Shown here in pieces: positions 1 through 64,000 of a stretch of 64,000 nucleotides of DNA. The position numbers were made by a program, and so were the translations under genes. Each line of letters starts with the position of its first letter. The first letter of the stretch is position 1. The notes beneath the pieces were generated by a model. The model made no database searches. It was not told where the DNA came from and saw nothing but the letters and a program-made list of their open reading frames with translations. Origin of the DNA: Parasitella parasitica NRRL 2501 (taxonomy: Eukaryota; Fungi; Mucoromycota); assembly GCA_025201805.1 (NCBI GenBank), contig MU619257.1:136615-200614 (forward strand), read 5' to 3'.

Positions 1-100
1 GAGCGACGATGATTTCTTGCTGCCTGGTGCCCGAGAAATTGCCAAAGATGGCTTGATTAATCGCTGATGTTGGGTTGATGGTGATATTATACAGAAACAT
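1..100 (-). CDS. RSE1: Splicing factor 3B subunit 3 / Rse1, 5' end (runs off the window)
   Basis: Minus-strand translation from ATG at 100 is MFLYNITINPTSAINQAIFGNFSGTRQQEIIVA, matching the characteristic SF3B3/Rse1 N-terminus (MFLYNLT...GNFSG..QQEI). Confidence 0.88.
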   Translation of the reverse strand, partial: MFLYNITINPTSAINQAIFGNFSGTRQQEIIVA

Positions 101-1083
101 GGGTCGCGTATTCTAAATGTTAATATCGTGTGCTTGTGTGTCTGTTTTGTGCTGCAGTGAAATTGAGGATAAGAAACGCAATGTGTTCTTGTTTGTTCCT
201 CTACAAGAAGGGCTAGCTTATGTTGAGAAAAACAAAACAATAAAAAAGAACTAAAGGCAAATTTTGGTCGACTTTTTTCTCTTTTTAACCCTACCCACCG
301 GCCTTCAAATGTGGCTTGATTTGTTTTATCCACGCCATCTAGCAAAAGGCCTCTAAGAAAGACTCTTTTAAGAGCGTCCTTGCAACACACACACTAGTCT
401 GCATTAAGTTACAAATACGTTGGTCGAGCCACATCAACCACTACCGCGTAAAGCTACGACGCAAGGCCAGTAGTCGATTATATGCTACAGTGGAATAGCT
501 GCATTTTTTTTTNNNNNNNNNNGTCAGGTGAGAAGGGAAGAGAACAGAAACATATTTCTCTACCAAGATATCTTCAGCTGACATTTGGATTGTCGAAGAA
601 GAAGGCTTGACGATAATGCTTAGCTTCTTCACATCGGAAAAGAGGTCAGTAGCGGTAAGATTGTCTTCAAGGCCCATAAAGTAAGAAAATGCCATGTCAG
701 TAAGATGATTTTTTTTTATAAGGCTACCGTAAATAGTATTATAAGAAGAGATAGATGACATGTTTATAGATATTTGCAAAGATAAATTGAAAAATAACCG
801 TAAGATATGAAATTTGAAGATCTTTATACGAAATGATGCCACATGCATAAAGGTATTTCTTGTATGAAATACGCCATTTTCATATTGAGGCATACTTTGA
901 GCTGCATTTTTTTTTTTTTTTTTGCAAATCTCTTTAAACGTCTAAATTCACCTGTAACAACGATGCAATACAGGAGCTGTCCGCTAGCATTTGGTACTAT
1001 CAACACTTGATTAAATATATAAACAAAACAACAAATTGTTTATTGGCCTGCTGTGCAGCAACCGACTCTCGAATGAAGCGAAC

Positions 1084-1860
1084 TTATTTACTGAACTTGG
1101 ATAGGAGACCAGAAGCAATCTTTTCAAAGCTAGACTGCTGGCCATGATTTTGTTGTTGCTGTTGTTGCTGTTGTTGCTGTTGTTGCTGTTGTTGTTGGTT
1201 GTTGTTGTTGTAACTGTTATTAGATCCATTCATGGAGTTTTGCTGGTTATTGTTATTGCCAGACGATGAACCTCCCATAAACATTCCCAACAAGCTACTA
1301 ATGGCAGCGCTACTGCCGCCACTAGATGAGTTACCACCACTACCACTGTTGCCGCCACCAGATTGCTTGGACATGTAGAGTTTCATGGCCATCATAGCAG
1401 CTTGCTGAATAGCAGCACTTTGATTGTTGTTGCGAGAATCGCTATTAGCACCGCTGCCATTGCTCATAAGCTTGGAGACTTGAGCCATAGCCATCTGGAT
1501 CATGTCAGCCATGCCGCCGCCAGACTCCTGGCTACGCTTTAAAGCTTCAACAGCAGCAGCGTTTCCAATGTCATGAGAGGATGCTTGATCTGGGCTTTGA
1601 GAGACCCGTTCGTAAGAATCTTGGGCAGCTCTAATTTCGTGATCCTGAGCAGGCTGATGACCCGAGACATTGGCCATCAAGCTGTTGACATAGTCGCCAC
1701 CATTATGCTGCTGATTTTCTATCAAGAAAAATGATGCGCCACACATTACGCGCAATGATAATCAGTAAGCATTTTTATTGGTGCTATGCAGCACGTACTT
1801 ACCATAGCTGCTAGCATTGCCACCCTGATAACTCGAAGCTTCGCCTTGTGGATAACTCAT
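1084..1860 (-). CDS. Fungal beta-flanking-protein-like (DUF7721-type) Gly/Ser/Gln-rich protein, 2 exons
   Basis: Exon 1 1860-1803 (MSYPQGEASSY...), GT-AG intron 1802-1719, exon 2 to stop at 1084. Motifs IGNAAAVEALK, MIQMAMAQVSKL, QSAAIQQAAMMAMKLYM and C-terminal LLSKF resemble beta-flanking proteins. Confidence 0.65.
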
Positions 1861-2544
1861 GATTGATACGGTTGGAAAGGAAAAAAAAAAAAAGAAACAC
1901 GGGAATATTGCATCGCCTAAAATTGAGACATTTTTAAAAGAGTCATGTTCTAGCGCCCAAACACATTTTATTACAATTGTTCCAGGCCAAGATGGAAACG
2001 GTTGAATTGGTGTGCACACGAGCAACCTCTCTGTGTGTGCTGATAAGCTCTATTGGTTTCTTTTTCGTCAATAAAATATACACGGCCTCTTTCTAGAGAT
2101 GTCTGAGACACATGTAAATATGATATGATTAATGAAATTTGGGAGCCCCGTCAATGTCGATCAAAACAGACCATTTTGATCACGGTCTCTGGCTTATTCA
2201 TTGTCCAGCATACATCGCAACCATGTGAATAGACAATCAGCAAGCTTTTTAGTATTTTTTTTTATTCTATTTTTTCATGGAATTATAATGAACAAAAGCT
2301 GCATCCCAGTTCAGTCTTGGCGCTTTCTCTTTTTAGAGTTTGCTGGCGTACAGGCCAAAAGACGTGCTTTCTTTTCCCGACTGGTAATGAAGCTTAGCCC
2401 ACTAAAAGGTTAAAGCAACCACATATTGATAGAGTCTATAAATAAGCTCGCCTCAGTTCTTATTCTCTCGCCTTTCTTCTCTATATCATTCTCTTTCTTT
2501 TCTTTTTTTTTATCTCTTTCTTTTTTCGCTTTTTATACTCAAAT

Positions 2545-3939
2545 ATGGCTGTTGGTACATTAACTGTAACTCCTCGTAAGTTTGCGCCATTGCCATTTTC
2601 CCCAGTTTTTAATGAACGTCGTTAATATATTTAGAAACTCTTCATGACTTTCCCTCTGCCGGTAGTCAAGGTATAAAGGAAGCAGGTTGTTGTAGTGTAT
2701 GTTGTACCAACTATTACCTCTGTAGATTTCAAGCTCTTTGTAGGCTGTTTCATCAGAGAATCTGAAAAACAAAGAACTCATGCCATCAGTCACCCAAACA
2801 CCACTTGGAGCGACTCTTTAAATGTGTAAGTTCGAGAAAGGTAAAATGGGCGGATTTCATTTGTAACCAAGTTTGAATTCTCTTGTAGCACCGTTCCTGA
2901 AGGCGAAAATCACTTGAACATCGAACTGATTAACGAAAGCCCCACTAACAGTGGTATTGTTGCTACTGCCAAGGTTGCTTTGAATCAAGTGTATAATCTC
3001 GGCAAGGAATCCATCCGGGTTCCATTAAGTTCCAGTAACGGTGGCTCTTTTGGTAATCTCGAATTGAACCTTGTGTTCAATGTAAGTATATCGCTCTATG
3101 TTCAAATTTGAAAACAGAGAATTAAATTCACACTAGGGGTCTAATTCTGTGAGCTCTGTATCATCTTCTTTTGGTACTATGAGCTTGGCTGGTGGCGAGC
3201 AAGTTTCTTACCAGCAAACTACCGCTCAGTCTCACTCTACTTCACACAGTCAGTCAGATAGCCGTCAAACCTCATTCTCTTCCTTGGGCCCTGCCAACCC
3301 CATCCCTGCCAACTATGGATCTTGTCCTCCTCCTCCTTTCACTCCTCCTGCTCCTATCTCATACTCATACGATGGAGAGGAAAGAGGTATGAACATGCCC
3401 GGCGCTACCACTGCTAAAGTTGAAGGCGGTAAGTCTGGGAAAGAGTCCGACGATGCCCATACCAGAGGAGGATTGGTAAGTAAAATTAACAATAATATTA
3501 ATGACTCTACGGACTATGATGGTTTATTGATTATTGTGTCACATCTGTTAATTGGCAGTTGAAAGGCGCTGCCGTTACAGCTGGTGCTTTAACCGCTGCA
3601 GGTCTTGCTGCTTGGGGTGCTCATGAACTCAAGGAACACTTTGAAAAGAAGGAGCAGGAAGACGCTAAAAAACACAAGCCTGTTGTTGTTCCAGCTGGAT
3701 ACCAACAACAGCAACAACAACAACAACAACAACAACAACATTATACCACCAAAAGCGACCATCAGAAGGTAAACAAGGTTAAGAAAGAAAAGAAAGAAAA
3801 GAAAGAAAAGACAAAGTCCAAGAAGCACGGTGGAAAGGGATCTGATTCTTCCTCTTCCTCTTCTTCTGACTCTGATTCATCTGATGATGAGAGCAAGGGC
3901 AACAAGCATAAGAAAAGAAGCGATAACGAATGGCGCTAA
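2545..3939 (+). CDS. C2-domain protein with low-complexity Pro/Lys/Ser tail, multi-exon
   Basis: Spliced reading MAVGTLTVTP...EKQRTHAISHPNTTWSDSL...LNIELINE...VATAKVALNQVY...FGNLELNLVF fits a C2 beta-sandwich; several short GT-AG introns; stop at 3939. Confidence 0.7.
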
Positions 3940-4686
3940 GTACCATTAAACAGATAACACTATTTCAAATAAAATATCCTGCGTAAATCGCATACAAATA
4001 TCTCATAATACCAAAAAGCTATTTGGGTTATAGTAACTGCTACATTCTGCAAATGTTAATAGGTCATTTTCTTTTATAATGTAAATCACTAATACTTTAA
4101 AAAAAATTTAAAGCACAATAAGCTATCAGCAATTACTAATGTAATGTTCAAGCAACGATCCGTGGGTGGGGGTATGCTTCTCACAGAGTTGCTAATAAGT
4201 AATAATGTCATTATACGCAATCGCTACTACAGAATATGCAGTACAAAGTATGAATCAAAAAATTAGTACCCTCATGTTGTTTATTTCAGCCAAAAAAAAA
4301 AAAGTAGATACTTTTGAACACATGCGCCGCCTGGTGGAAATAGATTATGTATCAGATAGCCCTGAACGTGACAGTGCCAGGCAAGTATAAAACATGGCCG
4401 AGTGTCTTGTTTGTCCAAAGATGTAGGCGTTTGCATGCATTTTGTATGAAAGTTATAGTGTTTTTGGTAACATACAGTGAGAATATGACATTTAGCAGGT
4501 GAGACAGACTCCAGGATATGATGTGCATGTCTGGCCCTGGATAGTTGCTGCTACAGGCTTTTAAACCCAAAGTTGTTAATTTTTAATACCGTAGCTCTTT
4601 ACACGCGTTCAAAGAACTTGAGCATTTTGACGCTTTCTTCCTCGTATTCATTTTTTTTTTTTTCCTTTTTCTTTTTCTTTGTCATC

Positions 4687-5721
4687 ATGGCCACAGCCAC
4701 CTCTTTACCCAGCAAATTACCCCCATGGCCTCGACTGTCATACGCTTTAGCCATGCATTTAGTGAAAAATGATATCCCCAGGACATTTCTGACATCTGCC
4801 GAAGAAGAGCACCTGAACACAGCACTTGTGTCTTTTCAACAATGGCAGAGCTTTATTGAACCCAAAATTGATGCAACCAAGCCAGATCACCAATTCACAA
4901 GCAGTCAATTAACAGCCTTTCGAGTGCGCACATTGCTTTCAGAACAATTTATACCACATTTCTTTCATAAAGATGCTCGACACCGACCATGTTGTCAAAA
5001 TTCAAAGCTTAATATTGATAAATTATGCTTGGAAGCGAAAGAAGTGAACGATAATCATGAAACCACCATTGCCAGGTTGGATATACCCGAAAACCAAGTA
5101 TCAAAAACAGATACAATGCCATTGATAACTTTTAAAGCCGAAGGACAACACGATGAGCAGCAAAAGCGCACCACTCAAAATAGTGATCACATACCTCTAC
5201 TGGATATATTTCACACAGTCGAATTTGATAAAGCCGCTATGGTTGAACAGCGCAAGCTAGAAGAGTCTCAGGCACAAGAAGAGAGGCTCAATGAAGAGAA
5301 AAATAAAAATAGCAATAGCAATAGCGTCGTAGCCGTAAGTATGGATTGTTTTTATAAACTGAAACATGTCGTCAACAATAGTTCTTGCTCTAGTCGCTCC
5401 TTTTCGAAGATTCTGACCAATCCAACCTGAAATATCTACTCAAAGGCATTGCAGAGAACCGACATAAAACAACACTGACAGATCGAGAGCTTCGCAATCT
5501 GTTACTTGAAGTAAAGCCTCATAGATCTAAATGGGCAAATGATGACAAAGCTGGACAAGAAGATCTCTATGAAGCATGCGAAAAGATGTTGACTGACCTG
5601 AAAAACTACACTGAGCATTCAACGCCATTTATAACCAAAGTGAGCAAGAGAGACGCACCAGATTATTTCGAAGGTAAGATTTCATGGGCATTATTAAACA
5701 GTTTATTTGAAATGCTTTTTT

Positions 5722-5764
<43 letters not shown>

Positions 5765-8198
5765 TCTTCTGCAGTTATAAAGGAACCCATGGATCTTGGG
5801 ACAGTATCAAAAAAACTCAAAGCATTCCAATACAAGAACAAGAAGGAATTCGCTCGGGATCTACACTTGATTTTCCAGAATTGTTTGGATTACAACACAG
5901 ACCCGCACAGCGAATATCGTAAACATGCGATTGCAATGCGCAGAAAGACAGATCGGCTATTGCCTCGAGTGCCGGATATCAGTATAAAGGAGCGCTTTGG
6001 AGATGATGTAGATGATTATATGGATATGAGCGACGAGGAACTAACAGAGTGTGCCAACCCACCTATAAAGTTAACCCTCAACAGAGAACGTAGTGCGAGT
6101 CGAGCATCAAGAGAGAGATCCATGACCGTGGATTCGGTAGCTGATGAAGGGTTGCATGCAAACTATGCCGGAAAGTACCCCAAAAAGGGAGCAGCTCATC
6201 CTCAAACTGCCATTGACACAGCGCACGAAGAGCAGAGCACAGACAGCGAAATAGAAGCAGATAAAGGTGAATTGCAAAATACCATGTGGAGGGCAGTAAC
6301 CAAAAAAACGAGGGCCAAAGTGATGGTAAGCGATGAACCTTTGACCTCGGAGCAATCACTAAACGCTTTTCTTTAACAGATGGACATTGAAAAACAGTAT
6401 CAGTTTGATTTCGGTAATCGACATGCTATTACAAAATCACCCCTTGATATGGAAAGACTTGATCTAATGGAACATTTGCATCATCAACCCGAAAGCACAA
6501 ATAAACTAATACGATGTAGTCGCATAGAGTTTTCAAGATGGCTGGAGCGACACGAAGGCATGAGAGTCTACAATGATTTCGACCTAAACTCTGAAGACGA
6601 GGATGGATACGACAGCGGCTTTTTTTTCTCTCGTGAAAGTAATCGACCAAGACCTACGGACAAAGACGATGCTATGCGAAATGACTTGTTCTTGCCAGAG
6701 TATTCTACGACACCTGGATTACCTGAAATTGAGGGTGTTCCTGGAGTGATTGAAGGTGTAGATGAATACTATAGCGATCAAGAAGCTGACGAGGAGGAAA
6801 AGAAGCAAAGCTCACCTACATTGGACATGTACGTGGCAACAAGACGCCCAGAAAAAGGCTTGGGTACACTTATGGACAATAATATCAAAGCCTTACAAAA
6901 CATCCGTTCTATTTACAAAATGTGCAATTCAATTCATAATAACAATCCCATCGGTGAATCCAGTGATGCTTACTCGTCGCTTGCAAATGATGATGACAGC
7001 GAGGCAGATGAAACCAAACCTACATCAGCACCCTTGAACGAAATTGCAGCATCGATACCATCATCATCATCATCATCATCAAGTGATTTTTCCTCTATAG
7101 AAATTAATCAAGAAACAAACCAACAATTGATGCAGCGGACAATTATACAATTGCTTACTCATGCTGGCTTTGAGGGAGCGCAAGGTGGACCATTGAATGT
7201 AATGACTGAGCTCATGTCAGAGTACTTTTCAAATATTGGCAAAACGTTAAAGAGCTATTGCGACACACATGGCCATGATATGACGGGGGAAGAGATTTTA
7301 CTACACTCTCTTCATGAAAATGGCGTAGATCAGTTGGACGATTTGGTGGGCTATGTTACTGATGATGTGGAAAAGTATGGCCACCGTTTGAGAGATGTGA
7401 ACAGGAGACTCGAAAGCACCTATCAAGACTTGGTAGCTGGATCGACGAAAGAAACCCTGCACAACGAATCAGATTTATTCGAAGACGACGATGCATTTAC
7501 AACGTAGTATGGAGCATAAAACGTATGAGATTGTTTGCCAACTATTTTCTACTAGAGGTTTGTTTGGTGATGAATTGGGCCCAGATTTCTTTGGGTTCAA
7601 GAAAATTGGCCTGGACCAAGAATATAATGCTACTTTGTTACAAATCCCACCCAAGCTCTGGTTTGGAAACGACGAACCAAAGCTCAAGAAACTTGTACAA
7701 AGCAAGACTCAAGGTATGTTGTGTGCAAGTATTCCAGTAGGCGGATGTATTAATGTTTGTATCACTGTAGAAGAACCACCGCTAAAGTATCCTTTTCCGC
7801 CTGCATTTACTCCTGCCAAAGATGAAGATTCATTTATAGGCTTGTTGAAACCATGGTACAAGAGGCGTATCCATGACAATCCAAGTGCCGTTGAAGACGA
7901 ATTCAAGTCCGCCAGACGAAGCAATCGACCCAAAAACCCCCCCATCCATCTGCGGTCTGCCAACTCTATTCATATCAGTCAGAGTAAGCGCAAAGCGCTC
8001 AAAGACGGATCCAACACAATACATTCTCTTGCCCTAATGGAGGAAAAAAAGAAGCGAAAAATATTGCTGGAAGAATCCAAAGCTGAGAAGAAGAAGCAGA
8101 AATTGGATTTGAAGGCACAGAAATTAGCAGAAAGGGAGCAGAAAAAGAAGATACGTGAAGAGAACAGATTGGCTAAACAGCAAAAAGAGAAAAAGTAA
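4687..8198 (+). CDS. SPT7: SAGA subunit Spt7 (bromodomain and histone fold), multi-exon
   Basis: SKWANDDKAGQEDLYEACEKMLTDLKNYTEHSTPF...APDYF..PMDLGTVSKKLK..Y..K.EF..DL.LI..NCL.YN bromodomain; LLTHAGFE histone fold; GLFGDELGPDFFGFKKIGLD motif. Confidence 0.92.
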
Positions 8199-8426
8199 CT
8201 TGTGTGTATATAAAAAAAAAAAAAAAAAAGAATTTATTTATAGTAGAATATATAGTTGGTTTCGCTATTTGTTGTTGTATATATAAAATATTTATAAGTG
8301 ATCAAAAAAAAAGAAGAAGAAAAGAGAAGCGGCAAGAATTATTATATCTAGAAAGAATATGTAGGCTTGTAAAATTAGTAGTTTAAATAGTGAGAAAGAG
8401 ATGATACAGAAAAATTATATATATAA

Positions 8427-10683
8427 TTATGTACGTTGTTGGGGAAAAGAAGAGATGTCATTAATGTTGTTGTTACTAGGTGTAAAGGTAGGAATGCCCG
8501 AGGTGGTCAAGGGTGCTGATGGTTTGGTTATACCCAGATTCTCAATTACTAATGGCGATGCGTTTCCTGCTCCTGCTGCCATGGGCATAACAGGCGAGTT
8601 GTTCGAGGCAAACATCATTTGCTTTTCGACTTCTAAACATGCTAGAACAGCAGTTAATAAAAAAGAAAAAAAAACGAATCATACTTTACATCTACATATA
8701 CTTACTGCTAATAAGGTGTTTACCATAAGTGTACTTTTTCAAACCTTGAAGATGAGGTTTGATCTTGGCTACCAATAAATCCCGTTGGTTGCCATCGACT
8801 ACATCAAGCATCTTTTGTACAACGTAGTTGGCATATTGATCCTTCATCATGGACATCAGTGGATAAGATCTACATGGCAGAACATCAGAAGGTGCAGTTG
8901 ATATACTCAGGATACCACACACTTACCCATCAGGTCGAGTTAACAATACTTCTTCAATCAAAGCTTGGCGGTCTTCTTGACATCCGTAGGCAACGCATTT
9001 TTCAACCACATTGCTAGCAAACTTGTGCTTGCTTAACTGAAGCGTATGTCCTCTAACTTTGCTGATAATCAAAGCCTTATCCTTGGGCTTACCGTGTTCT
9101 AAAATGTGCTGGATTACATAGTTTCCGTACTGATCTTGAACCAACTGACTGGTACTCCTATGGAGTTCCTCCAACAAGTAGATCTAGCAAAATCGAACAA
9201 TTAGCATTACATTATTTTTTGGAGGAAAACCCCCCCCCCCCTCTTTCTCTCTCTCTCTCTCTCTCTGTGTTGAACTCTTACTGTTTGCTCCTCAGGACAA
9301 TGCTCAAACATCCTTTGGATTACACGGCAGCCGTAGGGGTGTGTAGCCAAATGGTAGACTTGGCCATAGAACGTATCAATAATGAATTGGATGTGTTGTG
9401 CTGGCACACGTTCAATGGCTTTTTGCACTACATGATTTCCGTTTTGATCTTTGACACACTTGAGAACACAACCATCCAACTCCTGGATCAAAACAGCCTG
9501 TTGATCTGTCAGCACGTACTCGAGTGCTTTCTGAACAACACGACAGCCGTACATCTGCAGCGACAATGACAGGATATGCCCCTCCATTTGCTTGGCCAGT
9601 ACGGTTTTCTGCGCCTGGTTACCGTGTTCAAACAGCTTCTGGATGACATAGTTTCCAAACACATCCGTCATCAACTGCAGACAATTGGGCAAGATTTCAT
9701 CAAACACAAATTGCTTATCATCGCTTGTAGCAGTTTCAAGCTTTTGCTGAATAAACCGACTACCGTGCTGATCGCCACTGAACTCAACAACATGGTTAAC
9801 GATATCTTTGAGTCCAAACTTCTTGTTCTTGTTGTTACGGAATTCTTCTAATAGTGGGCTTCGGATGATGGGAACCATGGGTTCAACAGCAGACACAGGT
9901 GAAGCCACATTGGGCTCATGCATTGGATTGGGTGTCATGGATCCGTTGTTGTTGCGGCTACGGGGAGCAGGACTAGCAGGGGTGCTCGGTAGGGCAGCAC
10001 CAGACGCCGAATAATATGGAGAGGAACTGGCCATGTTACTGGTATTGATATGAGGCAAAGACTGCTGTGCTTGGGACGCATGATGCTGTTGCTGCAATTG
10101 CTGTTGTCGCATCATTTGCTCTCTCAACAATAGTATTTGTTCCTGCTGCATCAATATTTGGCGCTGGCGAGATTGCAGTTGAAGTAGTAAGCGGTCGTTT
10201 GTCAATGAGGATTCCTGCTGGCTTATCATCATGGTAGCGGTGGTGGGAGTGGTTGGTTGACTGAAATCAGCATTAGACATCAAGGACGGACTGGCTCTTC
10301 CAGAAGTGTCGATCCATTGCTGAGGAGGAGCGTGTAAAGGCGACCGCATCATATCCTCATTGAGTTTACCGCCACCTCTGTATTCCAATACATCAGGCGT
10401 ACCGGTTCGATCATGCTGCTGCGGATCGTTGCTATCCCACATTGCGCTGTACCCTTGAGGAGTTTGTACTCTACTCCTATCGGCTTCAAACGAGCTGGTA
10501 ACTACGAAATGTTTTAGTATTCACTGTCTAGATTGAATGGAAATACGGATATATACCAGGAGACATGGTGCCACTCCATGCCAACGAGCTATCGCTCAAA
10601 ACAGCGTCCAAGCTTTGCGGAGCTGGCGGCGGAGCCATTCCATTGCCGCCTTGTTGGCTCATCCATTGGTAGTAGCGCTGTTG

Positions 10684-10714
<31 letters not shown>

Positions 10715-11815
10715 AGATGTCTTTTTGACAGAGCGTCTTCGTGCTAAGTATCCAGTAGCCCCATCCANNNNNNNNNNNNNNNNNNNNNNNNNNNNNNAAA
10801 AAAAAAACAAAAAAAAAATAGATTTAAGGAGTTGGGTGTGGATGATTAAGGAGGGCAGACAGATGAGCATCTAGACTCTATTTTTTCTTCTTCTTTGGTA
10901 TGGGGAACTCTTACCTTTTCATTCAGACTTGTTTGGTTCATACTCGTCAAGAGTTGGCTGTATTCGTAGTCCTCGATTTGTCTTTGGTGAGAGTTTTTGA
11001 AATGGTGGTGTGCAGCAGGTGGGGTAGAGTTTGCACGAGGCGGAGGCGATGCTACGTACTTGCTGCGAACAGGAGGCGACATGGGCCGTGACAAAGGGAA
11101 ACGTGCATAAGGCTGTTGTTGCTGTTGCTGTTGCTGTTGGAAATCTGCACCACCATCGTCAACAAAAGCAGGAGTTGACGAATTCTCCACTCCAGAAAAC
11201 ACTGAAAAATAGCCTCGATGATGGCTCTCGTCGATAATGCGACTACTGCCACTTGCGTTGTTGTTCAAGCCTCGTTTTGGTTGATGCGGTGCTTGAGAGA
11301 AAGGCGAGGCTGAACGCTGATAGTTCTACGTTAAGAATATTAGAGTCCTGTTTGATTTTTTAATAATGGCCCTCTTACATCAGGATGAAACTGTTGCTGT
11401 TGATCGGATGACGTCCAAGCGCTGTTCATTTGATACGTGGATGGAGAGATAAGCGTATCGTTCTGTTGCTGCTGTTGTTGGTCCACGTTAAAGTAGCTGC
11501 TTTCATCCAGCTGGTTGCTACCATTCCCTTGAAAACCTAAAACAAAATTCAACAAGTTATGATTGGGCATTACGCTATTGGGCAACCGGTACTCACTGTA
11601 GTACTGATCAACACTAGGACGACTTTTGTTGTTCTTGTTGTTTGACCATACTTGACGAGAAGAAGAAGGGTCAAATAGAGGAGAAGCCAGTGGCTGATTG
11701 CTGGTCTTCCATGCATTGTTTCTTAGAAAATTGACATGTTCTTCTGTATTCGCATTCTGCGTAGGGAACTGAAACTGATGAGGGTCAGGAGGTGCACTGC
11801 TGGGTCTCGGTTCAA

Positions 11816-11862
<47 letters not shown>

Positions 11863-12063
11863 AAATCCAGGTATAATTCATTTTCAGGCTCCATACGGCC
11901 TCTCATTAAAGCAGCAAGCTATCAAAGGGTTAGTCGTTATCATCATCATAAACAGTGATCCTTCCTGTACCTGGCCCTGGGGCTGATTTCGAGCTATTGG
12001 TTGTTGTAAATCGGGTTGTCCTCGAGAAGTAGAGAAATCCATCGCAAACGACTGTTGCATCAT
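8427..12063 (-). CDS. Pumilio/PUF RNA-binding protein (PUM1/2/Puf3 type) with long Q/N-rich N-terminus, multi-exon
   Basis: [11 protein letters not shown] followed by 8 Puf repeats with recognition sets SR..Q, NY..Q, CR..Q, NH..Q, CR..Q, NY..Q, SN..E, NY..Q, ending [11 protein letters not shown]. Confidence 0.93.
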
Positions 12064-12779
12064 AAGTTCTATATGCGTACGCGTGCTTCACACTAATTTT
12101 TTTTTTCAAGATATTGAACTATATACACAATGACAACTCTATGTATGTTGCAACAAAGAAAAGAAAACAAGAAGGAAGAAGAAAAGAAAAGAAAAAGGGA
12201 TGAGGGAAAAAAAGGGAGAGAATTACACACTTATTTATATCATCTCACCAGTATGCTTACAGAAGATGTCAGGATTACCATCCAACCACCTTCTCGTGTC
12301 TGTGTGCCTTAGTTTCCATTTGTTACACCCTTTTTTGGTGTGTATCCACGTTCACCATGGGAACACCGTTTGTTACTATCCTTTACCCTCCTGCCTTGAT
12401 ATTTTTCTCACTGTAAAACGGTTACCGCATTAACTTGGTGCGTCGTATGTATTCAAGTAGTCAATTTAAATTATAACCGTATAATTTATAGTATGGAAAT
12501 TGTGTCGATTCATTTTCATTTGCGAGTTTTTAAAAAAAGGTTGATTTAAGGTTGCTGTAGTGCATTTGGGCCGCCGTATTTGGCGAGGTGTATCAAGATT
12601 ACGTTCAAGGTATTCAGGTATAAGCCAGAGAATCTTCCTGACCCTACGTTATTGTAATAAACAGCATGTCTAGTGCATTTTTTGATTCCATTGACCCTCA
12701 ACCAGGAGGGACGTAAAATAAACCGCACCAAAAAAAAAAGTGTAAAGATATGGAAAAGAAACGCACGAGCAATTTTTAT

Positions 12780-14394
12780 TTATTTAATACCACCGTTCTT
12801 GACTGTAGCAGCCTTGCACTGGATAGCTTCGCCAGATGCAGTTCTAATGAGGAGAGGTTTATCACCGTAAAGAGCAACAAGGTCGTCGTTTGTGTGCAGT
12901 TCAGGCTGAACTGTTTCCCAGTACTTCTTTTTGGGGTTCAAGACCTTCTCGGGCTCTCCTTCTTGACCTTCAATGTAAACTCTGTCTCCAGGTTTGACCT
13001 TTGATGTATCAACAGGGGCTAACAGTTCAACTGCAGAGCCGTCAGCAGCAGAAGCACACAAAACCATACCGTAAGACTTGATGCCACGCATACTGGCAGG
13101 CTTCAGGTTGGTTAAAACAAGAACATAACGGTTCTCCATTTCCTCAACAGGATACCACTTTACGAGACCTGACACAATAGTGCGAGGCTCCTCTTCTCCA
13201 ACATCAATTTCTTCAACATAGAGCGAATCAGCATCTTTGTGCTTCACGACTGTCTTGATCAAACCAACACGGATATCGATACGAGAAACGACAGGTTGAT
13301 CAGTCTCGGCAGGAGCAGCTACATTTTTTATAGGATGAGTAAAAAAAAGAAAACTATCAAATCAACATGGCCACACTTTACCAGCAGGCTTCTTTTCGGC
13401 CTTTTTCTTCTCCTTCTTGGGTTTACCGCCTTCAACAGGACCCTTCTTGTTTTCCTTCTCTTTAGAAGCAGCCTCAGGTCTCTTATCGTCCTTGCCGCTG
13501 GCTGTAACAGCCTTATCATCATTACCCTTCTTATCGCCCTTTTTCTACAAACATGTTTGTTACTATTACTATTTGTATATATATTATATATATATATAAT
13601 AGTGCTAAAATAAACTCACAGCAATAATAGGAGCAGCAGGTTCAGGGACATTATCAAGATTGATGTCAACCAAAGGGAAATCTTCAGTTAAATCGTTAGC
13701 TTTGATAACAGTGTTTTGGATAAGATCGAACCATCGCAAAGTGTTGGGAGCAGAAGTGGCCTTGATGTTTTTCTGTTGAGCGATAATTTAGCCCCATGAG
13801 CCCCAACGCTTATTTGCATACACAAACACTTACACTGTGAGAGAATAAAAGACCAAAAATAACGACATCCACAATAGTTAGGTGGTTATTGATGAAATAT
13901 GTCTTGGTGCTTAAATGCTGATTGATTTTCTTCTATGGCATTTGTAAGTAAAATTGCATGGGCACATATACACTTATCATTCTTACTTCAATGTTGGAGA
14001 CAATTTCCTTCTTGCCAACTCCTCGAAGAGACTGGTTGGCAAAAGACAGCCATTCTTCAACCTACAAATTGTTAGTTTTGGGGTCAACATGTTCCAGTAT
14101 AAAATGAAGGCAAATACCTGAGCTTGTTCAGCTTTGTCAGCTCCTAATAATTCAGCCTTCTTAGACCTGGAAACAAGAGCCTTGATAATAGTGTTAGGAG
14201 CATCAATTTTTTCGTTGTCGACCTATACACACAAATGTTACTTTTAATCCGCAAAGCATGCATCACAATCTTTCAAATCTTACCTCTAAAACAAGTTCGG
14301 CCGAATTTTCAATCTTGGCATCAGATTGAACCAATTTAGAGACCAACAGAACTTCACTAGCGTTTTCCTTGGGAATGCGAAGAACAACAGCCAT
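12780..14394 (-). CDS. ARC1: Arc1/AIMP1-like tRNA-aminoacylation cofactor (GST-like N-terminus and EMAP-II/OB tRNA-binding domain)
   Basis: VSRIDIRVGLI...KHKDADSLYVEEIDVGEEEPRTIVSGL...NLKPASMRGIKSYGMVLCAS...LNPKKKYWE; upstream exons give LRWFDLIQN (GST-C); Lys-rich linker. Confidence 0.88.
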
Positions 14395-14840
14395 TTCGAA
14401 TAGTTTAACAGAAAGCACACAAGAAAGGAATATTTCCTTTACGCGTTCCAGCAAGATGAGAAAAAAAAAAAAAAAAAAAAGAGAGAGCCTCCGAGAAAAA
14501 GAACGGCCGTGGCTTGGATGAATTGATTTGATTTCAGTGCTCATGTTAACATGAAACAGATGCAAATACACAATACTTTGCATGAAAATAAGTCTGATCC
14601 TGGCCGGCGATAGCTTTATTAGCATTATATTGCCATCATGTTAGACTACGTTCTTGGTGAATGAAGCTGAAAAATACTTGAATCTGTAGATTTTCCGCGC
14701 ACTGGATGTGTATAAGTTGGCATGCAAAATGTGCATTCTTTGAATGGCTATTTTAAAATTCACACAAATGAAAAAGGTAATTTCTACAACAGCTTTATAA
14801 GGAGACATCAAAGTAATTAGAAGGTATTGANNNNNNNNNN

Positions 14841-14879
<39 letters not shown>

Positions 14880-15759
14880 GCATGGAATAATAATCAGCTT
14901 GCATAAATCTGTATTCATGGATCTTGCAAAGCTGTGAAAATGCGACCCCAAACGATAGATTCAACTGTGCGGTCATGGCGGAAATCTTAACTGTAGAAAC
15001 GACAGTTTTTAATGCATAATAAATATGTACTTTTTTTTTTTATTTATTTATACACGGTATAAGGGCATACAAAAACTGCCTACAAAACAAAACACTTTTA
15101 TGTAAAAAGGGAGTCCAAAAATCATTTAGCCGCTTTCGACAAGTGTCCCGAACCAAATCAAATTGCAGTGATGATAGCATTAGACATTCTTAGCTGCATG
15201 CATTTATGACAGTATGTGGACCCTTAATTCCATAAAATGTCACTGCCACAATTTTTTGAGCCAGAAATTCAATTGCATGACAACGATCTTCATGGGAGGA
15301 CATTGCACGTACTATGGTACGACTATCAAGATCCGATCATTGGTGCAAAAAGAGTACACGAGCTATTTTAAAAGTTTATATACACAGTAGAAACTAAAAT
15401 TCTATCCAAAATCAAGGGGCATAATGGGATTTGCGTTATTGACAATATAGATGTTGAGTAGTCGCCGGAAAAAAAAAATTACTACGAGGCAGCTTGGGTC
15501 TTCAAAACTATAAAAACTTAAAATCGATCTCCCTGATAGCCATTGGCCCAGTTGGAGTAACATGTAATTAACATCGAAGTCTGTTGTGCTTCTTTGACCA
15601 ACGTCACAACCTATTGTGTGTGAGTGTGCTTGATATCTGTGTCCAATATTCTTTTTCTGTCGCACAACCTTGCTGTTGTATTTTTCTCCTTTTTCTTCTC
15701 TTTGATTCTCTTTTGCCCCTTCAGTTTCTTACTAGTTCGGATTTTTTTCTTGAGCAAAC

Positions 15760-16602
<843 letters not shown>

Positions 16603-17160
16603 TGCCATGCTCGTTCTAGTCATCCCTACTTGAGAATTGACTACTCTATTGCATCCGCTCTCCCTCTATAATTATTGATATCCTCTCTTCCCGTATATGT
16701 GCATATTTCTCACTATTACAATGTGTTTTTTGTTTTTTGTTCGCTGTATAAGTGGTATTAAATTCACTTTTTATATATATAAAATCTGCCTCAAAATCTA
16801 ATATGTACAACCTTAATCTAGAGTTGTTTTGTGTGTGTGTGTGTGTGTGTTTGGGTTTTTAATGTCACTTTCGTTAAAGAAATCTTAATTAGAGGTGAAA
16901 CATGTGTCGAGTTTATTAAACTGAGTTTCCAACATAAACCAAGGAAATGAAATGTTTTTCGTTTGTATAAATATATCATAATGATAATTTACACTTGCAG
17001 TACAAGTCTTTGTCGTGCTATCAATATTCATGTTATTTTCGAAGGGTATAAGCATATGTTCCTCTCAAAGAAGTGAATCATTTTATAATTATAAATCAAG
17101 AGTTTGCAAGAATAAAGTCAGACACATAAATTAATGGCATTGCTGATGAGAAAATGCTTT

Positions 17161-17415
17161 CTATAGAATACAATGGTTGCCATGGCAACCGTCTCTGATC
17201 GGATCCAAGATTAAATGCTACTAATTATTCCATACTAAATAGGAGTAATCAATGGGAATTTCTTTTACAAGTAATCATCTATCTGGGTTCTGCCTATTAG
17301 AAATTACGAAGCCAAACTTATCAATGACTGATATTCATCACATTTCGTAATGATTAGTCAATTGAATATAGATAGGTTTAGCTTTGACAATTAAATGTCA
17401 AACATGATTTGATTG
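17161..17415 (+). mobile_element. Degenerate solo-LTR fragment, inverted homolog of the LTR at 44061-44535
   Basis: Aligns by eye with the reverse complement of about 44220-44525; shared blocks tagaatac.atggttgcc, atggcaaccgt..ctgatcggatc, tgggttct, aacttatc.atga, tgacaattaaatgtcaaacatg. Confidence 0.8.
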
Positions 17416-19515
17416 CGTTCATAGATGTTATACGGCTTCGAACCCCATTTTTATATACCTTCATTTTTCGGATGAAATAAATACTACCAAATCTGAAATA
17501 TCACCCCTTTTCCCCAATTAAGGGTATAACCTGCAAATGTCTAAACTACAGTCTTTTTATGGTTTCTAAAGAAAATGATAGATGCCACGGTGTTTTTGAT
17601 TATTTCTGATAAAAGCCAAGAAGTTTTTGAGAGAAGATGAGTCACACCTGTTTTATCATATTACTATGAAGAAAGGTATATTTGTGGCATCAAAATACTT
17701 GCTTTATACAGCTGTGACATGTACTAGAATTGATATTGACGTTATATCATCTCCAGATAGATATTTTTTTACATCCTAAAAGTAAGAACTTTAGCTTTTT
17801 GTGCCGTTTTTCGATTGATTTTTATAAACAAAAGTGCTCTGAAATCACCAGAAATAGTATCCATTGGGAAAAAACTATATTATATATGATTTTGGTGCAA
17901 TTTGAGCATGATTTTTTTTTTTGATGCAAAATGACGGATTTCTTCGATTTTTTCCTTGTATCCACACATCCAAAATCATCGATTATGCATTATCCCGGAT
18001 TTTGACCCCAAAAATGCAACTTTTTACTATAGCATATATTGGAGTAAAATGATCGTAAAAGGTCATTCCTTAATTTGAAAGACTGGAAATGCACTCTAAT
18101 TAAGCAAAATGTTGACTTTTCCCTCTTAATCCGTTTTTGAGATTTTTCGGAAGAATTCCTTCCATAGGCATATGGGGATTATGAAAATGATACCATCATG
18201 TAGAGAGCCCAAAATACAGCTATTATCATAAACTGACAGCCGTGTTATGCATAGTATCAGAGGATGATATCTTGCCCCAAAGGAGTAATTTTGTTTTCGA
18301 ATTGTCCAAATGGAGTTTCTGAAAGAATCTTTTCTTCCTGATTTTGGACACGTTTAATCTCCGCTATCGAAGAAAAATGGTGCTTTTTTGAAGAAAGCAT
18401 TAGCTTTGAGAAGCCGTAGCTTACCCAATTCATAAAAAAAAACAATTGAAAACTAGTTTATTAAAATAGCATGCTTCTTGGCTTTCTAATGATAGCACTT
18501 GCATGTCTGTACTTGGCCTGACGATCTCACGCTCCGATTTTGAAAAATACTTTTTCGAAAAAAAGGCAGAAAAGTCGCCGCTTTCATCTGATGTCAACTT
18601 AAAAAGTACATAAACTTGCTCTAAACTATGCAAATATGTAATCAAAAGGTGTCTTATAGTCTAACATATTACTTTTTGTTAATTTTTTTTTTGTGTTTGA
18701 GATCGCTAAAAATTGTTTTCTTACAGCTTTTGCCTTTTTTCTGACAATAACACACTGAAATTCGTGTAGATAAAAAAAAAAGCTGGCGACTAAAATCTAC
18801 GCAGGCTTTACAAAGACGCACACTTTTGAACCATTCCAGTATTATGGAAAAGATGGCACAAGTTTGACTAGCTGTTCTAATGTGCAACTGGATATAGAGA
18901 ATTCAGCTTGGTACTTGTCTGACAAGACTTTCTACACTAGAAGACGCTAGATCAACTGAAGGTTTAAGAAAATGCCAGAGAAAAGGAAACAATCTGCCAC
19001 CATTTATAAAAAAAAAAAAAAAAAATATCTATATAGAAATTTATGAAGTCCAAAGACATTAATGTGTTTATCCTCAACCTTACTCTCCGTTTCTTGAATC
19101 CAATTAAAGGTTTTTAGATCCAAAAGTTAACAGACATATTTACACCCAGAATCACAAATGAATGTCAATAGACAACCGTAACCTTTTTTTAAAGACTACC
19201 TTGAACTTAAAGACGAAATATTTTCTTCGTTTCTTCACTATGAGTAAAATTCTTTTTCCCTAAATATGGAAAGCCCCACTTATTTTTTTTAGGGAGATTC
19301 TTCTCGTCTCTCAGAAAATTCTTAGCTTTAGTCAGAAATAAAAGGTTTATTACCACAATCACCGTTTCAACTTTTTTTTTTCAGAAACTGTAAAATGACA
19401 GTATTACACAACCTTCAGCATCCTACAACATATTCGAGTCCCACGCACTTCTGACCACTTTTCTTTGCACTAGAAATTCTCATTTATTATATGAGCTTTT
19501 AGAAAAGTTACACTA

Positions 19516-21287
19516 TTAACGAAAAGGATTATTTACGCTATGCAAAGTATAGGGTTGACTATTGCCGGTAATAGTATTAGTAGTAGTAGTAGTATTATTA
19601 GTAGTAAAGTTGGTATGGTCGGTATTGGTCGTATTAGGTGGCATATTCGTGTTTCCTAGTAACGGCGTAATAGGATGTGGTGGAGTAACGGTGCTATGAT
19701 CAAGTGATGTATTAGGAGGAACTAAGGCAGTATTGTCATTGATTGATAAATTAGACAAGGAAGACACTGGTGTTAAGTTTTGTGGGATAACTGGTAATTG
19801 TTGCTCTTGTTGTTCTGTGCCTTGATTTTGATTGCTGTATTGTTCATCTACTGGAGGCGCTTCATAGACTGGAGGAGGTAAATCGTTGTGTCCATGATAT
19901 GTAGTTGAAAATAATGGCGGATTGTCACTTGGTGCTGCAGATGACGCCCCACCAGTATGTCCAGCTAAAACTGTATCCATTATCCTTTCACGCTGAGCTT
20001 TCAACGAGCCCATGATCGCATTTACTGCTGTATTTAAACGAACTAACGCACCTGCAGCGTAGTCTTTGTATTGCTTTACCCAAGTTAATGAGTTTTGGGT
20101 ATTCCGGTGTGCTGTAGCCAACATGCCAAAACATTGCGATGTTTTTGCTAAATACGTTAGTGTTGAGAAACCACAGCTACAATCCATTTGACACATATTT
20201 TACCTTTCCAGGCAATATCGACATAGTTTAAATTGAGTTGCATCTGCAGCAATGTATTGTTGGTGACTACATCCAATGTTTGAGGGTAAGGGATTTCAGG
20301 TAGCACAGTACGAGCTACATTCAATAGTCTTTGAATTTCCCAGATTCTCCTTTTGGAGGCATCTAAATAAGCAACCTGCTCCTCATCAATGATGGGGCCA
20401 CCAAATATCTCGAATGGCACATAGTTGATGACTGTATCTAATAATCGAATTACTGTTTTGATGTCTACGAGTGCCTTGGAAAGAGATTGCTCAGCTTCGC
20501 TAAACCTATTTTTATCCCGTTTTGCCTATTGCATATATGTACATGTTGGCTCCCGCACCACGAACTACTGGCATTTTCAGCTTACCAGACGCTTTTGCTC
20601 TTTGTAATTTGCCAATTCCGCTTTCAGCTGTGGCTCTGATGGGAAGTTTGGATCCTCCAGCGTAAAAATCTATTACAAGTTTAGGCCATCAAGTCATATA
20701 TCTCAAGATAACGACCTTTTTTTTTTTACCTGCTCAAGCAATGAATCAAACTGATGTCTTGTATCCTCGAAATGACTCTTATGTCGAGCAAGTTCATCTT
20801 CCTATAGTGGAAGTAAGAAACAAACAACTATAAAAAAAAATACATTTTCAGCCTTACTCTTGCAAGAGCCCCGTCATAACTTGCTTGCAATTCGCCTAAT
20901 TCTAGCTTCGACCGCTGTTCATTCTCAAATGCTAGTTGGTATTTAGCTTCTTCCTTTGCTGTGCGTTCTTTCTTTTTGCCAGATAAAGTCGCAGCTGCTG
21001 ATCGAAATGACAAATGTCGCATTTTACGAACATCTCGGTACTCTTTTTTGCTGCAGACGCTTTTAATTGAATATTCTCACAAGAAACATGGAGAAAAAAA
21101 AAACTTACGAATATTCTTCCAATGATTGTATCTCTGCTTTTTTCAGCTGAATGGCTTTTTCGAAATCTTGACGTATTGTTTTGGCATCATTCAATGCATT
21201 TGCAATGTGGGATTCGCTGTCAAGCTCTGCTTTTAATTTTCGGTAGTATGACCCTTGATCTTGTATACATTGCACAAGAGAAGACAT
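19516..21287 (-). CDS. Uncharacterized multi-exon protein (coiled-coil N-terminus, Pro/Thr/Asn-rich tail)
   Basis: Chain of minus-strand ORFs joined by GT-AG introns, from MSSLVQCIQDQG to ...SVNNPFR*; no family recognised. Confidence 0.7.
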
Positions 21288-22250
21288 TTTCCTCGAAATA
21301 AAACTGAAAGAGAACAGGCAGCTATAAATAATCACAACATTTAAACAATGATGCCTGGTTTATTCAATATCCGATTACACATCATGACAGATACGCAAGT
21401 CAGCCCTCTAGCGATAATCCCAAAAAGTGGCATTATATTCAAGCAAGTAATGACTATGAATGCAGGAAACGCATCTCAAACATCTCTTTTGTCGCAAGAT
21501 TGACAGGTCAAGCGGGTCATTTTACGGACATACTGACATTGAGGAATAGTATTATACTGTTACGTATCTGTGCTAAGACCTATTAAAAAAATTATAGATG
21601 AGGGATGGCATAAGCCTTCTTTGCTGAAAAGCGTAGTCGAGTTGTTAGTTTTTCACTGCATGAAAAACACATTTTTGCCTTCTAACTATAGGATTCGAAT
21701 TGGTACGGTTTGTCATCTAGCAGCTTTATGTCATAGACAAAATGATGATAAGAATTATAATATTCAACATTTTGTTTGATGATTTCGGATGATTTTGTAA
21801 CAACATTTGACCTTGCTTTGTTTGTCGCAGCAGAAGACGATTGTTTATCCAAATGTGTCACAGCAGGTGAGCGTTGTCTCAATGGATATCTCCTGAACTC
21901 TTGCTCCACAACATGCAAACTTATTTGCGCAACTACAATAGGCGAGATATCCAAAGAGGTTGCTCAGCAATTCGTTGAAAAGCCGACCCATAGTATATGG
22001 TTATGGATAATACCAAGATTTATTACAGTCTTGCTCTACTGACCCCCCCCCTTTTTTTTCTCAAGTTCTGCTTCAGAATATCTTTTAAAACTAAGGATAA
22101 AAAAAAATCTGAGAGGGAATAAAGCTAACAAAAGTAATCACTAAAGTAGATTGCAAATGTTGTGCCATGTACGCAATTTGCTTTCATAAAAGGTATATTG
22201 ATGTGGAAAAGAAAATCGCTATCTCGATGCTTGTTTGATTTTCAATCGGG

Positions 22251-22776
22251 TTAATTGTTTATCTCCTCTTCGGCAGAAGCTTGAGACCTAAAATTCTGAA
22301 TGACAGCTTCCAAAGTTCTCGACTTGATTTCATCCGATGCACAAAATGTACTGACGGGAGACTTGCCCTCCAAAGCTCTTTTTTGCGTCAGTATATCCGT
22401 TGTCAAATATCGGACATACTCTTGTATTGTAATGCCCAAACAGTAGAGTGCTGATAGATCCATCTTGGGAAAGTTGGGCTGCAGACTTGAAACTTCGCTA
22501 GCCCTCATATTAATAGTCTCTAATAGTTTCTATTGTATAAAATTAGTACTCTTTTCATAGAGAGTTCATTTGCTTGTAATCCTACTATGAATTCATAGGT
22601 TTTTGGGTCATCTTCATCAAAAAGCGCTAGATTCATCAAGATGTCAGTAATTTGATTTAGGCATGCAACGTTTCGGGCTGTTCTTTACCTCTATAATCAA
22701 CATGTTTTCCCAGTTGGATGTGGCCTAAGAGGAAGTGAGGATCGGCTTTCTCTGATTCACTACGACTAGCTACCAT
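22251..22776 (-). CDS. Small protein, possibly Rrn10-like (Pol I UAF subunit); apparent frameshift near 22665
   Basis: Terminal exon contains MDLSALYCLGITIQEYVRYL; one clean GT-AG intron (about 22585-22529); the upstream reading from ATG 22776 changes frame. Confidence 0.3.
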
Positions 22777-23134
22777 ACTATACTGCAGCAAAATGATAAA
22801 AAGAATAACCTCGAAAAAGTTTTTTTTTTTTTTTTTACTGTTTTATACTATATGTTTATTTGAAAGGGCCAATCATATTGCTCTTGTTTTTATATGCTTT
22901 GAAGCAGTTTATCGAGGATCTGGTTCTTGAATTCCTCTCAAAAACTCCCTTTGTCCCTTCAAATTAACCCTCTCTTACATTTATACTGTACATTCATACA
23001 TTCTTATTGAACTCGACGTCATGTAATGGAGCTGCATCAGTAGTGTGTCATTTGCCAAATGTTATTCAAATCCCGTGAGAATACGCATGTAGTTCTTTTT
23101 CTTTCTCACTTTGTATCTTGTTACAATACGCGCA

Positions 23135-24692
23135 ATGTCTCATCAAAGTGGTATTCAAGGTATTTGATGTAGTCTCAATGCTCCTCTCGCATTTTAAATA
23201 TTTAAATGCTTGTGAAATAGTGTCAGAGGAGCTCTCCAAAGCCTTTACTGACGCTGTGTCCGATGGAAATGTCCGTATTCTCCGTGTATCTATTGAAAAT
23301 GGTAGCCTTCTCTTCTCAGCTACATTGTTGTTTGTATATATATGCTAACCTGCAAAATCAAATTGCTTAGAGTCCTTGATACCAAATGGTAACTCTGCAG
23401 TTAAAGGTGATTTTGAGTCTGGTAATGATAACGCTATTCTTTTTTTTTTTTATTTTTTTCAAAACGTAACACATACCCAACTAATTTCTTCTTTCTGGAA
23501 ATGTAGATTATAAGCAATACATTGACGAATATCTCGAATCAACCACTCCATCGTACATTTTTGTTCGCTTGGATGAAAAGAATTCTTCTGGGGAATACCA
23601 ATGGCTTTTTCTCTGTTTTATCCCAGATAATGCCAAAGTTCGTGATAAGATGCTGTATGCTTCTACCAGGGCTACATTAACAAAAGAATTGGGCGATTAC
23701 AGGTTCTCTGACAGTATTTATGGTACTGAAAAGGCAAGTTGAAATAGTTGTGATGCGCAAACGTCGAATTTACCATGCTCTTGTGCTATAGTCGGAATTT
23801 ACACTGGATGGATACAAGAGACATCTTGCTCACAAGAAGGCAGAAGCACCGTTGACTAGACGCGAACAAGAGCTTGTAGAGATCAAAGCAGCCGAGGTAA
23901 GCAAACAGCGGGTATTGAGATGCTTTGCGCTAATTCATGAACCAGGCAGCTACAGTGTCCGAATATCAAGGCACCGCTACGAGAAAGAGCTATGCACCTG
24001 GGGTTGCATTTCCTTTGACAGAAAAAGCTATCGAAGCACTCTCCGAATTAAAGAAGCCTAGCGACGATAGAGCGTTCAACTTTGTTTCCCTGGTAAGGCG
24101 GGTCGGGTTCAGAGCCTTTTAGCTTGTTTATTAACATTTGTTTTGCACGTAATTATTTAGCATTTAGATAATGAAAAGATTGATTTAGATAGTGCAACCC
24201 AAGTTTCGGTTGACAATTTAAGTCAGACAATTAATCCAGCTGCTCCAAGATTTACTTTTTACATCTATCCGCGAGGATCTACTGAATCGCTTGGTAAGGC
24301 GGGAAAAGTGTGGATGTGATGGTTACTCATGTATTTATGGCGGTAGTTTTCATCTACACATGCCCTTCAAGCTCCAAAATCAGAGAGCGTATGCTGTATT
24401 CGTCATCCAAATCCAATGCAATTATAGCAGCCACAGAGGAAGCCTCTCTTGAAATAGTCAAAAAGGTAGGATAATAGTGGGTTTTTAGATGTGTGTAGCG
24501 TACCAACCACATACTATACAGTTTGAGACCAGTGATTTGTCTGATTTAGTGGCTGAATATTTTGATGACGAGCTCGCCCCACAGCCAAACAACGCTGGCT
24601 CAAACACTGGCAGTATGGGTGGCAATCAACTAGGCTTCAAGAGACCTGCTGCTCCTGGCAGAAGAAGACCTACTACGACTGCAGCACCTTGA
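23135..24692 (+). CDS. TWF1: Twinfilin (two ADF-H domains), multi-exon
   Basis: MSHQSGIQ...; PDNAKVRDKMLYASTRATLTKELG; PLTRREQEL; IYTCPSSSKIRERMLYSSSK; C-terminal FKRPAAPGRR. Confidence 0.93.
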
Positions 24693-24967
24693 TTATAGAG
24701 TCACATTTTTGTAAACCATCAAAATGCAATAAAAAGGTTTTATCCAACCAGAACTCTTTGGGCTGGCACGCGGATGTCATTTCAAATCAACATATGCGTA
24801 ATCAAGGCCATTAGATTGGGTGCCTGATTGAAGCTTTAGCTAAGCCTTTTAAAATTTCAAATGATTTCTAGGGAAAAAGAATGTTGCAAATACATACTCA
24901 CATACGCACGCACGCACGCACAAAATACACATCAAAACATCCCATCATTTCTGACTGAATCGGCACT

Positions 24968-25032
24968 CTTTTCTCTTTTCTCTCTTATTTCTCTCTTTTC
25001 TCTCTTTTCTCTCTTTTCTCTCTTTTCTCTCT
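24968..25032 (+). repeat. Pyrimidine 9-bp tandem repeat (TCTCTTTTC)n
   Basis: About 7 imperfect units read directly, about 60 bp upstream of the cyclin ATG. Confidence 0.85.
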
Positions 25033-25092
25033 TTATACTATTGCGTCTCAAGAAAGGCTCTATTTTCTATATTTATACATTTATCAAATTGA

Positions 25093-25970
25093 ATGCCGCC
25101 TAAACCAACCGCTGTCGCATTGACAACAACTACACTCGACATTGCAAATTACCCAGTGGATTCCCTCGTCGAAATTGTGGCCAATCTGCTGGATTCCATC
25201 ATCGAGACAAACGACCGACTAATCAACAATAGCTCAACCGTGACCCACTTCCATTCGCGGACGATACCCAACATTGCTGTCCGTCCGTACCTTGTCCGCA
25301 TACTGAAGTTTGCTCCATTTTCAAACGAAGCGCTGCTGTGCTTGCTAATCTATTTCGACAGAATGGCCAAATTCAAAAAGACCCGCTATGCAGTCAACTC
25401 GTACACTGTCCACCGATTACTAATCACAAGCATCGTGGTTGCGTCCAAGTTCACGTCGGATGTGTTCTATCCCAACTCCAGATACGCCAAAGTAAGTATG
25501 CTACAGTTTGTTACGGCTCCCAGTCAATAGCGCTAACCTGAGAAACAAAGGTCGGCGGCATTCCGCTGTGCGAGCTAAATCAGTTGGAACTCGAGTTTTT
25601 ATTCTTATGCAACTTTGACTTGCATGTCAAGCTGGAAAACATGCAGGCCTATGGAGATCAGCTATTGCAGCACGCGCTAATCAATCAACAACCTATGCTG
25701 TCTCCTGTTGTCGAGGTTACATCACTGTCTGTATCATCACCACCGCTATCACCACCCAACACTGACACTCCCTATTCATCGCCTACTATTCCGACTGCGT
25801 CGTTGAAAAGAAAGAGAGAGCGTTCAAACGATGGCAGCGAGCAAATGAAGCGGTCAGAATCTTTACTAGACCAGGCCACTGCGCCTCCAATCATATACAA
25901 AAAACTGCAAAACGGCAGTATAGATTACTACCATTTAGATTCCATACTTTCTAATTTATACCCACCATGA
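25093..25970 (+). CDS. Pho80/Pcl-family cyclin, 2 exons
   Basis: FHSRTIPNIAVRPYLVRILKF...LLIYFDRM...VHRLLITSIVVASKFTSDVFYPNSRYAK|VGGIPLCELNQLELEFLFLCNFDL. Confidence 0.9.
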
Positions 25971-26564
25971 CTATCGCTAACTCTCTCCTTATAAAACTGT
26001 ACACTATAAACGTAACACAACAGAAACATCTTTACACAATATGTTCTGTAAAAAAAGAAAATAAAAAACCCCTCCCCCTCCCCCCTCCCCTCTCCCCCCG
26101 AAAGGAGGTCAAAGCGATTTGATCCTTTTACTGATAATCAGTCTTGGACGATACAATTTTCGTTATTACTTGTAATTNNNNNNNNNNNNNNNNNNNNNNN
26201 NNNNNNNNNNNNNNNNNNNNNNAAAAAAGAGACCCAAATCAAGGAATTTAAACATGGTTGTAGCGCCCTTGTTCTACGAGTAAATCACCTCTGCCATGTG
26301 TGTAACTGCAAACAAGAGCTTGTAAGCGGTTTTATATAGCCCACGTTGTCATTTTCGCAAGGATTTTATTGGAAATATTACATTTATTACAAAAATGTCG
26401 ATCAAAGGATAAAAGAACTGCCATTTAGATAATTTCTATGTCTTAAGAATTGTTGAAACAATGACTAGCAGGCATGTAAAATATTAAGTGCTTTTTTTGC
26501 AGCTATAATGTAGATGTTTCAATGAGCAATTTTTTCTTTCTCTTCTTTAAATATACACACATAT

Positions 26565-28198
26565 ATGAAAAGCAGCATTAGACACTCATTTGAACTGCCA
26601 ATAAACAGTAACCATGACAGTATGCACAGCTGGAAGAAATGGCAATATTTGGCACCTCGTTGGAGTAGCCCTGAATTATCTGCTACAACCACTGCATCAG
26701 TTGTGTCAGTACAAGAAAAGCAATGCGATTGGGATGAAAATGATGAGGAAAGAACAATTGGCGACGACCATCGTCATGGAGACGAAGTCGAGAAAAACGT
26801 GTTGATATCTCTGTGCAAATCATTGATGCTGTACGGTGCTCCTTGCCATCGGATTGTATGTAGTAAAGTATACACTCTGGTCAATGTCACATCATTTAAA
26901 CAAGCATAAACTATAGGAAGAAGCATTGGAACATGTATCTAAATCATTATCACTACACACAACATTTATCTTTATCCCTGGAATAATGATGATGACATTT
27001 TACAATACACCTATAGACACGGATAGCACACTAACATCGTTGCCTTGGCAGCAATGTTACTGCCACTCTCAAACTATACTAATACGATGCCCCCAGGGTC
27101 TTGACATGGGAAAACTAACAAAAGTAAACCATGTCATTCAACGCATGTGCTCAACGCAAGACCAAGAGAACCACTTGTCAGCAGCTCAAAGTATTCTCAC
27201 ATTGCAGGAGATCTTTCAGGCCAAACCAACCTGGAATGTATGGATAACACTCTTATCCCACACGCTGAGCAGTTTATTCACAGCACTCATCATGTTTAAT
27301 GGAACATTGGTCGACACGGCTCTCAGTGGTGGCCTTGGCTTGTTGGTTGGCTTGCTAATTTTGCTATCTGAACGATATACAGCATACTGCAACATATTTG
27401 AAATATCCACCACCGTATTGATTGCATTCATTGCCAAGGCACTGGATCAATGGATTTGCTTCACAGGCGTTGTTTTGTCAGCAACTTCGATCTTGATACC
27501 CGGATATACACTGACAATGTCTATAGTATGTATCGAATCATAGAGTTTGCATCTGGATACATTTGTCCTAAACGTTCCTTCTTACATATTAGATGGAATT
27601 ATCAGCACGTCACGTAATTACTGGAACCGTCCGATTCGTCTATGCTATGATTTATGCACTGTTCATAGGCTATGGGCTAGAAATAGGTACAAGCTTATAC
27701 GAAGCAGTAGATGCTCAGTCATCACCTTCGGTATTTGATGTCTGCAAGGGCCAAACGCCGTCATGGCTTTACATATGTCTGTTTCCCTTGATGGCAATCA
27801 GCATGTCAATCAATCTAGGCGCAACTATAAGACAATGGCCTTCGATGGTGTGTAGTTCTGCTATCGGCTTTGGCGTGTCTGTACTATCAAGTAAATTCAT
27901 TACCAATCTACAGATTGTGGGCACCATTAGTGCATTCTCGGTTGGTTTATTTGGTAATTTTTACTTTAAACTGACAGGTGATCTAGCCTTGGTGCCGCTT
28001 TCATGCGGCATCGCATCTCTGGTGCCTGGAAGTATTGGTATCCAAGGGGCCTATTTCTTAATTCGACAAGATGACAAAGGAATATCTTTTGCGACACAAA
28101 TGGTAGTGGCTTCATTAGGTATCGCCGTTGGCTTATTTGCTGCTACATTGGCTGTATCAGCAAGAGAGCGCAAAAGAGCTGCTTATTTGTCATATTAA
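26565..28198 (+). CDS. Prm10/DUF1212 (ThrE-like) membrane protein, 3 exons
   Basis: LCKSLMLYGAPCHRI, GLDMGKL..V, ILIPGYTLT, MELSARHVITGTVRFVYA, LVPGSIG; multiple hydrophobic segments. Confidence 0.85.
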
Positions 28199-28261
28199 GT
28201 TATTTATTTACAAGTGTGAAAATCGATAAAAGGGGTAAAATTGTCTAATTTTTGTGTATTA

Positions 28262-29777
28262 TTATTGTTGCTCGTCTGCCATTCTCTTCTTTTTCTTTCT
28301 AATATGTGTTTTTGCTCCGAATTGTTTATCGTGCAGTTGCTGATGCATGTTAGAATCAAAATATCAGAATGCCTTTAAAATAAAAACTTACCATGCTAGC
28401 CTCACGTTTAGCAGCAGTAACTTCAGATAGCTCTTCTAAAACTTCGCCTTCATTCACTTCATACTTTTCCATCTTTTTATCTACGCCATTCGGTCAGGGA
28501 CAAATAATTGTTGGTGTAGTTACATTAACTTACTGATATGCTCCTCAATATTCTGCACAAGTTGGATGTCCTTTTCAGCTACGATTGAAATGGCCTTACC
28601 GCCTCTACCAGCACGAGCGGTACGACCCACACGATGGATATAATCTGTTGGATCACGAGGAATGTCGTAATTCAACACACACTCCACTGAAGGAATATCC
28701 AAACCACGAGAACCCACATCTGTAGAAATCAAAATCTTGATGACTTCTGCCCTGAATTTACCAAGTGAATTCAAACGCTGTTGTTGTGACATTTCAGAAT
28801 GAAGTGCTGTACAACGAATCCCCAACTCCTTCAACATGACTGTCATCAGCTCAGCAGTTGAGCATCTGCCACAGAATATAATGATTGATTTATCCTTTAA
28901 ATCATCCGTACGTAAAAGATGTGCCAGATAAACCATTCTGACCTGAGATGGGACTAGCACGTAAAACTGATCCAGCGTGTGGACTGTAGATGTGGACATG
29001 TCGCAAATATGCACAAAAGGTCGTTTCTTGGGATCTTCCTCTGCATCACGCAACGCTAAAATTGATTCGGTCATTGTAGCTGTGAACAGTAACGTCTGTC
29101 TTTGCTTGGGTAACAGCGGTAAGATCACCTCCAGTTCAGGTACAAACGTAGATGTGAACATACGATCTGCTTCATCCATGACCAAAAATTTACAGCGTCT
29201 TAAATCCACGGCTCCGGAACTACTTCTTATATGATCGCGAAGACGACCAGGTGTAGCTATAATAATATGAGGTCGCTTTGCAAGCTCCAATGCCTGTGCC
29301 ATCATGTCTACCCGCAATTATGTCAATTATCGCATTGAGGCCCAAATTTTAAGCCAACTTACCCATGCCTCCCACAACAACACACTCCTTGACGCCCATG
29401 CCTTTTCCAAGCGCTCTAAATTGCTCGGCAATCTGGAATGCGAGTTCTCTGGTAGGTGTCAAGACCAGAGCGAACACACCATAAGGGTCTTCTGATAGTT
29501 TTTGCAAGATGGGAAGAGCAAATGCAGCGGTTTTACCTGAACCTGTCTTGGCACCGCCAATGACATCTTTTCCAGCTAAAATGGGAGGTATACAAGCTCT
29601 TTGGATCTCGGTAGGTTCCTTGATAGACATGGCTTTCAGTGAATCACTAAGCCATTCCTCAATGCCAATGTCCGTAAAGCTGCTTCCTTTGGGTGCAATT
29701 ATTTGAATCTTTTTTTCAGGTCCTTTCTTTTGAGATGCTGCGACTCTGCTTAGTGTTCTATTCGGTAATGTTGCCAT
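28262..29777 (-). CDS. DBP8: DEAD-box RNA helicase Dbp8/DDX49
   Basis: Q motif [48 protein letters not shown] (the Dbp8-type variant of SAT), [19 protein letters not shown]. Confidence 0.9.
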
Positions 29778-29966
29778 TTGTATCAGAGATGGTTGCTAAT
29801 GTCAACGAAAAAAGAGAGGAAGAAAAAAAAAAAAAAAAGGGTCAGTTGCAATGCAAAAAGGTCACATCCCTTCATGGTCACACGCCTGTCAATGCAAAGT
29901 GATCTGCATGTAATCCATTATAGTACAGTAACTTGAGAGATTGGCACACATAATGCAATTTATTCT

Positions 29967-31923
29967 TTAAAGGTAGTTATGCATCCATTCATTTTCATTG
30001 TTAATAGAGGAGACTGTTGAAGAACTCTCTGTCCTTTGTGGCGCTATTTGTGCAGCCCTTTTTTGCTCTTCCTGTACGGTTGTTTTTACTCGTGTCGCAA
30101 CATCATTAAACATTCGAATACCATTGCCTACGACTCCTTCTCCAAAATTCTTGACGTTTTTCCCTATTTCAAGGACTTTTGTAAAGTCAAATAGCTCCTC
30201 GTCTTCCTGATGAACTTTTTCTTCTTCTTCTGGTATCAATCTCTTAGAGATTAAATTTCTGTTGCTTGTTGGTGAGGACGATGGCTCTTGCATAGGTTCA
30301 GCTAGCGCCGAGAATAGAGAAGAAGGTGAGAATGGGGTTGGCAATAAGGATGATTGTGCATTTGAAGACGTGGAGGCATCCGTTGCCATGCTACTACCGC
30401 CAATTTGATTCATAAATCTAGCGAGCGTTGGGACTGCATCCATAAATGAGCTGGTTCTTCTATGCAGTATAGGAAGGGGCTTTTGAGTGGAGGTTTTGCT
30501 GGTGGTACTATTCAACATGTGTGAGCGAATGATGAAATAAAACAGTGTATATTATACAAACCTGCCTGATTTCGCTTCTTCCATTTTTTTCAACATCTTT
30601 TCAGCACCGACTTCTCCCTCTTCCTCATCTCCTTCATCATCAGAGTCAATGCTCATGATAATGTTCTTTTTGATAAATGCCAATTTCTCAGTGAAATCAT
30701 CCAATCTGTCTCCCAAAATAGACTGAGCGATAGAAGTTCGTTTATCATCTGTAACAGCTGCCAGAGGTTTTGCCTTAATCTTCTGCTCTTGAGGATCGCT
30801 ATTCAATGTGCTCAAAGGATTACCCTCTCGTAACTGAACGTGATCTATTTCACTCGTTTCTGCGCTAGTTTCTGTCGCATTGAATGAAGATGTTCTCTTT
30901 CCTTGTTCCTTTTGCCTTTTCAAAGCTAAATAATCCTCTTCTGTCATTGAGAATCGTGAAACTCGACTATCTTCCGGGATTTTCTGTGCAGACATGAGTG
31001 GCTCTTCTCCATACATAGACTTTTCAAATGAGGATTTTTTGTATATCAGCGCAGATGGCATTTCGCTGGATATTTCTGATAATGGAGGCATATGCAATAT
31101 TTCTTCTTCGATCTGTGGAATTTCTTCTCCTTGTTCTTTGCTGTCTTTTGATATGGTAATATTGTTGGTATTCTTGTTATGATCATTTAGTACAGGATTT
31201 TTCTGCGTAATTAAAGCATCCTCTGATAAATCAGATTTGGTATCATCATCTTTGTTATTACCATCATTTTCATCCCCGTATTCCTCATTGTTACTGACAT
31301 AACATCCATCTGCTATAGATTTGGTGCTATCCTCGACATCTTCATTATCTCTATAAGGTTCTGTCCAGTCGGGTTCGTTTCCATACCTTGTAAAGGAAGA
31401 TCGAGTAAAATTTGCTAGCTCTTCTTCTCCAGAAACCTACGTTGCAAATATTAGGCCCCCCACAATGAAAGAATTTTTTCGTCTCTTTTAATTAGCTTAC
31501 TTTTGGTGTAAAGCTGTCTATTCGATGTTCTTCTGTTGCAAATATTTGCCTGTTGCTGGGAACACTCTGGTTTCCTTTATTCGACGAGACGCTAGCAAAA
31601 GGGTTTCGAGATAATGATGCCTGGGATCCCCCTTCTGTTTGCAAAAATACACTTGGCAAGTTATCATTTCGATCATCCTCGTTGTGTGTGTGGAACAAAG
31701 ATGAAGAAAAATTCGGCTGGCTGTAATCCTCATCATTACTGTCATTGTCTGAATCACCTGGCAATCGAATTTCACCTCCACCTTTACCGAGGCTGATATG
31801 GCTACAGCAAGGAATAGACCATTTTGAGGAGTTTCTTGCAAAGACAGACTGGCTTTGAGAGGCACTAACCTCGTCTTGGTCTGTTGACAAGTGGATACTG
31901 GATTTTGGTTGAAACAAAGACAT
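29967..31923 (-). CDS. Uncharacterized multi-exon acidic/Ser-rich protein
   Basis: Consecutive minus-strand ORFs separated by GT-AG introns, from MSLFQPKSSIHL to ...EWMHNYL*. Confidence 0.7.
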
Positions 31924-32688
31924 TCTGCAGGTGAATATGAAAAGTAAAGAGCAAAGAGAAAAAAATGGAAAGTTACATATATACTGCTGTAACGTATCAC
32001 AAAATCGCTTGTGTGGTACAATGAAATTAAAAAAAGAAATATACTGAAGTGATAAAAGGCGCTTGAGCGTTAAGGGAGAATTGATTGACGGAATCTGCAT
32101 TATCATATAACAGCAATATGTCATCTTTTATAATGTACACTTGAGTTTTGGTGTAATATAATGGCGACATGTCGATTCTCTGTATTTGCCCGCACAGCTT
32201 TAAACCAACCATCTACAGTGCCCAAGGAAGCGACTGAGAATGTTCCAGGCTTGCATAAATCCGCCGCTTAGTTTCGTTTTTGGAATACGTCTGACGAAAT
32301 GTGACATAACGTTGGTTGCTGAGCACTGGTTTGCTTCACAATTTCCAGTCTTGAGTATACATGCAAAACTAATTTCATCGTACAGCACCTTTGACATACA
32401 TAATGCTTATGGTATCGTTGATACTATGAGCATATCTTTAAGAACATAGCAAATAGATCATATAGTCGCTTTGCTGATCAAGTACTGAATTACATCTGAA
32501 GGTCAAAATGCATTGTCATGTATTTGAAACTGAGAGAATCGAATCACAGTAAACTTTGGTCATATGTTAAAATCTGTCATAGTATGATTTTTACTATTGA
32601 AAAGTTTAATTACAAAAAGGATGGAAATTTAAAGTAACAATGTGGTGTATGTGATAAAAAGAGATATAGTGTACAAAGAAAGAAGCAT

Positions 32689-33425
32689 TTAAGCAGAAGC
32701 AGCGTCTATATTATACCAAGGAAAAAATCAATATAATTACTTTCTCCCACACATTTTCAACAACTTACATCCAATGACACCACAAGCCAGACGGTCACCA
32801 GAATTGCCAGTTGTTTTGGATAGAGGAGAGTTACCTAAACCAAGATCATCCTCACCAGCGTGGAGTACAATACCTCGACTGCATGAAAAATTAATAACGA
32901 ATGTCGTATTGAATATCTGTATATCAGAGCTTACCCAATAACAGAGAAAGGACCATTCAAATGAACAGTGCTAATGGTAAGATTGAGTGTAGCAGTGCCA
33001 TCAGCAGTAGCTACAATGTTACCAAAATCACCAGCATGTCTTTCATCACCCTCAGTAGAGCCGTGAGTATGATTAAAGGGATTATAATGAGGGCCAAGCG
33101 AAGTACAACCTGATTACAATGAGTTAATGTACTGATAAAATAGACAATGGGCATAATTACCATTGGAAAGGTCACCAAGTTCATGAATGTGAAGACCATG
33201 TTTACCTTCAGCTAAACCAGTAAAATTGGCAAAAATTTGGGTTGGGTCTTGAAGACCAGTTTGAGTGAAGATAACAGAACCAGCGATACCAGGATCAGTG
33301 ATACCAGTAAGGATTGCAATGGCCTTAATAGTCTCGTGTTGCATAAGTTGAGAAGGCTTACAGGCAACAGAAGATAGGGCAGTTGCAATCAGAGCAGTGG
33401 CAAAGGATGCAATAGAAAATTTCAT
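32689..33425 (-). CDS. Cu/Zn superoxide dismutase with N-terminal signal peptide, 4 exons
   Basis: [22 protein letters not shown] signal; [12 protein letters not shown]|[13 protein letters not shown]...RHAGDFGN...|[13 protein letters not shown]...[14 protein letters not shown]. Confidence 0.92.
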
Positions 33426-34013
33426 TTTGTATCAAGAATTGTGTGATAATGAAAAGGAAACGAGAAAAAAAAGGAATTGTGCGCATCCAAGCTTTATTTA
33501 TGAATGCATTTTATTGTTGCTTTTGTTTTGGTTTGATAGGTTTAAATTGACTCCCAAAATAGCAACGCAATGAACTAAATCTGTTTCGTATAAAAGAAAC
33601 CTTTTAGGCACAACAAAGCTTTTAATCTGATAACAAAAACAAGAATTATTTTGTGGAGTTTTATTAGAATTTAAGACCGAAGATTCCATCTGATGAAGAA
33701 AATGGCTACAATTTACTATGATGTTAAGGCAAAAGGAGAATTTAATAAATAGCGGTAGTATGGCTTGAATATAATTGAAATTATTTTCAAAATGAATCAC
33801 ACCTACTATACGTTAATAGGCACAAAGAAAGATACTAATTGATGAGGACAAATCTAATAATAAAACAATAGAGCTTAGATAATATTTGCTTAGATCGTTG
33901 GCTGAGTAAATTTCTTGTGAAAGAAAAACCTTCCCAAAAGACAAGGCTGAGTAAAGAGTATATAGAAGAAATAAATATAGATGTTTAGAAACAGAGAAAA
34001 GATACTAGCACTT

Positions 34014-34740
34014 TTACACGAGCAACCAATTCACCATAGAGGCACCAGGATCTTGGGGAGTAGGAGGAGGGACTTGTTCATGAAATAAGTGATCCATTTC
34101 ATGGATTCTTGGTTTTTTAACAGGTAGATGCTTTCGTAAATAGGATAGTGGATCTTCAATTGATAAAGGCATTTGTAGTCGACTGTGCATATGGAGACAT
34201 TCAATAGCATGTTTACGTGTAAAGTTTTCTAGCGAATGATAGATGCAGGGACGAGGAATACCACCAGGCAACCAACTAAGACGCCAACCGAGGATTTGAC
34301 TACGTTCAATATTTGTCATCAGCAAGAAAAGAATTGGGTCTATAATCATTTCAGGGGTGCAAGCAGATATCTATTTGGAATTTGTTCCAGCGCAGAGGGT
34401 TTCATAGCTATCTTCGAGAACCTTTCGTTTGAGTTGTTTGAAGGCGCGTTGACCAAGGTATCTGCAATCGGGGCACATTCTTTCCAGAGAGGGTTTTAAG
34501 TACCAATTAGACTAGTCGATGTTTTGATATGTGGGAATAGTATCCTCAGCAGTGTACTATATCATCCGGCAAATCAAGGGAGCAAATTACGTACTTGGTC
34601 CGGAGGCTCCTAGACCTATCTGTCATTGATAATTGTTGTACCAGATGTAACATGACTTTAGTGGAAGATTTATGAGAACCACCGCAAATGCGCCGAATGC
34701 ATTCATTTTGACAAGCTTCAAGTTTCTTAAAGTGAGTGGT
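34014..34740 (-). pseudogene. Degenerate 3' part of a non-LTR (LINE-like) retrotransposon ORF
   Basis: IDPIL..M...ERS..LGWRLSWLPGG.P.PC.YH......HAIECL.MH.RL.MP..I.DPLS is typical of Mucorales non-LTR ORF C-termini; the upstream part is broken by stops and frameshifts. Confidence 0.65.
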
Positions 34741-35210
34741 TTGCAGTCTTTTCCTTTCATTTTCAGACTTTTATTATGCTTATTCGATACTCTAAGATTA
34801 TTTCTTGGATGTAGTGAATAAATAAATTATAATTTGAAAATAAAAGACAAGAGATTCTGCCAAGGTTGTTATTTATTCAGAGCATATATATACAATCTTT
34901 GAACGAGTGATATGAATTTATTGTTCATTCAAGACATTTATATTTCGTATCGTAAGATTTATGGTCGTCAATGGAGAATTAAACTTGGTCTAGACTGTTT
35001 GACCCAAAGTTGCCATTACGTACATTGGCTTTTGCGAAAATCACTTGTACCAAAAAGAGAAGCGAGTCCACCACTTGATAATTTCTGTGGCTATGTCAAA
35101 GCCTGCCAGTATTGCCAAACCTAACTTTTGCATACAATTTTATTAGTCAAACATTAGGCAACATTATAAATAAAGAAAAAAAAGTAGTTCGCAATAAAGT
35201 GGGATGATAA

Positions 35211-35538
35211 TGCAGAAACTGACCCAAGACGAGAGCATTGCACTCGAACGTAAGGATTCAGTACACCTTCAGGAGTAGCGATGCTATCCTAAAGGCCTCT
35301 TGCAAAAAAGTCCATTGTAGGTGCAAAAACTGACCCAAGACGAGAGCATTACACTCGAACGTAAGGATACAGTACACCCTCAAGAGTAGCGATGCTATCC
35401 TAAGGGCCTTATGCAAAGACAGTCTATTGTTGCCGATCACTACTGTAGGTGCAGAAACTGACCCAAGACGAGAGCATTACACTCGAACGTAAGGATTCAG
35501 TACACCTTCAGGAGTAGCGATGCTATCCAAAAGGCCTC
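35211..35538. repeat. Three near-identical 89-bp direct repeats (periods 111 and 128 bp)
   Basis: Cores at 35211-35299, 35322-35410 and 35450-35538: TGCARAAACTGACCCAAGACGAGAGCATTRCACTCGAACGTAAGGAT...GAGTAGCGATGCTATCC...GGCCT. Confidence 0.95.
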
Positions 35539-36423
35539 ACACACCATCAATTTAGGAAAATTAAATGAGAGGATACTTATCTTATATAAAAAAGACCATT
35601 TTTAAAAAAAAGTAGTGAAAGTGAAAAAATATGGATGATGTTAGTCATAAAATGAGCATGCTTTGCTAAATGAAACGCGGTTTTGCAAGCACGTTATTTC
35701 TTTCAACTAGATGGTATACTGTCTGTATTACTATGGTTATTTATAAAGGACAAAAAGGTAATATATCTTTTGGTATTATTTCTTTTCACATAAGGGTTTC
35801 AACTCCAACTTTTATAATTTAAAATCTTGGCATCAGATCTATGTTTTTAAGTCTTAAAGTTAACCTAATATCATAGAAATATCACAATTTATAACGGAAT
35901 GCGTTAAGCCAACGTTGATTGGGTTTTTGCGAAGATATAAAGACTTATTGGCTTGCTGGCATGAAGAGAAAATTGACGACGTAGAATTTCGCAAGTTATG
36001 GACTGAAAGATTTAATTCGATGTACGAAACCATGGCTCACTGCTCATAAGTGGGGTCCTCTAATCCAATCATAACCTCTAGTTTACAGGTTATTGGGTTT
36101 AAATGTGGTTTTAAGCCAATAAAATTGAGCAATTAATTCTAAACGACCAATGAAAATGCTCAAAACGAGGTTACTGGGTTTCAAATAGTTCAATTAATAT
36201 CCTATCTCCTGGATCACAAAATACAACATCAATCGTCAATTGTGATGCGCTGTCCCAAAACCCATGAAGCGAGGGGCACACAAAGTGTATAAAATAAGCG
36301 TTGGTTTGGTTTATTGCTGTCTCACTTGGAAAGATTCAAAATATACAAATTTTGGATACAACGCATAAATTTATAAATTTACGAAAGCTTTACTTTGGAC
36401 AACATCTTTAAAATCTCTTTACA

Positions 36424-39400
36424 ATGACAAAATCTACAGGCAAAGGTCGTGGCCGTCTTGCAGGCTCTAAAAATAAACCAAAAAAAGATGCATCGCAAAA
36501 AAGAATGGATGCATTCACTCAAAAAAAGTCAACTCAAGAAGAAATTTACTCTGGAAACTCCAATTCTACCAACTTTTCAAGTATTAGTGAATCTACGTTT
36601 TCTCCAGAGGTAGGTGAACATTGCGTAGACAATCAAAAAGTGTCAAACCTCTCATACATTCCAATAAAGAAAAATTCAACTGCAAGTAATGCAGACTTCT
36701 TGCCCTCAAGAAGCCAAGAAGAAAATGGCGCCTTTGAACCTCTGGACTACGAGGAAAGTGATGATAACCAAGAGGACGATGATGATCTTTACATTGATCG
36801 TGACTCTATTGAAAGAGAAGAAGAAGAATTTATTGCAATTGTTGAAGGTAGTCCTGTTGATGAATTGACTAAAACAATTCTTGAAAGACTTGGAAGATCT
36901 GCCAACCGTGGCGAACCTCCATCAGAATATACAGTTGGCAGGACCTTCTGGGTGTCCAGTACATGTCCAAGTTTTGCTCTGCAAGGGAATCAAGCACCGA
37001 AACCCAAGGATCTATATACACCTAGAATGTTTTTACGGTTTCCACAATATTTGACGGGCAATGGAAAAAAGCTACTTTGTAGTGTACCTAAATGCAACGG
37101 ACATCTCAATGTGAAAGGCTTTACACCTAAAGCTCGTCGAGTGATTGACATTAAAGAGTAATTATATTTATGCTATGCTAGCTATAATATTAACGCATTA
37201 ATTGTATTTACACTGTATTTTCTAGCTCTTTTTACATGCTGACATCTCGTTTCGTTTGCTCCAAATCTGCCCAGCATAACTTTACTGGTTATGACAATAA
37301 TCTCATTCGCCAGTTGCCTCTTCGAGTGCAAAATGATTTTCCGGCTCTGCTTACATTGAAGTCTGGTCTATCTTCCTCTTTAGTCGATTTAATACGTCCA
37401 TTGATGCAAAACTCTGTTGGTCCTGGAAGAATACATAAGATTCTAAGAGGACTCCATCGCCTACGATATGAAAATCTTCAATTTCAATATCTCGATGCTG
37501 CCCTTGAGTACAAAAACTCGTCTTCTGGCTTAATAACATATAAGGCAGCTGATTTTTCAGAATTTGAAGATTCAAAGGGATACTCTGGCCGTGTGCCTTC
37601 AGCTGTGTATATTGGTTATGTGTATACTTCGTATATGGAAAATCTGAAGGCAAAAATTGATTCAGAAATGATGAAGCTTGGCGGTGTTGTGTTAAAAGGA
37701 GATCACACCTTCAAAATTATTAAAAAAATAGCAAAACTCAAAGGTGTCTCCATATTCACGGCTCTTTACACCGTTTGTAACGAATTTGAGGAGATTCGTA
37801 TGATGGTTCTTGCCCCAACAAAGTCCATACTGCATTTGGAAGAACGCTTTCTAGAGATGATGAAGACTTATTTGAAAAACGAGGAAGAAAAACCTCGTAT
37901 TTTCTACACTGATAATGTCGTGGCTGATCAGCCAAGTCTGGAACGATGGATTCCATCATTGAAAGAAAACGTCCAGCATACCAACGAGGAGCTTGAAGTC
38001 AATTCAGGCCTTCCAGCTTATACACTTCCTGATGATGTCTCCATTATATACCTGCAATCTGCTGTACAAATTAATACAATGGCCTCAAGATTAATTGATT
38101 GCTTGCATGCAGATATCAGTGGTCGCATTATACCGATACACGTAGGCTTTGATTGCGAGTGGACAACAAAGTATATCAACAAAGCTTCGTTTAGGCAGAA
38201 AATATCATTGATACAAATTGCATTCAAAAAATCTGTATACCTATTTCATCTTGGTAATACCCATCAAATGCCTGGTCAACTGAAGCTCTTGATTGAAGAT
38301 ATCAATGTCATTAAAGTGGGACGTTGTGTCAAACAAGATTTGCAGAAACTTGAAGCTGATTACCATGTTGACAAAGCTTCATATCACCCAAAAGCTTTTC
38401 TTGATCTGGGAAGTAGATATATGGAAATGGGCCATACAGACTCATTAAAGCAATGGTCACTTCAGAAACTTTGCGATGATGTCTTGGGTAAATACCTAGC
38501 TAAGCCCAGTAGCGTACGCTGTGGCGATTGGCAGGCTACTGTTCTAGATGCAGATCAAAGGAAGTATGCTGCTATTGATGCCTACGTTGCTCTGGATTTG
38601 TTCGAAAAATTGAAGACTCTGAAAATATTAAACCGCCCAGTAAACCAAAAATCGAATGTTGATACTATTGTCAACGTGTACGCCACACCAAAGACTTGCC
38701 GTGGGAAACAGCTAGCGGTTGGAAAAATTGTAGAGTCTCCTGATGACAATATAAACTGTAAAAACTGTGTAGCAGTTCAAGTATCAAAGGTCTTTAGGTC
38801 TGATTCATATGCTCCAGTGTGCCATCATGAGAACAGAATCTCTAGTAGATTGAAAAAAACGTTTACTGCAATGAATGTGGAAGAAAACACCACAACTATA
38901 CGTCTCAGCCAAAGGTGCTTGAAGACTACTAAACTGAAAGTTGAAAACATCTCATTATTGAAAAGCACAACCTCTCCAACTCTTGTGTTAAAAGACCCGT
39001 TCCATTTGATGGACTCAATACCTATCTCTGAAAAACATGGTGCTCACAAAATTTTTATGTCTCGGTTTAGTGATGCCCTGTTTGTTCCAAGTATTGAAGA
39101 CAAGAAAAAAGTAGGAGACGCTTTAAAACTTCAGAACACAACATATGAAATCGTTTCGAAGGAGAGCCCTGTTTGGATTGCAAAGAGGGTACGCAGAATC
39201 ATCCCTAGACCAAACGATTTGTTGCCAGTTATTGAAAAACTGTTTAAAGAGTTTGAAGGCACTGAGTGTGCAAAGACCGGGCTACCGCTTTTTGACAAAG
39301 CGTGTAAGGCACAGGCTGTCAAGGTCCTCAATGCTATTAGCAGAGGCCATGTATCCGATCCTGTTGGCATTCCATTATACCACATTCGATACGTTGATGG

Positions 39401-40339
39401 GTTGGGGTTGCCCGTGTATAGGTGTATTCGTGGCACAAACAGTTTGGAAGGAGGCGTACATACAAACATCATTAGAAAATTTTCAATGTATAACGCTTCT
39501 CCAAGGCTTGCTGATTGTCTGCTGACTGATTATCGTCTTAGACATAATACCGATGTGAGTAACATATATTTTGATGCATGTTCTATTTTAATGAATTGTA
39601 AAATTATTAATCAATAGGTTGGATCTCTTAATCGTTATAATGTGGTTCACAAGACCCATTATAACCCCTGGCTGGTCCAGGGAATTAATCATTTAAAAAG
39701 TGAGCTAGGTATGACTGTAAAAGGCTCATACTATGACCCTGATAGTAATAGTATACATTTCTTTCCTGTTGGAGAGACTTTTGGTATCTGCCCTGTCCCT
39801 GATTTTACCAAGCATCATTTGGAAATGATCTCACAAGATTCTGACGCAGACTCTATACCATTTATATCTCTACAACGATTCAAGATGTTTTACAGATATG
39901 TGCACTATCGATGGTATCTGTTCGTAGACTGAAAATGTCTACGTATCAATATCTAGCGTACATGCAAAATACCCAATACCCGGTTTTACCCATTCATACC
40001 AAAAATGAACAAGACAAGTTCTGGACACTATACACTCAACTAAAATCAGTAAATAATAGAGCAAAACCTGATTTTGTAAAAATGGCAAAGGAATGGTGTC
40101 GAAGCACAAACATCCAAAACCAAGCACTTCCTGATGGCAAAATACCAGTTGACTTTTATAAGATTCCCGAGTTACTCGAATCTTTCTTCAACAAATCACA
40201 AAATAATGATATCTATGTCAACACCACCAAAATATCGAAAAATGCAACCAAGCTGGCTGCCACAAAAAATGCTGTCAATCCTGAAAAGCAAAACCGTCAA
40301 AAATGTAAATTCTTCAACAATGCTGAGATACCAAATTAA
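36424..40339 (+). mobile_element. Spliced Mutator-like (DUF6729-type) transposase gene with an embedded DnaQ/WRN-like 3'-5' exonuclease domain; frameshift near the 3' end
   Basis: Exons about 36424-37157, 37225-39554 and 39618-40339. N-terminal Cys/His region (CSVPKC...ARRVID...FVC...QLP..VQNDFPA), GDHTFK (37701), FYTDN (37911), KDPFH (38993), RGTNSLEGGVH (about 39430); exonuclease motifs VGFDCEW, QDLQKL and YAAIDAY at about 38140-38590. Confidence 0.75.
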
Positions 40340-40583
40340 CTTTTTAGTGTATATGGTTATAATATCTTAGAATAAATACACTATAATCAGCAAATAAACT
40401 GTGCGCACCTGGATGAATTAAAAGTTGTGTAATGACTATACATAGATCAGATCAAAATAAATTTTACAGCTACAAATCCTTTTAAGTGTATATATTAAGA
40501 TAATAAGACCATTATATCATAATAGCTCTCGAAAGCTGGTTACATATGATGCATTTGCCTACCATAATCGATAGTTCAAATTA

Positions 40584-42232
40584 CACTATTTCCCAAAATG
40601 ATTGGGACACTTTTTGAAAACGCAAGAGACGAAATTAAAAAACAGATGAGACAGTTCTCGAATTTGATTGGCACAAAAATAAAAGTTAGCTCGAGACACT
40701 TGAGGAAAATGAATGAGACAAATTACGAGTTTCGAGTATCCCATACTACAAAGGTTGTTTATTCAAGCATACCTTGAACTTGTTAAAAGAATAACGGACA
40801 AATCCTTCAAGATCGTTATAAAAAACACTATTGCATGCATCAGCTATTCTGCTAGTGAGATTCTCGCTTGCCAATAGCTTTTCTCTTTTCAGCTTGCTTT
40901 TTACGACATGCCAAAATTGTTCGATGGGGTTTAGCTCTGGAGAGTATGGAGGAAGATATACACACCTATAGCCTCGCTGAACGATATATCTTTCAATGTC
41001 GTCGGCTGTATGAATAGGCGCGTTATCCATTATGATATAGAAGCCTTTGAACCTCTCATCCTTGTCCAGAACGTCTAGTGTCTTAGCTACAAAATTCAAA
41101 AAATGTCCTGTTACCGTACCCCCAGATCCTACTTTGCCAGAGGCTCCACCTATCTTTCTCTTCTTGTTAGAGACGCCGGGTATTCTTACTTGAACATTGA
41201 TGACACCCCAAACACTTACTGCGCCAAAAATAGTTGTGGTTTTGGCCCTCGTTGAGAGAACAACTACCTCAGCGCGGGTACCTTTCTCAGACCAAGCCAT
41301 TGTTCGCTTAAGGTTGACATGGAAAGCAGATTCATCAAGAAAGACGCAATTCGACATGTAGTCCATATCTGTTTGCTCCCATCTCTTCACCCATTCGTAG
41401 CGTCTTGAAATGCTTTCAGGGGAGTTTCTTTCCTTCGAGTGGAAATGGGCTTTCTTGAAGGACAAGGCACAGTCATTGACCATATATCGGTGGACAGACG
41501 ACTTGCTAACCTTTAAGCCAAGAAAAACTTCGATTAGACTTTCCATGGCCTGGTTTATAGTCGCAGATGGGTTATCCACAAATTCTTTCTTCAAGTGGTC
41601 CTTTTGGTCATCGTTGAGGAGTTTTGATCGGCCAATTTTCTTCTTCTCATCAGCTGAACCAGTAGTGTTTTCGCCAACACCGCTTCTGTTTTTGATTTTG
41701 TCTTGGTCCTCTTTATACCATCGATATGCAGTAGACCGAGGTATGTTGGCAGCTTTAGCAGCTTTACCGGCAGTCATATCATCATTATATACAAAGCTGA
41801 AGAACCTAGCCTTATCTTGTTCAGTATAAACATTATGTGTATGAATAGACGTCTTCTTATGTCCAACATTCTTCATCTCAACGTCGCGAGCAAGTTTCCC
41901 CTTTTCAGCAGATTTTCCGTCGATATAGGTACGGTAGTTTGTGATGTCCCCTAGTGGATAGTTCATATCGTCTACTTCCATGTTAACAGGCTCGTTTCCA
42001 CATTCGTCTACTGGAGGATTTACACCATCCTCTTGATAGAATTTGTAGGTAGTCATTTTGATTGTGAAGATGAAAATTCTCTGACTTTGTCTCGTGTCCC
42101 ATTCATATTCCTCAAGTGTCTCGAGCTAACTTTTATTTTTATGCAAATCAAATTCGAGAATTGTTCCATCTGTTTTTTTAATTTTGTCTCTTGCGTTTTC
42201 AAAAAGTGTCCCAACTATTTTGGTAAATAGTG
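40584..42232 (-). mobile_element. Tc1/mariner-IS630 DNA transposon with ~135-bp TIRs and TA target duplication
   Basis: Ends are TA|CACTATTTCCCAAAA... and ...TTTTGGTAAATAGTG|TA; the TIRs align with scattered mismatches over about 135 bp. Confidence 0.95.
40746..42056 (-). CDS. Tc1/IS630-type DD34E transposase, uninterrupted 436-aa ORF
   Basis: HTH region (AAKAANIPRSTAYRW), FLDES, IMDNAPIH, LPPYSPELNPIE; 34 residues lie between the second D and the E. Confidence 0.95.
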   Translation of the reverse strand: MTTYKFYQEDGVNPPVDECGNEPVNMEVDDMNYPLGDITNYRTYIDGKSAEKGKLARDVEMKNVGHKKTSIHTHNVYTEQDKARFFSFVYNDDMTAGKAAKAANIPRSTAYRWYKEDQDKIKNRSGVGENTTGSADEKKKIGRSKLLNDDQKDHLKKEFVDNPSATINQAMESLIEVFLGLKVSKSSVHRYMVNDCALSFKKAHFHSKERNSPESISRRYEWVKRWEQTDMDYMSNCVFLDESAFHVNLKRTMAWSEKGTRAEVVVLSTRAKTTTIFGAVSVWGVINVQVRIPGVSNKKRKIGGASGKVGSGGTVTGHFLNFVAKTLDVLDKDERFKGFYIIMDNAPIHTADDIERYIVQRGYRCVYLPPYSPELNPIEQFWHVVKSKLKREKLLASENLTSRIADACNSVFYNDLEGFVRYSFNKFKVCLNKQPL

Positions 42233-43006
42233 TATATCGTAAGTTGACAGGAAAACAAATACGCATGTTTCAAATTATAATACTGCTGGTAAGTTGTGAA
42301 ATGAGTTGGTTTTTTTTATGAAGCAATTTTTTCTCCTAAGTTCGAATTGCCGAGACGAAATGTTTGTACAAAGGATATTCGTATTTGATTTAAGTAGTTG
42401 TTCCTAAGGGTTTACTGTGTTTCTGTGATCTGTTCTTCAATTGGAATAGGCAACAATTAATAAAAGCAAATTACGAAAGAAAAGCTCTATGTTTATTTGA
42501 AGATCAACGTCTACTTTTAATGTCTCAGGTACCGAGTTCTTGGACAGACTACATCTTGTGTATCTTCTCTTATCACGTGCTTCCTTTCTTGGTAATCTAA
42601 GAATAAGTAATTTACGGCACTAATCAAAATTTGATACTCTGCGGTGCGGGTTTTGTGAAATTGGTAGCGATGTTTTGGAAAGATCTTGCAGTAAACAGGT
42701 CAATGCCGAGACTAATTAGACTGTTTTTCTGTTGTTTAAGTGTATATTATGTCGAATAACTAGGATATGGTATGGTATCTCAGCGATAGAATAGCAAATA
42801 ATTATATATGACAGTATTTTAAACGTAAGAAAGTTCGATTTATTTCAAATATGAAGCATAATTCCATATATATGTCTAAAATGAGACGTTCCCAGAATTC
42901 AACATCAGGTTCAGGAACGTAGCTTCAATTGGCTCAGACTCTGATCACGTGCGGGTGATCAATTAGCACCACCAAAAACAATTTACATCTGTAAAAAATT
43001 AAGACA

Positions 43007-43088
43007 GTCGCTTTGTCCGAGTGGTTAAGGAGTGTGATTAGAAATCACATATGCTCTGCATGCGCAGGTTCAAATCCTGCAGGCGACG
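43007..43088 (+). tRNA. tRNA-Ser(AGA)
   Basis: Acceptor stem GTCGCTT/AGGCGAC with discriminator G; D-arm GTCCGAGTGGTTAAGGAG; anticodon arm TGTGA-TTAGAAA-TCACA; long variable arm; T-arm GCAGG-TTCAAAT-CCTGC. Confidence 0.95.
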
Positions 43089-43832
43089 ATATTATTTTTA
43101 AAAATAAGAATGTGGTGCATGTAGCACATAAAAGAAAAATTCGTTCCACTCGCGGAATATCAGAGTGGGCATAGTTCTGTCACGCTGCACCCTATTTTTT
43201 CTTCTAAGATAAAATTATCAACCTGTCAACTGCCAATCCATTGTCTTTATCACTATTCAAAACCAATAACTTCCAATTTAATCTAGGTTCAATGCCTGAT
43301 TTATCAAAAATGTGAAATACATTCACTATGATGATCTGCATTCCACTTCTAGATTCATCCAGTTACCTTAAATTGATATAGACTACATATGCGCACAGAT
43401 AATAAGATGTGCAATACAGATTTATACTATATAAGATATAAGCTAGAGATGGCACCATTAGGATGGATGACGCTATAGACTGATACTTATATCTCGACAC
43501 GAGCCTTAGACATTTACTAGATTTAGTATATGCTACGAGCTTATGCTATATAAGATCTATGCTTCAGATGCGTATTCCCAGTTTCTAGATACGCACTACA
43601 AGACATATACTTATATCCATGATACTAACTACAGATACATCACGTACTACAGACTTGTACAATATGTGCAATGCTATAGATATGCTTATGACATGCTATA
43701 GACATGCTACATATACCAATATATGCTAAGATGAATACCAAGTGATATACACTCAGACATGTACTATTAATAAAGACTGGATAAGACTATACAAGGAATG
43801 ATATACGCTTATGGATAGAAGATTGATCAGGG

Positions 43833-44060
43833 TGTTGTGCCAGTGTCAAAGGGCGCAGCGTAATGTCATGTAAAATATGATTCGTATAAAGTAATAAGAC
43901 TTTTCTGAATAAAACCAGATACAAAACTGAAGACTTTTATTGAAATAAGATATGATCTCTATTTATACTAAAATATATCCTAATCAATGTTTATCCACAT
44001 AACATCTGATGTTTGACAAGAAGTGTCAAACCTTATTAAATTACAGCATTTCCAGGACAG
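43833..44060 (-). mobile_element. Partial LTR related to, and interrupted by, the adjacent solo LTR
   Basis: Starts TGTTGTGCCAG like 44061; shares accagatacaaaact, tctatttata and the gtttgaca...tgtcaaac hairpin. Confidence 0.7.
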
Positions 44061-44535
44061 TGTTGTGCCAGGTCTTGAAATTGAGCACAGCAGGTAATTG
44101 TATATGATATGAAGAATATAAGAAAGTGATAAAGACTTAATTTACCAGATACAAAACTATTGATTTATTGATTGACAAGAAGCTGTCTATTTATATTAGA
44201 ATAAATCTATCTGAATCAATCTATAAAATACAATCAGGTCATGTTTGACATTTAATTGTCAAACAAGATTATAACACAGTAGTAGTCAGAGCAAAACCTA
44301 TTTCTATATTTAATCAGCTAATCGTTATGAATGTGGATCATTCATCGATAAGTTGAGCTTCGCAATTGAATAAGTAGAACCCAAATAGATGGTTTCTTAT
44401 ACAAGACATTCTATTGAATACTTCTATTTACTAGATAGAATAATCAATGCCATTTAACCTTAGATCCGATCAGGAACGGTTGCCATGACAACTGAGTTGA
44501 GATAGTGGCAACCATGGTATTCTATGGATACAACA
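44061..44535 (-). mobile_element. Solo LTR (475 bp) with TGTTG...CAACA termini and 5-bp TSD GACAG
   Basis: GACAG (44056-44060) | TGTTGT ... ACAACA | GACAG (44536-44540). Orientation inferred from minus-strand TATAAATA and AATAAA signals. Confidence 0.88.
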
Positions 44536-44712
44536 GACAGACCTATCTTTCTATTTTACATTAAAGAGAAGATTGGGTAGGATGTCGGGAAGACATCCCG
44601 CGATCTGATCTAGATTAAGCAGTGAATGGACCGGCTGAAAAAAAGAAACTGTTTTGAAAAGGTCCGAAAACCACTGTATTATAAGATTCGCTGATGACTA
44701 CATGAAGGATAT

Positions 44713-44958
44713 TGTTGTGCGGTGGCGTGTGCCATGTAGTCTCATTGCCACCATATATTAGTTAGACGCAAAACACTCCCTCTCACTATCAAGTATTATA
44801 TAATTTATATCTTATCCAAACAAATAAACAATAGTCTTTATCCCATTAACCATTAGTTTTGGTAACCTTGGTTATATCTCTGTTGTGTGTTATACAGTCG
44901 TTATTGAACAATCGCTTAGTTTAAATCCAATATCAGGTAAATATCGGTCCACGCAACA
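44713..44958. mobile_element. Probable third solo LTR (246 bp)
   Basis: TGTTG...CAACA ends, internal TATA-rich tract and AATAAA; the flanks GATAT/GTATA are not a perfect TSD. Confidence 0.5.
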
Positions 44959-45144
44959 GTATAATGAAGGAGGCAGTACAAAACGAATTAAATGATATAC
45001 ATTAGATGGGTGCTATTGCATCCATATAATACGTCAATCAATACTATGCGTAGAGGATATAGGAACATGATTTCAAAAAAAAAAAAAAAAAAGTATAATA
45101 TCAGACACAGAAATGACTTTATTGATAAGAAAATGCCATATTTT

Positions 45145-45215
45145 ATACTAGACGGGCTGGCCACCCTGCCCACTCTGGTGATTTTTGCACCTTCGCTACG
45201 CTGCGGTAAAAATCG
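45145..45215 (-). mobile_element. Possible Helitron-like 3' terminus
   Basis: Minus strand has GC-rich hairpin-forming segments (ATTTTTACC...GGTGCAAAAAT; GGGC...GCCC) immediately followed by CTAG|T in otherwise AT-rich DNA. Confidence 0.35.
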
Positions 45216-46799
45216 ACCCTCATTTACACTCCTGATCGAATCCAAGGATGAATATCACTGGTTATTTTATAAAAAATAGAAGCAATCATGGAATTTCTTG
45301 CATATAAGTGTTATATCTGTAGAATAACCATGTTTACCATATTATTTCAATTCATTTGTCATTGCAAACGTTCCTAATCGAATCCAAGGTTATATGTCAC
45401 CACATGTTCTATTATATAGTAAATAGTAATAATTAATAGAACGTCTTGTATAAGAAAGTATCTATTTAGGTTCTACTTGTTTTATTTTGCGAAGCTAAAC
45501 TTATCGATGAATGATTCACATTCATATTAATTGGCTGATAGGATAGGTCTTGTTTGGAAATTGTACTGCTTTTAAAGGGGTAATACCGTTGATTATAAGA
45601 TGTAGAAGCACAGTTCAGAGCAGAAGAAATTGTACAGTAATTCAACATATGAAAGCTTAAGTTACAACTAATTCTAAGGATGCCCCATAAATACCACAAC
45701 TTTAGTAATTTGTATATGATATTATTTCACACAACTTCAGTTCGTATCCATCGGCATTCGGTTCCACAGAGCCTAGTAGAAGATAAACAAATGTAGGCGT
45801 TGGTGGCTCCTTTTAGAAAGCTTCCAGACCATGCAGTCTCTGTTTCTTGATAAAATTATCCATTAATACAATAAAAGCAGTTTTAAAGAGCAAAAAAGAA
45901 TGTCAATATCAGTTTGTTAACTACCCTTGACCAAGTAATAGCCAAGTGTAAACAAGTATACTATCGCAAGAAAATGGAATGTGTAGCGACGGGATTAGCT
46001 TCCAAATTCAACAAAACTGAGCGGAACGCCACTCAATAGTCTTTTAAATACCATTAATAAGCAATTGGTAATGGTATTCTTTCGGTCAAATTCTGCTCAT
46101 CTTCCAGACGTTGTAAAGATAGTTGGCCCGCTTTATGCGGTTGTTTTGCTTGAAATTGAATTGACGTAACGGTAAAACAGACTGAGTAATGCAGTGCTGT
46201 GTACGCTGATAGTTTATGATGACCAACTAATATAGCGCTTATACAATGGATTTTCAAAAACTATGTTTGCTGCCTTTTATGAGCCGTCCAAAACAGAGCT
46301 ACCCAGTTTTCCTGTCATAAGTGTTATAAAAAAGAAATCAGACATGAACACACATCCAGCTATGCAAGAAGTTTTTGGCGGTTGAAATAGAATCAGATAC
46401 GAAAAGAAGTAAAAAAAAAAACTTTCATTAATCGAAAGGTTTGATTAGTGTAAGTCATCATAGATGTTCAGGAACCATTTGAGAGGCGTTGCCCCGATGG
46501 GCAGTCAATTTGACAATGTCTACTCGTAATCCTATAAATCAAAGCACGGAAACGGAAGGGTTAGGCTATTACTAAGAGATAATACTGTTTCTGTGTGAAA
46601 TTTGCCATCAGAGACATTTGTAATTTTGGCAAAAGGGTTCGATAACATTTCTTTAAAAAAAGTTAGTCAGTGTACAATCTTAGACTCTTGATGTTTACGA
46701 TGCTGAGAATTGTATCGGGTTAATTCGTACATTTGTGGGACAAATAAATTTGCACAATTGCTAATCTTTTGTATATTTCTTTTCTTTTCTTTTCTTTTC

Positions 46800-48246
46800 A
46801 TGATGATTTATACCGAAAACCCTGTCATTGTTGTAGGCGCTGGTGTAATTGGCCTTTCTGTTGCATTGCAGCTGAAGCTAAAGGGATACAAAAAGGTTAC
46901 CATCGTAGCTAAATATATTCCAGGTGATCTTTGTATTGAATACACATCACCGTATGCAGGTAAATATGCACATGTAAAAAGACAATTTAGGCTGTTTATA
47001 TTAAAACTTACCACATTTAGGTGCCCATTGGAGATCCATGGCGCCGGGTAGTAACAAATTGCTGCAAAGTATGTGTTGGCTGTGCCATTGAATTGCTAAT
47101 TCGATCTAACTGAAGTATCAAGAGTTCGATGCTGTAACATATGATAGGTTTATGAATCTCGCTCATTCCTCAGATAATCCTGGCATTATGATTCTACCCA
47201 GCTATGACTATTACGATGATGCTTCGTCTCCTGATATCACTGATCCATGGTTTAAAGACGTAGTTCGAGATGTAGGTTTTATACATAAAATGTTACGTCT
47301 GAAAGTCTTATTGATTGTTGCTCTACAAGTTTGAATTTTTGACGGAGAAGGATGGCTTGCCGCATGGAGCACAATTAGGGCACAAATACACGACTGGTAA
47401 CTTGAAATAAATAATTGTTATCAAAAGCTAATGTTGATGTTAGTGCTTATCAACACACCTGTCTACATTACATGGCTTGCTTCTAAATTCAAGGCTTTAG
47501 GAGGAGAAATTGTTCAACGCAATCTCGGCCATATTGATGAAGTTTTCGGCCTACAAGAGGATCCCAATGTAATTAACTGCACTGGATTGGGCGCTCGATA
47601 TATAGGCGGTGTCAATGACGAAGCCGTATTCCCTACTAGAGGACAAACGATTGTTGTCAAAGCAACGCATATTAAAAAAACCATTACACACTTAGGTCAG
47701 TGGTTTGGAACTCAGTATCTTATTAGTAGGCGACTTTTGTCCTAAATAGTAAATTTGTATAGGGACACAAGGCATCAATTATGTGATCCCAAGATCTGAT
47801 GGAACGGTTATTCTGGGCGGAACTGCCAATAAACATGATTTGTAAGCTTTTCTTGGAACTTGGTATACACAGAACAGCTAATTCAATGATAGCAATCCAT
47901 TTCCGGAGGCACAAGCCAGCAAGACCATCTTGGAAAAGACACTTGCACTATGTCCTGAATTGAAGGATCAACCATTAGATATTGTAAAATACAACGTTGG
48001 CTTGCGTCCGTCCAGAATTGGTGGTGTACGTATTGAAAATGAGTTGCTCAGTAAGTATATTTCCTTTGACGGGGATGCAATATTGTACTAATCAGCCTAG
48101 CTTCGAGAAACAAAAAACAGACTATCCAAGTAACGCATGGCTATGGCCATGGAGGTTTTGGTGTCCAATCCAGCTGGGGCTGTGCCGAGTACATTGTCCA
48201 AGTCATGCAGGATGGGCTCACCGAATCGAAGGCAGCTCGTCTCTAG
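46800..48246 (+). CDS. D-amino-acid oxidase (peroxisomal, PTS1 -ARL), multi-exon
   Basis: VVGAGVIGLS FAD motif; YTSPYAGAHW; INCTGLGA; PTRGQT; YVIPR.DG..ILGGT; VGLRPSR.GG; HGYGHGGFG.QSSWGCA; ends ...SKAARL*. Confidence 0.92.
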
Positions 48247-48522
48247 CTATGGCGACTATTTTGAACACTTGCTATCAGCACACGGTAAATCTATCGTTTT
48301 AAACAAATATGTAATATGCCAGTTGTACAATACAAAACTCGGATGGTGCATTTTACTATTAAAAGGATGATGCTCTTTTTTTGTTTATCGTATTTACATA
48401 TTTTCAAATGGGTTGCTATTATTGTACTTTAGGCAGGGCCATTGCCAAGGGTGCAATGTATTGTGGAATGATTCGAAGCACACCAGAGAAATGTTGTTTC
48501 AATTACACATAGTTGCTATTTG

Positions 48523-48819
48523 CTAGCTGGTACAAACGATGGTATCTCCTAATGGCTTCTCAATTACTTGAATTTGTGAGTGTACTTGAAGTGAAGCTGT
48601 ATGGAGAGTATTGTAAATGCTCGTTAGATGCACTGCAAATTGGGCTTTTGACAAATACGTTCTCCCACATTCCGCACAATACGTAATCTTATCTTTGGTG
48701 TCTATTTGTGGACTTTTCGTGCCCTCATTGCTATGACTTGAAGATGGTAGTCTTGTCACATCAAGAAAAGACAGCACTTTTTTCCTCATGCCACGCTTGG
48801 TCTTAGTTTTTGCCTTCAT
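48523..48819 (-). pseudogene. Degenerate C2H2 zinc-finger protein fragment
   Basis: YCAECGRTYLSKAQFAVHLTSIY lacks the final His; short ORF with no clear continuation. Confidence 0.35.
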
Positions 48820-49080
48820 TTTTGCATTCTACTGAGAGAAAAATGAACAAAGCTTTGACAGATATGCTTGTCTTTACAACCTTGTTGCAAGCCATTTTGA
48901 CACGGAGTGTAACAACACACTGAAATTTATAATATATTAGACACAAGCATTATGAAATCCATAGATTAGAGATAACAGCAATTGAAAATAATACACATAA
49001 TTGATAAATCGATACCATTATTAAGATGATAATTTCGAAATTTGTATTGGGATGTTGGTATAGAAAAAAGAAAGGTATAG

Positions 49081-51262
49081 TTATGCTCTATGAATAATGC
49101 ATCGTTTAACCGGATCAGTAGGTTCTGCCGAATTCCATTGAGTGATAGTTGAAAAAGATACAAATGCCATACTATAGAAAGAGTTATTTTTGTTAGTATG
49201 CTTTGAACTGTTCGGTAAAGGAATCGCATTACCATATTATGCCAAACAAAATCAGCGCAAAATTAGCGATGCGTCGAGTTGGAGGCAGCTCCAAAGCTTT
49301 CAAGTGGAATAAAGGGGGGAAAACAAAGCACAGTGGGATGCAAAACAAGGCGCCAACCAAAGACACAAACTTGTCCAGTTTATCCTTTGAGCCCACAATG
49401 CCGATGCCTGCACATAAAAATACAACGAAAACTCGAAACACATTCTTTTGCCACTTGACAATGGCATTGTTCTTTCCTGATTTGGTAGTGAATAGCCCGT
49501 TCTCCATGATGCGAATAGCAGGAAATAGCTGCAGCGGTATCGACAGGCAGATGGCCAGCGAATAGAGCGTCTGGATAGATGACACCATGGGATCTTTGCT
49601 GGGTAAATTTAGCAAAATGATGGTCTGCACATTCTCGCCAAATGTCATGTAGGATAAAGCGCCCATTGTGATAAACAAGCAAGTGATCACAGTAAGCGCT
49701 CTTGTTAGCACTCGAGGGAACTTTTTGGGATCCCTCATGGATTCAGTGATGGGAATAACTAAGAAAAAAAAAAAGGTTAGCAAGGCAGTCATCTCCTTGC
49801 ATGGCCCACTAACCTAGTCCAATGCCTTCAAACGTAAATGCTGCAGTACCAAGGAATAATGGATAGTGCAGTGGATTCCACATTTCCACCTGAACCATAC
49901 CAATCGTAAACAGCTCTTTTATATCATAGTAGACCAAATAGATCAGCCCAATCACGATAAAGACGTCTGCAATCAGTGCAAAAACTGATAGTCTCTGGAT
50001 CTTTCTGATCATGGCCAGCGGAATGAAAGCAAAGCTTTGCGCCAGTATCAAAAGATGCATAGGAATCGTAACTCGACATTTCGAAAAGGTAAGGACCAAT
50101 GACTGCAAATTTTCTGCAACAAAGATCATGTAAGCACATACGAATCCAATCTGTGACAATGTGATGGCGACAAGCACAGCAACCCGCATACGAGACCCAT
50201 ATAACACACCTCCCATGTCCCCAAAGCTGGCCGGAACAACCAGGCGAGTTTGCACAAGCAACAGAAATGACCACAACGAAATCAACGCCCATGCAATGAT
50301 GGCAAAGGTGGAGAAAACAAGGCCTCCATTGTAGAATCTGAATGGAAACAGGTCAGACTACACGCCATGCCAAGCCATGTGGAAATTACTTACGCTTTAG
50401 GCAAAAACATAATACCTGTCGTGACAAATGACTTTAGCAATAGAAACATGGCCTTGCCAGGTGTTGCTTTTCCTTGCAAAGTCTGTCCTGGACGTGATCT
50501 CGACAGCAGTGGCATCGTCTCTCGAGCTTGCAATTGCTTGTATTGTATGGGAACTAGCGGTTTTTTCGAGTTTGCTGAGGTGGGCAATGGCAAACCTTGA
50601 GTCGTATCGGATGCACCGTAAGAATACGATGCATTATTTAAAGGTGGGCGGTAGGCCATGATGCCACCCTCAGGAATGCTGTCTTCTTCACTGCTTGCAT
50701 CGTCTTCGCTCGAGTGGTAGGAATCAGACGAGGAATTAGACGAAGATGATTCTGCATCGCTCAGATTTTCACCGCCAAAATGGCCATACAAGCACAGAAA
50801 CTCGACAAAACTGGATGTAACAAAATTAGGCGGCTTCTTTCCTTGTTGCGCTGCTTTGCTTAAAACGTAGTGGCGCCTGAACCCACCCGGCTGCTTTAAC
50901 GATTGCAATGATACGTCGATCGTTGGCTCACGGTGAGCAGGTAACGATACACTTTGAGTTCGATTTCTCTTTTGTTGCTTGTCCTCTACTTGAGCTGTCC
51001 ATTTGTAAATTTCGTCCAGAATAGATCCGCCAGGTAAGAGATGGTGTGTGTTGTACGTTGGCTGCTTCTTCTCATCCTGCTGCTGCTTAAGTTTTTGCTC
51101 TTTTTTATGTTGCTTCTGCTGTTTGCGCTGTTTGCGTTGTTTACTTGAAGGATACGGCGGTATCAGAGAAGACGAGGATGATGCAGGGTGGTAAACAAGG
51201 TGGCGTTTCACTACTTTGGCTACTTGTTCGACAGGCAAGTCAATGGTTACTGAGCGTTCCAT
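49081..51262 (-). CDS. Vacuolar amino-acid transporter, Avt3/Avt4 family, multi-exon (start uncertain)
   Basis: PGGFRRHYV, FVEFLCLYGHFGGE, LLLKSFVTTGIMFLPKA, SQIGFVCAY, FTFEGIGL, PLQLFPAIRIME, LDKFVSLVG; the last exon ends at 49081. Confidence 0.9.
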
Positions 51263-53032
51263 CTGCTAGATTTGTTTCAATGCCAAATTGTCTGTTGAAT
51301 GTGTCGTCAAAAGAAAAAAAGAAGAATTTGCGAAAAAAAAAAAAGAGGAAAAAAAAAATCAAAGGCTCACATTCTCATCAAACGTCTCTTACCACTATCA
51401 CCCTACTGCTACTATCTCCCCAATACACACACCTCTGCTTACTACTCTCACCCATGGTACAAATGACTTGTGACGGCCTGTGCTTTTGAAATCTTGCAAA
51501 TCGCTGCTTTCATGCCATATCGTGATCTCTTACATATCTCTATTAATCAATTGCGTTCATTCTACTTTCCTGCTGTCATAACTTCAAGTTGGAATCATCA
51601 TGACATTACTGTTTTGTAAGATTTGTGTGTGTGGTAATCTTCCATTTTCGCAGTGGCGAGTTTTGAGCGACGACGACGATTTGGTGGATGAAAGTCCGAC
51701 TCTTTTTTTTTTTTTTTTGGATCTTGGAGGTCGGTTAGTGAAGCAATTTGATCCTTTTCTTCGCATTTATGTAGATTATTCAATAAATTGTATATAAAAC
51801 AGACAATACTCAATAATTGAAAATAGTACAGAATTGCATTGCTCATAAATTGGTATAGCTCTTAAAAAAATAGCTCACCAAAAATTTTGCATAACATTGA
51901 ATAAAAGCAAAGCATTATTATTAGCCAAAAGTCACAATACATACTATGTAATATGCAAATAAGCGTTTTGAAGCAGTGCAGAAACGTTATATGCTCATTT
52001 TGTTTCAGTAACTATCTTAATGAAAAGTTTTATTTTTTGACTGAAAAATCCGAAAAACTAAATTTTGGCGATTTTGATGCATAGTTGTAAGGCTTGGAGG
52101 ATCAATTTTGCGAGATTTTCAATTTTTGAGATACTGTGATAGGAAGTAGGCACAGAGTAAGAGTGGTTGTTTGGTGCAAATACGAGCTCTTAAAACTGCA
52201 TAAAACGGCCAAAATCAAGCTTTGAAAATCATACACTTTTGGATGTTTTAGGTACATGTATCAATATCCACTATACAAAAAGACTCTATACCAAAGTTTT
52301 TGTCTGCTTGGATACATTGCTACGTCTATCAAGCATATTCTGTAACACATTGCTTGGGCCAATTTTATGAAAATGGGCTTGTTTGAGTCGACTGAATTTG
52401 GTTACTCCACCTTCGAAAAAAAAAAACAGCAGCCAAATGAAAAGTTGTACATAAATTTGGCAGCGTGTTTGAAAGTAAAAAATATAGATAAAACCTCATT
52501 ACCATTCAGTATTGAAAAACTGCATTTATACTTGATTAAATGCACGGAATAAAGTATTAAAAATACTTTTGAAGTATGGACATTCTGTAAATTTTGTCTG
52601 CTGATTACCATGACAATATTGGTTCACCGACTTTAAATCGAATTATCAACAAGATAAAGCAAATATGCTAAAGGACCACACATAAAATTGAACTGTGTTT
52701 TAGGGTTTGCATAAAACAGAAGATCGACTATTATAGGATACTGTTTTTTCCTGCCATGTAAAAAATTGCAGAAAATCTGAGTAAGCCTACGTACAAACAC
52801 GAAAGACGTTGATCTAAAACCGATATTTTTATTACGCCAATGAACTGAACATCCGTCAGCTCTAGTTTCCTTGTGTGAAACGATGAGGCAATCTCAGTGA
52901 CTTGCAGCAACCATTTGGTAATGGATATATTGCAAATGGGTTACTTTGCATGTTACAAAGTTGTTGCAAACGAATTAGAACTACGAACTGCTTTCTCCCT
53001 TTTTTTATTTATTTTATTGAAGCATTTCAGTT

Positions 53033-54032
53033 ATGGAAGACGAAGAAGGTACGGGTTTGCTTGTATGATGACGAGTCATAGATAATTAGAACGTATTCCA
53101 GAGATCTGTAGAGTCTGCCGCTCGGAAGGCACCGTCGACCAGCCTCTATTTCATCCTTGTAAATGTGCAGGAAGTATTCGTTACGTTCACCAGGACTGGT
53201 AAGCAGCCTTCTATTATTAAAAGCAGTTGCATGATAGTAAAGATGAACAACATTAGTTTGATCGAATGGTTAACGCACAGTCGAAAAAAGTACGTCAAAT
53301 ACGCAGCCCAAACATATTCATGTACTAAATCGGATCCGTAGATATTGCGAACTGTGCGAGCATCCCTTTACATTTACACCAGGTAAAAAGATTGATTTTT
53401 AGACCGAGTGATGGCAATGAATTGACGAAAATCATCTAGTTTATCGACAAGACATGCCAGATGTGTTACCTCCCAAGCTATTTGTACGGCAATTGAAGAA
53501 AAAGCTCGCGTTTGCCATCACAACGACATTACGAGCAATCTTGGTCTCTTGTATTTGGCTGATACTACTGCCGTATTTCACTATTTGGATTTGGAGGCTA
53601 TACTTTTCAATGGGCACTAATTTATCAAAGCATCTCTCACGATTGCAGCGGCTGAGACCAAGGATTGGATTCTCTAACACTGTGCGGGAAGAGATGTTGA
53701 ATTTCGACTATAGCTTACTCAACAGAACCAGCACAAGTTGGCTGCAGGATTACAGATCCCGATTTTCGCTGCAGTAAGAAGATTACAAACTGTACAAGAG
53801 TTCATTATGTAACTAACAAGCCCTTTCAGAACATTTTTATCAGATTGCTTCGAAGGCCAAATCATAACCTGCGTTGTCGTGGTGATTTTTGTCGCTGTGT
53901 TTTTACTGAGGGAATGGATTGTGCAGAATATACCAATGGAAGCCCCCATCATTGGAGATGACGATGCAGTAGAAATGGCCATTGACGACGACGAAGGGGA
54001 GCCTCTGCCTCGCCAACATCATCATCACAATC

Positions 54033-54119
<87 letters not shown>

Positions 54120-57100
54120 CTGCTGACAACTTGTTTGACAACCATTGGGATCATCATCAACAGGAGCCTCTGGATTTCGATCAGAGACCTCCCTCACCTG
54201 TCGCTACCACCTGGTTCGATAATGGTGAATCCAGTTCAGCAAATCTCATATTTTCCAACAACGAGATCTACAACAGACCCTCCCGTGCAACGTCCATGCC
54301 TCCATCGTTCTCATCTACAAGCTCTTTTCATGACTATGACGAAGAGCACCAGAGCAATGAGGGAAAGCCATTAGAAAACCGTAGATCAGCAAGCATGGAG
54401 CCATTTATCGACACCACGCCTTCAGACTATCTTAACAATAATGGCCACGACGAGTCATCTGGCTTTGCTCGAGGACATCCACCTAATGCACCGAGACTGA
54501 GACATGCTGAGGCTCCAACTTTTATCAGACCTGTGCTTGAAGTATTAGAAGAAGAGGAGGACCAACAACGACAAGCGCCACACGCAGCAGCACCCATCAG
54601 AGCACAGCCAATACTACCACCCCCACCCCCACCCCAGCCAATGATGAATGATGCAGATGACGATGACGATAATGTCGAAGAATTCGAAGGTGTCCTAGAA
54701 GCTATCGGCATGCAAGGCAGTCTATGGTCATTGCTGCAAAACTGTGCTTTGATGGGGTTGCTGATCGCGCTCAGTCTTGGCGCTGCTGTTTGGATCCCAT
54801 ACTTGATAGGCATGCTATTCATTATGACAGAGATCCTGGATGTAATCCGTATACCATTAAAGCTGACACGACTGATAACAGATCCTGTCGTAGACTTTTT
54901 ATTCTTTGTTTGCACCGACTATATTGCACCATGGCTTGCGGACGCCTATACTCAACATTTGCGCCCTTATTGGATTGCATTCTCCACTTGGCACATATCA
55001 CAAAAGATATTCATTGCGTTCACGTACATTCTGGGCCGTGCTCTCTCACTCGCTGATCCCCTAAGCTCTAACACTCCAGCCTCCTTGATATCATCATCTT
55101 TTGAAAATATACCCACATCACCATCAGCAGTAGCTTCCGACTCCACCTCGACATTTATCACATCGATGGCTAAATTTATTAATCAGACAGAACCCATGCT
55201 GGAATCGGCTATTCACCGGTATCAGCTGCTTGCCACAGGTCAGACTGCTATGGACCGTTTCGCTTGCATTTTCGTGGGCTATATTATCATAGCCTTAGCC
55301 AGTTGTTGGTACCTTTCGCGATCCCCCAACAACAGCAACAGCAACAGCAACATGGCTGCCTTGGGTCGCACAGCGCAAGAGGCTATTCGCCATCAAGGAA
55401 TTATCTTCAAGGTGGGCATGTTCATCAGCATCGAGCTTGCTATGTTTCCTATTGTTTGCGGTTTCCTGCTTGATTTATCAACAATGCCCTTATTTAAATC
55501 GGCTTCGTTCATGGGTAGATTCATGTATCTAAAATCAAATCCTGTGCCGTCTGTATTCCTGCATTGGTTCCTAGGCACTGGCTTCATGTTCTTGTTCGCG
55601 GTCTTGGTGACATTATGTCGTGATGTAGTGCGTCCAGGCGTAATGTGGTTTATTAGAGACCCCAACGATCCGCAGTTCCATCCCATTCGAGAAATAGTTG
55701 AAAGACCCGTTTTCTTTCAACTGAAGAAGATTGGAGCCAGTGCTCTGATCTATCTTACGGTGATAATAGTGGGCATTGGCGGCCTAGTTCATTTCCTCAA
55801 CACAGTGGCCGGACACATCTTACCGCTGAGGTGGAATCTATCGTAAGTGTCTTTTTTTTTTTTTCACATAATCCCATAATCGTTTGAATTTATCGAGTTA
55901 ATGTTTGTTTAACACATTTAGTAGAGTTCCTTTATCAGTAGTTCCAGTGGATTTAATTGTAATTCACGTTGGTATTCCTGCTATTGTCAACTATTTCAAG
56001 CCAAAGCAGATTATCAAGCAGGTGTTTGTCAAATGGATTACCATGACATGCCGTCATTTGAGATTATCGTCATTTGTGTTTGGCGGTAGAAAGGCAGACG
56101 AGGAAGGGACCTTGGTATATCACAACTGGGTGGCATGGCTGAAGCGCACAAAACCTACGCACTATCCTGCGGATGGTGCCATCGATGACATTATAGAGAG
56201 CCAAGTATCTTATTTGTGGGAGGGCCAATTACTGCGTGTTCCTCGACATGATAGCGTACCTATTATCGAACGTCGTCGTATGCTTGTGCCTGTTGATAAC
56301 TTTACCCTTGAACCTCTGGATGAAACTGAAAGACGATTGGGACATCCTGCTGCCAGCGCACCTGGTGGTGACGAAGTAAACACTGTCATTGTCTACAGCC
56401 CTCCTCATTTCAAAGAAAGACTGCTAGTTTTTGTGGGCTTTATGTGGTTGTCTATGAGCATATTTTTCTGCGCCATCACCGTATTGCCTGTTCTCCTAGG
56501 TCGCTACATCTTTGAGCACAAACTGCATCTTGATACCGAGGTACATGACATTTATTCGTTCGTTTTAGGTGGCTGTATCCTGCTGTTCATGGGTATATTG
56601 ATTCAGCAATGCTACAAATCTGTCAAGGATATCAGCGCACAATCCACATGGTCTGACTTGACGCTGTCAGTATGGGACCATGTCAAGCAATGGACTTTAT
56701 GGCTTTCTCGATGGTCTTTCTTTGTATTATCGTTTGGTGTTCTCGTACCAATGTCGCTTGGAATCATGATCGAGTTATATCTTGTTCTGCCGTTTGTTCA
56801 GATTACTCCAGATGCACCTTCGATCGAAATATTGCCCATGTGGGCTGCTGGCTTTGTGTGCCAAGTGATACTCCATGGATTTATACAAGTTGTTCCCAAT
56901 AATAAGTTGAAGGAGATTCTTGAAGATGTAAGTATCAGTATTTTAACTCACAACGTGCCCGCTTATCCAGCTCCTTCGTGTAATAGGTATTCCAAGGGGG
57001 TATCAATGAAATGAAGGTTGAATCATGTTGCACAAGGCTACTGGGCCCATTACTGTTTGTCACCTTGAATGCTAGCTGTCTCCCATTCTTGCCAGCTTAC

Positions 57101-57370
57101 ATCAATATGAAGATTCTCGACATGAGTCGCAAGTATTTCAAACCATGCTTATACACATCAAGTCTGACTAATATGTTGTTTTCTGTAATAGTTGAGCAAA
57201 ACGCTGAATTGTCAATGAAGATGCTTCAAATGGCTTATCCCATTGCTCTTATTGGCATTGGAGGCTATTATCTCGGCAAATTTGGTAGAAGGATTAGAAC
57301 TAGGTTGGTTCAAAACATTAGAGAAGACAACTATTTGATAGGCAGAACACTGCATAACCTGGATCAATAA
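53033..57370 (+). CDS. SSM4: ERAD E3 ubiquitin ligase Doa10/MARCH6 (RING-CH plus multi-TM), multi-exon
   Basis: ICRVCRSEG...[40 protein letters not shown]; [19 protein letters not shown]; C-terminal [15 protein letters not shown]. Confidence 0.95.
54032..54118 (+). repeat. Coding (CAA)n(CAG)n polyglutamine tract in DOA10
   Basis: About 29 consecutive Gln codons. Confidence 0.9.
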
Positions 57371-57467
57371 GCATTTCACTCACATACGCTCAATGCCAAC
57401 ATTTACAACATGACATTATATACCTCTTCATTGTAAAATAAAAATAAAACAAAAAGGCTTCATCTGT

Positions 57468-59889
57468 TTATTTAAAATGCAATTCTTTACGCAGGCAAGA
57501 TAATTCATCAACTGAAAGCTGACCAGGAGCAGCAGCTACAGCCATGGTTGGGTGTGTTGCAGGGCTCAGAAACTTGTTGGCAACTCTTGAAAACCTGCCA
57601 TCAGCGCCCATATTGATCAAAATAATCTCCTTGTTCTTTTCAGGATCAATTTGGCGTCTAAATTCTTCTAGCTTGATATTATCGTAAAAGCTTTTCGCAA
57701 ACCCGACCAGTTTGATAACCCCTTGGTGCTTGTAAACCTCAAATAGGCGTCGTGCTTGCTCATGTATTCTTTTCATCGCATCATCAGACCAAGAAAGTGC
57801 GTGCTTGGGGTCATGGAAAGAGAAAATAATCTTTGTGTTATCGTACAGCTGGTTCAATTCCATGATTGCTTGCTGTTTATTTTCAGGCAATGTGCATGAT
57901 TCCATGTCAATGTAGTCGCACCCCCACCGATGGCCCCATCGAAGAAGGGTTTCGTAAAGATCCACTTGGGTAGAATCAAATTTTCCAGCTTGAGGCTGTG
58001 TACGAACAGTGTATATGATAGGCAGGTGCGTCAATTGTCGAAGATGAGCAAGCTGTGTACCAACATTGGCAACCCAACCATCCATGTCATCTTGAGGGGG
58101 CAAATGATCCACTCTGAATTCAATAGCATCGGTACCTTCAAGCCATTGCTTCATCAGTTCAGGCAAAACACACTGGTAAGATGATATTGTTGGTGTTATG
58201 AACGTAGTCTGCAAGCTACCGAGAGGACTGATATGGCGAGAATGAGCAAGCATGGTAATGTTGATAAAGTGTAGTGCATTACGAACAAATTGAAGATCGG
58301 CTTTTTCCAGAGGCAAGACTACATACTCGTACCATATATCGTTGCCAGTAAAAATCTTTGTTGAACCTGCCTGCCCAGTAAAATTGATTTTGATCTGTTT
58401 GTCTGCATTGTTGCCAGAAAGCTTCAATCGATGTTCGCTCTGAGCGGCGATTTCAACGCCAAAATTTTTGAACAATGTTGAAAGAGCCCTGAGATGTGAC
58501 AATAGATTGTGTGAATCGATAACAATATCAAGAGCAAACGTGTTCATAAAGTTGTCTTCTCGGAACATGCTGTTTGCTTTAGCTGTACTAGTGCTATCAA
58601 AAGACGACGGAATGTATTTTTGAAGAACATGTTTGATAGCAGCATCAGGTACATTTGAAGGCTTGTTTTCCAGATTCGAGCCAATATCTTTCAATAGCAC
58701 AATTCTCTTTTGAACACCTTTATTCTTCTTATCCACCTTCATAGTGTCCATAATTCGAGCTAATTCCAGTCTTCTTTGAGAGTCTTGATCAAACTTGACA
58801 GGTAACTCATACAATTGCAAACATTGCGTAAGTCGGGCAACCACGCCGGAATCGCAGTAGCCAAGATAATGCGAAAGTTCTGCTTCGTGTATCAAACCAA
58901 GGGAAACGCATTCACCATGAAGCCATTCAGGAGATAAATGGGCCTCATAAGCGTGTCCAAAGGAATGTCCAAAATTCAACAAACCACGAACGCCATCCTC
59001 TCTCTTGTCTCTAGTGACAATATCCGCTTTGAAAGCAGCACAGGCACATACTACATTAATTAACATTGCTTTATCGGCATCTATATGGATATATACATGT
59101 ATATAAATGACAAATCAATGGCTTAAATAGTATACATAGATAGGTACCTAGAACCTTTTGGTCGCTGAAACCAAGTACTGATTCAATTTGAGCTTTTCCA
59201 TTTTCAAGCTTAAGGAAGTCGGATTCACTCGAAATAGCAAATGTCTGTAGAAAGTATTAGGTAATCAACTTATGCCTGACAACAATTACTATGCGTACCT
59301 TTATTATTTCAGCCATACCATTGGCAACTTCTCTTTTGGGAAGCGTCTCCAGCACAGAAAGATTCATGTATATGCGCTTCGGCTGCCAAAAACTGCCAAT
59401 CAAGTTTTTACCATGGGCTGTGTCAATAGCTGTTTTGCCGCCAATGCTAGAATCAACCATAGCTAGCAATGTAGTGGGTATCTGAACAAACGGTACACCA
59501 CGCATAAATGTTGCTGCAACAAAGCCAACAAGATCTCCTACTACACCGCCACCTAGTGCAATAAGACAAGTGTCTCGCGTGCATTTTTCATTTAATAAAA
59601 AGTCCTCGATAGATGCTTTTGCATTGCGAGACTTGGATTGTTCACCACAGGGCAGAATGCGAGTCAGAAGCCTTTGATTTGGCTTCAATTGTAGCTGAAT
59701 CAGTTGGAATAATTCGCTCAGGTAAAGTGGTGCTAGCTGGGTGTCAGTAATGATCACGTAATTAGATACGTTATTAATGCTTTCAACCAAATCTAACGCT
59801 ATATGACTCATCAAGTTATAACCAATTTGAATAACATGTGGCACATTCAACAAAGAAATTGTTGTAACATTGGATATATCATAAACCAT
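57468..59889 (-). CDS. Bifunctional 3-dehydroquinate synthase / type I 3-dehydroquinate dehydratase (AROM-derived; no EPSPS, shikimate kinase or shikimate dehydrogenase), 3 exons
   Basis: DHQS: [65 protein letters not shown]. DHQase I: EFRVD, IIYTVRT, YIDME, SFHD, VIKLV, INMG..G..SRV.N, AAPGQLS, then stop. Confidence 0.88.
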
Positions 59890-61339
59890 CGTAGGAGATT
59901 ATAATGTATAAATGGAAAAGAAAGTTCTTATAATCTTAATGTATTATGCTAGGACAATTTATATTATATGCTTCAAATATTGTTGTTTGTTAAACTCGTA
60001 ATAAGCCGGCATGGTGCTCATTCAAGCAGTAAAATACATCTTTCTTTCAAGAAATAGAGCCGCTTTTAAATATTCCACATACAGAATGTCTGCTTTTTTT
60101 GGTGTTTTACTTATGCTGTTAGTGATAATGTTGCCAGTGCCAACAATAACTTTCCTGTTGGAGGCATTGGCTTATTCACATGGCATAAAGCCTGATCTTA
60201 TTTTTGGTATGGGCAGCAAAAACTCGTCAAATAGGCAGAACCAGAATATAGCAAGAGCAAGTTGCATCCTGATGAAAGGCGAGGAATTATATTAAGTTCT
60301 CTTCCAAAATATCTGCTCTTTCTTTACTTGGGACTTGCAGGCATTTTTTCAATGGATCTGATTTTATTGAGCAAACTTGAATCTTGTTGAAGCTGTTTGG
60401 TTTGAAGCTGCTGTCCACTTTAACGTCTAAATTAGTTAAATCAGGAAAATGAACCATTTGGTGTTCATATGAGGCAGCTAATTGATAAAAATTTTGACAG
60501 TGTCGAAGAGAGAACTGAAAACAATATTTCTGTTTTTACTTGTATTATATCTTTTGAGACGATTTGTTTCCATTAAAGTCAAAGGTATCCATTTTAGTAG
60601 AGTCTTTTTTTTTTAATTCTCTGCAAGCAAAATAAAGAGAACAGGGACAGTGCCTCGATGGGTTAAAGCGACCAGAATACTAGGCATGGTCAAGGGTTAA
60701 AGACAGATTGTAGACCTACTGCAACCCATTGCACGCAACTGAAAAGGAAGCCTACCGACTCAAATAATGCTGTTCTACCCTGATGTTTTAGCGATAATCA
60801 AGCAAACAGAGATCATCATGATTGAGACTTCTAATTAACACTGGATACATAGTAGTTACGTCTGTCGTTATGAGTGCTTGTACCTGTCATTAAGAAGGCT
60901 AAACAGGTTCCCAAAATATGACAAGTTGATAGTTTTTATTCTGATGTCTCGCTCTCTGCACTGTCAAGAGCACTTTATCAAAACAACGCAGCTTGATCCT
61001 TAACAAGCCATTCGACAAAGATGAGATTGTTCATTACGACCTGTTCAGTAAGGCCGACTCAAGTTTGTCTTTTTGGAGTGAGTATTTGATAATCCAGACA
61101 GCTCTCGGCTCAAGTAGGATATATTGCATGCGCACCTTTTAACTGCTCAGAGATGGCTTGTATAAGCTTTTACCTTTCAAATGCAAAAAGCAGATTCGAA
61201 TCGTCCATCTGCAAGTCTTTTTAATTGTCAGACATTAATTGTTTGTTATGATTATCTCACTAAACAACAATAGCCTCTTTTCTCCTTTCTTTTCTTTTCT
61301 TTTTCTTTGTATATTCTGATCAAAGAGTTTGATGCAAGT

Positions 61340-63552
61340 ATGAACCAAGAGTTGACGCGTCGGTACCCACAACCGGTGCCGGTTTCAGCGGCTACAGCTC
61401 TTCATTATCGACAGTACAAAAATAATACAAGCGTAGCGTCATCGCTAGGTTCTATTCCAGACCCTATCGAGTTACTGAACATTAAAGCAGACTTGGAGGC
61501 GTTGTTGCCTTTATCTGAAAGAAGGGCTCGAAACCTTCAGAGAGATCTCTCTAATATAAAGAAAAATGTTCGGGTGCGAGACTTGAGTAAGTAGAGCAAT
61601 TGGATTAATGGTGCCTGTGCTAACCCAACAGAAAACAGCCCAAGACGAACAAAAACAACTGGATCAACAACTGCAGTACCAAAAGAAACAACAGCAAGCA
61701 CAAAAGCAGTTGATGCAAATACAACAGCAAACACTGCAGCAAACACAACAAAGCCATCAAGACCATCCCAAGAAATCAGGCAAGAGCACCAGTCCTGCTA
61801 TCTTGGAAAAACTGCAAATCAAGCAAGAAACCACAAGTATTTAGTATTGTTGCTTTATTATTTGCATTTCAAGTTCTATATTTATTTATGCTATTTTTAT
61901 GATTTTTCTCTCTCCTCTTTTCCTCCCATTTTTTCCTGTAGATGAATCGTCAGATATGCTACACTCAATCACACAAAATAAGAACCAACTCGAAAGGCAG
62001 CTGTACAGTAGTCAAATATACCAAAGCAATATATGCTGAATGCTCAAAGACTCACATAAATGTGTAATAACAGTGCATTGGAAGCTCTACGACGGAAAAG
62101 AAGACGAGAAGATGATGTCGGTCTATCCAAAAGTAAAAGAAGCAAGATGTACATTTCTCAAACGTTGTTTTTACTGAATTGATATTGTAGATGCTTCGTC
62201 TCGGAGTGAATCGCCTCACCAAATAGTTAAACTAAAGAGATTAGACGATACACCTCCTAATACAGTAACACGAAGCCTATCACCGCCTTCATTTTCCACG
62301 ACACCAACTGCGAAATCACATACAAAAGCAGCACAGGTACTCTAACCAGAATAGCAAGCACCGTCCAGCTAACGTTTATGTTTATGCTTTAGCAGCATAC
62401 AAAAAAAAAGAAATCGACAGATGCCAATAGAAATCACAATAGCACGCAGCAGAAAGCACATAATCGATCCAGTACACCCGACACGGATTTCGTCCGAGTA
62501 AAATCCAAAGACCAAGTACCCATTCTGACCTTTTGGACAGCTGTAGATCCACATTTTCGACCTCTAGCAGAAGAAGATCGATCCTTTTTACTGGCCAAAG
62601 ATGATGATGAAAAGTTCTATTCGATACCACCCTTGGGCAGGCATTACACAGACGTTTGGTCAGAGGACGATATACCCGCTATGAGTCGATCACATTCACC
62701 TATGAGTTCTAGTTCGAGACAAGACTCACACGATCATGTAAAATACCTATCACACCCTTTGACTGACGACCATCTGTTTAAGGCTGATATTAGCTGTGGG
62801 AAATTGACGGAGCGATTACTGAGCAGCTTGGTAGCAGATGATGGGATTGTAATTCATGAGGAAGACGATGACCAGGACGATATTTTGTCAACCGAGCTAT
62901 TTGCTCCTACTAAAGATTACAATTACAGTCGATCAATAGAGGAAATGTTGTCGAAACCCCCAGATGACATTGCAGTTTTTGAGGAGAGATTAAAGGACGA
63001 GTTGCGATATGCTGGATTATTTGGTGAAGATGATGTGAGTTGGGGAAACTATCATGCAAATGGGTTGTTTAACAAGCCATCTATAGGTTGACTGGGACAC
63101 CAGAGAAGATGACGAAATATGTGCAGAGTTAAGACTGGCAAGCAAAGAGCTGAAGGATCAATACGCCATGAACGAATACCGAAAAAAACGGCTATTGAGT
63201 GTAGTTGATAATCAGCTGCAATATGAGCAGTATAGACATGTGTTGGATAACCTAGACGTTCAAGTAGAGCAATGCTATTTAAAGCGATTTGTAAGTTGCA
63301 AAGCAACCCATTCTTACGCAGCAATCTAACATGACATATATGCAGAGAACGCAAAAATCGAAAAAAAGAAAGACACCAGCTTCGTCAAAATCTGCTCTAT
63401 CAGAACACGCAGTCCATGCAATGACCAAGAGAAAAGCCTGGATTAATGCTTTGGAGGGAATCTTTAATGACAAAAACCTTGTTATGCCCACAGTTTCGAT
63501 ATTCGAAGAGGAGGTGTTTACAAACGATAATAACCATAAGCAAATCCAATAA
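61340..63552 (+). CDS. NGG1: SAGA/ADA HAT-module subunit Ada3/Ngg1, multi-exon
   Basis: DFVRVKSKDQVPILTFWTAVDPHFRPL, IPPLGRHYTDVW, CGKLTERLLSSL, FEERLKDELRYAGL, DW..REDDEICAELR, QLQYEQY..VLDNLD.QVEQ.YLKR. Confidence 0.9.
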
Positions 63553-63677
63553 ATGTAAATCACAGCTTGAGCACCCAATAACTCACGCTGCTAGCCATTG
63601 AAGGGCTTTTGCTCTACAAAATCATTGAGACAATTGTTGCTTTCATGGATAGCGCCCGCCGTAAACGTCTCTTAGTT

Positions 63678-64000
63678 TCATGCAATACATTTCCAGTTTC
63701 TGAGATCCTCCCTGAAAATCATAGTCTCTCTGGCACCAAACTCTGTTTTTTTTTTTTCTATCCACACTTTGATTTAAACGGTCGTGATACCGTATTTTAA
63801 AGGACAAGCACATTGACTTGTAAATTCCCCACCACAAAAACCAGCAGCTATCATAATAGTTTCCTTGTCGATCAAAATACCTCGCTTGAAATTGAGAAAA
63901 TCCCCTGTATGAATTGACATTCTCGAAATACAGAATCAGATGTTGATACCTTTGATACTCCACACTTCCCCACATGAAAGATACCTAGAATAGCAATACC
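63678..64000 (-). CDS. 3' exons of an unidentified gene entering from the right edge
   Basis: A spliced reading through two GT-AG introns gives YLSCGEVWSIKGDFLNFKRGILIDKETIMIAAGFCGGEFTKFGARETMIFREDLRNWKCIA*. Confidence 0.45.

Follow-up and report, generated by a model that had tools for sequence, protein, structure and literature searches.

Among multi-enzyme fusions AROM is a textbook case, and it is also a candidate target for antifungals. The window analysed here, a stretch of 64,000 nucleotides from contig MU619257.1 of Parasitella parasitica NRRL 2501, holds a gene in which DHQ synthase (DHQS) and type I 3-dehydroquinase (DHQase) occur together, apart from the other enzymes of the fusion. 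The gene, here termed mini-AROM, raises the question of what such a reduced fusion descends from, whether it is still an enzyme, and what it does beside a complete AROM.

Gene structure

Mini-AROM lies on the minus strand at 57468-59889, and its three exons total 2298 nt, or 766 codons (Table 1), close to the spliced gene of about 765 aa described in an earlier note on this DNA. Exon 1 holds the GGGVVGD NAD motif together with Asp146, Lys152, Asn162, Glu194 and Lys197, and shares 58% identity with the first exon of the ARO1 gene in the same genome. The DHQS part of exon 3 holds Lys250, Arg264, Asn268, His271, His275, His287 and the VDKKN motif, and is 49% identical to ARO1. Intron 1 is supported by an ARO1 intron at the same codon position and by ortholog proteins that read straight through; the RNA contigs of run X1 cover a part of the gene that takes in neither intron 1 nor the transcript ends. 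Intron 2 matches an ARO1 intron in position and phase, and in a contig of run X1 position 59148 is followed directly by 59080, with 67 nt skipped, which is the exact splice of this intron. The deposited model for the locus, P0001, is flagged partial and has a different splice at intron 2.

Table 1. Features of the mini-AROM gene, in positions of the window
Feature	Position	Strand	Description and basis
Exon 1	59299..59889	-	N-terminal Rossmann-type half of DHQS, 197 aa; ends GMAEIIK, then GT
Intron 1	59245..59298	-	GT..AG, phase 0, directly after GMAEIIK; basis is homology only
Exon 2	59148..59244	-	97 nt; start of helical C-terminal half of DHQS; homologous to ARO1 exon 2
Intron 2	59081..59147	-	67 nt, GT..AG, phase 1; spliced contig and ARO1 intron
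Exon 3	57471-59080	-	C-terminal DHQS half, tether, kinase remnant and DHQase
Exon 3, first part (C-terminal DHQS half)	58623..59080	-	Pfam match, ARO1 alignment
Ser/Thr-rich tether	58548..58622	-	Predicted disordered; sits at the place of EPSP synthase in AROM
Putative shikimate-kinase remnant	58242..58547	-	About 100 aa, strand-helix-four strands-helix; no Walker A motif
Type I 3-dehydroquinase domain	57471..58241	-	Schiff-base Lys in VIKLVG, His in SFHD
Stop codon TAA	57468..57470	-	Sequence

The spacer between the DHQS and DHQase domains measures about 130 aa, somewhat more than the linker of about 120 aa proposed earlier. Its tether has a pLDDT below 50 over exon-3 aa 159-171, is poorly conserved, and varies in length among orthologs. 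The DHQase domain terminates at the DHQase/SDH boundary of AROM. The stop codon had been placed right after AAPGQLS; the frame in fact continues for 14 further residues, which correspond in the alignment to the last helix of the AROM DHQase. The 3' end of a convergent MARCHF6-like gene lies about 100 nt beyond the stop codon.

Catalytic domains and active sites

Profile and database searches were made exon by exon; where alignments and trees called for a full-length protein, the database proteins P0001 and P0002 took its place. In Pfam, exon 1 matches DHQ_synthase (PF01761) at 8e-48, whereas exon 3 matches both DHQS_C (PF24621, at 1e-28 over exon-3 aa 3-119) and DHquinase_I (PF01487, at 1e-46 over exon-3 aa 304-527). 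Among family models, the AroB and AroD equivalogs of NCBIfam match best: for TIGR01093 (aroD), with its cut-off of 139.3 bits, exon 3 reaches 149.8 bits, and for TIGR01357, the cut-off of which (305 bits) applies to the whole protein, the exons scored apart reach 215.8 and 124.2 bits. The Pfam matches to both domains and the NCBIfam match to type I DHQase exceed their cut-offs.

The domain scans bear out the complete DHQS and complete type I DHQase reported in the earlier note, with all named motifs present. GMAEIIK, FGHSFGH and LHGE map to Glu194, His271, His275 and His287 in the numbering of A. nidulans DHQS, which is transferred here by the offset of the 1DQS alignment. The DHQS set is intact (Zn ligands Glu194, His271 and His287; substrate-binding Lys, Arg and Asn; GGGxxGD NAD motif), as is the DHQase set (Schiff-base Lys; general-base His; substrate-binding Glu, Arg, Asp, Arg and Gln; TIM-barrel fold). 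Across 18 mini proteins and 28 AROMs, every catalytic or ligand position checked is invariant (20/20 in DHQS and 16/16 in DHQase). Of the solved structures, 6HQV and 7U5S, both of AROM, are the nearest relatives; the DHQase model matches AROM structures with Z of 32-34 and S. typhi DHQase (1QFE) with Z of 27.2 and an rmsd of 2.3 A over 238 residues. The DHQase domain is 38% identical to that of the ARO1 in the same genome.

Two consecutive steps of the pathway are thus kept with intact active sites, and three later enzymes are lost, both as previously proposed. The Pfam scan finds neither EPSP synthase (PF00275) nor SKI in the gene, and no DNA-binding or other added domain. An SDH-like part is absent from the protein by ARO1 alignment and by a genome-wide search for Shikimate_dh_N, and what appears to be left of the shikimate kinase (SK) is devoid of Walker A.

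Origin of the spacer

Most of the spacer is predicted to be a folded remnant of the AROM shikimate kinase, shrunken and catalytically inactive. This origin is new in the present analysis, and its basis is partly a predicted structure. With 6HQV, the model of linker plus DHQase (pLDDT 93, pTM 0.93) aligns over 328 residues, at 866-1288 of that structure (Z 34.3); with C. albicans Aro1 it aligns over 311-316 residues, beginning at residue 857; chains of DHQase only align just about 245 residues, from model residue 106. A single superposition places the remnant on the SK domain, and the DHQase on the DHQase, of the solved AROM structures. By hhalign, the linker matches the C-terminal part of SK at E 2.8e-4 and its last 47 columns at 3e-5, and the N-terminal 70 residues of the remnant give a non-significant sequence-profile E of 0.1-0.3. 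The Walker A motif (G....GK[ST]) is absent from the window protein and from 36/36 ortholog linkers but present in 119 of 120 AROMs. In a fold search with the linker alone, just generic P-loop or flavodoxin-like matches were returned, at Z of 6.4 or less, within background.

The earlier suggestion that the linker is eroded EPSPS or SK sequence holds for SK, through hhalign and the superposition, and not for EPSPS. Profile-profile comparison with the EPSPS columns of AROM gave E of 0.12-0.21 (reversed controls 0.4-0.6), and Foldseek returned many EPSPS/MurA chains at E of 0.15-0.9, none of which stood in the top 50 on re-alignment. An EPSPS origin was dropped in favour of a kinase remnant because the model of linker plus DHQase superposes on AROM from the first kinase strand. 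A conserved AGST loop was considered as a degenerate Walker A and rejected: hhalign sets the AGST strand opposite a later kinase strand, and the structural kinase match begins about 55 residues earlier. Judging from the model, the kinase remnant probably packs against the DHQase as in AROM and serves solely as structural support.

Descent from AROM

Mini-AROM is a descendant of the pentafunctional AROM. The presence of a full-length ARO1, which the earlier note had proposed to check, is established: a complete pentafunctional gene of 1604 aa lies on another contig (C40) and contains the only EPSPS and SDH domains found in a profile search of the genome. A split AROM, in which the window gene would be the sole DHQS/DHQase and the other domains would lie on a separate gene, is thereby set aside. 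Both mini-AROM introns lie at the same codon positions and in the same phase as in ARO1, and mini-AROM is therefore a duplicate made at the DNA level.

The trees agree with this paralogy. The mini proteins form a single clade (100% support), which the concatenated tree places as sister to the AROMs of Mucorales and Umbelopsis (SH-aLRT 94). Mini-AROM evolves 3-5 times faster than ARO1, and the stem branch of the clade is 0.95 substitutions per site long. The DHQS-only tree set the mini clade beside two basidiomycete AROMs, a placement taken as a search or long-branch artefact because a tree constrained to group the clade with Mucoromycotina AROMs has a slightly higher likelihood on the same data and is not rejected (p-AU 0.62).

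Distribution, selection, and expression

No fewer than 18 named proteins have the same architecture, in Mucorales that range from Mucor to Lichtheimia and Syncephalastrum; with the same gene order, it recurs in six or more genera whose genomes were assembled independently. Orthology of the mini proteins is backed by this conserved gene order, and their mutual identity drops to about 40% while 36/36 checked positions stay invariant. Mini-AROM has probably been kept beside an intact AROM since early Mucorales evolution. A word search that reached down to 34% identity, and may miss distant relatives, turned up DHQS-DHQase fusions in the Mucorales-type group only; it found no Phycomyces protein of this type, and the same tool did find the Phycomyces AROM. 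A full-text literature search returned no description of an architecture of DHQS, kinase remnant and DHQase.

A survey of Mucorales with dN/dS had been suggested; the architecture is widespread among them, and dN/dS within Parasitella is 0.08-0.27. Measured against the other Parasitella assembly (dS about 0.7), dN/dS is 0.08 for the N-terminal part of DHQS, 0.16 for its C-terminal part, 0.12 for DHQase, and 0.27 for the linker and likewise for the kinase remnant; mini-AROM is under purifying selection. Between the two assemblies the mini-AROM protein is 78-83% identical and the adjoining permease 98%. An unusual divergence of the locus was considered and rejected: over all 11 kb of the locus, DNA identity is about 81%, and the divergence of mini-AROM is therefore ordinary. 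The gene is transcribed and spliced in one run, X1, in which low-depth contigs lie over it; the run is RNA-like, and its RNA nature is a guess.

Predicted enzyme and role

In all likelihood, mini-AROM is a bifunctional enzyme that converts DAHP to free 3-dehydroshikimate (DHS). The protein would be cytosolic, and both catalytic activities are predicted from conserved residues. An NAD+/Zn2+-dependent DHQS domain would cyclise DAHP to 3-dehydroquinate, a flexible Ser/Thr-rich tether would stand in for the deleted EPSP synthase, and the dead shikimate-kinase remnant of 100 aa would pack on the next domain as in AROM, giving it structural support. The type I dehydroquinase, via a lysine Schiff base, would then dehydrate 3-dehydroquinate to DHS. 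Because the protein ends where DHQase once gave way to SDH, DHS would have to be released.

As to its role, we tentatively propose, at somewhat less than even odds, that mini-AROM provides extra DAHP-to-DHS capacity regulated apart from ARO1 and gives a free pool of DHS. The blend of predicted enzyme and proposed role is, on balance, the best explanation of the locus, and is held with reasonable if not strong confidence. The only recognisable consumer of DHS in the genome appears to be the SDH domain of ARO1. Evolution 3-5 times faster than that of ARO1 makes an altered specificity or altered kinetics possible. A role as flux booster leaves the retention of DHQase beside DHQS unexplained, ARO1 already having one.

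A dedicated phenolic-acid branch, in which mini-AROM would supply DHS for protocatechuate, gallate or another DHS-derived product apart from chorismate, was the proposal of the earlier note, and is possible though rather unlikely. The retained steps end exactly at the branch-point metabolite, the three steps that commit flux onward are lost, and fast evolution is typical of specialised paralogs. The Mucoralean fungus Phycomyces is reported to form gallate from DHS (Werner et al. 1997, cited in PMC11566741). Shikimate dehydrogenases can oxidise DHS to gallate (PMC3057006), so the SDH domain of ARO1 could be the downstream enzyme. The organism here, however, is Parasitella parasitica, and Phycomyces, the only Mucoralean known to form gallate from DHS, appears to be without mini-AROM, since no such protein was found although its AROM was. 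Nor did profile searches of the Parasitella genome reveal a recognisable DHS consumer for such a branch besides ARO1: a PF01261-type (dehydroshikimate-dehydratase-like) gene, a type II dehydroquinase and a second shikimate-dehydrogenase domain are all absent, the sole Shikimate_dh_N match being ARO1. PF01261 is the family of the fungal dehydroshikimate dehydratase, and we know of no phenolic product of Parasitella.

The genes around mini-AROM also speak against a phenolic branch. The neighbours encode a MARCHF6/Doa10-like ligase, an Aa_trans permease and a DPBB_1 protein, and a gene cluster was rejected as a hypothesis, a shikimate-related gene being absent beside mini-AROM in 6/6 genomes looked at. 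The transporter of the amino-acid/auxin-permease family adjoins mini-AROM from Lichtheimia to Rhizopus and Parasitella. A Mucorales-specific specialised pathway that starts from free DHS and runs through downstream families so far not linked to DHS is an unlikely reading; in such a pathway mini-AROM may work with the adjoining transporter, and the dead kinase domain might have gained a ligand-binding or regulatory role.

It is improbable that mini-AROM is a non-enzymatic regulator or scaffold, as QutA and QutR are. Hawkins and co-workers reportedly described these as AROM-derived non-enzymatic proteins, which sets a precedent, and the kinase domain of mini-AROM is predicted to be dead already. 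Since DHQS domains form dimers, mini-AROM might conceivably pair with ARO1. Invariant active sites amid an overall identity that falls to about 40% across deep Mucorales divergence are nevertheless hard to reconcile with a protein that does not catalyse, and an added domain, DNA-binding or other, was not found. Very improbable is an altered substrate for both domains, such as an amino or other DAHP analogue in an aminoshikimate-type pathway: other cyclisations of sugar phosphates have repeatedly been taken on by DHQS-like enzymes, and the long stem branch and faster rate would suit such a change, but all substrate-contacting positions checked are identical to those of AROM, and the AroB and AroD equivalog models match best. 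Finally, a decaying duplicate or an assembly artefact collapsing the middle of ARO1, both raised in the earlier note and seemingly favoured by the partial, differently spliced deposited model, is refuted by open frames, purifying selection, a spliced RNA contig over part of the gene and a separate intact ARO1, the artefact being ruled out because the same architecture recurs in many independent assemblies.

Significance

Mini-AROM is a natural experiment in which the AROM fusion has been reduced to two non-adjacent catalytic domains and then retained. It suggests that a kinase domain can be kept after its catalytic activity is lost, apparently to support DHQase, which bears on the dependence between domains in AROM. 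The Mucorales include the human pathogens Rhizopus, Mucor and Lichtheimia, and a second predicted route from DAHP to DHS is to be considered in any inhibition of the early AROM steps. If free DHS feeds something besides ARO1, this would point to an unrecognised branch of aromatic metabolism in Mucorales. As a compact natural module predicted to lead from DAHP to DHS, mini-AROM may also find use in metabolic engineering.

Comparison with known systems

AROM/Aro1, known from the structures of Chaetomium thermophilum (6HQV) and Candida albicans (7U5S), is the direct ancestor of mini-AROM. The two share their first two introns, the identities of 49-58% in DHQS and 38% in DHQase, identical active-site positions and, in the mini-AROM model, the same packing of SK on DHQase. 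Unlike AROM, mini-AROM is without EPSP synthase and shikimate dehydrogenase, has its kinase domain cut to about 100 aa without Walker A, is 766 rather than 1604 aa long, evolves faster, and cannot carry flux past DHS.

QutA and QutR (qa-1F and qa-1S), the regulators of quinate catabolism in ascomycetes, are truncated AROM descendants beside the intact enzyme. They correspond to the DHQS-EPSPS-like and SK-DHQase-SDH-like halves of AROM, their catalytic residues are lost, and QutA has gained a DNA-binding domain. Mini-AROM is likewise a truncated AROM descendant that persists beside the intact enzyme; it differs in keeping the outer catalytic domains intact, with the middle deleted, and in having no DNA-binding domain and, in contrast to QutR, no SDH-like part.

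The plant bifunctional enzyme (2O7Q) is also a shikimate-pathway fusion with a type I DHQase, and gives a structural match with Z of 23. It fuses steps 3 and 4, whereas mini-AROM fuses steps 2 and 3 and is without SDH. The monofunctional AroB and AroD of bacteria and their bifunctional AroK/AroB (NCBIfam PRK14021 and PRK13951) belong to the same catalytic families; in the bacterial fusions, it is the kinase that is joined to DHQS.

Gene structure and domain content

The short AROM gene is real, conserved, and expressed. It runs on the minus strand from 59889 to 57468 of the window and comprises three exons with 2298 nucleotides of coding sequence (766 codons). In domain scans with each exon as a separate query, exon 1 hits PF01761, the N-terminal 3-dehydroquinate synthase (DHQS) domain (8e-48), and exon 3 matches both the C-terminal DHQS domain (PF24621, 1e-28, residues 3-119) and type I dehydroquinase (DHQase; PF01487, 1e-46, residues 304-527). 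Exon 3 also scores 149.8 bits against the aroD equivalog-domain model TIGR01093 (cut-off 139.3). These matches bear out the earlier note's description of a complete DHQS joined to a complete type I DHQase, with two corrections: 14 further residues precede the stop that was placed directly after AAPGQLS, and the stretch between the domains measures about 130 residues rather than about 120. The C-terminus of the protein coincides with the boundary between DHQase and shikimate dehydrogenase (SDH) in AROM.

The deposited Parasitella parasitica protein model of the locus (P0001, flagged partial) agrees at 100% identity wherever it covers the gene. It uses another intron 2 donor (window 59081-59147), giving GTYLS where DADKA is expected, and terminates early at RRQIDP, about 55 residues upstream of the real stop (window 57471-57640). 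The present three-exon model is the one backed by an RNA contig and by the orthologs.

Features of the short AROM locus and of related loci (the Remark column carries sequence context)
Feature	Sequence	Positions	Strand	Remark
Exon 1	window	59299-59889	-	ends in GMAEIIK, then GT at once
Exon 2	window	59148-59244	-	
Exon 3	window	57471-59080	-	then TAA
MARCHF6/Doa10-like gene	window	53879-57370	+	about 100 nt to the short AROM 3' end
Aa_trans (PF01490) permease	window	49229-51262	-	
Aa_trans permease	Lichtheimia (L018)	13071-15447		
Aa_trans permease	Rhizopus stolonifer (L019)	12707-14527		
Aa_trans permease	other Parasitella assembly (L007)	9991-12169		
DPBB_1 (PF03330) gene	Mucor circinelloides (L008)	8948-9771		
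DPBB_1 gene	Lichtheimia (L018)	8817-9713		
DPBB_1 gene	Syncephalastrum (L020)	8910-9261		
T-rich run after ARO1 stop	own assembly (G000), contig C40, locus L006	6010-6100		poly-Phe open frame
Type I DAHP synthase	own assembly, C160	22840-23858		
Type I DAHP synthase	own assembly, C8	232971-234066		
Type I DAHP synthase	own assembly, C70	144398-145492		
Type I DAHP synthase	own assembly, C152	62298-63764		

Expression

Five contigs from one public run with a presumed RNA label (X1) lie on the locus almost without differences. A contig bridges 59148 to 59080, and the 67 nt that it skips begin with GT and end with AG on the minus strand; this is exactly intron 2, and the run therefore contains spliced RNA of the short AROM gene. 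The contigs leave intron 1 and the transcript ends uncovered, and their depth is 2-5, whereas the 3' end of the neighbouring MARCHF6/Doa10-like gene reaches 94 (about 20-fold). One contig (depth 3.5) lacks 2 nt at window 58953, 13 nt from its end, which if real would shift the frame of the DHQS coding sequence; the gap is probably an assembly error.

Descent from AROM

The 32.8-Mb assembly contains DHQS and DHQase matches at two places each, the short AROM gene and contig C40, and C40 also has the sole EPSP synthase (EPSPS) and the sole SDH match of the genome. The product of the C40 locus, at 1604 amino acids, is a full pentafunctional ARO1, so the short gene is a paralog and not half of a split AROM. 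The long T-rich run just downstream of the ARO1 stop is likely a low-complexity 3' flank.

Both introns of the short gene correspond to the first two introns of ARO1 in codon position and phase, which points to DNA-level duplication of an intron-bearing ARO1. Identity to ARO1 is 58% in the exon 1 DHQS part, 49% in the exon 3 DHQS part, and 38% in the DHQase part, and the BLAST alignment begins some 30 residues before DHQase, within the connector that links kinase and DHQase in AROM. A tree of concatenated DHQS and DHQase sequences (18 short proteins, 28 AROMs) groups the short proteins in a single clade (100% support) on a long stem (0.95), sister to the Mucorales and Umbelopsis AROMs (SH-aLRT 94) within Mucoromycotina. 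The DHQase-only tree also places the clade next to Mucoromycotina AROMs; DHQS-only trees place it next to two basidiomycetes, but the likelihood rises when a DHQS tree is constrained to unite the clade and the Mucoromycotina AROMs (p-AU 0.62). Separate ARO1, common intron positions, and phylogeny together uphold the earlier note's proposal of an AROM paralog. We conclude that the duplication arose within Mucoromycotina, no later than the base of Mucorales, with the exact node uncertain because the stem is long.

Conservation and selection

Twenty DHQS positions are invariant in 18/18 short proteins and in essentially all 28 AROMs: the NAD motif, Arg130, Asp146, Lys152, Asn162, Glu194, Lys197, Lys250, Arg264, Asn268, His271, His275, His287, and the KK of VDKKN. 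The numbering is that of Aspergillus nidulans DHQS and is consistent with the offset of the 1DQS alignment. Sixteen DHQase positions, including the Schiff-base Lys and the His of SFHD, are likewise invariant, while overall identity among the short proteins goes down to about 40%.

Relative to the other Parasitella assembly (GCA_000938895.1; about 19% DNA difference across the locus, dS about 0.7), dN/dS indicates purifying selection in the N-terminal (0.08) and C-terminal (0.16) DHQS parts, the linker (0.27), and DHQase (0.12); values against Mucor, where dS is saturated, are similar or lower. The short protein evolves faster than ARO1, with a Parasitella-Mucor identity of about 70% versus 94%. 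Over 11 collinear kilobases (window 48998-60049), DNA identity between the two Parasitella parasitica assemblies is only about 81%, a divergence far above that usual for strains of one species.

The spacer

The segment directly after DHQS (about residues 153-177 of exon 3) is rich in Ser and Thr, varies in length, and is predicted to be disordered; C-terminal to it, some 100 residues make up a conserved domain. The earlier note suggested eroded EPSPS or shikimate kinase (SK) sequence. Folded alone (37 sequences), the conserved domain has a core pLDDT near 90 and the order strand, helix, four strands, helix. Fold searches with this model gave nothing decisive: Foldseek returned a best E of 0.08 with many weak EPSPS rows, and VIA-align returned generic P-loop/flavodoxin-like folds (Z <= 6.4), APS and adenylate kinases included. 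The EPSPS rows were lost on re-alignment, and the N-terminal 70 residues have no significant match to EPSPS or kinase profiles. EPSPS is removed outright from the short protein.

The kinase half of the suggestion stands. In sequence profiles, the last 47 spacer columns match the AROM kinase end and the kinase-DHQase connector (E 3e-5). Enlarging the profiles extends the match to linker residues 64-155, which pair with the connector and the C-terminal third of the kinase (E 2.8e-4, against 0.57 for the reversed control). The decisive comparison was of a joint model of linker and DHQase (36 sequences, pLDDT 93.3, pTM 0.93) with solved structures; the model aligns over 328 residues with Chaetomium thermophilum AROM (4-362 onto 866-1288, Z 34.3) and over 311-316 residues, from residue 857, with kinase-starting Candida albicans Aro1 constructs. 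With DHQase-only chains the alignment starts at model residue 106 and covers about 245 residues. Thus one rigid superposition places both DHQase and about 80 of the linker's 100 residues on AROM, the latter on its kinase domain. Walker A is absent from the linkers of all short proteins (present in 119/120 AROMs), and the exon-wise scan found no Pfam SKI match. On these results the spacer is a catalytically dead SK domain, reduced in size and under selection (dN/dS 0.27), and the packing of DHQase against it is the probable reason for its retention.

Distribution and gene order

The short architecture is widespread but patchy in Mucorales. A word search of proteins returned 39 with this layout, some as the exon 3 portion only; the named ones belong to Parasitella (second assembly), Mucor (three species), Helicostylum, Thamnidium, Cokeromyces, Mycotypha, Gilbertella, Choanephora, Blakeslea, Rhizopus (three species), Sporodiniella, Backusella, Lichtheimia, and Syncephalastrum. 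Among annotated proteins, AROM but no short protein was found in other Mucoromycotina genera, namely Phycomyces, Spinellus, Pilobolus, Cunninghamella, Gongronella, Apophysomyces, Circinella, Umbelopsis, and others; on this basis absence of the gene there is tentative.

Common neighbours support orthology of the short genes. In Mucor circinelloides and the two Parasitella assemblies, the downstream neighbour is a large, convergent gene for a MARCHF6/Doa10-like membrane ubiquitin ligase. In Lichtheimia and Rhizopus stolonifer that place is taken by an Aa_trans permease gene on the same strand as the short gene; in both Parasitella assemblies the permease comes one gene later. The upstream side has a small divergent DPBB_1 gene in Mucor circinelloides, Lichtheimia, and Syncephalastrum. 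The permease core exons are 80-90% identical across genera, and the adjacency, kept across deep Mucorales divergence, may be simple synteny or may signal a functional connection.

Proposed role

The DHQS domain would cyclise DAHP to 3-dehydroquinate, and the DHQase domain would dehydrate this to 3-dehydroshikimate (DHS), which would leave the enzyme since the protein has no later domain. The Parasitella genome contains four separate type I DAHP-synthase loci. It has no type II dehydroquinase, no SDH domain outside ARO1, and no member of PF01261, the family of fungal dehydroshikimate dehydratase; ARO1 itself is therefore the one enzyme recognisable in this genome as a user of free DHS. With modest confidence, the role is extra DAHP-to-DHS capacity under separate regulation, making a free DHS pool. 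The enzyme possibly supplies a phenolic-acid branch: SDH enzymes are able to oxidise DHS to gallate (PMC3057006), and Phycomyces forms its gallate from an intermediate early in the shikimate pathway (Werner et al. 1997, as cited in PMC11566741). Phycomyces, however, appears to lack the short gene in its annotated proteins, and none of the present results supports the earlier proposal of a dedicated source for phenolic acids.

Comparison with known systems

Full-text literature searches found no paper describing the DHQS-dead kinase-DHQase architecture, and PMC9394408, which surveyed EPSPS architectures in fungi, would not have covered it because that work was built on EPSPS-containing proteins. 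Ortholog database names are automatic ("3-dehydroquinate synthase-domain-containing protein", even "pentafunctional AROM polypeptide"). Three points are new: a dead kinase domain as probable scaffold, introns common with ARO1, and a Mucorales distribution that is wide but patchy. Judged by its residues, the short protein would work like AroB and AroD combined. It is a derived paralog outside the pentafunctional AROM family, of whose five defining domains three fail (EPSPS, active SK, and SDH). QutA and QutR are truncated AROM descendants whose catalytic residues have been lost; the short protein is likewise a truncated descendant persisting beside AROM, but it retains its catalytic residues.
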